Part shown: positions 1 through 64,000 of the stretch, one piece after another
How positions within the stretch are numbered: position 1 is the first letter of the stretch
Layout of the letters: each line of letters opens with the position of its first letter
NCBI GenBank assembly: GCA_026395215.1
Contig: JAPLZC010000010.1
Span: forward strand, 140,150-204,149
Length of the DNA stretch: 64,000 bases
Direction: 5' to 3'
From: Candidatus Staskawiczbacteria bacterium
GTDB lineage: Bacteria; Patescibacteriota; Minisyncoccia; Minisyncoccales; Staskawiczbacteraceae
Notes under the pieces: generated by a model
Database searches by the model: none
Told to the model about the DNA's origin: nothing
Seen by the model: the letters and a program-made list of their open reading frames with translations, nothing else
Position numbers and translations under genes: made by a program

Positions 1-1242
1 TGTTGGACTGACAATTGAAGTGTCCTGTTTGTTCCTTTTTGAACATCGGCTCTCACATCAACTGTGTGTGTGCCTGTTGTTAATGTAATAGGTGCTGATG
101 CTAAGTCAAACATTGCATAGTTAGAACCAGTTATGGATCCAACTGTTGCAATTTTGCCTGTGTCAACGCCATCAATAAACAACTTAATATTTCCTAATGC
201 GTCTGCAGGAGCAGAGCCAACCATTCTGAAGTTAGCTGTTTTTAACAAAACTGCTCTTGTATTAACCGTTATTTGATTTGTCCAGAATACATTTTGTGTT
301 GTGCCAGCATTTACATATGTTGGATCCGTTGTGTCCATCGTATTAGCGGCAAAGTAAACTGTGGCTGCGGTTCCAGTGACAAGTGCCATTGTGCTACCTT
401 GTACACTTGCTGTGCCTCCGTTAAATGCTGTTAATGCAACTGCTATCGAACTACCTGTGTCAGTTGATGTAGCAGCGGCAGAAACGTCGGCTCTTACTGA
501 AATTGTCTTTGAACCGTTTACATTGATGGAAAGACCATTGATAACGGTTGAACCGTTAACATTGAAGGAATATCCATCTGTAATTCTTGTAGCTCCATCA
601 AACAAGTAAATGTTTGAAAGAGTGTTTTGGTCTGAAATTCCAGATCTTTGTAATGTTACTGTTGTAACTACTCCTGATCCGGTAAAGTTAATATCTAACA
701 AACCAGCTTGTGCTTGGCCTGCAATTAACCCACTTGCTGCAGGTGAACTTGCAGCCACTGTGGCTGAAATTGAACCTGTAGGTGTTACTACTGGAGGTTG
801 TCCAGGTGTTACTGATCCAAGAGAAGCGTTTAATCTTGCTCTTGTCATAGGACCAACCTGATTTGCAGGTGTGAATCCTTGTGCTACCTGGTATAATTTA
901 ACAGCTACTAAGGTTTTTGCACCAAAGTAAGTTGTTTCGTTTCCAGGTGAGCCTGCTCCTGTTGCTGAAACTGTAAAACCTTTGGTGTTCAAGATAGATT
1001 GTAAACATTTTACATCTGATCCTGTTGCGCCAACTGTCAAGTTTCTTGCGAATGCAACTCCTGCGCAAGCTCCAGTTCCTGATGCTGCTGGTGTGCCTGA
1101 CAAGGTTGTTAATTGAGCTTGTAATGTAGCAATCTGAGCCATGAGCTCGTCAATTGTTACACCTTGAGCTACTCCAGGGGCAACTACTGCAACCAATGTC
1201 AATCCGACAATGGCTGTTATAATTGTTTTTTTAATACTCATT
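1..1242 (-). CDS. Secreted/surface repeat protein with N-terminal peptidoglycan-binding-like domain (5' start at 1242, runs off window)
   Basis: Minus-strand ATG at 1240-1242 gives MSIKKTIITAIVGLTLVAVVAPGVAQG (signal peptide). This is followed by a PG_binding_1-like motif (GATGSDVKCLQSILNTKGF...GAGSPGNETTYFGAKT...AVKLYQ) and then long Thr/Ser/Ala/Val-rich beta-strand-like repeats. The plus-frame ORFs at 361-861 are its antisense image. Confidence 0.55.
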
Positions 1243-1463
1243 TTTTGTTTAATTTTTGTTTGTTCCCGTCTAATTGAATATAAATATTTAATTAGACAAG
1301 AAGTTATTATTAGTTTTTTTTATTTCTCATCGGTCGACCTTCTTTATCTATGGTTTTTAGCTCGCGACTTTACGTACTAATCACGAACCTGCCATAAACA
1401 ACGACTCTTCAAATGTAAGTTATAATGGCAAAAAAGTACGAATTCTCTGCCAAGTCAAAATGT

Positions 1464-2081
1464 TTAGTTATTTATCAATAATATTGCTTCCAATGCTTCT
1501 GAATATTTTTCTTGATTATATAAATTTTCTACTTGGGTCAATGTAATTTTCTGTTCGTTGGTTAGTGTGGCCTTTTGTAAATCGGCAACTTGCCCTTCAA
1601 CTACTGTTTGCATTAAACCTTTAACATCTTGGTTGTCTGTCATGTCTCCGGGCATATCGGCTAATGTTTTTACAAGAACCTTCATTGTTTGTGGAGTTTG
1701 AACCGGATTATCTTTTAAGTTTTGCGCTAGGTTTTTTACAGTTTCATTAATCTGTTCTTTTATAGCCACTGCAGTCTGATTTGTTAAAGTGGCCTGTTGC
1801 TGAGGCGCTTTTTCTACTGGCAATGATTTAATTATTCCAAATGTCCCAACAACAAAAAGAAGAACTACCGAAAAAGCATAAACCAACTTTCTTGGTGTAA
1901 ATATAAACCTTAAGGTTTCTGCAAAGCTGACTTTCTTGGCAAGAACTGTCCCAGTCATTCGACCGGGCACTTTGTTTTCTAACAAAGTGGTCTTAAGCAA
2001 AGAAGCCCACTCTCTGTTGGGTTTGATTTCTTTAAGCTGTCTCAACGACTCAATAAGTTGTTTTTCTGTTATTTTAGTCAT
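1464..2081 (-). CDS. Putative anti-sigma factor (single-pass membrane protein downstream of ECF sigma)
   Basis: 205 aa with one central TM helix (LVYAFSVVLLFVVGTFGII). It sits immediately downstream of, and co-oriented with, an ECF sigma factor gene. There are no catalytic motifs, so the call rests on position and architecture only. Confidence 0.35.
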   Translation of the reverse strand: MTKITEKQLIESLRQLKEIKPNREWASLLKTTLLENKVPGRMTGTVLAKKVSFAETLRFIFTPRKLVYAFSVVLLFVVGTFGIIKSLPVEKAPQQQATLTNQTAVAIKEQINETVKNLAQNLKDNPVQTPQTMKVLVKTLADMPGDMTDNQDVKGLMQTVVEGQVADLQKATLTNEQKITLTQVENLYNQEKYSEALEAILLINN

Positions 2082-2134
2082 TGTAAGTCTAGTATAAGTA
2101 TGACGCTCCAGCCCTATGATTTGTTACAATTTCC

Positions 2135-2641
2135 TTATGCCTCCTGGATTTTGTCCTTTAGGTCTTTTAGTCCTCTATGTAACATTACCCTTATTGTCCC
2201 AGCTGGTTTGTTTATAAGCTCAGCTATCTCGGGGACGGACATATCCTCTAAATAGTGCCAAATTATTATGTCCTGATGCTCTTTCTTAAGCTTTTGTAAG
2301 GCCTTCCTGACAACACTAATATCTGCGCTCAAAATGGCCATGTCCTGAGCATTTGTCCCAGGGTCAGCGAGTTCCGGGCTGGCATCAGCCGAAACCGTGT
2401 TTGCCCTGCCCTTGTCCCTGTAATGGTCTACAACCGCATTCCTAGCTATTTGATACAAGAACGCGCCCGGGTTTTTTATGCTATCTGTAGCCCCTTCAAA
2501 CGCTTCCCAGCCCTTTAAAAACACCTTAGACGTGACATCCTCGGCAGTTTCCTGCGAATTCACTTTTAGGTAAACAAACCTGTATATCTTATCAATATAT
2601 TGGTCGTAAATCCTGCCAAATTGTTCATTTTTACTATCCAT
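2135..2641 (-). CDS. RNA polymerase sigma-70 ECF-family sigma factor
   Basis: 168 aa. Region 2-like segment (IYRFVYLKV...EDVTSKVFLKGWEAF...AFLYQIARNAVVDHYR) and region 4 HTH (DMSVPEIAELINKPAGTIRVMLHRGLKDLK), as expected for the sigma24/ECF family. Confidence 0.8.
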   Translation of the reverse strand: MDSKNEQFGRIYDQYIDKIYRFVYLKVNSQETAEDVTSKVFLKGWEAFEGATDSIKNPGAFLYQIARNAVVDHYRDKGRANTVSADASPELADPGTNAQDMAILSADISVVRKALQKLKKEHQDIIIWHYLEDMSVPEIAELINKPAGTIRVMLHRGLKDLKDKIQEA

Positions 2642-2710
2642 CTATGAGTGTTGATACTAACACAGTTAATGATAAAAATCAATAGTTTTGCTATCCTGTC
2701 CTACCTTGTC

Positions 2711-3340
2711 CTATCTCTTAACCTGATAGGACACCTGGTTAAAGTCGCCTGTCCTAACTATTTTACCGGCTTGGAGCAACTCGTCCAAATCTCTCCTTAT
2801 TGTCCTTTTTGTAATATCTGGCAATATTGTCTGCAAATCCATAACCTGCGCCTTTTCATTCTTACTCAAAAAATCCATAATCTTCTTTTGTCTATCTGTT
2901 TGGGCTGACGAATCATTCTCAATTTCTTCTATTTCTACGCTTTCAGTTGCTAAATTAGGTGCAACTTCTGCTTCAATTCTTGGCTTGTCTATTCCTGGTA
3001 ATTTCTGGGTTTGTTCGACTATCGGCGAGGATATTGGTTCCATTCCTATTTTAATCTTTTCATATTCGTTGGCAATTATAAGAAAGTTAACCGAATTCAG
3101 CCAGCCTTGCGTTTTTCCTATCCACAAATATCCCATTAAAATTTCTATGTCTTCTAAAAGCTGTACTTTAATTTTTTCCTTACTAAAAGAAGCCCAACCG
3201 GAAACTTCATTAACCAAAACCAAATTATCCATTATTGCCAGCGCCTTGTCTTTGGCTCTGTTTTTTAATGGATCGGCTTCTGGAAAAAATTCCAGCATTT
3301 TATAAACCTCGTTTGTTAATTTCAGAAATTTTTCTTGCAT
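2711..3340 (-). CDS. Four-helix-bundle (TIGR02436-like) protein fused to a C-terminal winged-helix DNA-binding domain
   Basis: The N-terminus (KFLKLTNEVYKMLEFFPEADPLKNRAKDKALAIMDNLVLVNE...) fits the four-helix-bundle family pattern. The C-terminus (MDLQTILPDITKRTIRRDLDELLQAGKIVRTGD) looks like a DeoR/wHTH. Confidence 0.4.
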   Translation of the reverse strand: MQEKFLKLTNEVYKMLEFFPEADPLKNRAKDKALAIMDNLVLVNEVSGWASFSKEKIKVQLLEDIEILMGYLWIGKTQGWLNSVNFLIIANEYEKIKIGMEPISSPIVEQTQKLPGIDKPRIEAEVAPNLATESVEIEEIENDSSAQTDRQKKIMDFLSKNEKAQVMDLQTILPDITKRTIRRDLDELLQAGKIVRTGDFNQVSYQVKR

Positions 3341-3531
3341 AATAATTAGTCTCTAAATTTAACAAAAAATACAACAAAAGTAAAGTACTTTTTTGGTACG
3401 AAAATATTTAGTAATTATATCACACTATTTGTTAGTTGCGAACTGCCCACATGCCGCGTTTATACAGCCTTTTATAAATTTTTTGTTTGAAGGGTGCGCG
3501 CTACTTTTGATGACTTTTGTAACACAAAGAT

Positions 3532-4602
3532 TTACTTACTTGTTACGAACTGGCCACAAGCCGCGTTTATATCATCACCAAACCTGTATCTTTGGGTATA
3601 TCTTATCTTTAATTCTTCTAGTATATCTCTAAACTTTTTTACCCGTTCGGTTGTAGACGGTTCAAACGCCTGCCCCGCCAGGGCGGGGTCCCGCTGTGGC
3701 GGGATGGCATTATACAAAATCAAGTTAACAAAATATAATTTTTTGTTCATTATTTTTGCTAATTCTCTGGCATGTTCTTCTGAGTCATTTACATCTTTAA
3801 TCAAAACATATTCAAACATTACTTTCCTTTTTGTTTTTTCAATATATTGGTCAACTGCTTTTAAAACTTCGGCTAATGGATATTTTTTGTTTATTGGCAT
3901 TAACTCCCCTCTTAATTTATTATTTGGAGCGTGTAGAGAAATTGCTAGGTTAATATGTAAAGGGTCGTCACTTAACTTCTTTATGCCTTCAATAATTCCG
4001 GCAGTTGAAACAGAAATAGACCTTACTCCTATATTAAAATATTTGTAATCGTTCAAAATTCTTATAGAGTCTAACACATTGTCATAATTTAAAAATGGCT
4101 CCCCCATGCCCATATAGGTGACGTTGGTCACGCTTATTGCAAACCCTTCGACTTCGCTCAGGGTGATTTTTTTCAGATACCTACTGAAAAAAATCACTTG
4201 CTCTAGGATTTCTTCGGAGGTTAAATTTCTTTTAAAACCCATTTTGCCGGTGGCACAGAACAGGCATCCTAATGGACATCCTACCTGTGAAGAAACACAC
4301 ACAGTATTTCTGCCACTTGTCTCTGGCCTAAGCGGGTCTTTGTGTCGCATTAAAACCGTTTCTATCATCATCCCATCTTCCAAGGTTATTCTAGCCTTCA
4401 CGCTGTCTTCCTTTTTTGAGACCAAAACATCTGCCTTTATTTCCAGCGGACATTCTTTATTTAACTTTTCCCGCAATTCCACGGAGAAAAAAGTCGCCTC
4501 TGACCAATCAGAAATAAAATTTTTGTACACCGCTTCCCTAGCCTGATTAAGACGATATTTCGGCTCCCCTTCCAAAACTTTTTCCAAATTACTTAAATCC
4601 AT
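3532..4602 (-). CDS. rlmN: 23S rRNA (adenine2503-C2)-methyltransferase RlmN (radical SAM)
   Basis: CPLGCLFCATG radical-SAM cysteine motif. MGMGEPFLNYD. C-terminal GDDINAACGQF motif conserved in RlmN/Cfr. Confidence 0.85.
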   Translation of the reverse strand: MDLSNLEKVLEGEPKYRLNQAREAVYKNFISDWSEATFFSVELREKLNKECPLEIKADVLVSKKEDSVKARITLEDGMMIETVLMRHKDPLRPETSGRNTVCVSSQVGCPLGCLFCATGKMGFKRNLTSEEILEQVIFFSRYLKKITLSEVEGFAISVTNVTYMGMGEPFLNYDNVLDSIRILNDYKYFNIGVRSISVSTAGIIEGIKKLSDDPLHINLAISLHAPNNKLRGELMPINKKYPLAEVLKAVDQYIEKTKRKVMFEYVLIKDVNDSEEHARELAKIMNKKLYFVNLILYNAIPPQRDPALAGQAFEPSTTERVKKFRDILEELKIRYTQRYRFGDDINAACGQFVTSK

Positions 4603-4639
4603 AAATTACTTATAATCTTTTTCTAAATATTTTGCAAAA

Positions 4640-6811
4640 TTATGGCACCGTAGTATCAACAGTTATTGTATAAGGTGCCAAAGTAAGAGTTGCATCATTC
4701 CCTAATTCATCAACAATATGGACAACAATTTTATAAATTCCGTCTTGAGCGTAGTTGCCATTACTCATCTTCCCGTCCCATAATTTTGATGTTACAGTAG
4801 CATAACTTGTTGTCTGAGTAAAATACTTTATATAATGCGAACCATCACATGTCGCAACCGAATTTAAACAAATATAAATACGACTGAACTTTACTGGTAC
4901 GCTCACATTTATAATAATTCCCACCGATGAAGGTATGGAAGGGTTAAAAGACACATTTTGTGCAGATCCATTAAAAGTATAACTAGTGACGCTTGGTGGT
5001 GCTTCATTCACGGTAATTGTGTAAATAGACTCTGTTATTCCGTCTTGAGCCGTGACTGCAAGAGTATCATTAGATACTATCGGGTTGCCAAGAGTACTAC
5101 TTGTATTATTTTCAAGAGCGCCCACGGCAAACGTTAAATTACTTAAAAAAATAGCTTTTGCTGTTCCAAAAGAAACATTTGTGATAGTCCCAGCCCCACC
5201 CGCAAGAGAACTTACTGTATAAACTGTGGATGTTACTGTGGCATCATTACTTGCGATTGGCACGGCGACAACATGAACTAATCTTGTCACTTCAACAGCG
5301 CTATTTCCTGCAACATCAGAAACATTGTAAGTAATTGTATAATCTCCTACTGCATTAGCATCAACTGGGTTAACAATAATTATTTTTGTGGTAAGGTCTC
5401 CATCAACATTATCTAAAACTGTTGCACCCGCATCAATATAAACATCGCCAACGGTGATTGTAATTTCAGGGTCGCCCGTTAGAGTAATTACTGGCGCAGT
5501 TGTATCTGGAGGTACAAAAGCAGTATTTTGTGCTTTTGGTGTTGGTGTGTCTATCTCAAAATCTGCTGAATTATCGTCCGTATCTTGCTCTGAATTGTCT
5601 GGCAAAACTTTCCTGCCAATACTTTCACCTTCTGGCGGACATTCTCCTAGGCCAGGACAGATTGCTTTAAAATTTTCTAGGGAGCAAGCATCTTTACCAA
5701 TACCAACTTCATCAATAATATCGGGGTCATTATAATCTACAATGTCATCAGTGTTTTTAACTAAATAAATTGTATTATTGCCTGTCAGCAACCAACCTAT
5801 TGTCATGCCTGTTGGCGATGCTGCCAACGTTTTCAGAGAATCATCTGCATTTGTACTAACAACTAAATAAAAACCCTTTGGCGGAATAACGGCATCGACA
5901 TTAAAATGTTTGGAATAAAAACTCGTATTTACAGAACATCCGCCTACCCCCCAACCGCTTTTTTGAATTGACCACCCTTTTAAAGAGAAACTAGAATCAT
6001 TTGGATTATAAAGCTCAACCCAATCGTCATTTACATTAGTTTGTCCTGCAATTTGAATTTCGCTTATCAAAGGATTTTGCAACACTGGCGCGGGAGCTCC
6101 TCCTCCGCCTCCTCCGCCACCGCCACCTGCGGGCGGCGAGGTAAGACCGGGCTCAACATAGGCGCAACCTTGAGCAATTATTCCCTGCAAAGTTGCAGGT
6201 CCTATCCCGCTGACGCGCAATAAATCATTCAGCGAATAAAATGGTCTGGCAGATATAATTTTTTGAGCTGTTGTTGGCCCAACTTGAGTTATTTTATCTA
6301 AATCTTCTGCGGAGGCTGTATTTATATTTATTTGCCCGGTGCAAACAGTTATCTGGTTATTTTCATTGTTATCATTATTTTGGTCATTACTCTGGTCTTG
6401 GTCACTTTTATCTTGATCATTCTGGTCGTCTGCAACTTTATCTTTGTCTACGTCGGCAACCTGATTATCGAGATTTTGCTGGGCAATTAATTCATTTACT
6501 TTCTGTTGTATTATATCCAATTTTTCCTGAATGTCGTCCAATTGGTCTTGCCTGCTTATAATAATTGGCGCAACCGTATCTTCGGTAGATTCTTGCAAAT
6601 CAATTGCCGGAATTATGTCTGTAATTTCAGGAATTGCTGAAAGCGAGGCCGGAAAAAATTTGGCTAAAATATTAATATTTGAATTGGAAAAAATATTCCA
6701 TACAAAAAATCCTACCACAATAATGACGGTTAAACCTGAAAAAAAATAAAAAAATCGGCTCTTTTTGGGCATAAGTTGCAACAGTTCTTTTAATTTTACA
6801 CTTTTTTGCAC
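4640..6811 (-). CDS. Large membrane-anchored surface protein with ComEA-like helix-hairpin-helix DNA-binding domain, lamin-tail domain (LTD) and Ig-like domains
   Basis: N-terminal TM helix, then a coiled coil and an acidic low-complexity stretch (DQNDQDKSDQDQSNDQNND). ININTASAEDLDKITQVGPTTAQKIISARPFYSLNDLLRVSGIGPATLQGI matches the ComEA C-terminal HhH domain. A poly-Gly linker follows. LISEIQIAGQTNVNDDWVELYNPNDSSFSLKGWSIQKSG is LTD-like. The C-terminal part has bacterial Ig-like repeats (DTTAPVITLTGDPEITITVGDVYIDAGATVLDNVDGDLT). Confidence 0.7.
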   Translation of the reverse strand: MQKSVKLKELLQLMPKKSRFFYFFSGLTVIIVVGFFVWNIFSNSNINILAKFFPASLSAIPEITDIIPAIDLQESTEDTVAPIIISRQDQLDDIQEKLDIIQQKVNELIAQQNLDNQVADVDKDKVADDQNDQDKSDQDQSNDQNNDNNENNQITVCTGQININTASAEDLDKITQVGPTTAQKIISARPFYSLNDLLRVSGIGPATLQGIIAQGCAYVEPGLTSPPAGGGGGGGGGGAPAPVLQNPLISEIQIAGQTNVNDDWVELYNPNDSSFSLKGWSIQKSGWGVGGCSVNTSFYSKHFNVDAVIPPKGFYLVVSTNADDSLKTLAASPTGMTIGWLLTGNNTIYLVKNTDDIVDYNDPDIIDEVGIGKDACSLENFKAICPGLGECPPEGESIGRKVLPDNSEQDTDDNSADFEIDTPTPKAQNTAFVPPDTTAPVITLTGDPEITITVGDVYIDAGATVLDNVDGDLTTKIIIVNPVDANAVGDYTITYNVSDVAGNSAVEVTRLVHVVAVPIASNDATVTSTVYTVSSLAGGAGTITNVSFGTAKAIFLSNLTFAVGALENNTSSTLGNPIVSNDTLAVTAQDGITESIYTITVNEAPPSVTSYTFNGSAQNVSFNPSIPSSVGIIINVSVPVKFSRIYICLNSVATCDGSHYIKYFTQTTSYATVTSKLWDGKMSNGNYAQDGIYKIVVHIVDELGNDATLTLAPYTITVDTTVP

Positions 6812-6854
6812 AATAAAAAAAGCCCCGGGGTGTTACCGCGGGTTTATACTAAAT

Positions 6855-7061
6855 TTATCTTGAAGGACTGCCATTTTTGCGATCCTTATAATCCACAATG
6901 CTGGTTAAAATCCAAGAAACACCAAAAAAAGATGCACAAAAGAAAAATATTGACCATTCCTTATAATTTTTAGAAAAAGCAAAAAGCAAACCCACAATTA
7001 TTGCCGCCAATGTAGCAATAATTAAACATAAAATATATTTTATCTTTTTCCCAGTTTTCAT
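6855..7061 (-). CDS. Small membrane protein (hypothetical)
   Basis: 68 aa with two predicted TM helices. A palindrome plus T-run terminator on the minus strand follows at 6815-6850. Confidence 0.4.
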   Translation of the reverse strand: MKTGKKIKYILCLIIATLAAIIVGLLFAFSKNYKEWSIFFFCASFFGVSWILTSIVDYKDRKNGSPSR

Positions 7062-7161
7062 TTCCGTCCTCCTTATTTATCAAAGAGCAGTCATTTGCTC
7101 CTTTAATTTAACAATAATCTTAATTACAACTTTGTCAAATAAAAAAAGCCGGGTGATAAAA

Positions 7162-7710
7162 TTACCTCGGCATGACTAATGGTTTAACTTTAGGACTGTC
7201 TGTTATGGCCGGACGTTCATTCAGACCTTCCCTCAAAAGATATTTATCTCCTATTTTTAAAAGAGTGCCTCTCCTAAAAAGGTTTAAAATTACAGCATGG
7301 ACAGAAACCCTTGAAAACTGGCGGCCTATTGCTTTATTTACTTCTTGAAAAATGTGTCGTCCCTCTAAAGATACTCCTTTTGCCCTTGCTCTAAACAAAA
7401 TTGTCCAAACTGCATTTGCAACCGTACCGCTGGACTCATTGGGTGGTGGCAATAATCTTAAAGCGCTATATGTGTAACCACATCCTTCGCAGTTTCCGTG
7501 TGTACCTAGACGACGCAGAAATCCTTTTTTAGTGCGTCTCAATAAAAAACTTGCTACAACGGCACACGAAACCCCGGTGCTTGTTCTAATATCAGCTAAG
7601 GTAAATTGCTTCCTACGAATACGACAGGCATTTACAAAATCTGTAATGCGTTTGTATTGGTCAGTAGGTATCCGTAACCGACCAGGAATTGCTCCTCTGG
7701 GCATAAACAC
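7162..7710 (-). CDS. Hypothetical basic protein with winged-helix-like segments (GC-rich islet)
   Basis: 182 aa, Arg-rich, with HTH-like stretches (FTLADIRTSTGVSCAVVASFLLRRTKKG and HAVILNLFRRGTLLKIGDKYLL). GC is clearly above the local background. It has its own downstream hairpin/T-run terminator. Confidence 0.35.
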   Translation of the reverse strand: MFMPRGAIPGRLRIPTDQYKRITDFVNACRIRRKQFTLADIRTSTGVSCAVVASFLLRRTKKGFLRRLGTHGNCEGCGYTYSALRLLPPPNESSGTVANAVWTILFRARAKGVSLEGRHIFQEVNKAIGRQFSRVSVHAVILNLFRRGTLLKIGDKYLLREGLNERPAITDSPKVKPLVMPR

Positions 7711-7793
7711 CTCCGTTAAAGTGATGACAATGAACTCAACAAAATATTATCACAAAAAAATACTGTCGTCAACAATACATTTCATCATAAAAA

Positions 7794-7815
7794 AAGCCCG
7801 CGTTTGAAGTCCGCG
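7794..7815 (-). terminator. Rho-independent terminator (cccgcg/cgcggg stem plus T-run on minus strand)
   Basis: gcccgcgtttgaagtccgcgggt is preceded by an A-run on the plus strand, which is a T-run on the minus strand. It lies downstream of the minus-strand ORF 7825-8286. Confidence 0.5.
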
Positions 7816-7824
7816 GGTAATGGG

Positions 7825-8286
7825 TTATTGAAAGATTTGACGAATATAGGGGTTGTCGCTTATGGCAGAAATACTCTGCACCTTAACACTGTCAAACCAG
7901 CCAACATCGTGGGCGGTGAGAATCATCAGTGCCTCATTGGTTATATCTTCAGCAAATCCTGAAAAAGACAAAATTATATTTCCGGCTCTAACAGCTCCGG
8001 CAGTCTTATCTTCATCGAGATCTAGGCTTTGAAAGCTTGTTTCATGATCGGGAAGAAGAGAAAAAAGTCTCCTAGCATTTTCAACAGACAAACTGAAGTG
8101 CTTGTCTGCTTTTCCCGGAGGACAGTGATTTATTTGTATTACAAATAAAACTCCCAAATTAGACTCGCAATCAAAAGCAGTGAAATAACCGTAGTCTCTT
8201 GTAAGACCAAACTTTTCAATGAGCAGATGCATATTCTTCCTTACGGCAACAACCAATTCCTCGTGAGTGAGTCCGCGAACGTTCAT
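7825..8286 (-). CDS. Hypothetical protein
   Basis: 153-aa ORF with no recognisable motifs. It is flanked by terminator-like hairpins. Confidence 0.4.
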   Translation of the reverse strand: MNVRGLTHEELVVAVRKNMHLLIEKFGLTRDYGYFTAFDCESNLGVLFVIQINHCPPGKADKHFSLSVENARRLFSLLPDHETSFQSLDLDEDKTAGAVRAGNIILSFSGFAEDITNEALMILTAHDVGWFDSVKVQSISAISDNPYIRQIFQ

Positions 8287-8357
8287 TTTCAGTTCCTTTT
8301 AGTTGGGAAGATTAGTGTATTGTAAGACTTTGAAATATTGGAGTCAACTGTGTATAA

Positions 8358-8933
8358 CTATTGTCCGCTCCACTTACAACCAATTTTATTTTGCTGGGCA
8401 TATTGTTCAACTTCACTAATTTCGGCTCGATATTTTACGTCCGGCGAATAAAAACGCGCCACTGCCAAACCTTCTTTTACTAGTTGTGCATCAACATTTA
8501 TATTGTTTATAAAAATATATCTTAGACATCGGCCATATTGATCAACATCGGTTTTATCTTTTTCTAATAAAACATTCTTACTTAAAACTAAATCTTCAAG
8601 CCGAGTTTTTGCCGTGTCATAACACGGATATCCTTTTTCGTCGGCATCCATTCCCAAAAGCCGAACATGCCACCCGCCTTTCACCACAACCGTGTCCCCA
8701 TCAATCACTTTTGTAACTATTGTATTATTATCTGCGCCGCACCCGCCCAAACTCGCCGAAGGCGAGATTGTGACAGGCCCGTCAAAATGCCCGGCTGGGC
8801 TTTTGTCGGGCTGTATTTGTGGGATGTCCGACATCCCACCGACTTGCTTATCATCTTTTAAGCCATAATAAATACACCCGCCAATTATTACGGCTCCAAT
8901 TATTATTCCAAAAAATATTTTATTATTATCCAT
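8358..8933 (-). CDS. Membrane-anchored thermonuclease / staphylococcal-nuclease (SNase)-like extracellular nuclease
   Basis: N-terminal TM (IFFGIIIGAVIIGGCIYYG). The SNase-fold core is VIDGDTVVV...VRLLGMDADEKG...YGRCLRYIF...VDAQLVKEGLAVARF. Confidence 0.7.
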   Translation of the reverse strand: MDNNKIFFGIIIGAVIIGGCIYYGLKDDKQVGGMSDIPQIQPDKSPAGHFDGPVTISPSASLGGCGADNNTIVTKVIDGDTVVVKGGWHVRLLGMDADEKGYPCYDTAKTRLEDLVLSKNVLLEKDKTDVDQYGRCLRYIFINNINVDAQLVKEGLAVARFYSPDVKYRAEISEVEQYAQQNKIGCKWSGQ

Positions 8934-8993
8934 AATTATATTTTAACACAAAAAAAATCGAGCCCAAAAGCTCGACATGTTGCTCAATCAACT

Positions 8994-9380
8994 TCATTGA
9001 TTTTTCAGATTAGTGCGAGATGCGCTAAGGCTTATGCCGGAAGATTTAGTGTATGCTTCCAGTTGCTTAACAATAAAGTCTGCTATAGCCTTGTTCAATT
9101 TGCTGTCGAGGGTAAAAACGGATTCGCCTGTTGCCTTATCTAACCATGCAGAGCGATCACCATCTTCCGATCTGAAAACAAACCAAACTTTTTGCATGTT
9201 ACATATAATAACCCTGGCGGTCCATGGATCATCCGATATGACACGAGGTTCCGCATGGTCTATGCAGGAAATTTTCCCCTTAGCGTTACCTTCCTCATCA
9301 GAAAAATCAATAACAAAGCCCACAATAGCGCACCCAAATTCCGGTAACTCTTCCATCCCCTCCCACTTAGATGACTGCAT
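8994..9380 (-). CDS. Hypothetical protein (start likely at MQSSKWEG, preceded by an AAGGAGA SD)
   Basis: The ORF extends to 9401, but a strong SD (aaggagacaaaac) precedes the internal ATG at 9380. No recognisable domains. Confidence 0.4.
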   Translation of the reverse strand: MQSSKWEGMEELPEFGCAIVGFVIDFSDEEGNAKGKISCIDHAEPRVISDDPWTARVIICNMQKVWFVFRSEDGDRSAWLDKATGESVFTLDSKLNKAIADFIVKQLEAYTKSSGISLSASRTNLKNQ

Positions 9381-9668
9381 GTTTTGTCTCCTTCTGTTCA
9401 CGCGGTTAAAGTTGAGGTGCGGTTAAGATAAACAGAAGCCTATTAGTTTCACCTCTGTTGCATATTGCTGGCGAAAGTCCGTCCTCCGGCGATTCTTCAA
9501 TTATTGCCGGCTTGCCTTTGATAGGTTTTTTAACCTTTTTCCTCTTCCGTTTCAATAAGTTGGTCATAACGCACATCCTTTCGTTTACGCCTATGATAAA
9601 AAGAGCTGATAATTCAATCTACAACATACAACAAAAAACTGCAAGTTTTGGCTCGCAGTTTTTTATTT

Positions 9669-12386
9669 TTACTTTTTTGCTTTTGTTAATTTTGGTCTTT
9701 CGGTAAATCTGGGCATAAGCTTTGGCGTGTCAAAAGTCATTTTGCCTTCGCCAGTTGGCGAATTGTCTGCATCAATCAAAATTCGTGAACCTTCGGCAAT
9801 TTCATTGGTGACAATTTTTATAGACAACGGGTCTAAAATTAGACGCTGGATAACTCTTTTCAACGGTCTGGCTCCCAAATTGGCATCAAAACCTTCTTTA
9901 ACTAAAAGCTCTTTGGCTTTATCTGAAATACCAATTTTTATCTCCTTTGTAGCCAAACGTTTCTCAACTTTGGCCAATTCCAAATCAACAATTGTTTTAA
10001 TCTGCTCTTTTTGTAAATAATTAAAAATAACAACTTCATCAATTCTGTTCAAAAATTCCGGCCTGAATGAATCCTTTAAGGTGTCCATTATTTTTTCCTT
10101 CATTGACTCGCGCTGTTCTAACTCTTCTTTGTTATTAAACCCAAGGGAAGACATTTTGTTTATGTAATCAGAACCCAAGTTAGATGTCATTATAATAATT
10201 GTATTTTTAAATGACACTACTCTACCTTTAGAATCTGTCAGCCTTCCATCTTCAAAAATTTGCAACAAAAGATTAAACACATCAGGATGGGCTTTCTCAA
10301 CTTCATCTAATAACAAAACAGAATACGGCCTGCGCCTGACTTTTTCTGTAAGCTGTCCGGCTTCTTCATATCCCACATATCCTGGAGGACTTCCAATCAT
10401 TTTTGAAACCGTGTGTTTCTCCATATACTCAGACATGTCCATTCTTATTAAGGCCTTTTCGTCGTCAAACAAAAACTCTGCCAAAGCGCGGGCACACTCT
10501 GTTTTTCCAACACCAGTAGGCCCCAAAAATAAGAAAGACCCTAAAGGTTTGTTCTCTTCGGAAATTCCGGCCCTAGCCCTGCGTATGGCGCGAGATATGG
10601 CAGAAATTGCCTCTTGCTGTCCTACAACTCTTCTGTTCAAAGTATCTTCCATTGTCTCTAATTTTTTAGCTTCCTCTGTTATCAAGCGCATTACAGGTAT
10701 TCCTGTCCAGCGCGAAACAACTTTGGCAACTTCTTCTTCTGTAACTTCTTCTTTAAGAAATCTGTGCTCTTTTTGAATTTTAATTAATTTTTGTTCTATC
10801 TCAGAGGACTCTTTCAACAATTCGGGAATTCTTCCATATTTAATTTCGGCCACCTTTTCTAGGTCGGCTTCCCGCTGAGCAATTTCTGTTTGGTAAGAAA
10901 GATTATCTAATTTTTCTCTAATATCTTTAATTTTATTTATAAGCTCTTTCTCTGTTCCCCATTTTAACCTAAGAGCTTTTGTTTTTTCATTCAAATCTGC
11001 CAACTCTCTGGCAATAACCTTTAATCTTTTTTCAGATCCTTTTTCTTTCTTAAGCGCCTGCTTTTCAATTTCCAACTTCATTATTGCTTCATCAAAAGTT
11101 TCCAATTCTTGAGGGTCAGATTCATTCTCCAATCTTAAAGCACTGGCCGCTTCGTCCATTAAGTCAACTGCTTTGTCTGGCAGAAATCTGTCAGAAATAT
11201 ATCTGTTTGCCAATTCTACGGCCGCTTTTATTGCAGAATCTTTTATTTTAACTCCATGGTGAACTTCATATTTTTCTTTAATACCGCGCAACATTGCAAC
11301 GGCATCATCCACAGAGGGCTCCTGTACATAAATTGGCTGAAACCTTCTTTCCAGTGCAGCATCTTTTTCAATATATTTTTGGTATTCCTTTAAAGTTGTA
11401 GCTCCAATTGCTCTTAATTCTCCTCTGGCCAATGCTGGTTTCAAAAGGTTTGAGGCATCAATTGCACCCTCAGCAGCTCCCGCGCCAACTATTGTATGAA
11501 GCTCATCTATAAATAAAATATATTTACCAGCTGACCTAGATAATTCTTTTAACAAAGCTTTAATTCTTGTCTCAAATTCTCCTCTATATTTTGTTCCTGC
11601 AATTATGGCTCCCAAATCTAAAGAAATAACTTCTTTATTTCTCAAAAAATCCGGCACATTTCCTCTGGCGATTCTTTGGGCAAAACCTTCCACAATAGCT
11701 GTTTTTCCAACTCCGGCTTCTCCAATTAACACCGGATTATTTTTTGTCCTTCTAGAAATTATTTGCATTAATCTCCTAATTTCATTATCTCTGCCAACTA
11801 TTGGGTCAATTTTTCCGGCTGAAGCCAGATTGGTTAAATTCCTGGTATATTTTTCAATTACTTGATATTTTGATTCTGGTTCGGGATCTGTAATGCGTTG
11901 CCCTCCCCTTATTTGTGACAAAACTTTCATTACCGCCTCGTAATCAAGCTTGGAACTTTTTAGATTATTTCCTTCACCCGAGGCCAAAAAATTAACTTTT
12001 TCCAAAATATCCTTGGCTCCCGATTTTGTATCCAATACAGCCAAAAACAAATGCTCAACGGAAATAAACTCGTCATTCATTTTGATTGCTTCCTGCCTTG
12101 CTCTATCTAAAGCTTTTGCCATATCTTGCGTAAGATAAAACTGCCCAAACGCCTGCGGTGTTGAAATTACTGGAATTTTAGTAATTTGTATTTCAACCTT
12201 CTTCATTAATGCTTCGGCATCAACTCCAAGTTTTTGCAAAACTGTAATTACTATACTTCCCTCTTGAGAAAGTAAAACCAACAATAAATGCAGGGCATCA
12301 ATTTGTGATTGCCCCTTCTCCTGCGCCAATTGTTGCGCCTGCATTAAAGCATCCTGCGCCTTATTAGTAAAATTAGCTCCATTCAT
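9669..12386 (-). CDS. clpB: ATP-dependent chaperone ClpB
   Basis: 905 aa with an N-terminal Clp_N repeat. Two AAA+ modules carry Walker A motifs [13 protein letters not shown] and [10 protein letters not shown] long middle coiled-coil domain is present. Confidence 0.9.
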
Positions 12387-12520
12387 AATATTTTATTATT
12401 ATAATTTAATACTTTATTTTATCCTAAACCCAACAATAAATCAATAGCACTCCCCAGTCAAGAGTGCTAATTAATAAACAAAAAAAACCAGGAACTATTC
12501 CTGGATCTATTGATGCCTGT

Positions 12521-12781
12521 CTAAGGAGACGGCCTGCTTGCGACACGCATGATGCTGTTTATGCCCAGCATTTTGGGATCTACCCTCTCAACAACCTTGT
12601 CATGGCCTATTGCTAGGGGTTCTAATAAGCAAATCCTGCCGTCTTCTAAAACAAAGAAACACAATGCCACTCCCCTCATGAAGATTTCTCCGCTGTCATC
12701 CAATCTGAAAAAACTGAAATCCTTGAGCTCTCCGAGTTCCGTTGTGTGGCCCGGCACATTTTTGTTGACCATTTGTTTCAT
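12521..12781 (-). CDS. Hypothetical protein (GC-rich islet)
   Basis: 86-aa ORF in a GC-rich stretch. Followed by a terminator hairpin at about 12449-12470. Confidence 0.3.
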   Translation of the reverse strand: MKQMVNKNVPGHTTELGELKDFSFFRLDDSGEIFMRGVALCFFVLEDGRICLLEPLAIGHDKVVERVDPKMLGINSIMRVASRPSP

Positions 12782-12938
12782 GATTTACTCCCTTTAAAGA
12801 ACCAATGTCATATTATATATTTTATCCCCCAAAGTCAAACAAAAAAAGAACCCGGAAACGTGAGAGCAACCTTTCGTAAGGTTGTATTCTGCACGTTCCC
12901 GGGCATTTATCGGCGCGATTCGCCCAACTTCTCACGGG

Positions 12939-13366
12939 CTACGCGCATTTCTCCGCTGTGAAGACGTCGGCCGCGGTAGGAAAGACACCTAGTGATCCTT
13001 CACGGGCGCCGGCGGTGGCCTGCTGGGTTGTGGCAGTAACGCGCGGATTCGGGTTAGAGACAACCGTCACCGATGTAGGCAGGACACGCTGGTCGGAAGT
13101 TGCCGGTACGGCACATTCCAGACTGCCCTCGGGCGCATTGGCGCGGTTGCCACTGTTGCCGACCGTCACGCTGTCCAGCGCAACAATCATGTTTTCCGGC
13201 GCATTAATGTCAACCATAGCCTCTGACGGTGGCGACGTGTCGACGATGGCCGTGATTTGCGTGCCGTTCGGCGCGTTGGCCGGCGGACCCGCGGTGGTCT
13301 GCATCATCGCAATGCCTAATGCGGCAACCGCGATGCTTGCAATCATGAGCTGACTCAGCTTCATGA
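12939..13366 (-). CDS. Secreted hypothetical protein (GC-rich islet)
   Basis: Strong SD (AAAAGGAGGA) 7 nt upstream of ATG at 13366. Signal peptide MKLSQLMIASIAVAALGIAMMQTTAG. The mature part is Thr/Ala/Pro/Asn-rich. GC is near 60%, against a background of about 35%. A compound terminator hairpin lies at 12850-12920. Confidence 0.5.
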
Positions 13367-13575
13367 TATTTCCTCCTTTTGGGGGGTTTGTTGTACTTGA
13401 TATGACTGGTACCGACCAGCCAACGGAGATTCTACAAAGTGTCAAAGAGCTATTGCTCTTTCAAAAAACATTAAACGCATCCTTTTATTAATTCCATACT
13501 ACTACAAGAAAATCAAACAGTCAAAAAAAAGCAGCCAGATTTCTCGGGCCGCATCAACGCGCGTTAAGCGCATAT

Positions 13576-13821
13576 TTAGGGAGCAGACAAAGCTCCAAAT
13601 GGCTTTGGGAGCTCAACAAGGATAGAGTAGACTTTCTCCACACCTTCCATTGCCTCGAAGGGTACAGGGTCTAACTCACCTTTGTTATCAACGCTGATTA
13701 CCTTTTGTGTCGCGCTAAGTTTAGACACATGATATCTGTGTCCTGACTTAACCACCGCATCTGTCACCTCGCGCACTTTTCCTTTTTTCGCACCCAACTT
13801 CATCCTAATTATCATAACCAT
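13576..13821 (-). CDS. Small ferredoxin-like/ACT-type domain protein resembling the N-terminal regulatory domain of Thermotoga-type DAHP synthase (possible gene remnant)
   Basis: 81 aa. The ...HVSKLSATQKVISVDNKGELDPVPFEAMEGVEKVYSILVELPKP pattern resembles the FL regulatory domain of DAHPS (xHxSKGxxxTVIGxxGD...FExLxGVExVxxIxxPYK). No catalytic TIM-barrel follows. Confidence 0.3.
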   Translation of the reverse strand: MVMIIRMKLGAKKGKVREVTDAVVKSGHRYHVSKLSATQKVISVDNKGELDPVPFEAMEGVEKVYSILVELPKPFGALSAP

Positions 13822-13839
13822 CTCCTTTTTTACAGTTAC

Positions 13840-14679
13840 TTAACCAGCATTTGCCGCAATAGTCGCCTTATGGTAAGAGCCGAGTACCTTCAAATAGGTT
13901 CTCTCTCTTATTTTTGACAGCGCCACCCGCAAATCTTCATCCCTTTGATGCCCATCCACGTCCACAATAAACAGGCATTCTCCCAACTTCCTATTCGGAG
14001 ATCTGGTAGACAGAATCGTTCCAATGTTAATGTCCAAAACACCAAAGACTTCCAACACCTCCAACAATGCTCTGGGTTTATCGGACACACCGAAAATTAA
14101 AGTTGTTCGGTTATTTTCATTAAGTGGTGGTCTTCTTCCTCCAAGAACAACAAAACGAGTTTGATTGTCCGGGAAGTCACTGATATTACTAGCGATAATT
14201 GGAACGCCGTATTTTCCCGCGGCGTATTGTGTCCCAATTGCAGCAATTGTAGGATCTTTCTTATCGGCAACCAGCTTGACCGATGCGCTTGTACTTCCTA
14301 AGGCCTGAGTTGTAATATCCGGCATGCCCTCAAGAAATCTGCGACACTGATCCAATGGCTGGGAATGAGAATAAACCATCTTGATCTGATCCTTATGGCC
14401 AAAGCCAACCAAATAAGACCTTATGTTCCAGATGATTTCGCCGGTTATTTGATAACCGTCGCTACTCTCTGTGAGCAGATCAAGCACCCATTGAACCTGC
14501 CAACCAATCGCATTGACTATTGGCAGGACTACCTTCCAAACCTTCTTCTCTCGCATTGCCTGAGCGAACCTTGAAGGCTCAAGAGAAATCAACTTGCAAT
14601 TGTCACTGTCGCCGACGTGCAAGGCAACTTCGTGTGAATACGATCCTTCTGGACCCAGATAACCGATTGTCTTTTTCAT
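13840..14679 (-). CDS. pheA: Prephenate dehydratase (PDT plus ACT domain)
   Basis: KTIGYLGPEGSYSHEVA PDT N-terminal signature, with a C-terminal ACT region. The ORF runs to 14736, but GGAGGA sits 6 nt before the ATG at 14679 (MKKTIGY...). Confidence 0.75.
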   Translation of the reverse strand: MKKTIGYLGPEGSYSHEVALHVGDSDNCKLISLEPSRFAQAMREKKVWKVVLPIVNAIGWQVQWVLDLLTESSDGYQITGEIIWNIRSYLVGFGHKDQIKMVYSHSQPLDQCRRFLEGMPDITTQALGSTSASVKLVADKKDPTIAAIGTQYAAGKYGVPIIASNISDFPDNQTRFVVLGGRRPPLNENNRTTLIFGVSDKPRALLEVLEVFGVLDINIGTILSTRSPNRKLGECLFIVDVDGHQRDEDLRVALSKIRERTYLKVLGSYHKATIAANAG

Positions 14680-14737
14680 CACCATTCCTCCATTTGGTTT
14701 GTTTGTTTTGTTCCCTATTCTGTTGTCAAAAAGCAAA

Positions 14738-14758
14738 AGCTCCTCGGTGAGAGGAGCT
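14738..14758 (-). terminator. Terminator-like hairpin (agctcctc/gaggagct) with minus-strand T-run
   Basis: 8-bp perfect stem, with A-rich sequence on the plus-strand side (T-run on the minus strand). Downstream of surface protein gene 14915-16498. Confidence 0.4.
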
Positions 14759-14914
14759 TGTTTGAAGTTTTAATTTTGTTTCTTAATTAAACGCTCAAAC
14801 CAACCCCTCTCATTGAGAAGCTAAAGAAGAAAAAATAATTATTCTTTCTGTTGGTTTGTTTCATAACAATTTTTAGTCTATCAGATACAAGGATACGTGT
14901 CAACAGTCTAGACT

Positions 14915-16498
14915 TTATTGGCCACGCAGGTTAAGTATCTTCCTAAACGTAGCCGCCCCGACAAAACCTGTGCCTTTAGTGAGACCGGAAGGAGTTAATA
15001 CATCCTTCTTATAGCACTCCTGAAACTTTTTGACTGCGTTCCATGTCTTTATGCTAAAAGTGGTGGTTTCATTTCCCGGAGAACCGGCTCCACTGACAGA
15101 AACTTTGCAAGATGTTTGGGGACAACCTAAATTAGGACAACCCGCCTTGGCGCTGTTTAAAAATTTCTGCAGTTGTCTGACGTCTTCGCCCCTCATGCCA
15201 AGTCTCAACGCACGAGTAAAAGTGAATTGCTCTGAACCAGGACAGGTACCACTAAAGGTTGCTTTTATGGTTTTGTTTGAATTCATTGTTACGGTTATAG
15301 GGTTATTTGTGCCTGAAGCATCAACTGACCACCCGGTAAAATTACAATCGATTGTAGTTACAGCAGTAAGTGTTACTTGTGTGCCTTCAAAATAACTTGA
15401 CCAATTAAGATTTTTTGTTATTGAACCACCACCAATTGTTGATGTTGAAATTGTATAATAGTTACCTCCTCCGCCACCGCCACCACCTATGCTGTTAATT
15501 GCAAAGGTTGCTGTGACAGAAATATTTCCTGTTACATTTGTGTCGGTTCTTGGATTTTGTGTTGAACCGTCACTCCAACTTACAAAATGATAATTAGTAT
15601 TTGCTGCGGCAGTAACAGCTGTTCCGCTTGCACCAGAAGCTACCATCTGCGGAGCGGTACCAGAAATATAGCCGTTAACTCCTGCAGTATAGTTTAAGGA
15701 ATAACAACTCCTGCTTAAAACCGGAGTTCCACCGGTGCAACCTGAGGGAGATTGAGTAGCAACGGTTCTTGTCTGACTTCCTCCAGCAGAACAGGTCCCC
15801 CAATCAGAATAAGTAAAAGAAGTGCAGGTGGGAACAACTGGCGGTGTGCAGCTCTGGCTCAAAATCGGACTTCCGCCTGTGCAACCTGCTGGAGATTGAG
15901 TAGCTATTGTGTGCGTTTGAGTACCTCCTGCTGAACAAGTTCCCCAATCAGAGTAAGTAAATGCTGTACAGGTAGGAAGAGCGATATACCGGACACAACG
16001 GACTAAGCGTGTGCCGTATTTGCCGTCTTTGTACTGGTTCCCATCGTTGTACTGGGCCCAGGCGTAGTAGGAGTTGTACTCCGTGGAGGACCAGTAGTAG
16101 AGCCCACCCATGCCTAATGCTCCTTTATTAACATACAACGTGTTCAATTCATCCTTCGCCGGCAAATACCAGTCTGTATGTCCACCGGTACTCATATTCT
16201 TACAATAATACGCTGCCACATACCTAGACCCTCTGGCCGCCAGATTATTTGTATTAGCTGCCCCGTCAGTCGTACTGGTCGCGCCTGTAACGACATTTTC
16301 ATTAGCCCACTGCATTGTTCCGGCATCACTCAGTGTGGTGCGAAGTGTAGGGGTGACATACACCGTGCCATCTGCGCACACTGTTCCTACGGCCGGAGTT
16401 CCAGCGCAAAGATCAGCTTGAGCGTGAAGCACTTGTCCACCAAATAATAAACCTGTTGTGGCTAAAACAACTGCAAATAATAGAGATTTAATTTTCAT
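14915..16498 (-). CDS. Secreted surface protein with a DUF1566-like domain, Cys-rich duplicated modules, a poly-Gly linker and a C-terminal peptidoglycan-binding-like domain
   Basis: Signal peptide MKIKSLLFAVVLATTGLLFGGQVLHA. TDWYLPAKDELNTLY is DUF1566/Lcl-like. The PTCT(A/S)FTYSDWGTCSAGG(T/S)QT(H/R)T(I/V)ATQSP(A/S)GCTGG(S/T)P(I/V)LS(Q/R)SC module is duplicated. The C-terminus has LRLGMRGEDVRQLQKFLN...SGAGSPGNETTTF, which is PG_binding_1-like and paralogous to the 1-1242 protein. Confidence 0.6.
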   Translation of the reverse strand: MKIKSLLFAVVLATTGLLFGGQVLHAQADLCAGTPAVGTVCADGTVYVTPTLRTTLSDAGTMQWANENVVTGATSTTDGAANTNNLAARGSRYVAAYYCKNMSTGGHTDWYLPAKDELNTLYVNKGALGMGGLYYWSSTEYNSYYAWAQYNDGNQYKDGKYGTRLVRCVRYIALPTCTAFTYSDWGTCSAGGTQTHTIATQSPAGCTGGSPILSQSCTPPVVPTCTSFTYSDWGTCSAGGSQTRTVATQSPSGCTGGTPVLSRSCYSLNYTAGVNGYISGTAPQMVASGASGTAVTAAANTNYHFVSWSDGSTQNPRTDTNVTGNISVTATFAINSIGGGGGGGGNYYTISTSTIGGGSITKNLNWSSYFEGTQVTLTAVTTIDCNFTGWSVDASGTNNPITVTMNSNKTIKATFSGTCPGSEQFTFTRALRLGMRGEDVRQLQKFLNSAKAGCPNLGCPQTSCKVSVSGAGSPGNETTTFSIKTWNAVKKFQECYKKDVLTPSGLTKGTGFVGAATFRKILNLRGQ

Positions 16499-16503
16499 AT
16501 TTG

Positions 16504-16740
16504 TTATTTTTTAATTTTATTTTGGCAAGCAAAAATACATTCTTCTTTTGTTAAAAATTTGTTTTTAGCAATTGGGCCGGCGCCAGGGAAAGTCCACCCC
16601 ATACTTCCAATGTGAATGCATGCCGTCTGACAATTAATTTTCACTTTTGGCGCATTAGATTGCATATTCCAAATGCTAATTGCAAAAATTATTATCAAAA
16701 TAATTAATATCGCTATACCTACTTTTTCTCTTGTTTGCAT
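16504..16740 (-). CDS. Small Cys-rich membrane-anchored/secreted protein
   Basis: 78 aa with an N-terminal hydrophobic segment and 5 cysteines (CQTACIHIGS...EECIFACQN). Confidence 0.35.
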   Translation of the reverse strand: MQTREKVGIAILIILIIIFAISIWNMQSNAPKVKINCQTACIHIGSMGWTFPGAGPIAKNKFLTKEECIFACQNKIKK

Positions 16741-16759
16741 TGTTTTTATTTATTAATTA

Positions 16760-17356
16760 TTAAAATATTTTCTGTGTTTGAAAAGGATTATTAATACAAT
16801 CCGCATCTGAATTTTGGTCGTCACTACAGGTACAATCTTGGCAGATGATACATTTTATTCCGTAGACATTTAAGTCTTTATCGGTCAAAACAACATAACC
16901 ACAACCGATTTTCCCGTCCCCTATCCCGGTATCAGAAGAAGGGGTATCAGAAAGCACAACTTCATAATATCCTCCTTGGACAAAATAGTCGGCGTTATAA
17001 TCTGATTTATAAAATTCAGAAAGATAGTGAGTATTATTGTTTAAAGACGGATTATCCGACCCTTCGCCCCCATTTGAACCGTAAAAATCTTCGGGACCGC
17101 AAATATAGTCAGGCTCTCCGGGATTCCCATCGCAGATTGCTTGATCATTTGGATAGTCGCCATATTGGGCGGAAAAGGCGAGCAAGGCTTTTTCTATGTT
17201 TTTGGCGTCTGCATTTGCCCGCGATTCTTTTGCTTTGCCAATATAAAAAACCACATTGGCCGTAACAATGCCAGCTAAAATAGCGATTATGGCAACAACC
17301 ACTACAAGCTCAATAATAGTAAACCCACCTGAAAGCCTATTTTTTATTTTATTCAT
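16760..17356 (-). CDS. Type IV pilin / pseudopilin (prepilin-type N-terminal cleavage/methylation domain)
   Basis: MNKIKNRLSGG/FTIIELVVVVAIIAILAGIV is a class III signal with a G|FTxxE motif. The Cys-rich C-terminus (CINNPF, CIICQDCTC) is typical of pilin disulfides. The ORF continues to 17371, but the pilin leader starts at the internal Met. Confidence 0.7.
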   Translation of the reverse strand: MNKIKNRLSGGFTIIELVVVVAIIAILAGIVTANVVFYIGKAKESRANADAKNIEKALLAFSAQYGDYPNDQAICDGNPGEPDYICGPEDFYGSNGGEGSDNPSLNNNTHYLSEFYKSDYNADYFVQGGYYEVVLSDTPSSDTGIGDGKIGCGYVVLTDKDLNVYGIKCIICQDCTCSDDQNSDADCINNPFQTQKIF

Positions 17357-17445
17357 GCAAATTATTGTCAATAATATTTATTGCCTATACTATATTATAT
17401 AATTTCTAAAAAATTAGATAAAGGCGCACACCGATATTATAATTT

Positions 17446-18783
17446 TTATGAGCTTCTCTCGCCCAGTGTCACGTCAACGTCTATTTCCCGCCCTGCAGGG
17501 GCGGCTTTATCATTCCTTAAAATGTGCAAAGTAATTTTATCGCCGGGATTATATTTCTGGATTATTTTTGCCATTGAATTATTCTTGGTAATTTTTTCTC
17601 CGTTGATTTCTAAAATAACATCCTTCTCTTTTATGCCGGCTTTCTCTGCGGCAGAATTGGCAGTTACGGCTGGTTCTCCTTTATCGCCTTCCAAAACCAA
17701 CGCTCCATAATCTATAGACAGTTTATATTTTTCTTTAACTTGTTCATCAACCAAAATATATCTTACACCCAAAAAAGGATAAACAATTTTGTTATTTTTT
17801 ACAACCTGGTCAATATCTTTTTTTGCCATATTTATTGGAAGCGCAAAACCAATACTTTGGGCTCCTTCTGCCATAGCTGTATTTATACCTATAACCTCGC
17901 CTTTCAAATTAACCAACGGTCCGCCGGAATTTCCCGAGTTAATGGCAGTATCTGTTTGAATAATTCCTTCAAGAGTTTCAGAAAAAGAACCAATATTGTC
18001 AGAAGCCGAAATAGTCCTTCCTAAACCCGAAACTACGCCCACTGAAACTGTGTTACTAAATTGCCCCAAAGCGTTTCCAATTGCAATTGCTGTCTGTCCA
18101 ATTTGTATTCCCGAAGAATCTCCCAAAATTACTGATGGAAATGGAATGAATTCTTTAACATTTGGAAGCTGGATCTTTATTATAGCCAAATCTTGTACTG
18201 GGTCTAATGCCAAAACTTTGGCGTTATATTTTTGACCGTCATTTGTAAAAACAGCGTATTCGGCACTGCGGTCTGAAACAACGTGTTTATTGGTTAGAAT
18301 AAGTCCATCTTCTGAAACTATAAACCCAGACCCAGCGCCAATTTCCTGCAACTGTGTCCCTTTTTGCACTTGCTGAGGAATTTGTAAATTAAAATCAGGA
18401 AAAAGGTCGCCGAAAGGATTACCATTGTCTCCCATAGGATCTACAAACTGCTGTTCATAAACTGGCACATTCTTAGAAATTACAATACTTACTACAGAAG
18501 GTGAAACATTTTTTGCTACGTCAATTATAGCCTGCTCATAAGCAAATGCCGATGTATATATTTTCTGAACCTCCAGATTCTCAATTTCAGCCACATCCTC
18601 TAAAATAGGCCTAGTAAAATAATTAATAAATTCCTGCGTCTGTGCTGGGAAATATTGCCAAGCAATTATGCTTGCAGAATATCCAAACAGACACAAGGCC
18701 ACAATTAAATAAAAAATACCCAAAAAAATCCTATTTTTTATAATCTTATTTAAATCAAATTTTGGAAGGTTATATAAATTCAT
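17446..18783 (-). CDS. htrA: HtrA/DegP-family serine protease with PDZ domain
   Basis: N-terminal TM. Trypsin-like catalytic motifs (TNKHVV, GNSGGPLVN). The C-terminal PDZ domain includes EINGEKIT. Confidence 0.85.
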   Translation of the reverse strand: MNLYNLPKFDLNKIIKNRIFLGIFYLIVALCLFGYSASIIAWQYFPAQTQEFINYFTRPILEDVAEIENLEVQKIYTSAFAYEQAIIDVAKNVSPSVVSIVISKNVPVYEQQFVDPMGDNGNPFGDLFPDFNLQIPQQVQKGTQLQEIGAGSGFIVSEDGLILTNKHVVSDRSAEYAVFTNDGQKYNAKVLALDPVQDLAIIKIQLPNVKEFIPFPSVILGDSSGIQIGQTAIAIGNALGQFSNTVSVGVVSGLGRTISASDNIGSFSETLEGIIQTDTAINSGNSGGPLVNLKGEVIGINTAMAEGAQSIGFALPINMAKKDIDQVVKNNKIVYPFLGVRYILVDEQVKEKYKLSIDYGALVLEGDKGEPAVTANSAAEKAGIKEKDVILEINGEKITKNNSMAKIIQKYNPGDKITLHILRNDKAAPAGREIDVDVTLGERSS

Positions 18784-18810
18784 ATTTTAATATATAAATA
18801 CGAATAATAA

Positions 18811-19530
18811 TTATTTTTTAGTGCCTTCTTTATTTTTATAGTGTCCAAACTTATATTTAAATATATCAGATCTTACCGGTCCAATAAAAATCATGTAAAG
18901 TTCACAAAGAAAGAATTTGATTCCAGTTCTAAACCAGCCGTCAGTTTTGAGCCTTCTATCTGACGAATAAAGTATAACAGACTTTATTATACCAAAGTTG
19001 GCTATTTTATTAGCACGCCTCGCAAAATCCATATCTTCAGCAATTTTTATTGTTTCGTCAAACCCCTTCAATTCATCATATAAATCCCTCTTTACCAATA
19101 TACCCATTGCCGCGTGTGGTAAAACTTTTTCTAGAAAACGCATGGGTCTGTTATAATAATATTCCAAAAGATGGTCTAAAAAACGGTTTGTAGGATATGT
19201 TTTTATACAAAAACTGGCAATATCGAGATTCCTTTCTTCGAACTCCGCTAAAGATTTATCCAAAAATCCTTCTGACAAAATAACGTCAGAATCTAAAAAG
19301 AACAGTACATCTCCTTTGGCAATTTTTGCCCCCTCGTTTCTACCTTTGGCAGGTAACCCTCCAGAAGTTATAATGCAATTATATCTTTTTGCAATTTCAA
19401 GTGTTTTATCTTTAGAGCCAGCATCAGCCAAAATTATTTCGTAGTCAAAAAACTTTTGGTCTTTTATAGAAGCCAAAAGCAACGGCAAATACTTCTCTTC
19501 GTTTAGCGATGGAATAATAATACTTATCAT
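18811..19530 (-). CDS. Glycosyltransferase family 2
   Basis: MISIIIPSLNEEKYLPLLLASI, ADAGSKDKT and DSD motifs are all GT-A fold signatures. Confidence 0.75.
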   Translation of the reverse strand: MISIIIPSLNEEKYLPLLLASIKDQKFFDYEIILADAGSKDKTLEIAKRYNCIITSGGLPAKGRNEGAKIAKGDVLFFLDSDVILSEGFLDKSLAEFEERNLDIASFCIKTYPTNRFLDHLLEYYYNRPMRFLEKVLPHAAMGILVKRDLYDELKGFDETIKIAEDMDFARRANKIANFGIIKSVILYSSDRRLKTDGWFRTGIKFFLCELYMIFIGPVRSDIFKYKFGHYKNKEGTKK

Positions 19531-19721
19531 ATTATTTATTTTGTATTAAACAAAAGTTTGGCTTCCTGCCATATCTGTGGCTGATTTTGCTTCTCTTTCA
19601 TCCAATACCACCAAGTCGCTCGTTCCTCGCTCCTTCAAAACCCTCGGTTTTGAATAATTTCCTACACGGGAGGAAGTCCTTCCTCCCGACCCCTCCTTAA
19701 ATGGTGGTATTGTTCTCAAAA

Positions 19722-20759
19722 CTAACTTGATTGAAAAAGTTTCTGTGCTTCCTGCCATATCTGTGGCTGATTTTGCTTCTCTTTCATCCAATACCACCAT
19801 TCTGTTCCCCAAAAATAGAATGTGTCTAAACCTGTGTTTTTGGCATATTCAATATTTTCTTTAAATATTTCTAGATTCATTGTTTTTGACTGCTCTGCCA
19901 GGGGCACATCATAAAATGGTCTTGGCGTCCACGGTTCTGCCTGCAACTCTATGCATATTACATTTTTACCAAATATCTCCTTAATAAGCAAAGCTTTTCT
20001 GGAATAATACACCGGTGAGAATAAATAATGAAAATAAAAACCCAAACTGTTTGATATGTGCGCCCAAGCCTCGCGGTACATTGTTGTACCCACAATATCT
20101 CCTATTTTTGCCACACCAAACCACATAGAACCTTCTCCCGAATCAGAAACAATAACCTTTCGCGAAGGATCTAGTGATTTTACCAAAGCCACTTCTTCCT
20201 TCAAAAAATCTTTGTCTGTATAATACCAAGAAGGACATTCCCCAAATTTAAACAATGGTTCATTCTCAACCTGCCAATTTATAATAGCGGGATTATCTTT
20301 ATACCTCTGCACAACTGTTTTTATATAATTTAGCACAGCATCTTTCTGCTGTTGTTCGGCTAAGCCGTCTGCCCATTTTGGAATATGGCATTCCGGCCAC
20401 CTGCCACTTTTCATGCCAACCACATATATTATATTCACGCCGGGGTACCCCTTAGGTCCTTTTGCCTGCGCCAACTGCCAATCTATGTCATTAAAATAAA
20501 ACTCTCCATGTTTGCCCTCAACCCAATCCCATTGAGTATGAATTTTAATATTTTTAACCCCCAGGTCATCTATAATTGCCGAATAAGTATCTTTCCAATC
20601 CAAACCCAACGCTTGCGCCTGCATTTGTGAAAAATCAACGCCCCAAGTAATATTCTGAGGAACTTTTGCCTTGCCTACAAAAAAATAACAGAAAACAATT
20701 GCCAACAAGGCTAAAATTACTGCCAAAAAAATAACTATTGTTTTTATTAGTCTAGACAT
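19722..20759 (-). CDS. Membrane-anchored glycoside hydrolase (TIM-barrel, GH5/GH42-like, NEP catalytic motif)
   Basis: N-terminal TM helix. NWQVENEP is a catalytic-acid-like motif and the protein is aromatic-rich. The exact GH family is not resolvable by eye. Confidence 0.5.
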   Translation of the reverse strand: MSRLIKTIVIFLAVILALLAIVFCYFFVGKAKVPQNITWGVDFSQMQAQALGLDWKDTYSAIIDDLGVKNIKIHTQWDWVEGKHGEFYFNDIDWQLAQAKGPKGYPGVNIIYVVGMKSGRWPECHIPKWADGLAEQQQKDAVLNYIKTVVQRYKDNPAIINWQVENEPLFKFGECPSWYYTDKDFLKEEVALVKSLDPSRKVIVSDSGEGSMWFGVAKIGDIVGTTMYREAWAHISNSLGFYFHYLFSPVYYSRKALLIKEIFGKNVICIELQAEPWTPRPFYDVPLAEQSKTMNLEIFKENIEYAKNTGLDTFYFWGTEWWYWMKEKQNQPQIWQEAQKLFQSS

Positions 20760-22138
20760 TAAGAATTAAAAATTGTCCGCTCAATATTATATGTTCCCAT
20801 TGATCCTATTTCCATAAAACCCTGCATTGCGGCCTCGGCTAAATCTCCTGAATTAAGCAAATCATAAAACCATTGGTCGGCATATTTTGGATCTTCCTGC
20901 GGAATCCCAGCATTGGTGTGTAGCAACCATTTTTTATTAAAATCCTCTTGCGAACCAATTGTTGGAGCTATAATTATGGGAATTCCTAAACCCGCGTAAA
21001 AAGAAAGTTCTGACGGTTTTGTCCATAAAATATCTGTTTCTCTTAGGGCTTCATTAAAAGTTTTAAAATATTCATCTGTTGTAATCCCTGAAACTATGTG
21101 TACCCAGCCATCCAGTTTTAATTCCTTTATATTGTCTACATAATATTTTCTCAGTTCTTCCCGCACACCAATGGCAATAATAAACCTCAATTTTCTATCT
21201 TTTATTTTTCCTCTAAGGCTGTTTATTGCATGCAAAGGTATTTCTTTCTGCGCTCCGGCGCCACCAATTGAAAACATAATTGTCAGAGGATGATTGGACT
21301 TTTCAGGCAAATTTCCTAATGAAACCTTAATTAACGGCCCATATATTTCTCTATATTTCCTATTGGGGTCAAGATTTAAAATGCGATGTCTCAGATCATC
21401 TTTCAAAATAGCCAAATTCTCGCCAACATTTTCTTTTGGCAACGGGTAGCCGGTCAAAAAAATATTTTCTGGCTTGACGCCGTATAGCTTTAACCTGTCC
21501 CTCACCCATGTGCATGGGGCAAAATACTTAATTTTACTTTTTTTGGGGTTGATTGAGGCCCATGTCCTATTTATGTCGGCGTCACAAACTACACAATAAA
21601 CATCACCGGGATATTTTAGCTCTTCCGCCATAAAAGCCGGAGTAAAAAATGTAGAAACAAGCGGTAAGGGGTTTTTTTGTAACCTTTCAATTAAATCTTT
21701 GCCCCAGCCACCTTTAATAAAACTAAGAATATTTTTTAAAGTGAAACTTGGTTTAGATAAATCTCTTTTTGGGTAATAAATTGAAATTTTTTGAAACTTG
21801 TCCAAAATTGAAAACGCCAAACTCCCTAGAAAAGGAACTTTTTTAAACCTGGACACAAATTCATATAAATAGCGGGTTTCCTGCCAGAAATTTTTATCTT
21901 TTTTAGGAATACCGTCATAGCTGTTGGCATTTATCACTTTATCGCCAAAAGCAATATCCCTTAAAGGATAAGCTGTCCGCTGATGCCCATAGCCCATATC
22001 TGCAGCCACAACCCAAGCCCTTTTATTATTTTTTTTGTTTTCCATTACAACTATTATAACAAAAAAACAGCAAAAAAAGAACCCTTTCAACTTACGATAT
22101 TGAAAGGGTATAATTGGTTCCGCATGGAACATGGTCAA
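20759..22138 (-). CDS. GT28-type glycosyltransferase (MGDG synthase/UgtP-like, probable glycolipid synthase)
   Basis: VVAADMGYGHQRTAYPL resembles the MGDG_synth N-terminal motif, and the C-terminus has a GT-B Glyco_tran_28_C-like fold. An alternative start at MENKKNN (22045) would remove the 4-nt overlap with the next ORF. Confidence 0.5.
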   Translation of the reverse strand: MTMFHAEPIIPFQYRKLKGFFFCCFFVIIVVMENKKNNKRAWVVAADMGYGHQRTAYPLRDIAFGDKVINANSYDGIPKKDKNFWQETRYLYEFVSRFKKVPFLGSLAFSILDKFQKISIYYPKRDLSKPSFTLKNILSFIKGGWGKDLIERLQKNPLPLVSTFFTPAFMAEELKYPGDVYCVVCDADINRTWASINPKKSKIKYFAPCTWVRDRLKLYGVKPENIFLTGYPLPKENVGENLAILKDDLRHRILNLDPNRKYREIYGPLIKVSLGNLPEKSNHPLTIMFSIGGAGAQKEIPLHAINSLRGKIKDRKLRFIIAIGVREELRKYYVDNIKELKLDGWVHIVSGITTDEYFKTFNEALRETDILWTKPSELSFYAGLGIPIIIAPTIGSQEDFNKKWLLHTNAGIPQEDPKYADQWFYDLLNSGDLAEAAMQGFMEIGSMGTYNIERTIFNS

Positions 22139-22689
22139 CCAGGGAGGGTCAGCAAAATTCGCGCACCAGCGCCCAGGTTAGCATTTGCGCTGTGAGCATA
22201 CAAATACATCCTGCCATTCGATTGGCGCCCTACAAGGAAAACCCTAGAATTGATGGGATTCATGCCGGCGACTAAACATTCGCCACAGGGTTGAGCCCTG
22301 TATCTTAGTCGCAGACGGCAAACAAACTGACCGGTTACAAGACCGCAACCAAACCTGGAAGCGCTTTCCCAAAGCTGGGGCAGGTGTGCATTCCTGAAGC
22401 CCAGATCCTCCACTGATGGAGTAACGATTTTGATGTTTCCGTCTGGTTCGACGGTGCGGAAATGTCCATGAGAGAGAAGTTCTTGAGCACAAGATCCAAC
22501 ATCTATCCCAGCCTCATCCATAGCTTGATAGTAGTCTGGAACTTGCCCAAACCCTCCCAAACGAAAGATTCTTGCATCGGCAATCCAGGGAGGCGCTATC
22601 GTCCCCCGTGCCAATGACGGTTGTGTTTCTGTATCTGCAGCACCTACTGTTTTCAATGCGGCTTCTCCTTCTAGGCTGATTTGGCCCAT
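22135..22689 (-). CDS. Hypothetical protein (GC-rich islet)
   Basis: 184-aa ORF with GC well above background and codon usage unlike its neighbours. No confident domain assignment. Confidence 0.35.
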   Translation of the reverse strand: MGQISLEGEAALKTVGAADTETQPSLARGTIAPPWIADARIFRLGGFGQVPDYYQAMDEAGIDVGSCAQELLSHGHFRTVEPDGNIKIVTPSVEDLGFRNAHLPQLWESASRFGCGLVTGQFVCRLRLRYRAQPCGECLVAGMNPINSRVFLVGRQSNGRMYLYAHSANANLGAGARILLTLPG

Positions 22690-22769
22690 ATGAGTTGTTT
22701 ATGACAAGGTACCATTTTGAACACTTTCTAAGTATATGCTACTTTTAGACTATTGTCAATATCAGACTT

Positions 22770-24290
22770 CTACACAATACTTCTACTATATCTCCTGTTG
22801 AGAAACCAAGTTACGGCTCCAATAACAAAATATGCAACAAAAACCCAAATCCAGGAAATATTTGTTATGGTTTTGGCCATCCATGGCTGGGAAAAAATGT
22901 CTATTACTTTTACAAAATATGTAAGTAACAACCAGCACGGAATTGATAAAATCCAACCCAGTGCGTAAGAAAAAATTCCGGCCAAAGATGCTAAAAAGCC
23001 AAAAACCATCAGTCCGTAAACAATTGGAAGTATTAAAAGATTGGTAATGGGAGAAACAAGAGATACATTTCCAAAATTATAAACCATAATAGGCAAAGTA
23101 AAAATTTGTGCGGCAAAAGTTGCCGAGACGATGCTTATTAATTCTTTTGCCGACGATTCTTCCGACTGCAGTGTAAAATAATTTATAAATCTTTTAATCA
23201 AGGGCTCTAGATACATAAGGCCTAACACAGCCAAAAATGAAAGCTGAAAACCAACATCATAAACCAAAAGTAAGGGGTTTATTACCAGCATTACAGCTCC
23301 TGCTATTGTTATTATTCTCGGCCCCATACTTTGCCGCCCCAAATGTTGAGAAAAAAGGTAAAGCCCGCCCATAATACCTGCCCTAACTCCGGACGGAGGC
23401 AAACCTGTCAAAACAATATAAATACAAATAAAAATTATAGCAATATAAAACGCCTGCCCTCGCCAAAGTCCCATGGCTAATAATAAAGACATTATAATTG
23501 CGCTTAAAATAACAACGTGCGTGCCGGAAACAGCTATTACGTGTCTGAGTCCGGTAATATTTAATTTGCTTTTCAAGTCGTTAGTCATTGCCCCATTATC
23601 TCCCAAAATTGTCCCCTCTAAAATTGAGCTCTGCGGAGGTAAAAAGTTCCCTTGGATGCTCTCTCTTATTTTTTGCTTGCAAAACAAAACCCACGAATAA
23701 ATTTTTTGTGTTACAGTTATCTCCCCCGCTAAGCGGGGCCCGTTTAGAGCGGAAACCTTGGGAGAATTCATTACAGAATATATTCCGTCTTTCATTAAAT
23801 AGTTTTTGTAATTAAAGGTGTCAGTAACCGACGGGGTTTCTAACTTTCCCGAAAGTTTTATTTTATCCAAATATTTATATTCTGGATATCTGTTTATTGT
23901 CACTAAAACCGTGCTGCCCGCCTCGCCCGCCGGCTGGTCGTCAGTTTTTACTTTTAATTTTTGAAAAGTATCCCTAACATCTGGCTCGTTATCAACAATA
24001 CCGGTTATAACAACTTGCTGACCATTAAATTTGCTCAATTTGTCATTAGCAATATTAAACTCGCTGATTTGTACCCGTATAATTCCAAGAGTAAAAAATA
24101 TAACACAAAAACCGAAAACCAAGATATAATGCCCATACTGCGATGGATATATCAATGCTGCAAATATAAAAAATATTGAAACAAATAAAAACGCCCACAA
24201 ATAAATTTGCGGAACTCTTGTTATTGATTCCAAAAATATGCCTGCTGTCAGCGCCAGACAAAATATAAATAATACCTTAGACGGGCTCAT
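22770..24290 (-). CDS. comEC: DNA internalization competence protein ComEC/Rec2 (DUF4131 plus competence domain, no C-terminal beta-lactamase domain)
   Basis: 506-aa polytopic membrane protein. An N-terminal DUF4131-like region with an OB-fold segment (GQQVVITGIVDNEP) is followed by the multi-TM competence domain. Confidence 0.75.
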   Translation of the reverse strand: MSPSKVLFIFCLALTAGIFLESITRVPQIYLWAFLFVSIFFIFAALIYPSQYGHYILVFGFCVIFFTLGIIRVQISEFNIANDKLSKFNGQQVVITGIVDNEPDVRDTFQKLKVKTDDQPAGEAGSTVLVTINRYPEYKYLDKIKLSGKLETPSVTDTFNYKNYLMKDGIYSVMNSPKVSALNGPRLAGEITVTQKIYSWVLFCKQKIRESIQGNFLPPQSSILEGTILGDNGAMTNDLKSKLNITGLRHVIAVSGTHVVILSAIIMSLLLAMGLWRGQAFYIAIIFICIYIVLTGLPPSGVRAGIMGGLYLFSQHLGRQSMGPRIITIAGAVMLVINPLLLVYDVGFQLSFLAVLGLMYLEPLIKRFINYFTLQSEESSAKELISIVSATFAAQIFTLPIMVYNFGNVSLVSPITNLLILPIVYGLMVFGFLASLAGIFSYALGWILSIPCWLLLTYFVKVIDIFSQPWMAKTITNISWIWVFVAYFVIGAVTWFLNRRYSRSIV

Positions 24291-25009
24291 CTTACCTTAC
24301 ATTCTTTAAAATTTGAAGAAATTTCTTTGGCTATGCCTTGCAAAAATTCATCTTTGAATGGTTGAATTTTCTCAAATGCCGGGTCAATTGTCTTTTCTCC
24401 CCTAAAACCTTGCAAATAATATTTAACGTTTTGGCCACCTATCCATTTTGCAATTTCTATAAAATCTTCTTTTTGGTGAACACCCGGTACGCAAGTTGTA
24501 CGGAATTCAAACCCGCAGGTTTGCCCTGAGCCTGTCGAATGGGCTTTCAAAAACTCCACACTCTCTTTTATATTATTAATAGTAACCTCTTCAATCATAA
24601 GATTTTTATAAACAGGGCTTTCCGGAGAAGTTTTTATATCCATGGCAACATAGTCTATTAGTCTCAAATCAACTAGGTTTTTAAGCATTTCTGGATTAGA
24701 CCCATTTGTGTCTAACTTTACCGCATATCCTAAAGTTTTAATTTTTTCTATAAACAAGGGTAAATCTTTATTTATTGTCGGCTCTCCCCCACAAATTACA
24801 ACTCCATCTAACAACCCCTTTCTCTGACGCAAAAAATCAAAAAATTCTTTTTCCGAAATCCTTGGATGCTGTGCAATTTCCAATGGCAAAACCAACTCTC
24901 GTGAATAACACCAAGGACACCTAAAATTGCACCCCGCCAAAAAAACCACGCAGGCCAACTTCCCCGGATAATCAATCAACGTAGTTCTCTGTAACCCAGC
25001 AATTATCAT
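24287..25009 (-). CDS. nrdG: Anaerobic ribonucleoside-triphosphate reductase activating protein (radical SAM)
   Basis: CNFRCPWC radical-SAM motif near the N-terminus. VVICGGEPT. About 240 aa, the size typical of NrdG. Confidence 0.8.
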   Translation of the reverse strand: MIIAGLQRTTLIDYPGKLACVVFLAGCNFRCPWCYSRELVLPLEIAQHPRISEKEFFDFLRQRKGLLDGVVICGGEPTINKDLPLFIEKIKTLGYAVKLDTNGSNPEMLKNLVDLRLIDYVAMDIKTSPESPVYKNLMIEEVTINNIKESVEFLKAHSTGSGQTCGFEFRTTCVPGVHQKEDFIEIAKWIGGQNVKYYLQGFRGEKTIDPAFEKIQPFKDEFLQGIAKEISSNFKECKVR

Positions 25010-25020
25010 AATTTATAATT

Positions 25021-25965
25021 CTATATAACTCTTATTTTACTAAAATTTTTACCAGACAAGCCTTCAATTTTAATTTCCTCCCAAGAAAACTCAACTTTTT
25101 CCAATTGCGAAGGCGAATAAATATACTCAATATAGCTATCGGCCTCTTTTTTCAAAACACCAACCCCAGTCTGAAACTTAACTACGGAAGTTTTTGTTGT
25201 TCCCATTGGTATGCTTGTTCTGTCTCCAAAGGGAGTCACCGATATAGTAATCTTATCTGGTCTTCTGTGATATGACCTTCTTTTAACTAAAGACATATAT
25301 GCATCGTGCAAAACGTGATTCTTTTGAAAATCTATCTGTTCCCCATTGTGGGGTTTTATATTTAATTTCATCATTTCAATGTCTCGATCAGTCAAAGCAG
25401 TTTCTCCTTTCTTGTTCAACTCTTCTATTTGTTTATTCAAATCTTCTATAAATTCTTCTTTTGAACCATATCTATCACCAACAGGACTGAAAGTATATTT
25501 TAAATTATCCGGTAAGTACGGCTGTATAAATTTAATCAAATCTCTAAAAACTTTTTTGTATATTTCGGTGTTATCTACTGGTATGTTATCCATAAACTCC
25601 AAAATGATATCATCTCCACAAAAATCAAACCACACACCAGGCTTATATGCATCCGTTATTGGTTTTAACCAACAGGCGTAATAAATCATTGCAAAAAGTT
25701 CTGCCCAATCCGGCTCGGGGCTTTCGCTAAATCTCCATAGCTTATATGTTCCAAAAATAATAGCAATTTTTATTGGCTCGCCGTTTTTAATATTTAATTC
25801 TATTGAGCTACGGATCTTTTTATTTGCTTCGGGATTCACACTATATTTTCTGAATTTTTTAGACATTATTCTATCATATATAAAATCAACCAATTCTTTA
25901 TTTTGGGTAAGTTTTTCCTCTTTAATGCCAACCAATCTTTTTTCAATATAATCTTTTGCTGTCAT
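25021..25965 (-). CDS. Hypothetical protein (located between nrdG and nrdD)
   Basis: 314-aa ORF with no recognisable motifs. The annotated ATG abuts tRNA-Cys, so the true start may lie at a downstream Met. Confidence 0.4.
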   Translation of the reverse strand: MTAKDYIEKRLVGIKEEKLTQNKELVDFIYDRIMSKKFRKYSVNPEANKKIRSSIELNIKNGEPIKIAIIFGTYKLWRFSESPEPDWAELFAMIYYACWLKPITDAYKPGVWFDFCGDDIILEFMDNIPVDNTEIYKKVFRDLIKFIQPYLPDNLKYTFSPVGDRYGSKEEFIEDLNKQIEELNKKGETALTDRDIEMMKLNIKPHNGEQIDFQKNHVLHDAYMSLVKRRSYHRRPDKITISVTPFGDRTSIPMGTTKTSVVKFQTGVGVLKKEADSYIEYIYSPSQLEKVEFSWEEIKIEGLSGKNFSKIRVI

Positions 25966-25966
25966 G

Positions 25967-26037
25967 AGATGTGGGAAGGAATTGAACCCCCGTGCCTTGT
26001 CTTGCGAACAAGTGCCTAACTACTCGGCCACCACATC
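25967..26037 (-). tRNA. tRNA-Cys (GCA)
   Basis: Reverse complement reads GATGTGG-TG-GCC-GAGTAGTTA-GGC-A-CTTGT-TCGCAAG-ACAAG-GCAC-GGGGG-TTCAATT-CCTTC-CCACATC-T. This gives a perfect 7-bp acceptor stem, a 5-bp anticodon stem, anticodon GCA and a T-loop TTCAATT. The T-stem has two G-U pairs. Confidence 0.7.
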
Positions 26038-26092
26038 AATTGTATATTACCAAAAACCCACCTGGATTAAAAGGTGGGTTAGGATATTAGAA

Positions 26093-28312
26093 TTAGACGG
26101 CGGCGGATTTTTCTTCTACTTTGATTAGGGTGTCTTTTACTGGGTCTGCACAATTTGCACAATCTGTAGATTCTGCAGGGGTTGCAGGATTTACAGGTTG
26201 CTCTATGGGGTTGGCGAATTCTTTTCTTTCACCAAATTCCTGACGTTTACCTTTGTGCCACTGTTGGACGGGTCTAATGTAACCTACAACTCTTGAGTAA
26301 ACTTCACAGGGCTGTTTTATGGCGCATTGAGGACATTCAAAGTGTTCTCCTGAAAGATAACCGTGTGTTGGGCAAATTGAAAATGTTGGAGTTAAGGTTA
26401 TATATGGTAAGCTGTAATTTTCAAATATTTTCCTGACCAAGTTCTTTGCCATATTAGGATCTGAAATTTTTTCTCCCAAAAATATGTGCAAAACAGTTCC
26501 GCCAGTATATTTTGTTTGGATATCGTTTTGCAAATCCAAAGCTTGAAAAACATCATCTGTAAAACCAACCGGCAATTGACTGGAATTTGTATAATAAGGA
26601 ACTTCTTTAGTACCGGCCGTAATAATATCCGGATATTTTTCTCTATCGGTCTTTGCTTGCCTATAACTTGTTCCTTCTCCGGGAGTTGCTTCTAAGTTAT
26701 ATAAGTTCCCTGTTTCCTCTTGGAACTTAACCATTTTCTCTCTCATAAAATCCAAAACCTCAATTGCAAACTTTTTCCCTTTTGGAGTTGTAATGTCTTC
26801 CTCTAAAAAGTTAAGTAAGGACTCATTCATTCCCATAATTCCAATGGTTGAAAAATGGTTTCCAAAATAGGTATTTCTCATATTTTTCATCTCTTGCAAA
26901 TAATGTCTTGAATATGGATAAAGTCCCTTCTCCATAAAGTTATCCAATGCTTTTCGCTTAATTTCCAAGCTTTCTTTTGCCAATTCCATTAAATGAGTTA
27001 ACTTTTCCAAAAATTCTGTCTTTGTTTTTGAAGTATATCCAATTCTTGGCAGGTTTATTGTAACCACACCAATTGAACCTGTTTTAGGTGATGATCCAAA
27101 TAATCCGCCACCTCTTTTATACAATTCCCTATTATCTAATCTAAGTCTGCAACACATACTTCGGGCATCATCTGGGCTCATATCTGAGTGTATAAAGTTG
27201 GAAAAATAATTTATTCCGTATTTTGCCGTTGCCTCCCACATTGTTATTAAGTTTGGATTATCCCACTCAAAATCTTTGCCAATTGAAACAGTTGGAATTG
27301 GGAAAGTAAATGGCCTACTAGAAGCATCTCCCTCCATTAAACCTTCATAGAAAGCTTTAATAAACATATCCATTTCCGGCTGGAAGTCTCCATAAACTTC
27401 ATTTTGTGGTTCTCCTCCAATAATAACCGGCTGTTTTGCCAAAAATGTTGGGGCCTTCATATCTAAAGAAACATTCAAAAATGGAGTCTGGAAACCAACT
27501 CTTGTAGGAACCATACAGTTGTACAAAAATTCCTGCATGGCTTGTTTTACTTGTTTATAGCTCAAATTGTCATATCTTATAAACGGAGCAAGCAAAGTAT
27601 CAAAGTTAGAAATAGCGTTTGCCCCTGCTGTTTCCCCCTGCAATGTAAACAAAGCATTAACTAGTTGACCCAAAGCTGTTCTAAAGTGCCTTGGAGGGCT
27701 ACATTCTATTTTTCCATATACTCCACCAAATCCTTTTACCAAAAAGTCATACAAGTCCCACCCTGCGCAATAAGGAGCTAACAATTCCAGATTGTGTATA
27801 TGAAAATCTTCATTAAGCGCCGCGTCTCTGATTTCTTTCGGATAAATTTTATTCAACCAATATTTTTTGGAAATATATGAGCCAACATATTGGTTTAATC
27901 CTTGTAAGGAAAAAGTCATATTAGCATTTTCCTTAACCTGCCAATCAATCTCTTTCAAATAGCTATCAACTTTTTCCGAAGAGTCGTCAGCCGCTTTTGC
28001 TGATTCACGAATTGTTCTTCTTTGCTCTCTATATAGAATGTAAGCTTTAGCAGTATCAACCAAGTCTTCCAATATTAAAGCCTCCTCAACAATATCCTGA
28101 ACTTGCTCAACAGTAGGCACTTCGCCTTTCTTAAATCTTCTATTTAACAAACTTACAACTTTCTCAGAAACCTTTTTGGAGACTTCTCCATCTCCCTGAT
28201 TTGCCGCAACAACGGCTTTATGAATTGCTTCTTCAATTTTTGATTGCTCAAAAATAACGGTTCTGCCGTCTCTTTTTTGTATCCTCTCTATGTTGTTTTT
28301 TTCTGCTTCCAT
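26093..28312 (-). CDS. nrdD: Anaerobic ribonucleoside-triphosphate reductase (class III RNR)
   Basis: N-terminal ATP-cone. C-terminal Zn-ribbon (CPTHGYLSGEHFECPQC). Glycyl-radical motif RVVGYIRP. Confidence 0.85.
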   Translation of the reverse strand: MEAEKNNIERIQKRDGRTVIFEQSKIEEAIHKAVVAANQGDGEVSKKVSEKVVSLLNRRFKKGEVPTVEQVQDIVEEALILEDLVDTAKAYILYREQRRTIRESAKAADDSSEKVDSYLKEIDWQVKENANMTFSLQGLNQYVGSYISKKYWLNKIYPKEIRDAALNEDFHIHNLELLAPYCAGWDLYDFLVKGFGGVYGKIECSPPRHFRTALGQLVNALFTLQGETAGANAISNFDTLLAPFIRYDNLSYKQVKQAMQEFLYNCMVPTRVGFQTPFLNVSLDMKAPTFLAKQPVIIGGEPQNEVYGDFQPEMDMFIKAFYEGLMEGDASSRPFTFPIPTVSIGKDFEWDNPNLITMWEATAKYGINYFSNFIHSDMSPDDARSMCCRLRLDNRELYKRGGGLFGSSPKTGSIGVVTINLPRIGYTSKTKTEFLEKLTHLMELAKESLEIKRKALDNFMEKGLYPYSRHYLQEMKNMRNTYFGNHFSTIGIMGMNESLLNFLEEDITTPKGKKFAIEVLDFMREKMVKFQEETGNLYNLEATPGEGTSYRQAKTDREKYPDIITAGTKEVPYYTNSSQLPVGFTDDVFQALDLQNDIQTKYTGGTVLHIFLGEKISDPNMAKNLVRKIFENYSLPYITLTPTFSICPTHGYLSGEHFECPQCAIKQPCEVYSRVVGYIRPVQQWHKGKRQEFGERKEFANPIEQPVNPATPAESTDCANCADPVKDTLIKVEEKSAAV

Positions 28313-28406
28313 GCTATTTTTTTAATTATCGTATATCTATTTTACTCCGCTAAGAAACCGTGTCAACTCTTTTCATTTCTAAAAATGTGTTGGATTAAAT
28401 ATAGGT

Positions 28407-29360
28407 TTATAATTTTGTAGCAATGACGGTAACTTTTATCTCTCCTTTTTTAAGGTTATCATCTTTTACTGCTCCAAAAATTATCTGAGCTTTAGGATCA
28501 ACGTTTTTTGTTATAATTTTGGCGGCTTCCTGAATTTCATTCAAACTTATATCACTTCCGGAAACCGAGAACAAAACTCCCTTAGCTCCCTTAATGGAAA
28601 AATCCAATAAAGGAGAGCTGATTGCTTTTTCTGCCGCCAAGACTGCACGGTTTTCTCCTATTGCTTTTCCTGCGCCAAATAAAGCCTGCCCTGAATTTTT
28701 CATAATAGACAAAACCGATGCAAAATCAATGTTTATAATTCCGGGAACTAAAATTAAATCAGTAATTGACTGCACAGCCTCTCTTAAAATATCGTCGCAG
28801 ACTAAAAATGCATCTGATACTGTTGTCTTTTCATCTATAACTCCTAAAAGTTTATCATTTGAAATAACTAAAACACAATCAACTTTTTCTCTTAAATTTT
28901 TAAGAGCTAATTCCGCCACTTTTTTTCTTTCAGCTCCTTCAAAAGAAAAAGGAGTTGTGACAACCGCCACAGTTAAAATGCCCAGACCCCTTGAAATCTC
29001 GGCAATAACAGGAGAAGCGCCAGACCCGGTTCCGCCCCCAAGACCACAAGTCACAAAAATCATATCTGCACCTTTTAAATTTTCTGTAATTTCTTGGCTG
29101 GATTCTTCAGCAGACTTCCTGCCCAAATTAGCATCCATTCCGGTGCCAAGTCCTTTGGTAACATCTTTACCAATGAGAATTTTTTTAGGGTACCCTCCTC
29201 TAGGTCCTTTAGAAGAATGAAGAGCTTGGGCATCTGTGTTGACTGCCAACAACTCAACATCTCGGATTTGAAGTCTTGCCTGCCCGCTGAGACGGGCCAT
29301 TCTAGAAATTGTGTTAGACCCAGATCCGCCCACTCCAATAACTTTTATAATCGGATGCAT
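28407..29360 (-). CDS. ftsZ: Cell division protein FtsZ
   Basis: GVGGSGSN and the GGGTGSGASPV tubulin signature. Confidence 0.9.
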   Translation of the reverse strand: MHPIIKVIGVGGSGSNTISRMARLSGQARLQIRDVELLAVNTDAQALHSSKGPRGGYPKKILIGKDVTKGLGTGMDANLGRKSAEESSQEITENLKGADMIFVTCGLGGGTGSGASPVIAEISRGLGILTVAVVTTPFSFEGAERKKVAELALKNLREKVDCVLVISNDKLLGVIDEKTTVSDAFLVCDDILREAVQSITDLILVPGIINIDFASVLSIMKNSGQALFGAGKAIGENRAVLAAEKAISSPLLDFSIKGAKGVLFSVSGSDISLNEIQEAAKIITKNVDPKAQIIFGAVKDDNLKKGEIKVTVIATKL

Positions 29361-29368
29361 AATAACGC

Positions 29369-30592
29369 CTAGGGTTTAAAAGCTCTGAGAATTTTTTTAA
29401 ATATAGAGCTTATTTTCCCGGCACCTCCCAGTATACCTTCTTCTGCGCCAGAATCAACCCCCTCTAAAGCCAAACCAACAACTGTTGCTAAAGCAGGGTC
29501 ATCTTGCAGACCAATAATTCCTTTAGGTGTCCCAATTTCACACGATAATTTTAATATCTCTTTTGTAAGTTCTTTAATTTTTGGAATTTTAGCTCCTCCG
29601 CCAGTTAAAACAACTCCACCGGGCAACAACTCCTGCCTGTTTATTTTTTTTAATTCCTTTTGTACCAAATCCAAAATCTCAGAAACCCTTGGCTCAATAA
29701 TATCTACTAAGTCTTTTTTTGTAAAATCTATGGTTGATGACCGATCAAAAACTTCAATTTTTTTCTTTGATTGGTTTTTCTGATCTTTTTCCGTTTTAGC
29801 AAACATACAGGTGCCGTGCTGTTTTTTTATTGCTTCGGCAATTGCAACTTCTGTTTTTAGCCCGATAGCAATGTCATTTGTAATGTTGGCTGACCCAATT
29901 GGAAAAATAGCCAAGTGCATCAGCTGTCCTTCTTCAAAAACTGCCAATGATGTTGTAGCCGCCCCAATGTCAATTAAAGCTACTCCCAATTCTTTTTGCT
30001 GAGAAGTCAAAACAGCATTGGCGGCTGCTAAAGGAGATGGAATAACATCATTTATTTGTAATTTTGAGTTTAAAACAGCCTGGGTCAAGTTTGTAAAATA
30101 TGGTTGAAAATAGCAAAGCAATAAAACTTTTGCTTCCAATCTTATGCCGGTCAAGTTTTCTGGCTCTTTTATGCCTTTTTGATCATCAATAATAAATTCT
30201 CTTGGAATGACATCAAGTATTTCATCATTCTTTGACGCAATATTTATTGCCCTGGTTGCCTGCAAAACTCTTTCAACATCTTCCTTAGAAATTCTCTGGT
30301 CGGCTCTGGAAACAGAAATTATTCCGTCCGATGGAGTAACATAAAGATGATTTCCTCCAATATTCACAAAAGCAGAACTAATTCTTCTATTGCAATCTTT
30401 TTCTATGCCCGACACTATCATCTGCACATTTTTTGCCGTTTCTTCTATATTTACTACCGCTCCTTTTCTAAGCCCAAAAGACGGCATTTCTGCATAAGAT
30501 AAAACTTCCCAATCACTTCCTTTTTTTTGAGCCACAAGTGCTTTAATGCTATGTGTCCCAATATCCAAACCTGTAATAATATTACTCTTCAT
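29369..30592 (-). CDS. ftsA: Cell division protein FtsA
   Basis: Actin-like ATPase motifs (GLDIGTHSIKALV, DIGAATTSLAVF, VVLTGGGAKIP), located immediately upstream of ftsZ. Confidence 0.85.
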   Translation of the reverse strand: MKSNIITGLDIGTHSIKALVAQKKGSDWEVLSYAEMPSFGLRKGAVVNIEETAKNVQMIVSGIEKDCNRRISSAFVNIGGNHLYVTPSDGIISVSRADQRISKEDVERVLQATRAINIASKNDEILDVIPREFIIDDQKGIKEPENLTGIRLEAKVLLLCYFQPYFTNLTQAVLNSKLQINDVIPSPLAAANAVLTSQQKELGVALIDIGAATTSLAVFEEGQLMHLAIFPIGSANITNDIAIGLKTEVAIAEAIKKQHGTCMFAKTEKDQKNQSKKKIEVFDRSSTIDFTKKDLVDIIEPRVSEILDLVQKELKKINRQELLPGGVVLTGGGAKIPKIKELTKEILKLSCEIGTPKGIIGLQDDPALATVVGLALEGVDSGAEEGILGGAGKISSIFKKILRAFKP

Positions 30593-30618
30593 CGCAAATT
30601 TTTAAATTTTTCTAATTT

Positions 30619-31008
30619 TTAAATTTTAAAATATTCTTTCTCTTTTGCTTCCATGATTTCAGCTTCTCTTTTAGACTTTTCGTGATCATATCCGCACAGA
30701 TGCAAAATTCCATGTACAAAAACTTTTACAATATCTTCTTTTTTTTCCTTAACAACTTCCGGACATATTATAACTTCCCCTAAATAACTTTTTTCATTTA
30801 TATTAAACGAAAGAACGTCTGTCGGCTTATTCTTTTTGCGAAATTTTTTGTTAAGCTCTTTTATCTCTGCTTTATCAACAAAAGCCAGAGAAACTGTTTG
30901 TGTTAATCTATTTTCGCCTTTTAATACAATTTTTGCAACTGTGGAAAAAACTTTTTTATCCACACCGCCAAAAGCACATCCCTTTGCGAGATTATTTATT
31001 TCAATCAT
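30619..31008 (-). CDS. ybeY: rRNA maturation RNase YbeY
   Basis: HGILHLCGYDH metal-binding motif. Confidence 0.85.
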   Translation of the reverse strand: MIEINNLAKGCAFGGVDKKVFSTVAKIVLKGENRLTQTVSLAFVDKAEIKELNKKFRKKNKPTDVLSFNINEKSYLGEVIICPEVVKEKKEDIVKVFVHGILHLCGYDHEKSKREAEIMEAKEKEYFKI

Positions 31009-31070
31009 ATTATTATTTTATTTTACACTATTTTTGGCGTAAAACAAAACCCCGCTAACGGGGCTTGAAT

Positions 31071-31550
31071 TTATTGAGCTAATAGTTCTTTCACTATCTT
31101 TGAAACTTCTCCGCCGTCGGCCTTACCTTTTACTTTTGGACTTAAATCGGCCATTACTTTTCCCATATCTTTTATACTTGCAGCTCCGGTGCTGGCAATA
31201 GACTCTGCGACCAATTTTTTGATATCTTCAGTCGAAAGTTGAGCCGGCAGATATTTTATCAAAACTTCTATCTCCTTCTTTTCCCGGTCAGCTAACTCTG
31301 GTCTATTACCTTGTGTGTACAAAGCAATGGCATCTTTTCTTTTTTTAATTTCAGAAGATATTGTTTCAAGTATCTGTTCGTCGGTTAATTGAGCTTCTCC
31401 TTCTATTTTTTCTTTAAACTTTTTCTCTTTTTCTTTAGCCTGTACTGAAGCCAACAACATACGTAAAGTCCCAACAACAAAACTGTCTTTGCTTTTCAGG
31501 GCTTCAGTGGTAGCAATTTGGATGGTTTGCTTTAACATGATTTTAAACAA
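31071..31550 (-). CDS. GatB/YqeY domain protein
   Basis: 159 aa with a YqeY-family sequence pattern (helical, ...LSTEDIKKLVAESIASTGAASIKDMGKVMADL...). Confidence 0.65.
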   Translation of the reverse strand: MFKIMLKQTIQIATTEALKSKDSFVVGTLRMLLASVQAKEKEKKFKEKIEGEAQLTDEQILETISSEIKKRKDAIALYTQGNRPELADREKKEIEVLIKYLPAQLSTEDIKKLVAESIASTGAASIKDMGKVMADLSPKVKGKADGGEVSKIVKELLAQ

Positions 31551-31658
31551 ATTTTCACGGACAAATTACGGATTTTCACAAATCACAGATGTTTCGTATT
31601 TGTGATCTGTGCAAATCTGTTTTCAAATCTGTGTAAATCTGTCAGCGAACGAAGTGAG

Positions 31659-31877
31659 CTATTTTGGTTTGGCCAATTTATCGGCCATTATTTTCTCAGC
31701 TTTTTTGACAACTCTATTTAAGGCAGATCTCTTGTTTGCCAAGTCTGATTTTGCTCTTTTGAAAAATCTGTTTTTCCTCAATTCAAGCAAAATGCCCGAT
31801 TGACGCACAGTTTTTGTAAACCTGTGCACCAAGTTTTGCGAAGTTTCTCTTTCTTTTTTTGTAACTTGTACTGGCAT
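31659..31877 (-). CDS. rpsU: 30S ribosomal protein S21
   Basis: 72-aa basic protein whose sequence (MPVQVTKKERE...RFTKTVRQSGILLELRKNRFFKRAKSD...) matches S21. Confidence 0.8.
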   Translation of the reverse strand: MPVQVTKKERETSQNLVHRFTKTVRQSGILLELRKNRFFKRAKSDLANKRSALNRVVKKAEKIMADKLAKPK

Positions 31878-31974
31878 GATAATATAATACTAATCTACAA
31901 ATCTTATACTAATCTACAAAAATACGAATTCGTGTTTCCGTAGATTAGAATATTTTCCGTAGATTAGTGTTTTG

Positions 31975-33258
31975 TTAGTTTTTTACTTTTTCCTTCATTT
32001 CTTCTACGACCTTGTCGAGTTTAATTTCTTTTTGAACACCTGTTTCCATGTCCCTCAAAGTTATAAACTCTTCTAATGCTTCTTTTTGCCCAAAAATCAA
32101 AACCCATTTTATATTCATTTTGTTTGCGGTTCTTAATTGGGCTTTTAAAGAATCCTTTGAAAATGATTCTGCTACAGGAATTTTTGCGTCTCTGAATTCC
32201 TCAAATAATTTCATACTTTTCCTTTTTGCTAACTGTCCTAACTGCGCTAAAAATATCTTCGGCTCTTCCTCTTTTTTACCAGTTTTCATTTCCCGCGATT
32301 TCATTAAAGAAACAATTCTTTCAATACCAGCTGCCGAACCGCAGGCTGGCACATCTCTTCCGCCCAGCATTTTAGACAAATTGTCATATCTCCCTCCCCC
32401 GGCCAAGGAGCCTAGCGCTTTCCCGTCTTCCGATGTTTCTACAATTTCAAAAACTGTTTTAGTGTAATAGTCCAACCCACGAACCAAATAAGGATTCAAT
32501 GTATATGGTAATTCCAATTCGTCCAAAAATTCCAAAACCTCTTTAAAGTGACCATGGCAACTTTCACAAAGGTGGTCTAATATTTGCGGGGCTCCAGCTT
32601 TTACGCGCTGGCATTTTTCTTCTTTGCAGTCTAAAATTCTCAGTGGATTTTCTTTAAGCCTTCTCTGGCAGTCTCCACACAAGGACGAACGTTTTGATTT
32701 TAAATAACTTGTCAGAATTTTTTTAAAATATGGCCTGCACTCCGAATCTCCAATTGAATTTACTTCAATTGTTAAATTTTTAAATCCCAACTCTTTTAAA
32801 ACGTCATAGCTCATCTGAATTGTCTGGCCATCAATTGACGGGCTGGCTTCCCCAATTGCCTCAAAGCCAAATTGATGAAACTGTCTAAACCTTCCTGCCT
32901 GCGGTCTTTCATATCTGAAAAACGGACCCATATACCAAAGCTTTACGGGCTGAGGCAAGTTGTGCATTCCATGCTCTAAATAACTTCGCATAACCGGAGC
33001 TGTTCCTTCTGGTCTCAAAGAAACCAAATCTCCGCCCTTTGTTCTAAAGGTGTACATTTCTTTGCCAATAATGTCTGTGTCATTGCCAACTGCTTTTTGA
33101 AAAACTTCGGCAAACTCTAAAATAGGAGTTTCAATTTTTTCAAAAGTATAAGAATTGGCAACAGACTCAACTACCTTTTGGACTCTTTTAAAATATATCT
33201 GGTCCTCGGGCAAAACATCGTGCATCCCGGTTAAAGTTTGATAATTTATTTTACTCAT
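31975..33258 (-). CDS. hisS: Histidine--tRNA ligase
   Basis: Class II aaRS motifs (FRYERPQAGRFRQFHQFG, GGGRYD) and a C-terminal anticodon-binding domain. Confidence 0.9.
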   Translation of the reverse strand: MSKINYQTLTGMHDVLPEDQIYFKRVQKVVESVANSYTFEKIETPILEFAEVFQKAVGNDTDIIGKEMYTFRTKGGDLVSLRPEGTAPVMRSYLEHGMHNLPQPVKLWYMGPFFRYERPQAGRFRQFHQFGFEAIGEASPSIDGQTIQMSYDVLKELGFKNLTIEVNSIGDSECRPYFKKILTSYLKSKRSSLCGDCQRRLKENPLRILDCKEEKCQRVKAGAPQILDHLCESCHGHFKEVLEFLDELELPYTLNPYLVRGLDYYTKTVFEIVETSEDGKALGSLAGGGRYDNLSKMLGGRDVPACGSAAGIERIVSLMKSREMKTGKKEEEPKIFLAQLGQLAKRKSMKLFEEFRDAKIPVAESFSKDSLKAQLRTANKMNIKWVLIFGQKEALEEFITLRDMETGVQKEIKLDKVVEEMKEKVKN

Positions 33259-33833
33259 TTTATTATTTTAATTTCATTTATTGGCAGAAGCCTTAATGAC
33301 GCTTTACCAACTACTTGATTTTTTGGCACAACCCCCCAATATCTTGAATCATACGAATATTGTCTGTTATCTCCCATAACAAAATACTGATTGGCGGACA
33401 GCGTAATTTCTTTATCTTGGTAGGTCTTCATATCACCAGGCAAATACTTTTCGTCTAAAACTGTTGTTTTGCCGTCTTTTGTTATTTGGACCTGTCCATT
33501 TGACACGTTAACTGTTTCACCCGGAACCCCAATAATTCTCTTAATGAATCTCTGGCCACTGTATCCTTCTATAAACCCAGCGTTAAAGACAATCACATCT
33601 CCTCTCTGCGGTTCTGAAAATCTGTAGGAGATTTCATCAATAATTAAATAATTTCCGTTCTGAAGGTTAGGCATCATTGATTCTCCACTTACAATAAATG
33701 GCTGAAACAAGAAATATCTTATTGGAGCCACTATAACAAAAGCAATAACGGCTATTTTAACCAGTTCCCAAACAAACGACAAAAATTTATTTGCCTGTGG
33801 CTTTGCTTCTGCGTCTTTACTTTCCTCCATCAT
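33255..33833 (-). CDS. lepB: Signal peptidase I
   Basis: Motifs SGESMMPNL, GDVIVF and GDNRQYSYDSRYWG. Confidence 0.85.
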   Translation of the reverse strand: MMEESKDAEAKPQANKFLSFVWELVKIAVIAFVIVAPIRYFLFQPFIVSGESMMPNLQNGNYLIIDEISYRFSEPQRGDVIVFNAGFIEGYSGQRFIKRIIGVPGETVNVSNGQVQITKDGKTTVLDEKYLPGDMKTYQDKEITLSANQYFVMGDNRQYSYDSRYWGVVPKNQVVGKASLRLLPINEIKIIK

Positions 33834-33864
33834 ACTTTAAGATATTATCACGTTTTTTAAGTAA

Positions 33865-33892
33865 TTGCAAGATGTAAAGAAAGTGCTATAAT
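33865..33892 (+). promoter_or_regulatory. Sigma70-like promoter (TTGCAA-16-TATAAT) upstream of pth, implying a near-leaderless mRNA
   Basis: ttgcaa at 33865-33870, a 16-nt spacer, then tataat at 33887-33892. The pth ATG is at 33901. Confidence 0.4.
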
Positions 33893-33900
33893 AACAAAAC

Positions 33901-34479
33901 ATGACAATAATTATTGGGTTAGGTAACCCCGGAAAAAAATTCGAGAACACTCGCCACAATGTTGGCTTTACCGCGATCGATAAAATCGCCGCGAATTTTC
34001 AATTTCCAATTTTTAATTTTCAATCAAGCTTCAATGCCGAAATTTCTCAAGGCGAAATTGCAAATAAAAAAGCCTTGCTGGTCAAACCGCAAACATTTAT
34101 GAATGATTCGGGAAAGTCTGTAAAAAAAATACTGTCGAAAAACAGAGACCAAGTTTCAGATATAATCGTCATCCATGATGATATAGACCTAGAAATCGGA
34201 AAAATAAAAATCATCAAAGAGCGAGGTAGCGCCGGCCATAAAGGAGTAGAATCAATAATCAAAGCCATCGGAAACGAAGGCTTAGTGAGATTCCGTATAG
34301 GCATTGGTGAGCGGACCCATGGACCGGTCCACGGGTCCAAGAAAGCTATGCAAATTGTCTTAAAAAAATTCACAACCGAAGAACAAAAAACAATAACCGA
34401 AACAATAATAAAAACCGCTGATGCTCTCAATTCATTTGTCACCGATGGCCTAGAAAAGACAATGAATAAATTCAATTAA
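33901..34479 (+). CDS. pth: Peptidyl-tRNA hydrolase
   Basis: N-terminal signature IIGLGNPGKKFENTRHNVGF. Confidence 0.9.
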   Translation: MTIIIGLGNPGKKFENTRHNVGFTAIDKIAANFQFPIFNFQSSFNAEISQGEIANKKALLVKPQTFMNDSGKSVKKILSKNRDQVSDIIVIHDDIDLEIGKIKIIKERGSAGHKGVESIIKAIGNEGLVRFRIGIGERTHGPVHGSKKAMQIVLKKFTTEEQKTITETIIKTADALNSFVTDGLEKTMNKFN

Positions 34480-35455
34480 AAATTTTTACAACTTCCAGCT
34501 GAATCATTTTAGTATTCCCGTGTTTCAGAAGTCCTAAATAAGAATTCAACGTTTCAATACTTGAATTCTTTTTTATTCTATCAAACATTTTGTTCTTAGT
34601 CTTGTTTCTCAGAACTCTATGGTCATAATAATTAACCCAGCCGAGAAAATCCATACCGGAATATAGTGTTTTAATAAAGACTTTGTCAGGATGCAAAATA
34701 AGTTTTAGTTTGTTTTGTAAATATAGTTTTGTTACTAAAACCATATTTTCTAAATACTTTTTACTATCTGATAAAATAACAAAATCATCTGCATAACGAA
34801 TATAGTGTTTTACTTTTAGTTTATGTTTTACAAAATGATCAAACTCGTTTAAATAGATATTAGAAAAAAGTTGAGAAGTTAAATTGCCGAGGGGTAAACC
34901 GTTCGGCTTAAAGCTGAAAGTTATTTCTTTTAATAAATTGATAATATTTTTGTCTAAAATATGTTCTCTTAAAATATCTATCAAAATATTCTGATTTATA
35001 CTGGCGAAAAACTTTTTGATATCGCATTTTAAAACCCAGCAAGTTTTAGTGTTATTTTTTGAAACGATATATGCAAATTCTCTAAATCTATTTATGGCTT
35101 TGTGTGTGCCCTTGTTATTTCTGCAGGAGAACGAGTCAGAAATAAAAGTTCTATCAAAAAATGGATATAATATACGATAGATGGCTCGATGCAAAAGCCG
35201 GTCTCTTACGCTGGCTTTATGGATTATTCTCGGCTTTGGGTCGTTAATTTTAAAACATTCATATCCGCCATGTTTGTATGTGTTATTCTTTAAATCATTA
35301 TGTAATGATAATATATTATCCATCAGGTTAAACTGAAACTCTTGAACGTCTTTTTTATTTCGTTTCCCTTTCAAAAACTCCAGCCAAGCTAAAAGCAAAT
35401 TATCAATACTAACTAAATCATCAAATTTATGACACAGAATACTTTTCATAATCAA
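34472..35455 (-). CDS. Diversity-generating retroelement (DGR) reverse transcriptase
   Basis: 327 aa. RT motifs KCDIKKFFASI (motif 2), LPLGNLTSQLFSNIYLNEFD (motif B') and IRYADDFVIL (YxDD). No maturase or endonuclease domain. Adjacent to avd and to the TR/VR pair. Confidence 0.85.
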   Translation of the reverse strand: MIMKSILCHKFDDLVSIDNLLLAWLEFLKGKRNKKDVQEFQFNLMDNILSLHNDLKNNTYKHGGYECFKINDPKPRIIHKASVRDRLLHRAIYRILYPFFDRTFISDSFSCRNNKGTHKAINRFREFAYIVSKNNTKTCWVLKCDIKKFFASINQNILIDILREHILDKNIINLLKEITFSFKPNGLPLGNLTSQLFSNIYLNEFDHFVKHKLKVKHYIRYADDFVILSDSKKYLENMVLVTKLYLQNKLKLILHPDKVFIKTLYSGMDFLGWVNYYDHRVLRNKTKNKMFDRIKKNSSIETLNSYLGLLKHGNTKMIQLEVVKIFN

Positions 35456-35836
35456 AATAATTATTCCTCTAATCCCCCAAAACTCTTACCTGTTTTAGAG
35501 AAAATTAAAAGTGCTTATCTTTTTTGGTACCAACACTATTTGATTATACCGAAAACGCATAGATATTCTTTGGGAGAAAAAATAGACAAATTTTTTGTTG
35601 AAACACTTGAAGCAATAATTACGGCGAGTTTTTTAAGTCAAAATGAAAAGTTACCTTATGTGCGTTTAGCAATCAGAAAAATAGACACTTTAAAAATATT
35701 TCTAATGCTTCTTTGGGAGACAAAATCTTTTGACAATAAAAAATATATCGCCCTCTCATTAAAATTAGACGAAATCGGGAAAAATCTTGGCGGGTGGTGC
35801 GGACAAATATTAAAACAAAACTCTCTCAAAAAGTGA
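35429..35836 (+). CDS. avd: DGR accessory variability determinant (Avd-like four-helix-bundle protein)
   Basis: 135 aa with the four-helix-bundle (TIGR02436-like) pattern (...RYSLGEKIDKFFVETLEAIITA...LSLKLDEIGKNLGGW). It is divergent from, and 27 nt overlapping with, the annotated RT start. TR lies 18 nt downstream. Confidence 0.65.
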   Translation: MTQNTFHNQNNYSSNPPKLLPVLEKIKSAYLFWYQHYLIIPKTHRYSLGEKIDKFFVETLEAIITASFLSQNEKLPYVRLAIRKIDTLKIFLMLLWETKSFDNKKYIALSLKLDEIGKNLGGWCGQILKQNSLKK

Positions 35837-35853
35837 GCGAGGAATGAAAAGAG

Positions 35854-35983
35854 TTGCGAGCAGGCAGCCAGATTGCCACCATTCCAGTCATTGCTGAGCC
35901 AGTTGTAGTTCCAGTTCCACTTGCCATCATCATCACGATAGACATACAGTACGTTACGGTTGCCGTTAGGGTTCAGAATGATT
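35854..35983 (-). repeat. DGR template repeat (TR); sense strand is the minus strand
   Basis: 130-bp near-copy of 36366-36495. All 12 mismatches are T on the plus strand, meaning A on the minus (sense) strand. The first 29 bp (ttgcgagcaggcagccagattgccaccat) are identical. Confidence 0.85.
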
Positions 35984-36232
35984 TCACAAAATACCGTCTA
36001 TACCACCACCCTTTGAATACTCTTGGGGTTGAATCGGATTCGGTATCGTAATACCCTAGTATTTTGTGCCAAGTATTTTCATTTTTTGAAGTATTTATAC
36101 ACCCTCCGTCTGAATCCTTGAACGCAGACGCTCTCAGCGTATGAACACTGGATTCGGTAGCAGGAAACCGTGATCTCCCGCATATTCGCCTAATACCGCT
36201 TATATTTTATCATAAATTAAAATATTAAAAAA

Positions 36233-36258
36233 CCGGACACCATACTATGTATGTCCGG
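36233..36258 (-). terminator. Terminator-like hairpin (ccggac...gtccgg) with minus-strand T-run downstream of the DGR target gene
   Basis: aaaaaaccggacaccatactatgtatgtccgg. The plus-strand A-run is a T-run on the minus strand. Confidence 0.4.
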
Positions 36259-36359
36259 CAAAGTTTGTGCTGTTCCAAACAGCGTTTTGTGGAAAATACC
36301 ACGATTGTTCTAAGGGCAAAGGATTTCAGGCCAAGACCTAATTTCCAAGTCCTAAGGAC

Positions 36360-37004
36360 TTATACTTGCGAGCAGGCAGCCAGATTGCCACCATCCCAGT
36401 CATTGCCGAGCCAGTCGTAGTCCCAGTGCCACTCGCCATCATCATCACGATAGACATACAGTACGCTACGGTCGCCGTCAGGGCTCAGAATGACATCGCC
36501 GAGGAAGGCGATGAAAGTTGTGCCATTCTGCTGGTACAACTTCTCCAGAACGCTTTCTGTCTTACGCGCCTGATAGTCCTGCCACAAGCCCATAAAGACC
36601 GTGGCTCCGTAGCGGATGGCTCCAGAGGCCTTCAGCCTTGCCAACTTCTCTTCCCCCTTGATTGGGGTTTCACCCTCTTTCAGGGAGGAGGTGAAGTTTG
36701 CCGAACCCAAGTCCACTTCGGTGAGGGCCACGGAAACCTTGTCCTGATCTTTTTGGACAATACTCCAGCCTTTGCCGAGGAACTTGATTGGGTCGAACGG
36801 AGCCGTGGCAAACTTGAGACCGCCGAAGATGAAATTCATACCGTTCTTAATGAACGCTGTCATCCTCCGCCCGATTTCCTCCGGTGGCAGACTGATCACA
36901 TTCGCCTGAAGTTTTTCTCCGTCGATTTGTTGCCAGTCGATCAGGGTTCCATTCCCGCACCGATTGATAACCTCGAAAGCTTGATTCTGTGTTACGACTT
37001 TCAT
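36360..37004 (-). CDS. DGR target (variable) protein with a C-terminal VR of C-type-lectin-fold type
   Basis: 214 aa, GC-rich. The C-terminal 43 aa (DGDRSVLYVYRDDDGEWHWDYDWLGNDWDGGNLAACSQV) is encoded by the VR. TR has AAY/AAG/AGC codons at the varied positions. No obvious signal peptide. Confidence 0.75.
   Translation of the reverse strand: MKVVTQNQAFEVINRCGNGTLIDWQQIDGEKLQANVISLPPEEIGRRMTAFIKNGMNFIFGGLKFATAPFDPIKFLGKGWSIVQKDQDKVSVALTEVDLGSANFTSSLKEGETPIKGEEKLARLKASGAIRYGATVFMGLWQDYQARKTESVLEKLYQQNGTTFIAFLGDVILSPDGDRSVLYVYRDDDGEWHWDYDWLGNDWDGGNLAACSQV
36366..36495 (-). repeat. DGR variable repeat (VR) with an IMH-like invariant 3' end
   Basis: Matches TR except at 12 template-adenine positions. 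The invariant GC-rich 29 bp at the 3' end (coding sense) is IMH-like. A small hairpin lies 5 nt downstream at 36347-36361 (aagtcc-taa-ggactt). Confidence 0.85.
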
Positions 37005-37216
37005 GACACTATCCTTCCTTCGTTTTGCCGACTTTTATTTCCTCACCACCCGGTGAAAAAACTCTATCGGCGTCTGTGCTATGGCGTTTTGCCACACCAG
37101 AAAATTGTTTATTTCTAAACCGCTTTCTGGCATGGCAAAAATAAGTATCTTGTGCTGTAAATGTGCTAATTCGCTATATTATTAATTATACACCTAAATA
37201 GCACCTTTGTCAATGG

Positions 37217-37245
37217 TTGAAAAACATCAGTTTCCCCGCTATAAT
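37217..37245 (+). promoter_or_regulatory. Sigma70-like promoter (TTGAAA-17-TATAAT) for mfd
   Basis: ttgaaa at 37217-37222, a 17-nt spacer, then tataat at 37240-37245. The ATG at 37258 implies a very short leader. Confidence 0.4.
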
Positions 37246-37257
37246 TACGCAATGTGA

Positions 37258-39252
37258 ATGGATAAAACTGCTAAAGAATTAACCCAACTTTTAATTGTCG
37301 GCATTACCCCCTATTTTTTAGATAAGGAGGTTTTTTGGTTTGAGGAGAATCTACAACAAGTGTTAGATGCCAGGCATACTCAAAACTTTTTTGAAGATAA
37401 TATAGTTTTTTTGGAAAAAGACCATAGTTTCCAGTTTTCACAATTTTTGAGGAAGCTTGATGAAATGGGTTATGAAAGGGTTTTTAAGGTTTCAGAACCT
37501 GGTGAATTTTCCCAACGCGGAGGAATTATTGATGTCTTCCCTATCAACTGTCTTCAAGCTGCGCGAATTGATTTTCTTGGAAATGAAGTAGATAATATTC
37601 AGTTGTTAGATGATAAAAAATTCTATCCTGCAAAACTTTCGGAAGAAGAGTTTAAAAAAACAAGGGAGGTTATAAAAAAGAAACTGAAATCGCAGAAACT
37701 GTTTTCGGAGCTAAAAGGATTGAAGGCGGGAGACTATCTTGTGCACCTTGATCATGGAATTGGAAAATTTATTGGCATAGAAAAGTTTGAGACTACTGTT
37801 GGAGAGTTTCAAGAATACTATGTTCTGCAATATGACAAAGAAGATAAGCTTTATATTCCACTTGGTTTAGAAAGAAAATTATCTAAATATGTTGGTTTCC
37901 AAGACCCAAAAGTTTCCAGACTGGGCTCATCCTTATGGCAAAAAACTAAAAGAATAATAAAAGAAGAAGTTGAGAAATTAGCCAAGGAGCTTTTGCAGTT
38001 ATATGCAAAAAAAGAGATTACAGAAAGAACACCATATATAGAAGATAAAGAATTGGAGTCACAGATTAGAGACAGTTTTCCTTTTCAAGAAACTCCCGAC
38101 CAAATCAAAACAATAGAAGACATAAAAGACGACCTTTCAAAAAACAGGCCAATGGATAGAATTGTGTGCGGAGATGTTGGCTTTGGCAAAACAGAGGTTG
38201 CTATAAGAACAGCTCTGTTAGCTTGTGCAAACAATAGGCAAACTGCATTAATTTGCCCTACTACAATTTTGGCAAATCAGCATTATAATGGGTTCAAAAG
38301 AAGATTTGATAAACTACCGGTTAGAGTTGCCATACTTTCCGGTTTGCAGACAAAACAAGAACAGAAGAAAATAATTGGCGATATAAAAGAAGGCAGGGTA
38401 GATATTGTTATAGGCACCCACCGACTTTTGTCTCGAGACATAGAATTTAAAAATCTACAGCTTTTAATTATTGATGACGAACAAAAATTTGGAGTAAAAC
38501 AAAAAGAAAAATTGCGCCAAATGAAAACCAGTTTAGATGTTTTGAGTTTGTCAGCCACTCCAATCCCCCGCACAATTTATTTGGCATTATCTTCATTAAA
38601 AAGCATAAGTTTAATGCAAACTCCCCCACAAGGAAGACAAGCAATAAAAACAGAAGTTGCCCCTTACGACACAAAATTTGTTAAAAAAATAATCCATGCT
38701 GAACTTAGTAGAAAAGGCCAAATTTACTTCTTGCATAATGTGGTGCAAACAATTGAGACAAAGGCAGCTGAAATAAAGAAACTCTACCCACGGGCAAAAA
38801 TTGGCGTAATCCACGGTAGAATGCCAGAAAAACATTTGCTAGAAATAATGGACAACTTCCAAAAAGAAAAAATAAATGTTTTAATGGCAACTACAATTAT
38901 AGAAAATGGAATCGATTTTCCCAACGTAAACACAATTATAATAGAAGACTCTACAAGATTGGGACTTTCACAAGCACACCAAATAAGAGGAAGAGTTGGC
39001 AGGTCTGGTACAAAAAGTTTTGCATACTTCCTATATAACGACAAAGATATGACCCCGCTGGCTAGAGAAAGGCTGAAAGCATTAGAAGATTCCCAGGAAC
39101 TTGGAGCCGGGTATAGAATTGCAATTAGGGATTTGGAATTGCGTGGAGCGGGAAACATTTTAGGCAAAGAACAATCCGGTGCCATAAATAAAGTAGGACT
39201 AAACCTATATTCTCAGCTTTTGGCAGAAAGTATAGAGAAGTATAAAAGTTAA
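37258..39252 (+). CDS. mfd: Transcription-repair coupling factor Mfd (short form lacking the N-terminal UvrB-homology modules)
   Basis: CarD/TRCF RNAP-interacting domain (LVHLDHGIGKFIGIEK...YYVLQY). SF2 helicase motifs GDVGFGKTEVA, DDEQKFGV (DExH) and SATPIPRT. C-terminal TRCF region present. 664 aa versus about 1150 in E. coli. Confidence 0.75.
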   Translation: MDKTAKELTQLLIVGITPYFLDKEVFWFEENLQQVLDARHTQNFFEDNIVFLEKDHSFQFSQFLRKLDEMGYERVFKVSEPGEFSQRGGIIDVFPINCLQAARIDFLGNEVDNIQLLDDKKFYPAKLSEEEFKKTREVIKKKLKSQKLFSELKGLKAGDYLVHLDHGIGKFIGIEKFETTVGEFQEYYVLQYDKEDKLYIPLGLERKLSKYVGFQDPKVSRLGSSLWQKTKRIIKEEVEKLAKELLQLYAKKEITERTPYIEDKELESQIRDSFPFQETPDQIKTIEDIKDDLSKNRPMDRIVCGDVGFGKTEVAIRTALLACANNRQTALICPTTILANQHYNGFKRRFDKLPVRVAILSGLQTKQEQKKIIGDIKEGRVDIVIGTHRLLSRDIEFKNLQLLIIDDEQKFGVKQKEKLRQMKTSLDVLSLSATPIPRTIYLALSSLKSISLMQTPPQGRQAIKTEVAPYDTKFVKKIIHAELSRKGQIYFLHNVVQTIETKAAEIKKLYPRAKIGVIHGRMPEKHLLEIMDNFQKEKINVLMATTIIENGIDFPNVNTIIIEDSTRLGLSQAHQIRGRVGRSGTKSFAYFLYNDKDMTPLARERLKALEDSQELGAGYRIAIRDLELRGAGNILGKEQSGAINKVGLNLYSQLLAESIEKYKS

Positions 39253-39261
39253 TCTCCGCCG

Positions 39262-39296
39262 CCCCGCTTCTCGGGGCGAGCCTCGCCCATTTTTAT
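39262..39296 (+). terminator. Tandem GC-rich hairpins plus T-run after mfd
   Basis: ccccg-cttct-cgggg, then gggcgag-cc-tcgccc, followed by atttttat. Confidence 0.55.
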
Positions 39297-39353
39297 GGGC
39301 GGGAAGCCATAGAAAAATTTAAATAAAAAAAGAAGTGGTTATTGTCCCACTCC

Positions 39354-39923
39354 CTACGCATTACTTCGTTTCAAATCTTTGAAACTTGCTGGCATAAGAG
39401 TCACCGACTCAATTTCGACAATCGGCTTTTTCTCACCCCTACGCCTGATGGAAAATGGACCGCCAGTGATTGTAAAAAGTCCCAAACGCTCTTTGTAAGC
39501 AACTGTTGGCGGACCTTCAATAATTAGGTAATCATCTGGAAAAGCCGGCCCTCGAAAGTTGCTGGCGCCATAACCCTTCGAAGCCACTTTATTATCTTTG
39601 CCAAGACGAGCTAGCACCTTTGGCTCTCTGGAAATCATAATCCCAAAAAATTGGGCAGCCATGTCGTACCAAATACAACCCGGCGCCAAAAGTACGCCGT
39701 CTATGACGTGACCTCTACAGATTTCACCAATGAAAAATAGTTCCCCTATTGCTTTGTTAACAGATGTGACTGTGTCAACAAAAAATGTGACTGTGTCTAT
39801 AAGATGCCACCAACCTTCGTGAGGAAGAATTGCGTCAACCTCTTGTTTCCCCAAAACTACTTTGGGTTGATTGACGAGAAGTTGGGCTATCCATTCAATA
39901 GGTACTCTAGCAGATTCCTGCAT
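39354..39923 (-). CDS. Hot-dog-fold dehydratase-like protein (FabZ/FabA-like), GC-enriched
   Basis: 189 aa. ILPHEGWWHLIDTV and H-x-IDGVLLAPG...DMAAQ resemble FabZ motifs (ILPHRYPF..., HFPG...EAxAQ). This is a weak, by-eye assignment. Confidence 0.35.
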   Translation of the reverse strand: MQESARVPIEWIAQLLVNQPKVVLGKQEVDAILPHEGWWHLIDTVTFFVDTVTSVNKAIGELFFIGEICRGHVIDGVLLAPGCIWYDMAAQFFGIMISREPKVLARLGKDNKVASKGYGASNFRGPAFPDDYLIIEGPPTVAYKERLGLFTITGGPFSIRRRGEKKPIVEIESVTLMPASFKDLKRSNA

Positions 39924-40071
39924 GGTTTTCTCTCCTTATTAAGTTGTCCAAAGAACCGAAAATACCGTAATTTATAGTAGCATAAATGGGAATGATTTCA
40001 AGAATTTTTGACTTTTGTGCTATTATAAGTGAATATGAATAAAAAAATAAAATTATTAATAGAAAATAAAA

Positions 40072-42099
40072 ATGATTTTACTACTGGTAGAGAGCCCAAC
40101 GAAAGCTAAAACTCTGGGAAAATTTCTCGGCAAAGACTACAGGGTCTTGGCGTCTTTTGGGCATGTTAGGGATTTGCCTAAGAGAGAGCTTGGGGTTGAT
40201 GTGGAACATAATTTTGAACCAAAATATGTGGTTCCCACAAAAGCCAAGAAGGTTATTGCTGAGTTGAAAAAGGAATCTGCAAAAGCAGACCAAACCATAC
40301 TGGCGTCCGACGAAGACCGTGAAGGAGAATCTATCGCCTGGCACTTACAAGAAGCCCTTAAGTTAAAAAACCCTCAGAGAATTGTGTTCCATGAAATTAC
40401 AAAATCTGCAATTGAAAATGCCTTAAAAAATCCAAGACACATTGATATGAATTTGGTTAATGCCCAGCAGGCAAGAAGGGTTTTAGACAGAATTGTGGGC
40501 TACAAACTTTCGCCATTTTTGTGGAAAAAAGTTGCCAAAGGACTTTCGGCCGGCCGAGTTCAATCGGTTGCCTTGAGACTAATTGTTGAGAAAGAAAGAG
40601 AAATTGAAAAATTTGTTGCTGTTGAATATTGGAATCTTGAGACCACACTTAAAAAAAATAATACAGAATTCAAAGCATCTTTAACAAAAAATAACGGCAA
40701 GGTTATAGACAAGCTGGAAATTAAAACCAAAGAAGAAGCTGATAAAATTTTACAAGCATTAAATGGGTCAGATTATGTTGTTGAGTCTGTAGAGAAGAAG
40801 GAAACAAAAAGACATCCTGCTCCCCCATTCACAACCAGTACACTGCAACAAGCAGCTTGGCAAAGATACAAATTTTCAGCAAAAACGACAATGTCTTTGG
40901 CTCAAAGATTATATGAAGAAGGAAATATAACTTACCACAGGACAGACTCGCTAAATCTTTCAGAGGTATCACTAACTGCAGCTAAAGATTTTATTTTTAA
41001 CCAATATGGGCAAAATTATTGGGCTGGCAAAGCTGTAAAATATAAAACAAAGGATGGTTCAGCCCAAGAAGCTCACGAAGCAATTAGGCCGGCTTATGCT
41101 GAAAAAACCCCCGAGTCGCTTGGATTAACCGATGCAAGGCAATTAAAACTTTACACTTTAATCTGGCAAAGGTTTATGGCTTCGCAAATGGCACCCGCTG
41201 TCTTTGACTCGGTTTCATCTGACATACAAGCAAGCAATTTTACATTTAGAGCAACTGGCCAAACAATAAAGTTTGACGGGTTCTTAAAAGTTTACCCAAC
41301 AAAAACCGAGGAAACCATTCTGCCTCCTTTAGAAAAAAACGATAAGCTTAATCTTGTAAAATTAGAAGCCTTACAGCATTTTACAGAGCCACCTGCAAGA
41401 TACACCGAAGCTAGCCTGGTAAAAGCTTTAGAAAAACACGGCATTGGCAGACCATCTACTTACGCCTCTATTATAACCGCTATAACGATTAGAAACTATG
41501 TAGCCGAAAATGACCAAAAAAGACTCTTCCCAAGCGAGATGGGAACAATAGTTAATGACGTGCTTGTAAAAAACTTTCCAGAAATAGTTGATGTAGATTT
41601 TACCGCAAAAATGGAAAAAGAGTTAGATGAAGTGGCAGAAGGCAAAGATACTTGGGAAAAAACATGCAAAGATTTCTATAAACCCTTTGCAAAAAACTTG
41701 GAAGAAAAGTATAAAGAAGTTATAAAGTCTGATTTGACCCAAAAAACAGATAAGGTTTGTCCAAAATGCGGAGCTCCTCTAATTGAAAGGCTCGGCAGAT
41801 TTGGAAGGTTTTACGCCTGTTCAAAGTTCCCTGAATGCAAACATACAGAATCTGTTGAAGGAGATCCAGATACCTTGAATATATCCTGTCCAAAATGCAA
41901 AGAAGGAAAAATTACCGGCAAAAGAACAAAAAAAGGCAAAACATTTTATGGATGTAATCGTTTTCCAAAATGCGATTTTGCTTTATGGGATAAGCCAATA
42001 AATGAACTTTGCCCAAAATGTGATTCACTGCTAATACAAAAAACCAAAACCAAAATAAAATGCTCAAATAAAGAGTGTGATTACACCAAAGAAGATTAA
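40072..42099 (+). CDS. topA: DNA topoisomerase I (type IA) with C-terminal zinc ribbons
   Basis: Toprim N-terminus (LLVESPTKAKTLGKFLG...ASFGHVRDLP). Active-site region ...ITYHRTDS. C-terminal CPKCG / CPKCK / CPKCD zinc-ribbon repeats. Confidence 0.9.
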   Translation: MILLLVESPTKAKTLGKFLGKDYRVLASFGHVRDLPKRELGVDVEHNFEPKYVVPTKAKKVIAELKKESAKADQTILASDEDREGESIAWHLQEALKLKNPQRIVFHEITKSAIENALKNPRHIDMNLVNAQQARRVLDRIVGYKLSPFLWKKVAKGLSAGRVQSVALRLIVEKEREIEKFVAVEYWNLETTLKKNNTEFKASLTKNNGKVIDKLEIKTKEEADKILQALNGSDYVVESVEKKETKRHPAPPFTTSTLQQAAWQRYKFSAKTTMSLAQRLYEEGNITYHRTDSLNLSEVSLTAAKDFIFNQYGQNYWAGKAVKYKTKDGSAQEAHEAIRPAYAEKTPESLGLTDARQLKLYTLIWQRFMASQMAPAVFDSVSSDIQASNFTFRATGQTIKFDGFLKVYPTKTEETILPPLEKNDKLNLVKLEALQHFTEPPARYTEASLVKALEKHGIGRPSTYASIITAITIRNYVAENDQKRLFPSEMGTIVNDVLVKNFPEIVDVDFTAKMEKELDEVAEGKDTWEKTCKDFYKPFAKNLEEKYKEVIKSDLTQKTDKVCPKCGAPLIERLGRFGRFYACSKFPECKHTESVEGDPDTLNISCPKCKEGKITGKRTKKGKTFYGCNRFPKCDFALWDKPINELCPKCDSLLIQKTKTKIKCSNKECDYTKED

Positions 42100-43832
42100 T
42101 GATAAATAATATTCAAAAAATAATAAACAAAAGTTCTGATCCTAAACTGATTGAGAATGCATTTAAGTTTGCAACAGAAGCATATAAGGACAAATTTAGA
42201 GCCTCCGGAGAAAACTGCATTTTACATACAACAAGAGTAGCTTTAATGCTTGATAAAATGGAGCTTGACCCAACAACAATTGCTCTTGGAATTCTTCATG
42301 ATGTATTAGATGATGTCCCGGGTTATGCCAGGAAAATTGAAGCAAAAGAAATTGAAAAAAAATTTGGTGTAGATATAGGGCAGCTGGTAGAAAAAATTGC
42401 GGATCTCAGCAGAATTCAATATTCTCTATCTGTTGGCATGAAAGAGAAAAAGGCACTGACCAGAGAAAAAATTGAAAATTTAAGAAGGATGTTTTTAGCG
42501 CTGTCTGGAGACTTACGGGTGGTTATAGTAGAATTGCTTTCAAGGATGGATGGCTTAAATGAACTGCACTATTTGTCACGAGACAAACAAAAATTATTTT
42601 CAGCAGAAACTTTGCAGGTTTTTGTGCCTATTGCCAGCAGACTTGGTTTGTCAGAACTAAGAAGAAATCTTGAAGACGTTGCTTTCTCATATTTATTGCC
42701 GGAAAAATTTAAGTGGATAAAGGAAAATATTAAAGGACAATATGAGGAGAGAGAAAAATATCTGAAAAAATTTATTCCTCACCTTGAAAAAATCCTCAAA
42801 AAAGAAAGAGTTAAATTTTTGAGTATAAATTACCGGGCAAAATCTTATTGGAGCACTTATCAAAAACTCATAAAACATGGAATGGATTTTGATGAGATTA
42901 ATGATTTGCTTGCATTGAGAATAATCACCGCCGATGTTGAAAGTTGCTACAGAATTCTGGGCATAATGCATAAATACTTCAAACCTATTTCTGAAGAAAT
43001 AAATGACTATATCGCCCACCCAAAACTCAACGGATACAGATCCTTGCACACTACAATTTTTTCTCATGAAGGAAAAATAACCGAGGTACAAATAAGAACA
43101 GAAGAAATGCAGAAGGAAGCTGAATATGGCGTGTGCGCTCACTGGTCTTACAAGGAAAAAATTAACCTTGCAAAAGACAAAGAAAATTTTGAATGGACAA
43201 AAAATATCCCTGAATTTTGGAAAACTTTTAAAATCGACTTTTTCTCTAACAAAGTTTTTACTTTCACCCCAAAGGGAGACGTTATTGTTTTACCCAAAAA
43301 CTCAACTCCTGTTGATTTTGCGTATGCCGTGCATTCAGACATTGGAAACCATTGCGAATCTGCAAAAATAGGAAACAAAATAGTACAGCTTAACCATATT
43401 TTAGAAAATGGGGACATAGTTGAAATATCCACAAATAAAAACAAAACTCCTTCAAAGGACTGGCTTAAATTTGTTCAAACCTCTTTAGCTAAGTCTCACA
43501 TAAATAGGCTAACCGGTCAGGAAAAATCAGGTTTTCGCTTTCCAATGCCAAACTTTATAAGAAAGAAAATTACTGAAATTTCTGAAGCTTCAAAAAAGAA
43601 AAAAGAGCAAAAGGAACTTTTGAAAAAAGAAGGCTCAAAACATATTTATATAGCCGGTCAAAAAGGGATGCTAATTCACATAGCCAAGTGCTGTAATCCC
43701 CAGCCGGGAGACAAAATTATGGCCTATATTGCCCCAAATAGAGCGACTGTTTTACATAAAAGCACCTGCAATGTTTTCAAAGAAATTTACAGAAAATTTC
43801 CAGAAAAAACCATCAACGCCTCCTGGGAATAA
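42099..43832 (+). CDS. rel: RelA/SpoT-family (p)ppGpp synthetase/hydrolase (HD, synthetase and TGS domains; no ACT domain)
   Basis: HD domain (HTTRVALML...ILHDVLDD). RelA_SpoT synthetase region (YRSLHTTIF). TGS (VFTFTPKGDVIVLPKNSTPVDFAYAVHSDIG). 577 aa. Confidence 0.85.
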   Translation: MINNIQKIINKSSDPKLIENAFKFATEAYKDKFRASGENCILHTTRVALMLDKMELDPTTIALGILHDVLDDVPGYARKIEAKEIEKKFGVDIGQLVEKIADLSRIQYSLSVGMKEKKALTREKIENLRRMFLALSGDLRVVIVELLSRMDGLNELHYLSRDKQKLFSAETLQVFVPIASRLGLSELRRNLEDVAFSYLLPEKFKWIKENIKGQYEEREKYLKKFIPHLEKILKKERVKFLSINYRAKSYWSTYQKLIKHGMDFDEINDLLALRIITADVESCYRILGIMHKYFKPISEEINDYIAHPKLNGYRSLHTTIFSHEGKITEVQIRTEEMQKEAEYGVCAHWSYKEKINLAKDKENFEWTKNIPEFWKTFKIDFFSNKVFTFTPKGDVIVLPKNSTPVDFAYAVHSDIGNHCESAKIGNKIVQLNHILENGDIVEISTNKNKTPSKDWLKFVQTSLAKSHINRLTGQEKSGFRFPMPNFIRKKITEISEASKKKKEQKELLKKEGSKHIYIAGQKGMLIHIAKCCNPQPGDKIMAYIAPNRATVLHKSTCNVFKEIYRKFPEKTINASWE

Positions 43833-43934
43833 CATGCGAAAAGCGGTATACGAAAAGCCTGCTACGAACAGGCACATACTAATAAAATACTCTTGAAATT
43901 TACGAAAAAATCTGTTAGTATTAAGCAAAATTAA

Positions 43935-44017
43935 GCCGTCGTGGCGGAATGGCATACGCGATAGACTCAAAATCTATTGTCCGCAAGGGCTTGTGGGTTC
44001 AACTCCCACCGACGGCA
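43935..44017 (+). tRNA. tRNA-Leu (CAA)
   Basis: GCCGTCG acceptor stem pairs with CGACGGC. Anticodon stem ATAGA/TCTAT with loop CTCAAAA gives anticodon CAA. Long variable arm. T-arm GTGGG-TTCAACT-CCCAC. Discriminator A. Confidence 0.75.
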
Positions 44018-44020
44018 CAT

Positions 44021-44050
44021 AAAAAATCCAGGTCTAACCTGGATTTTTCT
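44021..44050. terminator. Bidirectional rho-independent terminator (atccaggt-ctaa-cctggat flanked by A-run and T-run)
   Basis: The hairpin lies between the tRNA-Leu 3' end (plus strand) and the stop of the minus-strand MBL hydrolase gene at 44052. Confidence 0.55.
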
Positions 44051-44051
44051 T

Positions 44052-44786
44052 TTACAAATTATATTCATCTAGGGGTTCGGGGATAACGATTCTAACTTTA
44101 TCGCTTTTGATTGTTTCTTTAATTTTGGGCAATTCGTTTTTTCTGAAATCTCTGTTCAAATGGGTCAAAGCTAAGCATTTTATATTATTTTCCTCAGAAA
44201 ATTTTATTGCACCAACAACTGATGCGTGGCCAATTTTTCCTTGGTCATATAAATACGTTTCGGCAATAAATAGATCTAAATCTCTGTAAAAATTGCTTCC
44301 TGCTATTGGAGAACCGTCTCCACTGTAGGCATAGCTATTTTTTCCGTCTGTTATTTTAACTGCCAAATTTTGTCCAGAGTGCACAGTTTTCTGAAAAGAC
44401 ATTTTAATGTCCTGAAATTTTACATTACTCCCCTCTTGTACCTCAACTAAATTTATTTTATATTTAAATTTTTTTTGAAAATCTTTGTAGGCAAACTCCA
44501 TATAGTTTCGCAAACCATTAAACCCAAAAATAGTTAGTTTTCTTTTCCTGCCGTCTTCCCACATTCTCATTAAAATAGCTGGCAACCCAAATGAGTGGTC
44601 TGCATGATGATGGCTGATATAAATAGCATCTAAAAAATTTGGATCTGAATTAAATTTCCAAAACTGCTGAGGCACAGAGTACCCGCAATCTAAAAGCAGT
44701 TTTGTTTTTTCTGTAATTACTAAATGCGAATTATTTGGAACATTTTCATCAAACGCTTCGCCTGTCCCTAAAAATATAATTTTCAT
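44052..44786 (-). CDS. MBL-fold metallo-hydrolase (RNase Z/ElaC-like)
   Basis: MKIIFLGTGEAF...ISHHHADHSFGLP (HxHxDH motif). The ORF extends to 44912, but the start at MKIIF leaves a 4-nt overlap with the upstream PAP2 gene. Confidence 0.65.
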   Translation of the reverse strand: MKIIFLGTGEAFDENVPNNSHLVITEKTKLLLDCGYSVPQQFWKFNSDPNFLDAIYISHHHADHSFGLPAILMRMWEDGRKRKLTIFGFNGLRNYMEFAYKDFQKKFKYKINLVEVQEGSNVKFQDIKMSFQKTVHSGQNLAVKITDGKNSYAYSGDGSPIAGSNFYRDLDLFIAETYLYDQGKIGHASVVGAIKFSEENNIKCLALTHLNRDFRKNELPKIKETIKSDKVRIVIPEPLDEYNL

Positions 44787-45280
44787 CTTATTAAACCTAA
44801 TATTAAATATAATAATGTTGAGGACAAAAATCCTATAAAGGCTCCGGCTAGAATGTCGCGGAACCAGTGGACTCCGCAGAAAACTCGGGCAACTCCCACA
44901 AAACACGAGCAAACTAGAAAAAACATCGCTATAGGAAAACTGTAAAAAAATAAATATGAAGACACTCCAAAAAGTAATGCGGCATGGCGGGAAGGAAATG
45001 ACGGGTTCTCCGGTACTGGTATTAATATTTTTGTGTTTGGCAGAGTTGCCGGACGTAGTTCCTTATAAAATATATAAATTATTTTATTTAAAACAAAAGC
45101 CGCACAAAGACCTGAAAATAATGAATAAACAAAAACCCCTTTACTATGTAAAATAACGGCAAGACACAACAATAAAACTACCATCAAATAAATCAAATAT
45201 CTTGCGCAGAATATCGCAAAACCGTCTAACAATTTAGATTTCCCTGCAACCTGATTTATGTTTTTAAACACTGAGAACAT
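44783..45280 (-). CDS. PAP2-family phosphatase (undecaprenyl-diphosphatase-like)
   Basis: Polytopic membrane protein carrying PAP2 motifs KELRPATLP, PSFPSRHAA and GVHWFRDILAG. Confidence 0.7.
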   Translation of the reverse strand: MFSVFKNINQVAGKSKLLDGFAIFCARYLIYLMVVLLLCLAVILHSKGVFVYSLFSGLCAAFVLNKIIYIFYKELRPATLPNTKILIPVPENPSFPSRHAALLFGVSSYLFFYSFPIAMFFLVCSCFVGVARVFCGVHWFRDILAGAFIGFLSSTLLYLILGLIR

Positions 45281-46512
45281 TATTTAGGTAGAGGAAACCT
45301 TTTACAAAGCTTTATTACTTCGTTGTGAAGTTTGGCTAAAACCTTTTCATTGGTATGGTTGGTTATGGCCTGATTTATCCAGCTGGAAATTATTTTAACT
45401 TCTTTTTCTTTCATACCACGGGTTGTTATTGCGGGAACTCCAATACGTATACCGCTTGGGTCAAAAGGTTTTCGCGGGTCATCGGGAATCATATTTTTAT
45501 TAACGGTAATACCAATTTTGTCTAAAGCTTTTTCTGCCTCCTTCCCTGTAACTCCTTTACTGGAAAAAACATCAACTAAAACCATATGATTGTCTGTTTT
45601 CCCGAAGGCTAATTTAAACCCATATTTTTTAAGTTCTTGCTCTAAAACTTTTGCATTTTTTATAATTTGCTTAGCATAAACCTTAAACGATGGCTTTAAT
45701 GCCTCGCCCAAAGCCACGGCTAACGCAGCAATATTATTCATATGCGGGCCTCCCTGAAAACCCGGGAAAAGAGCCTTATCTATTGCTTCGGCAAATGGTT
45801 GTTTGCACATTATCATTCCTCCCCTTGGACCGCGTAAAGTTTTGTGGGTTGTGGTTGTGACAATATCAAAATAAGGAACAGGGTTTGGTATGGCTTTTCC
45901 GGCAATAAGCCCAGCAATATGAGCAATATCAAACATTGTTATAGCTCCAACTTTTTTTGCAATATCTTGAAACTTCTGATAATCAAGCTGGCGTGTGTAG
46001 GCGGAAAAGCCGGCCAAAATTAACTTTGGTTTTTCGGCAATTGCCATTTTCTCTAATTCATCATAATCAATTTCTCCCAAAGCATTGGTTTTATACCTTA
46101 CAAATCTATAAATTTTTGCAGCCAAAGTTACGGGATGACCATGGCTCAAGTGCCCTCCATGCGACAAATCCATTCCTAAAACAGTGTCTCCGGGCTTTAA
46201 AATGGCGCTATAAACTATCATATTAGCAGGGCATCCCGAAAGTGGTTGAACATTTACGTGTTCGGCTCCAAAAATCTTTTTTGCTCTCTCAATTGCCAGG
46301 GTTTCAACAACATCTGTATAGGTTTGTCCACCATAATAACGCTTCCCCGGATAACCCTCGGAATATTTGTTTGTAAAAACCGACCCCAGTGCCTCCAAAA
46401 CAGCCGGAGAAACATAATTTTCCGAAGCAATCATTTCCATCCCCTCCTGCTGTCTTTTAGTCTCTCCCACTATTGCCGCATAAACTTTTGAATCTTGATT
46501 TTTGATTTTCAT
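45280..46512 (-). CDS. glyA: Serine hydroxymethyltransferase
   Basis: IASENYVSPAVLEALGSVFTNKYSEGYPGKRYYGG. PLP-lysine region TTTTHKTLRGPRGG. Confidence 0.9.
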   Translation of the reverse strand: MKIKNQDSKVYAAIVGETKRQQEGMEMIASENYVSPAVLEALGSVFTNKYSEGYPGKRYYGGQTYTDVVETLAIERAKKIFGAEHVNVQPLSGCPANMIVYSAILKPGDTVLGMDLSHGGHLSHGHPVTLAAKIYRFVRYKTNALGEIDYDELEKMAIAEKPKLILAGFSAYTRQLDYQKFQDIAKKVGAITMFDIAHIAGLIAGKAIPNPVPYFDIVTTTTHKTLRGPRGGMIMCKQPFAEAIDKALFPGFQGGPHMNNIAALAVALGEALKPSFKVYAKQIIKNAKVLEQELKKYGFKLAFGKTDNHMVLVDVFSSKGVTGKEAEKALDKIGITVNKNMIPDDPRKPFDPSGIRIGVPAITTRGMKEKEVKIISSWINQAITNHTNEKVLAKLHNEVIKLCKRFPLPK

Positions 46513-46513
46513 A

Positions 46514-47092
46514 TTATTTTCTTATAATATTAATTTTTTCGTCTGTTAAATCTATTATGACTGAAGGTTTGTTCTTTGGCAAATGGCCAGCATCAATGAC
46601 TAAATCTGGTTTATGTTCTTCACAATCAAAGACTTTTACAATTTCTTTAATATCGTCCATAAACGGCTGGTCAGAAATGTTAACCGAGGTCTGAGCTAAA
46701 GGCCTTTTAAATTTTTTGAATATTTCAGCAATTAAATTATGGTTTGGTTGGCGCAAGGCAATAGTTTTATTTTTATAAACCAGTAAAGACAATCCCTTTT
46801 TACCGTTTAAAACAACCGTTACGGCTCCCGGCCAATTTTCATTTAAAAACTTTTCTTCCCTGCTTTTAACAACTGCGTACTTTTTTGCCATTTTTATATC
46901 TCTAACAAATACTGGCAATGATTTTGATTTGTCTCTCTTTTTTATCTTAAATATTTTTCCAACTGCGCGTTTGTTAGTTGCGTCACAAATAAATCCATAA
47001 ACAGTATCTGTAGGACAGACCAAAACTGCCCCATTTTTCAGAGCAGTAATTATTTCTTTTACATTTTTTTCACCTTTTTGAATTATTTTCAT
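46514..47092 (-). CDS. tsaC: L-threonylcarbamoyladenylate synthase (YrdC/Sua5 family)
   Basis: ALKNGAVLVCPTDTVYGFICDA with a YrdC fold. 192 aa. Confidence 0.75.
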   Translation of the reverse strand: MKIIQKGEKNVKEIITALKNGAVLVCPTDTVYGFICDATNKRAVGKIFKIKKRDKSKSLPVFVRDIKMAKKYAVVKSREEKFLNENWPGAVTVVLNGKKGLSLLVYKNKTIALRQPNHNLIAEIFKKFKRPLAQTSVNISDQPFMDDIKEIVKVFDCEEHKPDLVIDAGHLPKNKPSVIIDLTDEKINIIRK

Positions 47093-47813
47093 CTAAAAAT
47101 TTAGACAATTTTTCAACATCCTCCGGTTTACCAAAATCCATCCAAAAATCTTTTATTTTATTTATTTTGACTTTCTTTTCTTGGGCTAAAAGTGAAACTG
47201 CATCTGTAACTTCATATTCTCCGCGAGGCGATTTTTCTATTTCCATAACCTTCTCAAAAATTTCAGGAGTAAATTTATATAAACTCGTGTTAATTAAGTC
47301 ACCCACAAATTCTTTTGCCTGCCCGCCGAGCAGGCGGGGCTTCTCAACTATTTTATCTAAAAAATCTCCATCAGCCAGAAGCACTCCAAAATTTTCTGGA
47401 TGATCATTTTTAAATCCGGCAACGTAATTAAAATTATCATCTACATTCATCGCCTCCAAATCTTCTACAGAATAAAAATTATCTCCGCATATATACAAAA
47501 ACGGCTCACCAATATCCTTAACACACATTAAGGGACAGGCGGTGCCATATATTTTTTCCTTCGGACCTAAAATTTCAAATTGGTTGATAACTCTTGCTTT
47601 ATATCCGGCGTCTTTCAAAAACTTCTCCATTAGTTTACTCTCATACCCAACAACTAAAATAAAATCGTCATAGCCGGCTTTTTGTAAATTATCTAAAACA
47701 TACGATAAAAAAGGTTTTCCATTAACCTTTATCAGATGTTTTGATTTATCTTTTGTCAGTTGCAGCATTCGAGTCCCCTGACCCGCAGCAGCTATGACAA
47801 CTTTTTTAATCAT
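47070..47813 (-). CDS. Sugar-phosphate nucleotidyltransferase (NTP_transferase family)
   Basis: KKVVIAAAGQGTRM...KHLIKVNGKPFL, which is a G-x-G-T-R nucleotide-binding signature. Confidence 0.7.
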   Translation of the reverse strand: MIKKVVIAAAGQGTRMLQLTKDKSKHLIKVNGKPFLSYVLDNLQKAGYDDFILVVGYESKLMEKFLKDAGYKARVINQFEILGPKEKIYGTACPLMCVKDIGEPFLYICGDNFYSVEDLEAMNVDDNFNYVAGFKNDHPENFGVLLADGDFLDKIVEKPRLLGGQAKEFVGDLINTSLYKFTPEIFEKVMEIEKSPRGEYEVTDAVSLLAQEKKVKINKIKDFWMDFGKPEDVEKLSKFLDENNSKR

Positions 47814-48372
47814 GGCCCAATTTAAAAGCGTTAATATTTAAATCCAAATATTTTTCAGGAATAACATTTTTAATCGCCCGCAGAACAGACTCCTTTTTAA
47901 ACGGAATTAATCCCTTACCAACAGCATATCCCAAAAGGTACAGTGTACATACAACATCGTTTTGTAGTTTGTCTTTGCACTCTTGCGAAGCCGGAACTAA
48001 ATACAATTCACTTTTAACCTTGTTTAAATCTTTTACAATTTCCTCTTTTGCGGGTGACCCAATAAATGGTAATAAATATTCATTAACTAATAACCTTGTT
48101 TTACCACCTGCCTTTGCCGATTCCCGTAACCCTTCAAGCAATTCTAAAGCAATAATTAGATCTGCTTGGCCATTTTGAACCATTGGAGAATAAACTTTCC
48201 TTCCAAATCTAATATGTGCTTCAACGCTTCCTCCTCTTTGTGAAAGCCCGTGAAGTTCCGAAGACCTCACGTCATATCCTTCAACAAAAGCAGTCTCATC
48301 TATCACCTGTAACAAAGTTATAATTCCCTGTCCGCCAACCCCTGTTAAAATTAAATTGAATGTTTTTTCCAT
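47806..48372 (-). CDS. iorB: Indolepyruvate ferredoxin oxidoreductase beta subunit
   Basis: LTGVGGQGIITLLQVI...SSELHGLSQRGGSVEAHIRFG, which is an IorB/PorG-type gamma domain. Confidence 0.7.
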   Translation of the reverse strand: MEKTFNLILTGVGGQGIITLLQVIDETAFVEGYDVRSSELHGLSQRGGSVEAHIRFGRKVYSPMVQNGQADLIIALELLEGLRESAKAGGKTRLLVNEYLLPFIGSPAKEEIVKDLNKVKSELYLVPASQECKDKLQNDVVCTLYLLGYAVGKGLIPFKKESVLRAIKNVIPEKYLDLNINAFKLGHD

Positions 48373-48373
48373 A

Positions 48374-50041
48374 TTATTTTGCTTGCCTCTTAGCTAAAAG
48401 AGCGCAAATTCTTTTACAAATAATTACTGATATCTCACCTTTTTCTAAAAATTCTTTGACCGTACTTTCTAATTCCTGCACATTTATTGGATCTAAAACT
48501 TTTATATTTTTAACTCCACAGGCTTTAGTTATTTCTTCTATGCTTAGTTCTTGCGTATCCTCACCCATTAAAGTTTTGCCCATCCCAGGATTTGGCTGGT
48601 GACCCGTCATGGCTGTTATTCTATTATCTAAAATAACCACTAAAGGATTAGATTTATTGTAGACCGCATTAATAAGCCCTGCAATTCCTGAGTGAAAAAA
48701 TGTTCCGTCTCCCATTATAGAAATTACTTTTTGCCTGCCCGCCGAAGCTTCAACGAAGGCGGGGTTGACCGCTTTCGAAACTCCATGAGAAATTCCAATT
48801 CCAGCTCCCATTGCAAACATATAATCAGATAAACTATGCGGAGGAAGATTGGCTATCATATTGCACCCAATATCTCCTCCAAATATTGCGTCGGGCGCTA
48901 CTCTTCTTAAAACAGGAAAAACATACCAATATGGACAACCTTCGCACAGCCTGGCTGTTCTCTTTGGTAAGTCTATCTTTTTTGTCTTAAAAGCAACAAA
49001 TTTCTTGCCAGTGACTTTTGCCAAGGCGACTGTAATTTTTTCTGTGTTTAGCTCGCCAATTTCTGATAATACACTTTTCCCAAAAATTTCTAGTTTACAA
49101 TTTGCGCCTTTTGCTAAAACGGTAATCTCTTTTTCCAAATAGCCATCTAGCTCTTCAACAATTAAAACTTTTTCAAGATTCTTTATAAAATTCTTAATTT
49201 TCTTTTCTGGCAAAGGATAGAAAAATCCGAGTTTTAAAACTGGCAAGTCCCTGCCTTCCGGCAGGCAGGTAGACCCTAAAAATTCCAACGCTTCCTTCAC
49301 ATGTAAATAAGAAATCCCTGAAGTAATAATGCCAATCTTGCTCTTTCCTCCGGTGATTTGATTTGTTTCTGATACTTCTGCAATTTGTTTTATTTTTTTA
49401 ATTTTATCCAAAAGCTCTTTCTTCATTTCCAGGGTCCTTGGTGGCATTGTAGAAAACTGGTGCGGATTCTTCACAAAATTTCCAACTTTAGGTTGGCTAT
49501 CTCTTTTCACTTCACTAAAAATAACTGGCGCTTTTTGGTGATTTACCCTTGTGGTTGTGTGCAATATCACGGGCGTATTAAATTCTTCAGAAATCTTGTA
49601 AGCTAATTTAGTAAAATCATAACACTCTTGTGGATCAGACGGTTCTAACATTGGTATGTGCCCAAAACCAGCATAAACTCTTGAGTTTTGCTCTGTTTGG
49701 GCCGAGCTCCAGCAAGAAGGGTCGTCAGCCACTACAATAACCATTGCACCCTTAGTTCCAGTGTAGGCTAAAGGCAATAAAGAGTCAGAACAAACGTTTA
49801 TTCCAAAGCTCTTCATATTAACCAAAGACTTTAACCCAGAAAAACTGGCCCCAATTGCAGCCTCCAAAGCAGTTTTTTCGTTAGTTGACCATTCAGCATA
49901 AACTCCGTTTTCCTTGGCAATCTTACCAAAATTGTCCCCAATTTCAGCCGAAGGACATCCAGGATATCCCGAAACAAAAGATACGCCCGAAGCCAAAGCC
50001 CCCTGAATTATTGCATCATTCCCTAATAATATTTTTTTCAT
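48374..50041 (-). CDS. iorA: Indolepyruvate ferredoxin oxidoreductase alpha subunit (TPP-dependent)
   Basis: TPP-binding motif GDGTFFHSG. Cys cluster (CEGCPYWYV). An N-terminal pyruvate-flavodoxin-oxidoreductase-like domain. Immediately upstream of iorB. Confidence 0.7.
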   Translation of the reverse strand: MKKILLGNDAIIQGALASGVSFVSGYPGCPSAEIGDNFGKIAKENGVYAEWSTNEKTALEAAIGASFSGLKSLVNMKSFGINVCSDSLLPLAYTGTKGAMVIVVADDPSCWSSAQTEQNSRVYAGFGHIPMLEPSDPQECYDFTKLAYKISEEFNTPVILHTTTRVNHQKAPVIFSEVKRDSQPKVGNFVKNPHQFSTMPPRTLEMKKELLDKIKKIKQIAEVSETNQITGGKSKIGIITSGISYLHVKEALEFLGSTCLPEGRDLPVLKLGFFYPLPEKKIKNFIKNLEKVLIVEELDGYLEKEITVLAKGANCKLEIFGKSVLSEIGELNTEKITVALAKVTGKKFVAFKTKKIDLPKRTARLCEGCPYWYVFPVLRRVAPDAIFGGDIGCNMIANLPPHSLSDYMFAMGAGIGISHGVSKAVNPAFVEASAGRQKVISIMGDGTFFHSGIAGLINAVYNKSNPLVVILDNRITAMTGHQPNPGMGKTLMGEDTQELSIEEITKACGVKNIKVLDPINVQELESTVKEFLEKGEISVIICKRICALLAKRQAK

Positions 50042-52515
50042 ATAACAACATTAATTAATTTATTTGGGACGAAAACTATTTTTTTTACCTCGCTTTTGCC
50101 GATTAGCGCTTGTATTTTTTCTGATTTTAAAACCAATTTTTCTGCCTCTTTTTGCGTGAGGCCGGATTTGGCGATTATTTTATCACGCACCTTACCGTTT
50201 ATTTGAACAATTAAAAGTATATTTTCTTCTTCAATTAATTTTTCATCATATTTTGGCCACTTCTGTTCACAGCACAACTCTTTTTGCCCAGAGTTAGACC
50301 AAAGCTCTTCAGCTAAATGCGGAGCAAAAGGCGACAAAATCTTCAAAAAGTCTGATAAATCCTTTTTATCCAACCCTTCACTGGAAGCTTGATATGCATT
50401 TACAAACTCCATCATAGAACTTACTGCTGTATTAAATTTCATCAACTCAATATCCTCGCCAACTTTTTTGATTGTCTTATGAAGTAGTTTTCTTAATTCT
50501 ACCCCGTCATTCGACGGGGTACCCGGTCGTATGACCGGGTAAATTTTTTGAGAAAGATTCCAAATCTTTTCAAGGAATCTTCTCGAACCTACAACTCCTT
50601 TTGTGTCCCAAGGAATCATTTGTTCAAATGGCCCCATAAACATTTCGTAAAGCCTTAAAGTGTCAGCTCCGTATTGTTTTACAATTACATCTGGGTTTAT
50701 TACATTACCCTTAGATTTTGACATCTTAATACCACCCTCTCCCAAAACCATTCCGTGCGAGGTTCTCTTTTTGTAAGGCTCAGATCCAATAGAGGTTGGG
50801 AAAGCTTTAATATCCCACAAAAATTTAAAAATAAATCTTGAATACAAGAGGTGCAGAGTTGTGTGCTCCATTCCGCCATTATACCAATCAACCGGCATCC
50901 AATATCTTGCCAAAGATTCGTCAACCAATTTTTTACTGTTTTTTGGATCTATATACCTTAAATAATACCAATTGGATCCTGCCCAGTTAGGCATTGTGTC
51001 TGTTTCTCTTTTTGCATCTTCACCGCATTTTGGACATTTGGTTTCCACCCATTTATTAATTAAAGAAAGTGGCGATTCTCCAGTATCAGTAGGCTGATAT
51101 TTTTTAACATTAGGTAATTTAACCGGTAAATCTTTTTCGCCAACCGGCTGCCACCCAGCTTGTGCTGAGCCACCAGTTGAAGCACATTTTTTACAAAAAA
51201 CCATAGGAATTGGCTCTCCCCAATAATGCTGGCGTGAAAAAACCCAATCTCTTAGTTTGTAGCTAACTTTCGGTTGAGCCAAACCCTTAGAAGACAACCA
51301 TGTTATTATCATTGGCCTTGCTTCTGCAGATTTTAAACCATCAAATTGCGCTGAATTGTATAAAGTGCCGTCGCCTTCAAAACATTCTTCTAGATTTTTA
51401 ACCTTTTGCCATAGCAATTCGTCATCTGGTTTTATTGATGTTCTTAGGGCTATACCATATTTCTTAGCCATTTTAAAATCCCTCTTGTCGTGCGCATCAG
51501 CAAAAACAGCGCCCGAACCATATTGTTCTAGCACAAAATCAGCCACCCAAACTGGCATCTCTTCATTTGTAGCTGGGTTTCTAACCAATATTCCTTTTAG
51601 CTGTACACCCGTAACGTCTTTATCCTGGTTTGTTCTATCCATGTCAGAAACATTTTTGGCGTCTTCTCTGTATTTTAAAACCTCTTCAATATTTTCTATC
51701 TTGCCCTTATGTTTTTCTATAAAATTATGCCCGGGAGCCAGTATAAGAAAAGTACCGGAAAATATTGTGTCTACCCTTGTTGTGAAAACTTCTATAAACT
51801 CTTCAACTCCTTCAACCGGAAATTTAACAATTGCTCCGTGACTTTCCCCAATCCAGTCTTTTTGTTGTGTTTTAATTTTCTCTAAATAATCCACGGAGTC
51901 CAAATCTCTAATCAGTCTGTCGGCATAATTGGTAATTTTTATCATCCATTGATCCTTTTCTCTTTTCTCAACCTTTGCTCCACACCTTTCACAATTCCCA
52001 GCAACAACTTCTTCGTTAGCCAGCCCAATTTTGCATGAAGGACACCAATTTATATTTATCTTTGCCTTGTACGCCAACCCATTTTTAAACAACTGTATAA
52101 AAATCCACTGTGTCCATTTATAATATTTTGGATCTGTTGTATCAATTTCGCGTGACCAATCAAAAGACCAACCCAAACTTTTCATTTGCGTTCTAAATGT
52201 CTCTGTGTTCTTTTTTGTAATTACCGAAGGGTGCACTCCCTTTTTGATTGCATAGTTTTCAGTTGGCAAACCAAAAGCGTCCCAGCCCATTGGGTACAAA
52301 ACGTTATATCCCTGCATTCGCCTTTTACGGGCAATAATGTCTAAAGCCGTATAGCTTCTGCAGTGTCCTACGTGAAGCCCGTCTCCCGAAGGGTATGGAA
52401 ACTCCACCATAACATAAAATTTCTTCTTTTTAGACCCATTTTTAGCCTTAAAAACCCCAGTCTCATACCAGACATCTTGCCACTTAGGTTCAATTTTCTT
52501 AGGATTGTATTTCAT
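50038..52515 (-). CDS. leuS: Leucine--tRNA ligase
   Basis: HIGH region PYPSGDGLHVGHCRSY. KMSKSKGN motif. 825 aa. Confidence 0.9.
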   Translation of the reverse strand: MKYNPKKIEPKWQDVWYETGVFKAKNGSKKKKFYVMVEFPYPSGDGLHVGHCRSYTALDIIARKRRMQGYNVLYPMGWDAFGLPTENYAIKKGVHPSVITKKNTETFRTQMKSLGWSFDWSREIDTTDPKYYKWTQWIFIQLFKNGLAYKAKININWCPSCKIGLANEEVVAGNCERCGAKVEKREKDQWMIKITNYADRLIRDLDSVDYLEKIKTQQKDWIGESHGAIVKFPVEGVEEFIEVFTTRVDTIFSGTFLILAPGHNFIEKHKGKIENIEEVLKYREDAKNVSDMDRTNQDKDVTGVQLKGILVRNPATNEEMPVWVADFVLEQYGSGAVFADAHDKRDFKMAKKYGIALRTSIKPDDELLWQKVKNLEECFEGDGTLYNSAQFDGLKSAEARPMIITWLSSKGLAQPKVSYKLRDWVFSRQHYWGEPIPMVFCKKCASTGGSAQAGWQPVGEKDLPVKLPNVKKYQPTDTGESPLSLINKWVETKCPKCGEDAKRETDTMPNWAGSNWYYLRYIDPKNSKKLVDESLARYWMPVDWYNGGMEHTTLHLLYSRFIFKFLWDIKAFPTSIGSEPYKKRTSHGMVLGEGGIKMSKSKGNVINPDVIVKQYGADTLRLYEMFMGPFEQMIPWDTKGVVGSRRFLEKIWNLSQKIYPVIRPGTPSNDGVELRKLLHKTIKKVGEDIELMKFNTAVSSMMEFVNAYQASSEGLDKKDLSDFLKILSPFAPHLAEELWSNSGQKELCCEQKWPKYDEKLIEEENILLIVQINGKVRDKIIAKSGLTQKEAEKLVLKSEKIQALIGKSEVKKIVFVPNKLINVVI

Positions 52516-52663
52516 AAAATATTACCTTCATAATAGCAAAATTTGCCATTTGGGTAAATCTTGACATAGGTCATATAATATGCCAGTGTATAGTCAAGGC
52601 ATATTTCATAAACAATCCCAAAAGGGACGGCGATGGCAGCCGAAATTCTGAAAGGAGAAAGCC

Positions 52664-52864
52664 ATGGATAGGAAGGTCAAAATCGTAATCACGTGTTTGG
52701 TCGTCGGTGTGGTGGCTGGCTTGAGCGCCCACCTGTTCTTCAAACATACAACCAGCGCGATCATCGGTGTAGCCGCGGGCGCATGGATCGTACTCGTGGC
52801 CAACGACTGGTGCCTAGGAGTCTGGGCGCTCCGCCGGCTCGGAGTACTCCCGCCCAAGAAATAG
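52664..52864 (+). CDS. Small two-TM hydrophobic peptide in a GC-rich self-contained cassette
   Basis: 66 aa (MDRKVKIVITCLVVGVVAGLSAHLFF...IIGVAAGAWIVLVANDWCLGVWALRRLG). The SD aaaggagaaagcc sits immediately before the ATG. An upstream TTGACA / TGnTATAGT promoter-like sequence is present. GC is above 55% against a background of about 35%. Confidence 0.4.
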   Translation: MDRKVKIVITCLVVGVVAGLSAHLFFKHTTSAIIGVAAGAWIVLVANDWCLGVWALRRLGVLPPKK

Positions 52865-52865
52865 C

Positions 52866-52921
52866 GAGCATTGCTCGCCAAGGTACGAACCCATTCTCAC
52901 CCGAGAATCCTTAAGGGTTCT
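52866..52921 (+). terminator. Compound hairpins plus T-run terminator after the small ORF
   Basis: gcgagc-attg-ctcgc, then gaaccc[attctc-accc-gagaat]ccttaa-gggttc followed by ttttttt. Confidence 0.5.
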
Positions 52922-52925
52922 TTTT

Positions 52926-53780
52926 TTATATTTTGAATAGATTTTTGGCGTTTTGGGTGGTTGCAGAGGCAACTTCGTCGAAGGTTATACCTTTTAACTC
53001 GGCTATTCTTTCGGCGACGTATTTTACAAAAATTGGTTCATTCCTGCCGCCTTCGCCCTCTGGGCTTCGGCGAGCCAAGGGTGGAGTAAGATAAGGGCAA
53101 TCAGTTTCAATCAAAATTTTATCTAGCGGGGTTTTTTTTATAACCTCGTCTAAATCTAATTTAAAAATTATTCCATTAATTCCCAAATAAAATCCCAACG
53201 CTATAAACTTTTCTGCTTCTTCTAAGGTACCGGTAAAGCAATGGATTACTCCCCTATTTTTTCTATTTTTCAGTATTTCATACAAATCATCAAAAGCCAT
53301 TCGGCAATGTACAATTACTGGTAAATCTAGCTCGCTGGCCAAATCTAGTTGTTCAATAAAAACTTTCTTCTGTAATTCTTTAAATTGCTCTAATCTTGCA
53401 GTTGTTTTTGGTTTGTAATAATAATCCAACCCAATCTCCCCAATAGCCACTATTTTATTTTTCCCCGATTCGCTTCTATCTGCTAAAACTAAATTTTTAT
53501 ATTTTTCCCGGTCATATTCTTCCCCCAGCGGGGCAAAGGCGCCTTCTTCCTCGTCCATCCTTAGTTTCATTAAATCTGTCTTTATATGAATTGGATGCAT
53601 TCCAATTGCCGCGTAAATATTGTCATTCTTCTCTGCCAACTCAACCGCGTTTTTGGAAGTCTCATATTTTGTCCCCACATCAATACAAACAACGCCCTCA
53701 TCCCGAGTGCGTTTTATCACCTCCTCCCTATCTTTATCGTACGCCTTAAAGCTTATGTGAGAATGAGTGTCTATCAACAT
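52926..53780 (-). CDS. tatD: TatD-family metal-dependent DNase/hydrolase
   Basis: MLIDTHSHI N-terminus. Conserved His/Asp/Glu residues of the TIM-barrel hydrolase. Confidence 0.8.
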   Translation of the reverse strand: MLIDTHSHISFKAYDKDREEVIKRTRDEGVVCIDVGTKYETSKNAVELAEKNDNIYAAIGMHPIHIKTDLMKLRMDEEEGAFAPLGEEYDREKYKNLVLADRSESGKNKIVAIGEIGLDYYYKPKTTARLEQFKELQKKVFIEQLDLASELDLPVIVHCRMAFDDLYEILKNRKNRGVIHCFTGTLEEAEKFIALGFYLGINGIIFKLDLDEVIKKTPLDKILIETDCPYLTPPLARRSPEGEGGRNEPIFVKYVAERIAELKGITFDEVASATTQNAKNLFKI

Positions 53781-55223
53781 TTATTTTACTTTATCAATTC
53801 TAGGGAATAAATTTTCGGATTTCTTAGATTCAACAGCTTTTATAATTTTTGCAGAAGTTTCTGGTAAAAATGGGTCTAGGAGAATGCCGATTTCTTTTAT
53901 GGCGAAGAATAGGTCGTTTATAACTTGAGGATTTCGTGTCTCCCACAATTTTTCTTCATTTATATATTTGTCGCAGAAAGCAATTATCTCCCACACCGAA
54001 GCTAAGGCTTCGTTGAATTTGAAATTTGAAATTTGAAATTTGAAATTTTTCTGAACTTCTTTAATTTTCTTTTTTAATTCTTTATTTCGGATTTCTAATT
54101 TCGTGCTTCGAGTTTCAGATTTGGCGATCCCCAAAGTACGAGCAACCAAGTTACCTATTCCGCCCGCCAAATCTGCGTTGTATCTTTGCTCAAATTTTTC
54201 ATAGGTAAAATCTCCATCTTCTGTTGGTGAAAACTCACGAAGCAAATAATAACGCACTGCGTCTGTACTATATTTTTTAACTAACTCAAATGGATTAATT
54301 ACATTTCCCAAAGACTTAGACATTTTCTGACCATTGGCTGTTACAAAACCGTGTATAAAAATCTGCTTAGATGTTGGCAGCCCAGCTGACAAAAGCATTG
54401 CCTGCCACATTGAGCTTTGTTGACGCAAATTGTCTTTACCGGCAATCTGAAGCCCTGGCCAAAAATCTTTGAACTTCTTCTTATCTTCGGGCCAACCCAA
54501 AGCTGAAACATAATTTACAAGCGCATCAAACCAAACATACATTACTTGTTTGCTATCCCCCGGAACCTCTATCCCCCACGGCATTTTTTCTTTTATTCTA
54601 GAAATACTAAAATCTTCCAAGCCTCGCTCTGTAAACATTGCAATCTCATTTAGCTTTGAGTTTGGTACAACAAATTCAGGATTCTTCTTATATAACTTTA
54701 AAAGATCTTTTTGGTATTTTGAATATCTAAAAAAATAATTCTCTTCATCTATAATTTCCACTTCCAAGTTTGGATGTATCGGACATCTTCCATTTACCAG
54801 TTCTGAATCTGTTTTTTCTAATTCACACCCAACACAATACTTTGATTTATAAATTTTTTTATAAATATCGCCATTTTTTTCGCAGAGCTTCCAAAAGGTC
54901 TGGGCTGCTTCTATGTGGTGCAAATCTGTTGTTCTTACAAAATTATTATAGCTTAAATTAAGCGCCTGCTTTAAATTATCAAACTTTTTCGCATAAATAT
55001 TGCAATATTCCTGAGGGGTCAATTTATTTTCTTCTGCCTTCTGAAAAATTTTTAACCCATGCTCGTCAACGCCGGTATTAAAAAATACTTCTTCTCCTAA
55101 AGATTTATGGTAACGGGCAATAACATCTGCTTGTATAATTTCTAAAGCAAAACCAATGTGCGGGTCGGCGTTTACGTATGGCAATGTGGTAGTTATGTAA
55201 AATTTATTCTTTTTCTTAAACAT
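53781..55223 (-). CDS. metG: Methionine--tRNA ligase
   Basis: TTLPYVNADPHIGFALE (HIGH region). KMSKSLGN motif. Zn knuckle CVGC...GRCPIH. Confidence 0.9.
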   Translation of the reverse strand: MFKKKNKFYITTTLPYVNADPHIGFALEIIQADVIARYHKSLGEEVFFNTGVDEHGLKIFQKAEENKLTPQEYCNIYAKKFDNLKQALNLSYNNFVRTTDLHHIEAAQTFWKLCEKNGDIYKKIYKSKYCVGCELEKTDSELVNGRCPIHPNLEVEIIDEENYFFRYSKYQKDLLKLYKKNPEFVVPNSKLNEIAMFTERGLEDFSISRIKEKMPWGIEVPGDSKQVMYVWFDALVNYVSALGWPEDKKKFKDFWPGLQIAGKDNLRQQSSMWQAMLLSAGLPTSKQIFIHGFVTANGQKMSKSLGNVINPFELVKKYSTDAVRYYLLREFSPTEDGDFTYEKFEQRYNADLAGGIGNLVARTLGIAKSETRSTKLEIRNKELKKKIKEVQKNFKFQISNFKFNEALASVWEIIAFCDKYINEEKLWETRNPQVINDLFFAIKEIGILLDPFLPETSAKIIKAVESKKSENLFPRIDKVK

Positions 55224-55261
55224 AGTATAATTATTAATTACTTGATTTTAACACTTTTTTT

Positions 55262-55741
55262 ATGATTTTACTCGTACATATACTATTTGGGGTTGCAGTA
55301 GGCTCTTTAGTGAATAACATCCCACTAGCTATTGTTTTTGCTTTCCTAAGCCATTACTTTTTGGATTTATTCCCACATATTGAATATAATATCGAAATTA
55401 GGAACAAAAAACAATGGCCCTCCTCCGCTAAAGCTATGGCGGGCAGGCAAGGAAAGTTATGGAGTATTACAAAAATAGCTATAGACTTTTTAACAGGCGT
55501 CTTATTTATTTTTTTATTCTCAAAAAACCAACCTATAAATTATATTTGCGCTTTTTTTGCAATATTACCCGATGGCATTACTGTTTTAACTAATCATTTC
55601 CCAAGCAAATTTTTAAAACCACATAACAAGTTTCACCAAGAAAAAATACACTTTCTAAAATATAAAAAAATCTCCAACTTCTGGAGAATTTTAAGCCAAG
55701 TACTAGCAGTTGTTATTTCTATTTTACTCCTGAAGTTCTAA
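55262..55741 (+). CDS. DUF457-like membrane protein (putative membrane-bound metal-dependent hydrolase)
   Basis: MILLVHILFGVAVGSL... N-terminus typical of YdjM/DUF457. Four TM segments. Confidence 0.4.
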   Translation: MILLVHILFGVAVGSLVNNIPLAIVFAFLSHYFLDLFPHIEYNIEIRNKKQWPSSAKAMAGRQGKLWSITKIAIDFLTGVLFIFLFSKNQPINYICAFFAILPDGITVLTNHFPSKFLKPHNKFHQEKIHFLKYKKISNFWRILSQVLAVVISILLLKF

Positions 55742-56761
55742 ACTCTCTTCTCGCCTCTTCTCTAAGAATTCTTTCAAAAACTCATAAATAATACCAAAAA
55801 CCGGGACTGCAAAAATTGTCCCCAAAAACCCAAATAATTTAGCTCCAACAAGTAATGCAATCAAAACCAAAACTGGCGGGACATCTGCCAGTTTTTTCAT
55901 TAACAGAGGCGTCAAAAGCTTATTATCAATTTCTTGTACCAAAAATACGGCCAGTAAAACATATAAAATTGTCACCCATGCCCCAGAAGAAACGGCAATA
56001 AAAACAACTAACAAAACTGTTGTTATTAATGGCCCTATATAAGGGACAAAATTTAAAACCCCGGAAATTAGGGCCAAAAGGAAGGCGTACTTTATCCCAA
56101 ATACATAAAAAACAATATAAGAAGCAACTCCCACAAAAAGGCAAGAAAGAATTCTTGCTCCAAACCAACCAGAAATTTTATTTTGAGCTCTCCCAAAAAG
56201 AGTGACAATATTTTCCTCATATTTTTTAGGAAAAACGAGCTTTAAAAATCTCTCGAAAGCATTGTCCTCCAAAGAAAGAAAAATAGCAGTTGTCAAAATA
56301 AATGCTGTGCTGGCAAGTCCCCCAAAAAATGTGGCAACAGCATTCATAACTCCCTTTGAACTCTGAGCAAGACCTGCAAGCAAAAGCTGGGTTAAATTTG
56401 CGAATGTCTGGGTTGTATCAATTCCTATTTGTTGTAAAAAAGGACTTAGCGTATACGAGTATTCTGGTAAATGGCGCGACAATTGTCTCAGCTCTTCGAT
56501 AAAAAGCGGAGCAGTTAAATAAATTAAAATTCCTAAAATTCCAAATATAGAAAAATAAACAAAAATTACAGCCAAAGCTTTAGGCACCCAAAATTTTCTC
56601 AAAAAGTTTATCGCCGGAGTAAGCAAAACAGATATAGCTAAAGCAAAGAAAAACCAAAGAGCTATGTCTCTTGTCAAATAAATAAGATAAAAAACAAAAA
56701 TCGCTATAAATATCTTAGCTATTGTTTCCCAAGAAATATCTAAAACCTGATTTTTTTCCAT
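55724..56761 (-). CDS. AI-2E family transporter (PerM/UPF0118)
   Basis: Eight-TM topology. The N-terminal pattern ETIAKIFIAIFVFYLIYLTRDI is typical of the AI-2E family. Confidence 0.65.
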   Translation of the reverse strand: MEKNQVLDISWETIAKIFIAIFVFYLIYLTRDIALWFFFALAISVLLTPAINFLRKFWVPKALAVIFVYFSIFGILGILIYLTAPLFIEELRQLSRHLPEYSYTLSPFLQQIGIDTTQTFANLTQLLLAGLAQSSKGVMNAVATFFGGLASTAFILTTAIFLSLEDNAFERFLKLVFPKKYEENIVTLFGRAQNKISGWFGARILSCLFVGVASYIVFYVFGIKYAFLLALISGVLNFVPYIGPLITTVLLVVFIAVSSGAWVTILYVLLAVFLVQEIDNKLLTPLLMKKLADVPPVLVLIALLVGAKLFGFLGTIFAVPVFGIIYEFLKEFLEKRREESLELQE

Positions 56762-58039
56762 TTATATTTTTAATAGTTGCTTAATCCTAGTAGAATCTTT
56801 CTCTTCAATTGGGCCTATGACGGCTAAATTGATTTTCTCTGGCACAAATATATCTTCTGCTACATTCTTTATATCATCTATAGAAACCATGTCAATTAAT
56901 TTAAATTTTTCTTCTGGTGTTAGAATGTTTTTTTCCAACAATTCTTGCACAGCATAAAAAGACGCCTGACTATCTGAAGAATCTAAAGATAATGATGTTG
57001 TACCTTTTAAATAATCTTTTGCCTTTTGCAATTCTTTTTCTGTGATTTTATTATTTTTTAAATCTTTATATTCCTGCAATATTAATTCTATGGCTTTTTC
57101 CAGATTTTTGTGGTCAATCCCAGCTTGAGTAACTAAATATCCGGTATCTGTGGTTGCGTCAGCAGAAGTATGTATAGAATAAGCCAGACCATTTCTCTCT
57201 CTTACTTTTATAAAAAGGCGCGAACTCATATTCCCTCCTAAAATTATTGACAGCAAAGCCAAAGAATATCTTCTTTTATCAAACATATCATATGCTCTTA
57301 CTCCCAAACAAAAATGTGTTTGGTCTGTTTTTTTGTAATGTAATAAAACTTCCGGTTCAGATTGTTCTTCTCTCACCTCAATTTTTTGATCTATGGCTGA
57401 CTTCCCTCCTTTTTTAAAATAATCTTCTATTTTTTTGGTGGCCTCTTTTTCATTAATGGCTCCAGCAACACAAACTATCACATTTGACGGCGAATAATGC
57501 GATTTATAATATTCTACAACCTTTTCTCTATCAAAACTTAAAATATTTTCCTTTTCTCCTATAACCATCCAACCTGCCGGCTGGTCTCCATATAAAAGTT
57601 TTTCCCAAAGATCTCCAAGATAGGCCGTAGGAGTATCCAAATACATATTTACTTCTTCAATTATCACCCCTTTTTCTCTTTTCACCTCTTCCTCATCAAA
57701 TTTAGAGTTTAAAAAAATGTCAGAAATCCAATCTAGCGCAACATCAAAATGGGATTTATCAACCTTAGCATAAAATCCTGTTATTTCTTTTGAGGTAAAA
57801 GCATTGTATTCTCCACCAACTGAATCTAAGGTTTCTGAAACATCCAAAGTATTTGGCCTTTTTTTTGTCCCTTTAAAAAACATATGTTCCAAGAAATGGG
57901 AGATTCCATTTATGTCTTTTGTTTCATATTTTGACCCAGTGCCAACCAATATCAAAACCGTCACACTGTTAGCGTTTTCCATTGGGATTGTTATAACTCT
58001 CAACCCATTATCTAAAGTAATTTTTTTATAATTTGCCAT
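56762..58039 (-). CDS. M16-family zinc peptidase (insulinase-like)
   Basis: HFLEHMFFKGT contains the inverted zinc-binding HxxEH motif. Confidence 0.8.
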   Translation of the reverse strand: MANYKKITLDNGLRVITIPMENANSVTVLILVGTGSKYETKDINGISHFLEHMFFKGTKKRPNTLDVSETLDSVGGEYNAFTSKEITGFYAKVDKSHFDVALDWISDIFLNSKFDEEEVKREKGVIIEEVNMYLDTPTAYLGDLWEKLLYGDQPAGWMVIGEKENILSFDREKVVEYYKSHYSPSNVIVCVAGAINEKEATKKIEDYFKKGGKSAIDQKIEVREEQSEPEVLLHYKKTDQTHFCLGVRAYDMFDKRRYSLALLSIILGGNMSSRLFIKVRERNGLAYSIHTSADATTDTGYLVTQAGIDHKNLEKAIELILQEYKDLKNNKITEKELQKAKDYLKGTTSLSLDSSDSQASFYAVQELLEKNILTPEEKFKLIDMVSIDDIKNVAEDIFVPEKINLAVIGPIEEKDSTRIKQLLKI

Positions 58040-59321
58040 TAATATAAGAATTTAAACCTTTTATTTTTATTCTCTCTTGCTTCATAGTATCACGGTCTCT
58101 GACAGTTACTGCTTCATCTTTTAAGGTGTCGAAATCAACTGTTATACAAAATGGAGTTCCAATTTCATCTTGACTATAATATCTTTTGCCAATGTTTCCC
58201 CTTTCATCAAAAATAACTGTAAACTCTTTTTTTAAATCAGAATATATTTCTTTAGCCTTTGCCACCAATTCAGGTTTATTTTTCAAAAGTGGGAAAACAG
58301 CCACTTTATACGGAGCCAAACTGGGCTTTAATTTTAAAACAATGCGCTCTTCTTCCTCTGTATAAGCGTCCAGCATTAAGAATAAAAAAGTGCGATCAAC
58401 TCCACCGGAAGTTTCAACAATATTTGGAATAAATTTTTCATTTGTTTCCAGATCGGCATAACTCAAATCCTGTCCGGAAAATTCCGAATGTCTGGACAAA
58501 TCCCAATCACCACGCCAATGGATTCCCTCCATTTCTTTCCCAACCGGTGATGCAATATATTCAATGTCAAAAGCTTTTTTGGCATAATGCGCCAACTTTT
58601 CATGCTTATAAAATCCGAGATTTTTCGGATTAGTAAAAATACTTTTATACCAATTCATTCTTTCTTCTTTCCAAAATTCAAACCATTTTTCCATTTCATC
58701 GGGACGGCAAAACCATTGTAAATCCCACTGCTCAAATTCTCTTTGTCTGAAAAGAAAATTCCCTGGAGTCACTTCGTTTCTAAAAGCTTTTCCTATTTGG
58801 CAAATTCCAAAAGGAATTTTTATACGTGTACTGTCTAATACATTTTTATAATCAAGGTAAATAGTCTGACACGCTTCTCCCCTAAGATAAGCATCCACTT
58901 TTTCGCCTTCAACTACTCCAAGTTTGCTAGGAACTAAAATATTAAATATTTTTGGCTCAGTCAGAAGGCCGTCGCATTCGGAGCATTTGTCGCCGGTAAT
59001 ATCATCTGCCTTAAAACGATGATGGCATTTTTTACATTCAACAAGCGGGTCAACAAAATTTTTCACATGGCCACTAGCTTCCCAGACCTTAGGATTTGTA
59101 ATTATTGCGCCGTCTATTCCAACTATATTTTCATGTTCTTTTGTCATCCAGTTCCACCATAGTTTTTTCAAATTATTTTTCATTTCCACTCCAAGCGGAC
59201 CGTAATCATAAAAACCCTGTAACCCTCCATATATTTCAGAACCGGGAAACACAAAACCCCGCCTCTTGCACAAAGATACAATTTTCTCCATTAATTCTTG
59301 ATTAATTTTTTCTTTTGCCAT
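58026..59321 (-). CDS. glyQS: Glycine--tRNA ligase (class II, dimeric alpha2 type)
   Basis: RRGFVFPGSEIYGGLQGFYDYGPLG N-terminus. Class II motifs 2 and 3 (FRNE, GGGVDR). Confidence 0.85.
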   Translation of the reverse strand: MAKEKINQELMEKIVSLCKRRGFVFPGSEIYGGLQGFYDYGPLGVEMKNNLKKLWWNWMTKEHENIVGIDGAIITNPKVWEASGHVKNFVDPLVECKKCHHRFKADDITGDKCSECDGLLTEPKIFNILVPSKLGVVEGEKVDAYLRGEACQTIYLDYKNVLDSTRIKIPFGICQIGKAFRNEVTPGNFLFRQREFEQWDLQWFCRPDEMEKWFEFWKEERMNWYKSIFTNPKNLGFYKHEKLAHYAKKAFDIEYIASPVGKEMEGIHWRGDWDLSRHSEFSGQDLSYADLETNEKFIPNIVETSGGVDRTFLFLMLDAYTEEEERIVLKLKPSLAPYKVAVFPLLKNKPELVAKAKEIYSDLKKEFTVIFDERGNIGKRYYSQDEIGTPFCITVDFDTLKDEAVTVRDRDTMKQERIKIKGLNSYINGKL

Positions 59322-59433
59322 AAATTTATTGTTTAAACTTAATTTATCTTACTCTTTTAAGCCTACAAATTCAATGTTTCACACAAAAAAAGAGCCAACT
59401 GGGTTGTTGGCATCATATCTATGTGATTGGAGA

Positions 59434-60006
59434 TTACTCGAGCGTTTCGGCAAATTTCCGTATTGTAGTGGGAAGCAACCGGCGCTCCACACGCTTAATG
59501 CGTTCGTGGAGTATTGCTTCGGTATCAAAAGGAAGTACCGAGACTTCTTCTTGGGCAAGAATCGGACCCTCATCAAGCTCCTTGGTTGCAATGTGAATTG
59601 TGCAACCAGTCACTTTCGCGCCGGATGACAGAGCATCCCGAACTGCATGTTCGCCCTTAAACAAGGGCAACAAGGAAGGGTGGTTATTGATAATCCGACC
59701 TTCGTAGCACCGGTTATTATGAGGAAGAAAAATGACTGGATGCAATATCGTCATGAAGCCGGCCATAGAGACAAAATCAATTTCGAAACCATCTAATACC
59801 ATAGCAACCAGACTGGTGTATGTTTCACGATCGAAATCTGGCTTAAATGTCCGCGCCAGAAGTGCTGTTGGTATTCCAGCCTTCGTTGCGATTTCCAAAC
59901 CGCGACATTGGCGATCTGCCAACACAAGGCTGATTTCAAGGTCAGCAGCTTTCAAGGCCTCGAGTAAGGTACCGGTTCCGGAAACAAGTACTGCGAATCT
60001 TTTCAC
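59434..60006 (-). CDS. purN: Phosphoribosylglycinamide formyltransferase
   Basis: FAVLVSGTGTLLEAL and NNHPSLLPLFKG motifs. GC-rich. Probable GTG start at 60006 (SD caggag 7 nt upstream); the ORF track extends to 60066. Confidence 0.75.
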   Translation of the reverse strand: MKRFAVLVSGTGTLLEALKAADLEISLVLADRQCRGLEIATKAGIPTALLARTFKPDFDRETYTSLVAMVLDGFEIDFVSMAGFMTILHPVIFLPHNNRCYEGRIINNHPSLLPLFKGEHAVRDALSSGAKVTGCTIHIATKELDEGPILAQEEVSVLPFDTEAILHERIKRVERRLLPTTIRKFAETLE

Positions 60007-60097
60007 GTTGAATCTCCTGTTTTCAAGGTGCGAGACTTTCACACCTGATTTATCATACCTTACCACAACAAATTGTTTTTATCAATTTTTTGCAAAA

Positions 60098-60121
60098 AAA
60101 GAAGGCAACGAGTGTTGCCTT
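60098..60121 (-). terminator. Terminator hairpin (aaggcaac-gagt-gttgcctt) with minus-strand T-run after purD
   Basis: Perfect 8-bp stem, with an A-run on the plus strand immediately upstream. Confidence 0.5.
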
Positions 60122-60146
60122 ATGTATAATTGTTAGACTTCAGGAT

Positions 60147-61454
60147 TCAGGATTTCTTGAGAGCACGAGCCCCAATGTCGGACCGGAATCTCATGCCGGA
60201 GAAACGGATACATTTCACTGCTTTGTACGCGGTATCAACGGCCTCGGCGATAGTGTCTTTGAGAGCCGTAATGCCCAAAACTCGACCACCATTAACCACG
60301 ACGTTGAATTCGCATGTTTTTGTTCCGGCATGAAAGACTTCCACGCCCGGAATAGACCTTGCCTCACTAATGCCGACTATCGGCATTCCCTTTTCATAGT
60401 GGCCCGGATAACCATCAGCAGCTGCTACTACGCACACGCAGGCTTGCGGCTTCCAACGCACAAGGTCAGGAGTGAGGTTGCCGTCAATACAGGCCTCTAA
60501 CGCAGGAATCAGATCGCCCTTAATGCGAGGTAGAATCACCTGCGTCTCGGGATCGCCGAATCGGCAGTTGAACTCCAGCACCTTGGGACCGGATTTGGTA
60601 ATCATCAGGCCGGCGTACAATACGCCTTTGTAGACAATCCCACGCTTGCGCAGTTCGACCAATGTCGGGCCAAACACTTCGCGCTCGATGATGCGCTCCA
60701 ATTCTGGCGTAATTATCGGCGCGGGCGAATAGGCACCCATGCCACCGGTATTGGGACCTTGGTCGTCGTCGAATGCGCGCTTGTGATCTTGTGCTGAGGA
60801 CAGCATCACCACGTGTTCGCCATCTACCAAAGCCAATACAGAGGCTTCCTCTCCTTCGAGATATTCTTCAACCAACACTCGTGCACCAGCCGAACCGAAC
60901 ACTTTTTTCACGAGTGCTTCGGTAATCGCACCCATAGCCTCTGCCACTGTGTTGCACACGACAACGCCCTTGCCAGCAGCCAAGCCGTCGGCCTTGATGA
61001 CAACTTTGGCATTCTTTTGTTTCATGAATATCTGTTGCACCAGCCTTTGTGCTCTTGGGGCATCGTCGAACCACTGGGATTTTGCCGTTGGAACACCCGC
61101 AGCATCCATCACTTCCTTGGCAAAGATTTTGCTGCCTTCCAGTTTGGCAGCCGCCTTGCAGGGACCAAATACGCGCAGTCCCTCTTTTTCAAATTGATCA
61201 ACCAACCCGGCGCACAGTGGCACCTCCGGACCGACAATAGTCAAATCCGGGCGGTTAGTTTTTGCCCACGCAACAAGCGTAGGCACATCTTCAGCAGAAA
61301 TCGGCACGTTTATTGCCAATTCAGCCATACCAGCATTACCTGGCGCGCAAAACAAGGACGGCCTTGTGCTGTCGCGAGACAGTTTCCACACAAGAGCATG
61401 TTCCCGTCCACCACCACCAATAACCAGGATTTTCATCTTGGTTCTCCTTATCAT
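60147..61454 (-). CDS. purD: Phosphoribosylamine--glycine ligase
   Basis: MKILVIGGGGREHALVWKL N-terminus and an ATP-grasp core. GC-rich relative to flanking DNA. Confidence 0.85.
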   Translation of the reverse strand: MIRRTKMKILVIGGGGREHALVWKLSRDSTRPSLFCAPGNAGMAELAINVPISAEDVPTLVAWAKTNRPDLTIVGPEVPLCAGLVDQFEKEGLRVFGPCKAAAKLEGSKIFAKEVMDAAGVPTAKSQWFDDAPRAQRLVQQIFMKQKNAKVVIKADGLAAGKGVVVCNTVAEAMGAITEALVKKVFGSAGARVLVEEYLEGEEASVLALVDGEHVVMLSSAQDHKRAFDDDQGPNTGGMGAYSPAPIITPELERIIEREVFGPTLVELRKRGIVYKGVLYAGLMITKSGPKVLEFNCRFGDPETQVILPRIKGDLIPALEACIDGNLTPDLVRWKPQACVCVVAAADGYPGHYEKGMPIVGISEARSIPGVEVFHAGTKTCEFNVVVNGGRVLGITALKDTIAEAVDTAYKAVKCIRFSGMRFRSDIGARALKKS

Positions 61455-61544
61455 TATTCATCTTACAACGAGCCTGATCAGACAGATACTTTTTTCCTGT
61501 CCATCATACAATCAGACTACACCAAATTATAAAAAAGTCAAAAT

Positions 61545-63206
61545 TTATTGGACTATTCCGCCGGCGGAGTTGGTAAAGTCGTCGGGGAGGGTTGTGTTAA
61601 TGGCAGAATCCTGAGAGGTTATTATTGTGTTTGTGAACTGATTTTCCCCTGAAATCTGAACCTGGCCCATTAACTGTGCCGCTGAACCTTTTTGTGAATT
61701 ATCTGGAGTTAGAGAAACCTGAAATGAAAGCGCAACAGGATCTCCTGTAACTCCTGTGCCTGCTGTGATATCACCAACTGACCAAACAATTTCCCGGCTA
61801 GCAGAATCAAAAGAAAAATTAGACAATTCGTCTTGTGGCATGATTCGGCCAGTTAAACTTACATTCTTAGGCATAATTGCCTTTACTTTAACATTCTTTT
61901 CATCACTGAAATAATTTTTAATCTCCCAATTTATCGTGTAAGTTGTCGCTTTGCCTGCCTGAGGAGGGGTTGGCCCAGAGTTAGAAATATCAGAACTTTT
62001 ATAATATCCTTTCTGAGAAATTAATAATCCGGAACTTACTTTTATGCTAAATTTTTGAGTTATTTGTGAGATATTAATGGAGTCAGATATTATGGCGCTG
62101 TTTGCATCGGTTGCCGATGGAGTCCAATCATCTTTTACTTTTATGCTAAAATCAACCTCACCTTGCTCCTGGACATCTAAGTGCCTCAACTGTGATGACT
62201 GACTATAATCCCAGACAATCATATTATCATTTGGTTGCGCCTGTCCCCCGTCTTCAGCCTGCATAGTAGACATATCTAGGGCAGAGCCATCAATTTTTGC
62301 CACCATAAATAAATTATCAAAAGAATTAGAACCTATATTCCTGAAAAAAATCTTATAATGCAAAGTTTCGCCGGGCGAAGCAACGTAAGAATCTGATCCA
62401 TTAACCTGTTGTGAAATAAATAATAACGGCTGTATAACCTGAACTGTTGTACTGGCTTGTTCTATTACAACAAAATTTCCATTTTGCCACATCCCCAATG
62501 AAACTGAAAAAACTAAATTTTGATTGGCATTTGCCGAAACCTTGCCCAAAATATTAATCCTGCCTCCTTGCGCTTTATTTAAGGTTTGTAATTTCCATTC
62601 AATATTATCTAAAGATGCAGGATCAGATGAGGTAAAATCAAAACCGGGGACAGAGTCTATTTTTATGCTAAGATTTTCCAACGGGTAATCTACATTGGAA
62701 AAATAATTAATTGAATATGGCAAGGCTTTTCCCTGTTCAGCTTTAGTTGGTAAATCAAAATCTAAAGTAATTGGACTAGCATCAATTTTTGTGATAAAAG
62801 TTGTCTTTGATTCATAGGGGGCGGTTATGTTTTTAGGTACATAAGAAATAGACGCCTTGGCTGTTTTCAAATCTTCATCCTTTCCCAAAAGCCTCGCCTT
62901 AAAACTCACAGATTCCTGAGCGCCAGGATAAATATCGCTTAAAGTTTTAGTAATCATTGTTTTCCCGTCTTCGGTCAAAGAATTATCCGGTAAAACAAAA
63001 GTTAACTTTGCCTTCTCTAAAACAAAATTACCGTTGTTTTTATACTGCACAGTGTACTGTATCTCATCTCCAATTTTGGCAGTATCTGGTCCCAAAATCT
63101 CAAATCTTAAAATTTCTTTTGAGAACATGCTCCCTCTGTAAAGCAAGAAAATTGCCACCAACACAACTATAATTATAAATAAAATTAAAAGTATTTTTTT
63201 GCTCAT
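61545..63206 (-). CDS. Large membrane-anchored surface protein with DUF11/Ig-like repeats
   Basis: N-terminal TM (ILLILFIIIVVLVAIFLLY) followed by about 530 aa of beta-rich repeat domains (Thr/Ser/Asn-rich). Confidence 0.5.
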   Translation of the reverse strand: MSKKILLILFIIIVVLVAIFLLYRGSMFSKEILRFEILGPDTAKIGDEIQYTVQYKNNGNFVLEKAKLTFVLPDNSLTEDGKTMITKTLSDIYPGAQESVSFKARLLGKDEDLKTAKASISYVPKNITAPYESKTTFITKIDASPITLDFDLPTKAEQGKALPYSINYFSNVDYPLENLSIKIDSVPGFDFTSSDPASLDNIEWKLQTLNKAQGGRINILGKVSANANQNLVFSVSLGMWQNGNFVVIEQASTTVQVIQPLLFISQQVNGSDSYVASPGETLHYKIFFRNIGSNSFDNLFMVAKIDGSALDMSTMQAEDGGQAQPNDNMIVWDYSQSSQLRHLDVQEQGEVDFSIKVKDDWTPSATDANSAIISDSINISQITQKFSIKVSSGLLISQKGYYKSSDISNSGPTPPQAGKATTYTINWEIKNYFSDEKNVKVKAIMPKNVSLTGRIMPQDELSNFSFDSASREIVWSVGDITAGTGVTGDPVALSFQVSLTPDNSQKGSAAQLMGQVQISGENQFTNTIITSQDSAINTTLPDDFTNSAGGIVQ

Positions 63207-63242
63207 ATTTATGGGTTATTACTATGTTTTATATTAACTTAA

Positions 63243-63974
63243 TTATACCACTTCTCTAGACAGCGTGTAAGAATAATAATTATTTGATATTTCTTTAAAC
63301 AATTTTTGACTCTCAGGTCCCACCTTTAACTTAGATATTATCTGCCATTCTTTATTAAGAATTAGCCGAAGTACTTTTACTATGTCAGCGTTTATTCTTT
63401 CGGCCGGAGCATCATGGCTCAAGCATTTTTTACAAATTGTACCTCCCGTCTTAGCAGAAAAGTATATTTCGGAGAAATTGAGTTTGTCTCGGCAAATATT
63501 GCATTTTTGAGACTCTGGTTTATACCCAAACAAAGAAAGTGCATTCCATAAAAAATAATAATACACCATTGTATATTTATCATTTTTTAATTTTTCATCG
63601 TTTAGTTTGTGAAAAACTTCATTCAATAAATTAAAAAAATCCTCGTCTTTCTCCTGACCTATAACAAAACTGTCCAGCACATCTCCTATTCTATTAGCAA
63701 TTCCAAACTTCTCCAAATCTTGAAAAATACCGCTGAATTTTTCTATTGCAGCCGCGTCTATGAGTGTCTTCCTGTTTTTGCCCTGTACAAATTCTATGTC
63801 AGAAATGTAAAAAGTATCTATTCCGCTTCTTAGTTTTGAAGCATTTTTTCTTATGGCCTTTGCAAATATATCCAGCCGCCCAAAATCATCCGTAAAAACA
63901 GAATAAACCCTATCTGCTTCATTCCTATCACTCTTTTTAAAAACAAAAGCCCGTGTCTTATATCGAGTCGTCAT
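63243..63974 (-). CDS. recO: DNA repair protein RecO
   Basis: N-terminal OB-fold region (YKTRAFVFKKSDRNEADRVYSVFTDDFGRLDIFAKAIRK). C-terminal Zn finger CNICRDKL...CKKC. Confidence 0.75.
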   Translation of the reverse strand: MTTRYKTRAFVFKKSDRNEADRVYSVFTDDFGRLDIFAKAIRKNASKLRSGIDTFYISDIEFVQGKNRKTLIDAAAIEKFSGIFQDLEKFGIANRIGDVLDSFVIGQEKDEDFFNLLNEVFHKLNDEKLKNDKYTMVYYYFLWNALSLFGYKPESQKCNICRDKLNFSEIYFSAKTGGTICKKCLSHDAPAERINADIVKVLRLILNKEWQIISKLKVGPESQKLFKEISNNYYSYTLSREVV

Positions 63975-64000
63975 TTTCCTATCTTTTTGAATTTTTTTCC

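What the first reader, a model, noticed from the sequence alone, without database searches (positions are those of the whole stretch)
34472..37004. Complete diversity-generating retroelement: RT, Avd, TR and a VR-bearing target gene
A 327-aa reverse transcriptase (YADD motif, no maturase/endonuclease) sits beside an Avd-like four-helix-bundle ORF and a 130-bp repeat pair. One copy lies in the intergenic region 18 nt past avd (35854-35983). The other is the last 130 nt of a GC-rich gene (36366-36495). Aligned on the plus strand, all 12 mismatches are T in the intergenic copy against C/G/A in the genic copy. On the minus (coding) strand this means template A varies to N in the VR, the hallmark of DGR mutagenic retrohoming. 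The first 29 bp at the VR 3' end are invariant and GC-rich, as expected for an IMH.
Basis: partly seen in the sequence, partly recalled or inferred. Interest (0 to 1): 0.85.

Follow-up and report, generated by a model that had tools for sequence, protein, structure and literature searches.

The report
Complete diversity-generating retroelement, CPR type
This is an intact diversity-generating retroelement of the layout already known to be typical of Candidate Phyla Radiation bacteria; it rewrites the tail of one small protein, and its template sits in a conserved folded RNA that no RNA catalogue lists.

Summary
The 130-bp repeat pair is real: 35854-35983 is intergenic and 36366-36495 forms the last codons of a 214-aa gene. 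All 12 mismatches fall on template adenines (chance about 4e-8). The reverse transcriptase (RT) matches the Bordetella phage DGR RT far better than group II intron RTs and carries LGNLTSQ and YADD. The neighbouring ORF matches Avd models in three libraries.

The window comes from a Candidatus Staskawiczbacteria genome. The cassette sits between the housekeeping genes pth and mfd. Its layout, target/VR - TR - avd (opposite strand) - RT, is "architecture B3", which the literature reports for 90% of CPR DGRs. The element is therefore a new member of a known kind.

Three further results:
- The TR lies inside a separate RNA of about 390 nt with its own promoter and terminator. Its 215-nt 5' leader folds into nine covarying helices, is present in more than 120 metagenome loci, and is absent from Rfam. 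A leader segment pairs with the sequence just after TR.
- Near-identical relatives differ only at VR positions templated by adenines, so the clade is diversifying in nature.
- Most relatives carry a poly-C tract of 7-13 nt that sets the avd reading frame. The window has C5 and avd is in frame.

The target family is large and unannotated.

The parts
34472..35455 (-). Reverse transcriptase gene (327 aa), DGR clade
   Evidence: RVT_1 6.8e-24. Best PDB match is Bordetella phage bRT 8ub7, 7.7e-37. PHROG 1423 2e-102. LGNLTSQ and YADD motifs.
35429..35836 (+). avd accessory gene (135 aa), on the opposite strand, between TR and RT; its first 21-27 nt overlap the RT start
   Evidence: DivGenRetAVD 8.9e-17, bAvd 2.1e-9, PHROG 3206 2.8e-13. 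The inverted position is conserved in relatives.
35474..35478 (+). C5 remnant of the poly-C (poly-G on the RT strand) tract that is 7-13 nt long in most relatives; here avd is in frame from ATG 35429
35812..35841 (-). Hairpin plus UUUUGUUUU directly after TR: candidate 3' end of the DGR RNA and candidate Avd-binding stem-loop; overlaps the avd stop codon
   Evidence: Fold. Hairpin plus U-run is conserved after the post-TR motif in about 98 loci. The stem covaries in the 7-sequence alignment.
35842..35850 (-). Post-TR strand UUUUCAUUC that pairs with the leader linker
   Evidence: 580/621 cells paired against a shuffle maximum of 577 in 5000; the window carries a compensated G>A / C>U pair.
35854..35983 (-). 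Template repeat (TR)
35984..36197 (-). Conserved structured 5' leader of the DGR RNA. P1 36197-36150; P2 36143-36098; single-stranded linker including 36084-36076; P3 36069-36058 paired with 35995-35984, abutting TR; P3a 36055-36042; P3b 36029-36008
   Evidence: Alignment of 70 non-redundant leaders. RNAalifold: 54 pairs, 37 compensatory. 97.0% of cells paired against 84.4% shuffled, 0/500. Coordinates. No Rfam family.
36204..36212 (-). Extended -10 promoter element TGATAAAAT of the DGR RNA
   Evidence: TGnTAnAAT lies at -14..-6 from the leader start in 58 of 90 distinct loci. Sequence.
36227..36258 (-). Intrinsic terminator of the target gene (GC stem plus T-run)
   Evidence: Fold z -3.0. A GC hairpin plus T-run is conserved upstream of the promoter in relatives.
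36347..36361 (-). Small hairpin AAGTCC-TTA-GGACTT overlapping the target stop codon, 5 nt past the VR: candidate target-site hairpin
   Evidence: Fold (weak, z -2.0). Comparable hairpins occur in some relatives only.
36366..36495 (-). Variable repeat (VR), last 43 codons of the target
   Evidence: Hypervariable columns in the family alignment coincide with TR AAY codons.
36360..37004 (-). Target (variable protein) gene, 214 aa, unannotated family
37087..37140 (-). 54-nt hairpin or palindrome in the target 5' UTR
   Evidence: dG -17.3, z -4.6. Conserved in L001, L004 and L008.
37185..37213 (-). Consensus sigma-70-type promoter of the target gene (TTGACA-17-TATAAT)
   Evidence: 12/12 match

Best explanation
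The locus is an intact chromosomal diversity-generating retroelement (DGR) of the CPR-typical B3 layout. On the minus strand the order is target gene with a C-terminal VR, terminator, promoter, 215-nt structured leader, TR, short motif plus hairpin and U-run, avd on the opposite strand, then RT.

Proposed mechanism, with the basis for each step:
1. A dedicated promoter makes an RNA of about 390 nt that starts at the leader and ends at the hairpin and U-run after TR. This is inferred from promoter and terminator motifs that are conserved across the clade.
2. The leader folds into P1, P2 and a P3 multiloop. Its single-stranded linker (AAAUGAAAA) pairs with the 9 nt just after TR, so that P3 and TR sit in a closed loop. 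The fold is shown by covariation. The long-range pairing has moderate support.
3. RT and Avd bind this RNA and copy the TR into cDNA, misincorporating opposite adenines. The 12-bp P3 helix, which abuts the first TR nucleotide, marks where copying stops. This is inferred by analogy with the Bordetella phage ribonucleoprotein.
4. The cDNA replaces the VR, recoding up to 19 codons (about 10^16 protein variants). The scaffold residues G, R, W and L stay fixed. The sequence signature shows this step; the homing chemistry is inferred.

The target is a small protein with no recognisable signal peptide. It belongs to a large unannotated family whose C-terminal domain is at best distantly C-type-lectin-like.
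For: - TR/VR: 12 of 12 mismatches at template A, p about 4e-8. AAY-rich TR; only one codon can mutate to a stop.
- RT: closest to bRT, with the DGR signature.
- Avd: matched in three libraries.
- The same layout occurs in genome loci L004, L005, L007 and L010 and in nearly all of the 120 metagenome loci that extend far enough to show it.
- 71 loci have a TR/VR pair; 94.7% of 1235 mismatches are at A.
- L065 and L161 differ at 17 sites over 630 nt, all in the VR at adenine-templated positions. L073 and L089 differ at 16 sites, 15 of them in the VR and 14 at A.
- Leader structure: 53 pairs, 97% of cells paired, 569 double-change cells against 173 +/- 16 in shuffles, 38-48% paired when partners are slid.
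- Promoter and terminator around the RNA are conserved.
- TR/VR homology starts 0-3 nt after the leader in 63 of 71 loci, and in the window P3 ends at 35984.
- Linker/post-TR pairing.
- The B3 layout is documented for CPR DGRs (PMC5758913).
- A duplex between segments upstream and downstream of TR, and a stem-loop after TR, are functional in the Bordetella phage DGR (bioRxiv 10.1101/2023.10.23.563531).
Against: - There is no population or read data for this copy, so present-day activity is not shown.
- 10 of the 12 changes are A>G, a skew that selection or few homing events could explain.
- The Avd scores are slightly below the curated cut-offs of NCBIfam (61 vs 80) and Pfam (38.2 vs 40).
- The long-range pairing has little variation to test, and one subclade keeps an A-A mismatch.
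- No priming site can be assigned.
- How RT is transcribed past the terminator is unknown.
Confidence: 0.9

Rival explanations
1. The cassette is a structurally intact but currently silent or fossil DGR. The VR differences would be the frozen record of past homing events.
For: Only one VR state is visible. The 12 changes are mostly A>G. No second target or VR lies in the window. Orphan targets and partial leaders without TR or RT exist in relatives (L009, L019), so decay does happen in this clade.
Against: All ORFs are full length with catalytic motifs. The leader, promoter, post-TR motif and hairpin are all intact and match the clade consensus. avd is in frame. Sister elements are visibly diversifying.
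Confidence: 0.15
2. The repeat is an ordinary partial gene duplication lying next to an unrelated RT (group II intron, retron or defence RT), and the mismatch pattern is coincidence.
For: The group II RT/maturase model gives the strongest NCBIfam E-value (4e-41). Retron and Drt models also give weak hits.
Against: The group II score is 141 bits against a cut-off of 300, and no maturase or endonuclease domain is present. bRT is the best structural relative by 18 orders of magnitude. The adenine-only pattern has p about 4e-8 and recurs in 71 related loci. No intron or retron RNA family is found.
Confidence: 0.01
3. The conserved leader is not part of the reverse-transcription machinery. It would be a regulatory 5' UTR or an independent small RNA that merely travels with the cassette.
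For: No experiment links it to cDNA synthesis. It has its own promoter. Its 5' half survives alone in L009 and L019.
Against: It is directly fused to TR in 120 of 120 loci, whatever the target family. P3 ends at the first TR nucleotide. A leader segment covaries with the post-TR motif. In the Bordetella system the RNA flanking TR is essential.
Confidence: 0.15

Closest known systems
CPR/DPANN DGRs with cassette architecture B3, TR-(avd)-RT (Wu et al. 2018, PMC5758913; Paul et al. 2017, not held in the library)
   Same: CPR host (Staskawiczbacteria). The target with a C-terminal VR lies upstream. avd is on the reverse strand between TR and RT. The target has no recognisable domain, as with the 'UVR' classes. 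The location is chromosomal.
   Different: Nothing in the gene layout differs. This analysis adds the 215-nt covarying leader, the defined promoter and terminator of the TR RNA, and the poly-C tract in the avd of relatives. I found none of these described in the papers I could read, but I could not read Paul et al. 2017.
Bordetella phage BPP-1 DGR (mtd-avd-TR-brt), the prototype
   Same: Homologous RT (E 7.7e-37) with the IGxxxSQ-type motif. Avd. Adenine-specific TR-to-VR transfer. VR at the C-terminus. GC-rich unmutated 3' end. An RNA in which a segment upstream of TR pairs with a segment downstream of TR, followed by a stem-loop.
   Different: avd is inverted and lies downstream of TR. The large structured RNA domain is 5' of TR, whereas in BPP-1 it is the 3' spacer (Sp). 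Only 2-5 nt separate the TR end from the duplex strand, so there is no room for a Bordetella-like primer strand. The host is a CPR chromosome, not a phage. The target is unrelated to Mtd in sequence.
Rfam RT-10 RNA (the BPP-1 TR-brt spacer) and the other RT-1 to RT-19 motifs (Weinberg et al. 2017, PMC5737381)
   Same: Structured RNAs next to bacterial RT genes. RT-10 belongs to a DGR.
   Different: No RT-n family reaches its gathering score in the window or in 18 related loci. The only trace is RT-9 at 20 bits, E 2.6, which is chance level. The position relative to TR is opposite to that of RT-10.
C-type-lectin-fold DGR variable proteins (Mtd 1yu0, TvpA 2y3c)

Membership tests
Diversity-generating retroelement | RT of the DGR clade: [I/L/V]GxxxSQ in motif 4, YxDD, no maturase or endonuclease domain | tested here: met
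   LGNLTSQ aligned to bRT IGSLTSQ; YADD; best PDB relative bRT at 7.7e-37 against 2e-19 for group II RTs. Only RVT_1 is found in Pfam. No phylogenetic tree was built.
Diversity-generating retroelement | TR/VR repeat pair whose differences are confined to template adenines | tested here: met
   12 of 12 mismatches at A, p 4.3e-8.
Diversity-generating retroelement | VR inside a protein-coding target, with TR adenines in codon positions 1-2 (AAY codons) | tested here: met
   The VR is the last 43 codons of ORF 36360-37004. The TR has 7 AAC and 3 AAT codons, and only one codon can mutate to a stop.
Diversity-generating retroelement | Accessory protein Avd adjacent to RT | tested here: met
   Three libraries agree. 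The NCBIfam and Pfam scores are slightly below their curated cut-offs. Fold not tested.
Diversity-generating retroelement | IMH at the VR 3' end distinct from IMH* in TR, and a hairpin downstream of VR | tested here: inconclusive
   The 29-bp unmutated, 59% G+C end is identical in TR and VR, and the sequences diverge only after ...CGCAA. A weak 6-bp hairpin lies 5 nt past the VR and is not conserved in all relatives.
Diversity-generating retroelement | Ongoing adenine-templated VR variation in a population | not testable with these tools
   No reads or second copy of this element are available. The feature is met in relatives: L065/L161 and L073/L089.
DGR cassette architecture B3 (Wu et al. 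2018) | Core order TR-(avd)-RT with avd on the reverse strand | tested here: met
   Coordinates. The same order holds in relatives. Definition.
C-type-lectin-fold variable protein | Target domain adopts the CLec fold with the VR on the ligand-binding face | tested here: inconclusive
Rfam RT-10 / other RT-n RNA motifs | Match to the covariance model at its gathering score | tested here: not met
Group II intron RT / retron RT | Score above the family cut-off; maturase X domain or an msr/msd RNA | tested here: not met
   TIGR04416 141 bits against 300; retron model 62.6 against 235. No intron or retron RNA is found in Rfam.

The most novel reading that the evidence does not exclude
The DGR RNA of this CPR clade may be a rearranged version of the Bordetella paradigm. 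Its protein-binding and stop elements would sit in a 215-nt covarying leader 5' of TR. That leader is clamped to a 9-nt motif 3' of TR and bounded by its own promoter and terminator. The RNA family is found in more than 120 metagenome loci and is not in Rfam. In most relatives, though not in this window, a hypermutable poly-C tract of 7-13 nt between the avd start codon and the Avd body appears to switch Avd, and so mutagenesis, on and off. That would be a phase-variable switch controlling a targeted hypermutator.
Probability: 0.4. Interest if true: 0.7.

Novelty: new member of a known kind. Interest (0 to 1): 0.45.

Why it matters
As a DGR this locus is ordinary. CPR genomes are known to be rich in DGRs of exactly this layout.

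Its value is as an entry point to a large, coherent clade of more than 120 loci, in which the non-coding machinery can be read from covariation:
- a defined transcription unit;
- a nine-helix leader that ends at the first TR nucleotide;
- a pairing that brackets the template.

This turns an open question into a testable one: how do B3-type DGRs, which have avd where Bordetella has its spacer RNA, prime and stop reverse transcription?

The poly-C tract in the avd of relatives suggests that DGR activity itself is stochastically gated. The target belongs to a family of about 1,600 sequence clusters with no annotation. It is therefore a sizeable class of diversified proteins of unknown function in organisms thought to live attached to other cells.

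Tried and rejected
- Second VR or target paralog in the window: none found.
- Known RNA families: no Rfam match at gathering or permissive thresholds. The RT-9 hit at E 2.6 was dismissed as chance.
- IMG/VR viral contigs scanned with the linker pattern: 22 hits, none of which contains the leader by nhmmer. The clade is therefore not evidently phage-borne.
- Target function: no hit in Pfam, NCBIfam, PHROGs, PDB sequences (single sequence and profile), Foldseek PDB or BFVD. Ten longer family members have no Pfam domain over the shared module.
- The AFDB50 fold library was unavailable.
- Paul et al. 2017 (PMC5436926), the supplements of Wu et al. 2018 and a 2026 preprint on non-coding elements could not be read. 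Prior description of the leader therefore cannot be excluded.
- RNAalifold on 7 sequences proposed a leader-TR helix (UCCAGU with ACUGGA). I dropped it because the TR partner is protein-constrained and absent from other TR families.
- A candidate RT promoter inside antisense avd could not be separated from Avd coding constraint.
- Adenine depletion does not explain the GC-rich target scaffold, because the coding strand is not A-poor.
Full report
**1. Observation**

Positions 35854-35983 and 36366-36495 align without gaps at an offset of 512 nt, and 118 of 130 positions are identical. All 12 mismatches have T in the intergenic copy on the + strand. That is A on the minus strand, which is the coding strand of the gene holding the other copy. 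The changes are 10 A>G, 1 A>C and 1 A>T. The template strand has 36 adenines in 130 nt, so the chance that 12 random mismatches all fall on adenines is 4.3e-8. An invariant 29-mer from the repeat occurs only at these two places in the window, against 0 expected. BLAST of the TR and tblastn of the target find no third copy or paralog in the 64 kb.

In frame, the TR reads as 7 AAC, 3 AAT, 1 AAG and other codons. It has 31 mutable adenines. Nineteen codons can vary, giving about 10^16.5 protein variants, and only one codon can become a stop. The last 29 bp are identical in both copies, and the two sequences diverge immediately after ...CGCAA.

**2. The genes**

- RT. ORF 34472-35455 (-) is a 327-aa reverse transcriptase (RVT_1, 6.8e-24). 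Its closest solved relative is the Bordetella phage DGR RT (8ub7, 7.7e-37). Group II intron RTs follow at 2e-19. The alignment shows LGNLTSQ opposite bRT IGSLTSQ, a conserved PKPR (bRT R74) and YADD. The group II RT/maturase and retron models score far below their cut-offs.
- Avd. ORF 35429-35836 (+) matches Avd models in NCBIfam (8.9e-17), Pfam (2.1e-9) and PHROGs (2.8e-13). The NCBIfam and Pfam scores are slightly under the curated cut-offs. The gene lies on the strand opposite to RT, TR and target, between TR and RT. Its first 21-27 nt overlap the RT start.
- Target. The 214-aa product of 36360-37004 (-) has no hit in Pfam, NCBIfam, PHROGs or PDB sequences. It is identical to a hypothetical protein of a Candidatus Staskawiczbacteria MAG.
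- Flanks. The neighbouring genes are hisS, signal peptidase I and pth on one side and mfd on the other. The cassette is therefore chromosomal.

**3. Relatives**

A family alignment of the target shows hypervariable columns exactly where the TR has AAY codons. The scaffold G..R.VL...R...G.W.W...WL..W is invariant.

In genome contigs, the layout target(+) - TR(+) - avd(-) - RT(+) recurs in Staskawiczbacteria, Portnoybacteria and Levyibacteriota MAGs. The mismatches there are adenine-biased: 21/24, 15/16, 24/26 and 15/17.

This is architecture B3 of Wu et al. [quoted passage not shown] The inverted avd, which looked unusual, is thus the known CPR norm.

**4. The RNA around the TR**

Comparing the VR-TR spacers of the relatives shows a fixed order of elements:
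- a small hairpin after the stop codon;
- a GC hairpin with a T-run (the target's terminator);
- an extended -10 element;
- a strongly conserved block of about 215 nt that runs up to the TR.

After the TR comes a conserved motif (consensus CUCUCUUCAUUUCUC), a hairpin and UUUUGUUU.

A degenerate pattern taken from invariant leader positions was scanned over metagenome contigs. All 120 contain the full leader by nhmmer. Wherever the contig extends far enough, the leader is nearly always followed by TR, inverted avd and RT. Most of these loci have a different TR and target family. The leader therefore belongs to the RT/avd machinery, not to the target.

Structure was tested on 70 leaders with less than 93% pairwise identity, aligned by sequence only:
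- RNAalifold predicts 54 pairs, 37 of them with compensatory changes.
- Counting 53 of these pairs gives 97.0% of cells paired, against 84.4% in shuffles (0 of 500 as high).
- There are 569 double-change cells, against 173 +/- 16 in shuffles.
- Only 38-48% of cells pair when the partners are slid by 1-3 columns.

In the window the helices are P1 36197-36150, P2 36143-36098 and P3 36069-36058 with 35995-35984, with the inner hairpins P3a and P3b. P3 ends at 35984, and the TR starts at 35983. Across the clade, TR/VR homology begins 0-3 nt after the leader in 63 of 71 loci.

The promoter element TGnTAnAAT sits at -14..-6 from the first leader nucleotide in 58 of 90 distinct loci, preceded by the terminator.

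The single-stranded linker between P2 and P3 (consensus AAAUGAAGA; window 36084-36076, AAAUGAAAA) is complementary to the 9 nt that follow the TR (consensus UCUUCAUUU; window 35850-35842, UUUUCAUUC). In 69 distinct linker/post-TR combinations, 580 of 621 cells pair. Partner shuffles give a mean of 570 and a maximum of 577 in 5000 trials, and slid registers give 307-370. G-C to A-U exchanges occur at three positions, and the window itself carries one such compensated pair. Support is moderate, because both strands vary little and one subclade keeps an A-A mismatch.

No Rfam 15 family matches the leader in the window or in 18 relatives. The RT-10 motif of Weinberg et al., which is the Bordetella spacer, does not match (for its description).

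**5. Comparison with the Bordetella mechanism**

In the Bordetella phage DGR, the RNA around the TR envelops bRT-Avd. A duplex forms between a segment upstream of TR and a spacer segment downstream of TR (the "cPRT Stop"). It sits next to the primer:template duplex and is followed by a stem-loop. An Avd-binding stem-loop lies just after the TR. That survey of other DGRs examined only 40 nt upstream and 100 nt downstream of TR (bioRxiv 10.1101/2023.10.23.563531).

The CPR clade has the same logic: an upstream/downstream duplex bracketing the TR, followed by a stem-loop. The bulk of the structured RNA, however, is 5' of the TR. Only 2-5 nt separate the TR end from the duplex strand.

My reading is that the leader supplies the RT- and Avd-binding scaffold, and that P3 is the physical stop that defines the 5' limit of homology. 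The fold and the co-occurrence are shown here. The function is inferred. The priming site and the route of RT transcription past the terminator remain unknown (notebook).

**6. Activity**

For the window's own copy, only one VR state is visible. In relatives, two contigs of the same element (L065 and L161) differ at 17 positions over 630 nt. All 17 are in the VR, and all are templated by TR adenines. L073 and L089 differ at 16 positions over 1200 nt. Fifteen of these are in the VR and 14 are at adenines. Over 71 loci, 1170 of 1235 TR/VR mismatches are at adenines. The clade is thus diversifying in nature. The window's element has every part intact and in consensus form.

**7. The target**

A profile search finds 1623 cluster representatives at E <= 1e-3, of which 991 are at 1e-10. 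They share a C-terminal module of about 160 aa behind variable N-termini. Ten of the longest hits have no Pfam domain over this module.

**8. Side observations**

- Poly-G/poly-C tract. In most relatives a tract of 7-13 G (RT strand), which is poly-C in the avd sense, lies 10-36 nt upstream of the RT start. In the avd sense it lies between an upstream ATG and the Avd body. The commonest lengths are 10, 11 and 9.
- Tract length polymorphism. Four of 16 groups of contigs with identical flanks differ in tract length.
- Frame consequences. Of 47 loci with an identifiable Avd frame, 16 have avd in frame with an upstream start and 31 do not. Nearly all of the 31 have an ATG in another frame. L161 (10) is in frame while L065 (11) is not. 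L094 (11) is in frame while L060 (10) is not. L073 (10) is in frame while L089 (8) is not.
- Interpretation. This looks like slipped-strand phase variation, or programmed slippage, gating Avd. The window has only C5 (35474-35478) and avd is in frame. Homopolymer errors in assemblies are a caveat. A search of the held library surfaced no paper that links DGRs with homopolymer phase variation.
- GC split. The target scaffold is consistently richer in G+C than avd, RT and the host flank: 0.55 against 0.40 and 0.45 over 35 loci, and 0.52 against 0.30/0.29 in the window. This is unexplained.

**9. Verdict**

As a DGR it is a new member of a known kind (CPR-type B3). Interest is moderate. It rests on the uncatalogued leader RNA and on the possible phase switch in relatives, not on the presence of a DGR as such.

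Noticed in passing
window 35474-35478 (C5); relatives L004 2597-2606, L007 1600-1609, L065/L138/L161, L090/L144, L060/L094, L073/L089: Most relatives have a poly-G tract of 7-13 nt (poly-C in the avd sense) between the avd start codon and the Avd body, 10-36 nt upstream of the RT start. Tract length differs between contigs of the same element in 4 of 16 groups and decides whether avd is in frame (16 in frame, 31 out of frame). This looks like a phase-variable switch on Avd. The window's tract is reduced to C5 and avd is in frame.
   Followed up: partly
window 36496-37004 versus 34472-35836; 35 related loci: The target scaffold outside the VR is about 0.52-0.55 G+C, while avd and RT are 0.29-0.40 and the host flank is 0.38-0.45. 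The split holds across the whole clade, whatever the target family. It is not explained by adenine depletion.
   Followed up: partly
window 37087-37140 (-), between the target promoter (37185-37213) and the start codon: A 54-nt near-perfect hairpin or palindrome lies in the target 5' UTR (dG -17.3, z -4.6). It is conserved, with a few compensating changes, in L001, L004 and L008. It is not followed by a U-run, so it is not an attenuator-type terminator. It could be an operator or an RNA element.
   Followed up: partly
L009 5668-5752 and 5992-6675; L019 637-745: Only the 5' half of the leader (P1-P2) is present next to target homologues, with no TR, avd or RT nearby. In L009 it follows another small gene that ends in ...VVPQVSSQA. 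These look like decayed or rearranged cassettes and orphan targets.
   Followed up: partly
L119 (avd/RT at 6122-7464 and 10988-12339); L067 (RT at 68-1012 and 3473-4405): Two RT (and avd) sets lie on one contig, so some genomes carry two DGRs of this clade a few kb apart.
   Followed up: no
window 35429-35455: The divergently oriented avd and RT ORFs overlap by 21-27 nt at their 5' ends, so each promoter must lie inside the other gene. The same overlap is seen in L046, L058, L068 and L077.
   Followed up: no
window 37258-39252 (+): The mfd homologue is only 664 aa. It matches positions 289-820 of the 907-position TIGR00580 model and scores just below the cut-off (779 against 800), so it appears to lack both ends of a canonical Mfd.
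   Followed up: no
window 39354-39923 (-): A 189-aa ORF in a locally G+C-richer stretch (0.43-0.46) has no NCBIfam match. It is not a paralog of the DGR target.
   Followed up: no

What the first reader, a model, noticed from the sequence alone, without database searches (positions are those of the whole stretch)
35854..36495. TR/VR codon analysis: TR carries AAY/AAG/AGC codons that appear diversified in the VR
Translating the minus strand, the TR codons at variable sites are AAT, AGC, AACx6, AAG, ATC and GAA. The VR reads GAT, GGC, GAC, GAC, CAC, GAG, AGC, GAC, GAC, AGC, GTC and GAT, so 12 of 12 substitutions involve an A. This gives the VR peptide ...DGDRSVLYVYRDDDGEWHWDYDWLGNDWDGGNLAACSQV a C-type-lectin-fold-like variable scaffold, with aromatic/Gly framework positions conserved and Asn-templated positions varied.
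Basis: seen in the sequence. Interest (0 to 1): 0.75.

Follow-up and report, generated by a model that had tools for sequence, protein, structure and literature searches.

The report
Complete diversity-generating retroelement in CPR bacterium
The two near-identical 128-base repeats are the template and the variable region of an intact diversity-generating retroelement that rewrites the tip of a small lectin-like protein in a Candidatus Staskawiczbacteria genome. This is a well-known kind of element, but its template RNA carries a conserved structured leader, absent from Rfam 15, placed before the template rather than after it.

Summary
TR (35854-35981) and VR (36366-36493), both on the minus strand, differ at 10 positions. 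All 10 are TR adenines (P about 6e-7). Two more A-substitutions lie in the 3 bases just 5' of the repeat. The only error is the count of AAC codons: 7, not 6.

The locus is a complete CPR-type DGR:
- a reverse transcriptase with the LGNLTSQ and YADD motifs;
- an Avd gene on the opposite strand;
- a template RNA;
- a 214-aa target whose last 45 residues are the VR.

Fifteen related CPR loci show the same pattern (276 A versus 30 non-A mismatches).

The newer result is a roughly 220-nt RNA domain directly 5' of the TR, with its own promoter and terminator. It shows very strong covariation (52 sequences, 45 of 54 pairs compensated), has no Rfam match, and is always followed by TR, antisense avd and RT. 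I infer that it is a permuted equivalent of the Bordetella phage spacer RNA.

The parts
34472..35455 (-). DGR reverse transcriptase gene (327 aa as listed; true start uncertain)
   Evidence: Pfam RVT_1 6.8e-24. It carries the DGR signature [I/L/V]GxxxSQ as LGNLTSQ at residue 189 and the catalytic YADD at residue 221. Homologues lie at the same relative position in 13 genome loci and about 25 metagenome loci.
35429..35836 (+). avd (accessory variability determinant) gene, on the strand opposite to RT, TR and target. As listed, its 5' end overlaps the RT ORF by 27 nt.
   Evidence: Pfam bAvd PF22296 2.1e-9 (38.2 bits, below the cutoff of 40). NCBIfam DivGenRetAVD 8.9e-17 (61 bits, below the cutoff of 80). 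It is antisense and lies between TR and RT in every related locus that has an RT.
35812..35841 (-). Hairpin CTCGCTC-ACTTTTT-GAGAGAG followed by TTTTGTTTT. This is the intrinsic-terminator-like 3' end of the template RNA (possibly also the Avd-binding stem-loop). It overlaps the avd stop codon on the other strand.
   Evidence: Sequence and coordinates. It is conserved in 17 aligned loci: 94% of cells paired and 4 of 7 pairs with compensatory changes.
35842..35853 (-). Linker CTC-TTTTCATTC immediately 3' of the TR. The 9-mer is complementary to the A-rich strand of the 5' domain.
   Evidence: In 44 RNAs, position 5 reads G-C 28, A-U 8 and G-U 4; position 8 reads G-C 35, A-U 4 and G-U 3.
35854..35981 (-). 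Template repeat (TR). The functional template probably extends to 35984.
   Evidence: It has 34 A (37 if extended), 10 AAY codons, a theoretical repertoire of about 1e20 protein variants, and one stop-capable codon (AAG at residue 191).
35982..36200 (-). Conserved structured 5' domain of the template RNA, with 9 helices and 54 pairs. It includes the invariant A-rich strand AAAAAATGAAAATACTTGG (36069-36087) and the long-range helix H6 (36058-36069 paired with 35985-35995), which ends 3 nt before the TR.
   Evidence: RNAalifold and MAFFT on 16 loci give 97.4% of cells paired, against 37-48% when the partner is slid, and 38 of 54 pairs compensated. Covariance model R1 gives a single hit in the window at 223.6 bits. 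The 52-sequence alignment gives 96.8% paired and 45 of 54 pairs compensated. There is no Rfam match at E up to 1.
36204..36212 (-). Extended -10 promoter-like element TGATAAAAT for the template RNA
   Evidence: TGnTAnAAT is conserved at the same distance upstream of the RNA domain in 15 of 16 loci. It was not caught by the simple sigma-70 scan, which requires a -35 element.
36227..36259 (-). Terminator-like hairpin GCCGGACA...TGTCCGG plus TTTTTT that ends the target-gene transcript
   Evidence: Read from the sequence. A GC hairpin plus T-run sits at the equivalent place in the aligned loci.
36347..36361 (-). Short hairpin AAGTCC-TTA-GGACTT overlapping the stop codon, 5 nt after the end of TR/VR homology. 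It is a candidate target-recognition hairpin.
   Evidence: It is present in the DNA minimum-free-energy fold, but the region's z-score is only -1.5. Similar short hairpins with CTT-containing loops follow the VR in most related loci.
36366..36493 (-). Variable repeat (VR), codons 172-213 of the target. A-substitutions extend to 36495.
36360..37004 (-). Target (variable protein) gene, 214 aa. Residues 1-60 are helical and residues 60-214 form a compact CLec-like domain. I saw no signal peptide or membrane segment on reading the sequence.
37185..37213 (-). Consensus sigma-70 promoter TTGACA-17-TATAAT upstream of the target gene
   Evidence: 12 of 12 matches.

Best explanation
This is an intact chromosomal diversity-generating retroelement of the type typical of Candidate Phyla Radiation bacteria.

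Components:
- A discrete non-coding RNA of about 390 nt is transcribed from its own extended -10 promoter. It consists of a 220-nt structured leader, the 128-131-nt template repeat, a 12-nt linker and a terminator hairpin.
- The reverse transcriptase and Avd are encoded just downstream, with avd on the opposite strand.

Mechanism: the RT and Avd copy the template into cDNA, misincorporating opposite template adenines. The cDNA then replaces the variable repeat at the 3' end of the 214-aa target gene.

Consequence: because 35 of the 37 template adenines sit at codon positions 1-2 (10 AAY codons), up to 23 residues can vary. These residues lie on the last three strands and loops of a compact C-type-lectin-like domain. 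The Gly, Arg, Leu and Trp framework is never touched. The theoretical repertoire is about 1e20 variants.

Shown: the repeat pair, the adenine-only differences, the gene content, the conserved synteny, the RNA structure and the predicted fold.

Inferred: that the element is currently active, that the leader is the functional equivalent of the Bordetella phage spacer RNA, and what the protein binds.
For: - All 10 mismatches (12 with the extension) fall on TR adenines, P 5.8e-7.
- The RT has LGNLTSQ and YADD, and an Avd homologue is adjacent.
- The same gene order occurs in 13 genome loci from several CPR lineages and about 25 metagenome loci.
- Across 16 TR/VR pairs there are 276 A-mismatches against 30 non-A. 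Further loci with other targets show 13-23 A-mismatches and 0-1 non-A.
- A second target on another contig of the same MAG matches the TR with 24 A and 2 non-A mismatches.
- Family hypervariability coincides with A-templated codons, p 6e-6.
- The RNA leader is full length (223.6 bits), and promoter- and terminator-like signals for the target gene and the template RNA can be read in the sequence.
- The flanking genes are housekeeping genes (hisS, lepB, pth, mfd), so the element is cellular, not phage-borne.
Against: - Only 10 of 34 TR adenines (12 of 37 with the extension) differ in the VR, and 10 of the 12 changes are A>G. This fits a mild or old diversification event as well as it fits ongoing activity.
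- No population data were available. The protein's 90% cluster has a single member.
- Avd scores are below both curated cutoffs.
- The hairpin after the VR is weak.
- The TR codon AAG at residue 191 can mutate to a stop codon.
Confidence: 0.9

Rival explanations
1. The cassette is a decayed or silent DGR. The TR/VR differences would then be a fossil of past retrohoming, and the VR now evolves as an ordinary gene segment.
For: The substituted fraction is low: 29-32% of template adenines, against 42-76% in most related loci. No near-identical VR variants were found in the protein collection.
Against: The RT and Avd ORFs are intact and the catalytic motifs are present. The RNA leader scores as well as any family member. 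Promoter- and terminator-like signals can be read for the template RNA and the target gene. There is no non-A difference anywhere in the 128 nt, whereas ordinary drift would add some.
Confidence: 0.12
2. The VR-bearing domain is not a C-type-lectin relative but an independent small alpha/beta fold. It would match CLec domains only because of similar size and secondary-structure order.
Confidence: 0.2
3. The conserved 220-nt RNA domain is not part of the reverse-transcription machinery. It could be a stabilising or regulatory leader, with the priming and RT-binding elements lying elsewhere, for example 3' of the TR in the region antisense to avd as in the Bordetella phage.
For: No biochemical data exist for this family. 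The proposed priming duplex is only 9 bp, A/U-rich and imperfect in about half of the sequences. A shuffle control for it was uninformative.
Against: The RNA appears to end about 45 nt after the TR at a conserved hairpin plus U-tract. This leaves no room for a 140-nt 3' spacer. The domain is present at all 14 cassettes of the genome set with an RT (window included) and absent elsewhere in the window. Its helix H6 abuts the TR as the stop duplex does in the phage RNA. The strand order (primer-like strand, 4 nt, stop-helix strand) mirrors Sp53-56, G57-C58, Sp59-70. Duplex positions 5 and 8 covary.
Confidence: 0.3
4. The two repeats are a plain segmental duplication of the gene's 3' end that diverged by chance.
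For: None beyond the existence of a repeat.
Against: The differences are adenine-only (P 5.8e-7), RT and Avd are adjacent, and the same pattern occurs in 15 related loci.
Confidence: 0.01

Closest known systems
Bordetella phage BPP-1 DGR (mtd-avd-TR-brt)
   Same: It shares the RT with the [I/L/V]GxxxSQ motif, Avd, the TR/VR pair with adenine-only differences, the VR at the C-terminus of a CLec-type domain, AAY-rich template design, and a duplex directly upstream of the TR.
   Different: Here avd is on the opposite strand and downstream of the TR. The structured RNA lies 5' of the TR instead of 3' (Sp). The RNA has its own promoter and terminator. The element is chromosomal and the target is a 214-aa protein with no phage-tail context. 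The substitution spectrum is A>G 64%, A>T 21% and A>C 14% in this family. In the phage enzyme, the bases misincorporated in vitro opposite template A were A 22%, C 18% and G 12% (PMC7826257); by my conversion that is about A>T 43%, A>G 35% and A>C 22% of substitutions.
CPR/DPANN DGRs (Paul et al. 2017; Wu et al. 2018 'CPR set', architecture B3, VR classes UVR1-6; Roux et al. 2021 DGR clade 2)
   Same: The host group is the same. The cassette has avd, TR and RT, and the order and orientation of avd and TR differ from BPP-1. The targets have no recognisable domain or membrane anchor (PMC5758913; PMC8144416). This locus is most simply a further member of that set.
   Different: Those surveys left the fold of CPR VR domains open. 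The papers I could read describe no RNA structure upstream of the TR. I could not read Paul et al. 2017 or the figures and supplements of Wu et al., so identity with B3 or with one of UVR1-6 is presumed, not verified.
Solved DGR variable proteins TvpA (2y3c), Mtd (1yu0), TaqVP (5vf4)
RT-10 RNA motif (Weinberg et al. 2017) / BPP-1 spacer (Sp) RNA
   Same: It is a structured RNA next to the TR of a DGR and is proposed to prime reverse transcription (PMC5737381; bioRxiv 10.1101/2023.10.23.563531).
   Different: [quoted passage not shown] The domain here lies upstream of the TR and gives no Rfam match at E up to 1.
Retron msr-msd RNA
   Same: The priming nucleotide lies 5' of the template within one folded RNA. 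This is the arrangement proposed here.
   Different: Retron RNAs are unrelated in sequence and structure and their cDNA is not used to rewrite a gene. This is an analogy only, drawn from general knowledge and not tested.

Membership tests
Diversity-generating retroelement (DGR) | Reverse transcriptase of the DGR clade with the [I/L/V]GxxxSQ motif and YxDD | tested here: met
   RVT_1 6.8e-24. LGNLTSQ at residue 189 and YADD at residue 221. No DGR-specific RT model exists in the libraries used; the best NCBIfam hit is group II intron RT, below its cutoff.
Diversity-generating retroelement (DGR) | Near-identical TR/VR pair whose differences fall on TR adenines | tested here: met
   10 of 10 mismatches (12 of 12 if extended), P 5.8e-7.
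Diversity-generating retroelement (DGR) | VR inside a protein-coding gene, usually at its 3' end, with template adenines concentrated at codon positions 1-2 | tested here: met
   The VR is codons 172-213 of a 214-codon ORF. Of 34 adenines, 32 are at positions 1-2, and the TR has 10 AAY codons.
Diversity-generating retroelement (DGR) | Accessory protein Avd (in Avd-type DGRs) | tested here: met
   Pfam bAvd 2.1e-9 and NCBIfam DivGenRetAVD 8.9e-17, both under the curated cutoffs. Conserved synteny in more than 35 loci supports the assignment.
Diversity-generating retroelement (DGR) | IMH at the VR 3' end versus a non-identical IMH* at the TR 3' end, followed by a hairpin after the VR only | tested here: inconclusive
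   The GC-rich GGCTGCCTGCTCGCAA is identical in both repeats. The flanks then diverge (VR GTATAAG, TR CTCTTTTC). The family consensus is CGCAAGTATCTT versus CGCAACTCTCTT. The hairpin after the VR has 6 bp and the region's z-score is -1.5.
Diversity-generating retroelement (DGR) | Demonstrated mutagenic retrohoming (variation within a population or in experiment) | not testable with these tools
   No read-level data were available. The only indirect support is a second target in a related MAG diversified from the same TR.
C-type-lectin-fold DGR variable proteins (Mtd/TvpA/TaqVP type; Pfam FGE-sulfatase, DUF1566 and relatives) | Sequence membership in a CLec/FGE family | tested here: not met
   No Pfam or NCBIfam hit for the protein or for 10 family members. 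The PDB profile search gave a best E of 0.58 to an unrelated protein.
C-type-lectin-fold DGR variable proteins (Mtd/TvpA/TaqVP type; Pfam FGE-sulfatase, DUF1566 and relatives) | CLec fold of the VR-bearing domain | tested here: inconclusive
C-type-lectin-fold DGR variable proteins (Mtd/TvpA/TaqVP type; Pfam FGE-sulfatase, DUF1566 and relatives) | Variable residues form one solvent-exposed binding surface | not testable with these tools
   No coordinates are returned. It is inferred from the DSSP register and from the alternation of variable with Trp and Leu positions.
BPP-1-type DGR RNA (upstream segment, TR, 3' spacer Sp) | Structured priming and RT-binding region located 3' of the TR | tested here: not met
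   Only a 12-nt linker and a terminator hairpin follow the TR, and then comes antisense avd. There is no RT-10 or other Rfam hit.
BPP-1-type DGR RNA (upstream segment, TR, 3' spacer Sp) | Duplex immediately upstream of the TR (the 'cPRT stop') | tested here: met
   Helix H6 has 12 bp and ends 3 nt before the TR. Ten of its 12 pairs show compensatory changes across 52 sequences. Its function as a stop is inferred.
BPP-1-type DGR RNA (upstream segment, TR, 3' spacer Sp) | Short duplex between the 3' end of the template and a strand ending in the priming adenosine | tested here: inconclusive
   The candidate is the 9-bp duplex AAAUGAAGA / UCUUCAUUU. It is 90% paired, with covariation at 2-3 positions. 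Priming itself was not tested.

The most novel reading that the evidence does not exclude
CPR-clade DGRs use a circularly permuted template RNA. The structured domain that in the Bordetella phage lies 3' of the TR (Sp: primer strand, stop-duplex strand, protein-binding stems) lies here 5' of the TR, in a separately transcribed RNA of about 390 nt.

In this reading, an invariant strand (AAAUGAAGA-UACUUGG) pairs with the linker just 3' of the TR. That places its last adenosine (window 36076, minus strand) so that its 2'-OH can cis-prime cDNA synthesis. Helix H6, abutting the TR, sets the 5' limit of mutagenesis.

This RNA family has at least 52 members, is independent of target family, is absent from Rfam 15, and was not found in the papers I could read.
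Probability: 0.35. Interest if true: 0.7.

Novelty: new member of a known kind. Interest (0 to 1): 0.4.

Why it matters
As a DGR, the locus adds little. CPR bacteria are already known to be rich in such elements, and the codon logic is textbook.

Two things are useful:
- The target belongs to a large family (at least 1541 clusters at 50% identity) with no Pfam, NCBIfam or PDB sequence match. The family can now be provisionally assigned to a compact CLec-like fold. Wu et al. (2018) and Roux et al. (2021) left the fold of such CPR variable-region domains open.
- The conserved 5' RNA domain gives a concrete, testable model of how the dominant CPR cassette primes and stops reverse transcription without a 3' spacer, given its antisense avd immediately after the TR. 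It would also give DGR-finding pipelines an RNA marker that locates TRs independently of repeat detection.

Tried and rejected
- Foldseek against the PDB gave no hit at E up to 0.1; the top hits were unrelated or marginal CLec domains.
- A profile search of PDB sequences found nothing.
- Pfam and NCBIfam found nothing for the target. Pfam also found nothing for 10 distant family members or for 7 other CPR targets.
- Rfam, at gathering thresholds on the whole window and at E up to 1 on 34000-37500, found no family for the RNA.
- The simple promoter and terminator scan missed the template-RNA signals, which have an extended -10 without a -35 and hairpin loops longer than 8 nt.
- The shuffle control for the 9-bp long-range duplex was uninformative, because A/U-rich 9-mers find partners easily with G-U pairs allowed. 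I replaced it by locating the linker from its own signature and counting covariation.
- Frame detection failed for 4 of 16 loci in the AAY count, so AAY numbers are quoted only for the 12 loci with a correct frame.
- Paul et al. 2017 and a 2026 bioRxiv preprint found (id 10.64898/2026.09.22.753630) could not be retrieved, and the supplements of Wu et al. 2018 are not held.
- I considered a prophage origin and rejected it because the flanks are housekeeping genes.
- I considered adenine depletion as the cause of the target gene's high GC and rejected it because A and T are reduced equally at third codon positions.
Full report
**Observation**

The window contains exactly one long direct repeat: 35854-35981 and 36366-36493, 128 nt, 92% identical, with a start-to-start spacing of 512 nt. 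A 30-mer from its core occurs only at these two places.

Read on the minus strand, the copy at 36366-36493 is the last 43 codons of a 214-codon ORF, 36360-37004. The other copy lies in non-coding context. The two differ at 10 positions. Each is an adenine in the non-coding copy: 9 A>G and 1 A>C. With 34 A in 128 nt, the chance that all 10 differences fall on A is 5.8e-7.

Its TR list miscounts AAC, which occurs 7 times, not 6. The last two substitutions it lists (GAA>GAT, ATC>GTC) lie in the three adenines at 35984-35982, just outside the gap-free repeat. The next codon upstream has non-A mismatches, so homology stops there.

The TR carries 10 AAY codons against 2 in the VR. Of its 34 adenines, 32 are at codon positions 1-2. 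The extended template could encode about 1e20 protein variants. One codon, AAG at residue 191, can mutate to a stop.

**What the locus is**

Downstream of the TR on the minus strand lies a 327-aa reverse transcriptase ORF, 34472-35455. It matches RVT_1 at 6.8e-24 and carries the DGR signature LGNLTSQ and the catalytic YADD.

[quoted passage not shown] It matches Pfam bAvd at 2e-9 and NCBIfam DivGenRetAVD at 9e-17, both below the curated cutoffs.

The flanking genes are hisS, lepB, pth and mfd, so the element is chromosomal. The target protein is 100% identical to hypothetical protein NTW11_03160 of a Candidatus Staskawiczbacteria MAG.

**Related loci**

A scan of one genome per species returned 43 loci that encode relatives of the target, all in CPR/Patescibacteria MAGs.
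- Fifteen of them hold a VR/TR pair. Together with the window, the 16 pairs show 276 mismatches at TR adenines and 30 elsewhere, the latter mostly at repeat ends.
- In the 12 loci where the frame was read correctly, the TR has 7-11 AAY codons and the VR has 0-4.
- Thirteen loci plus the window share the order target(VR), 300-400 nt, TR, avd (antisense), RT.
- About two thirds of the loci have a target homologue with no RT within 5 kb. In one MAG, such a copy on another contig matches the TR of the cassette with 24 A and 2 non-A mismatches. Remote second targets therefore exist.

[quoted passage not shown] They also left six CPR VR classes without a fold assignment (PMC5758913). Roux et al. place CPR DGRs in a separate clade whose targets lack recognisable domains, and predicted that their VR domains are new CLec variants (PMC8144416). 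This locus fits that description.

**The target protein**

The protein has no Pfam, NCBIfam or PDB sequence match. The family is large: 1541 clusters at 50% identity at E up to 1e-3, and 331 at E up to 1e-30. All 150 best hits listed are short proteins of 120-290 aa. Ten distant members also lack Pfam hits.

Across 40 homologues, the VR columns templated by codons with A at position 1 or 2 have mean entropy 2.56 bits, against 0.92 for the other VR columns (p 6e-6). G177, L182 and W192 are invariant, and R179, V181, R186, W194, W198 and L199 are nearly so.

AlphaFold2 with this alignment gives pLDDT 92.3 for the full protein. For residues 60-214 it gives pLDDT 96.6 and pTM 0.91. The element order is a short beta strand, two long helices, then four strands. 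The VR covers the end of the first of these four strands, the other three and their loops.

- animal C-type lectin-like domains;
- FGE, EgtB and SenA domains;
- the DGR variable proteins TvpA (3.7-3.8), Mtd (3.2-3.8) and TaqVP (3.0).

Foldseek is not significant. I therefore accept 'CLec-like' as a resemblance and do not file the protein in any CLec sequence family.

Whether the variable residues form one surface could not be computed. The alternation of variable residues 183, 185, 193, 195 and 197 with L184, W192, W194, Y196 and W198 on an antiparallel hairpin suggests that they share one face. This is inference.

**The template RNA**

This was found while checking the spacer between VR and TR. 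In an alignment of the VR-to-TR spacers of 16 loci, the elements appear in this order:
1. short hairpins after the stop codon;
2. a GC hairpin with a T-run;
3. a conserved TGnTAnAAT element;
4. a block of about 220 nt that is conserved up to the first base of the TR.

RNAalifold predicts 54 pairs in 9 helices, and 38 of the pairs have compensatory double changes. On the MAFFT alignment, 97.4% of cells are paired, against 37-48% when partners are slid by 1-3 columns. None of 500 shuffles reaches the observed values.

A covariance model built from these 16 sequences gave the following:
- It finds one hit in the window, 35982-36200 on the minus strand, at 223.6 bits.
- It also finds hits in loci that were not in the seed.
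- A degenerate 21-mer from the most conserved stretch pulled 80 listed metagenome loci, and 35 of them contain the domain at 104-229 bits.
- Where the contig extends far enough, almost all of these have avd antisense at +110 to +600 and the RT at +450 to +1550.
- Most of them have a different target family, with VRs 210-300 nt upstream showing 13-23 A and 0-1 non-A mismatches.

With 52 sequences, 96.8% of cells pair and 45 of 54 pairs show compensatory changes. Rfam 15 has no match at E up to 1. [quoted passage not shown]

**3' end of the RNA and proposed mechanism**

Immediately after the TR comes a conserved linker. The family consensus is CTC-TCTTCATTT and the window reads CTC-TTTTCATTC. 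It is followed by a hairpin and TTTTGTTT, which overlaps the avd stop codon on the other strand. The hairpin is 94% paired, and 4 of its 7 pairs are compensated. The RNA therefore seems to be a discrete transcript of about 390 nt with no room for a 3' spacer.

The linker 9-mer is complementary to the 9 nt that precede the invariant UACUUGG in the leader. In 44 RNAs where the linker was located from its own signature:
- position 5 reads G-C 28, A-U 8, G-U 4 and mismatch 4; when the leader has A, the linker has U in 8 of 9 cases;
- position 8 reads G-C 35, A-U 4 and G-U 3.

In the Bordetella phage RNP, Sp53-56 pairs with the 3' end of the TR and A56 primes through its 2'-OH. Two nucleotides later, Sp59-70 pairs with a segment just upstream of the TR to form the stop duplex (bioRxiv 10.1101/2023.10.23.563531).

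Here the order is: primer-like strand, 4 nt, the 5' strand of helix H6, three further small helices, the 3' strand of H6, 3 nt, then the TR. The two adjacencies (primer strand next to stop strand, and stop strand next to the TR) are kept, but the chain is connected differently. I read this as a circular permutation of the phage RNA.

That the two extra A-substitutions in this window lie in the 3 nt between H6 and the TR fits a stop at the base of H6. Shown: the structure, its conservation and its association with the cassette. Inferred: priming and stop function.

**Other observations**

The family's substitution spectrum is A>G 64%, A>T 21% and A>C 14%. In the phage enzyme the bases misincorporated opposite template A were A 22%, C 18% and G 12% (PMC7826257). 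By my conversion to sense-strand substitutions that is about A>T 43%, A>G 35% and A>C 22%. I cannot separate selection from enzyme bias.

The target gene is compositionally odd. Its GC is 53%, against 38% for the window and 28-30% for RT and avd. GC3 of the non-VR part is 0.66, against 0.27-0.38 in six neighbouring genes. In 41 of 43 related loci the target is more GC-rich than its surroundings. A and T are reduced equally at third positions, so adenine avoidance does not explain it. This remains unexplained.

**Verdict**

The element is an ordinary, apparently intact member of the CPR DGR clade, so the finding as written deserves modest interest. The conserved 5' RNA domain and its permuted arrangement are the part a specialist might not expect. 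Its existence is solid, its mechanism is a hypothesis, and I could not fully check prior description.

Noticed in passing
window 35982-36200 (-), with linker and terminator at 35812-35853: There is a conserved RNA domain of about 220 nt directly 5' of the TR, with very strong covariation and no Rfam match. A 9-bp covarying duplex joins it to the linker 3' of the TR. It looks like a permuted form of the Bordetella phage DGR RNA.
   Followed up: yes
window 36360-37004 (-), and L001-L043: The target gene has GC 53% and GC3 0.66, in a genome region of 38% GC where neighbouring genes have GC3 of 0.27-0.38. The same excess is seen in 41 of 43 related loci, while RT and avd are at or below host GC. 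The cause is unknown. It is not adenine depletion.
   Followed up: partly
window 35429-35455: The avd ORF (+) and the RT ORF (-) are divergent, and as listed their 5' ends overlap by 27 nt. The same overlap of stop-to-stop ORFs recurs in related loci. Real start codons and promoters were not determined.
   Followed up: partly
16 TR/VR pairs (window, L001-L039): Substitutions at template adenines are 64% A>G in this family. This is a much stronger bias than the in-vitro spectrum of the Bordetella phage enzyme. In the window, 10 of the 12 changes are A>G and only about 30% of adenines are changed.
   Followed up: partly
L007:1088-1224 (TR) and L008:5538-5674 (VR): In one Staskawiczbacteria MAG, a second target gene on a different contig matches the cassette's TR with 24 A and 2 non-A mismatches. 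This is a remote target. About two thirds of the 43 loci are such RT-less copies.
   Followed up: partly
L033:4977-7589: This cassette has the same RNA leader, avd and RT, and a homologue of this window's target lies upstream. However, its TR encodes a different VR type (WNDERNVNVNRNDNDWNDNWWF-like) and no matching VR is present in the locus. The TR may have been exchanged on a constant RNA scaffold.
   Followed up: no
L071:4033-4261 and 6402-6621: There are two complete copies of the RNA leader, avd and RT in tandem on one metagenome contig.
   Followed up: no
L090:75-303, L050:1032-1259, L044:50-264, L059:21-163: These RNA-leader hits (104-186 bits) have no avd or RT in the 1.5-9.8 kb available downstream. 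They may be orphan template RNAs or a different cassette layout.
   Followed up: no
window 37185-37245: Back-to-back consensus sigma-70 promoters are present: TTGACA-17-TATAAT on the minus strand for the target gene (12 of 12 matches) and TTGAAA-17-TATAAT on the plus strand for mfd (11 of 12).
   Followed up: no
L065, L107, L080, L086, L108, L078, L121, L083 (VRs 210-300 nt upstream of the RNA leader): At least three other target families are served by the same type of cassette, for example one ending ...VFRLRK and one ending ...CRFAAVRK. None has a Pfam match.
   Followed up: partly
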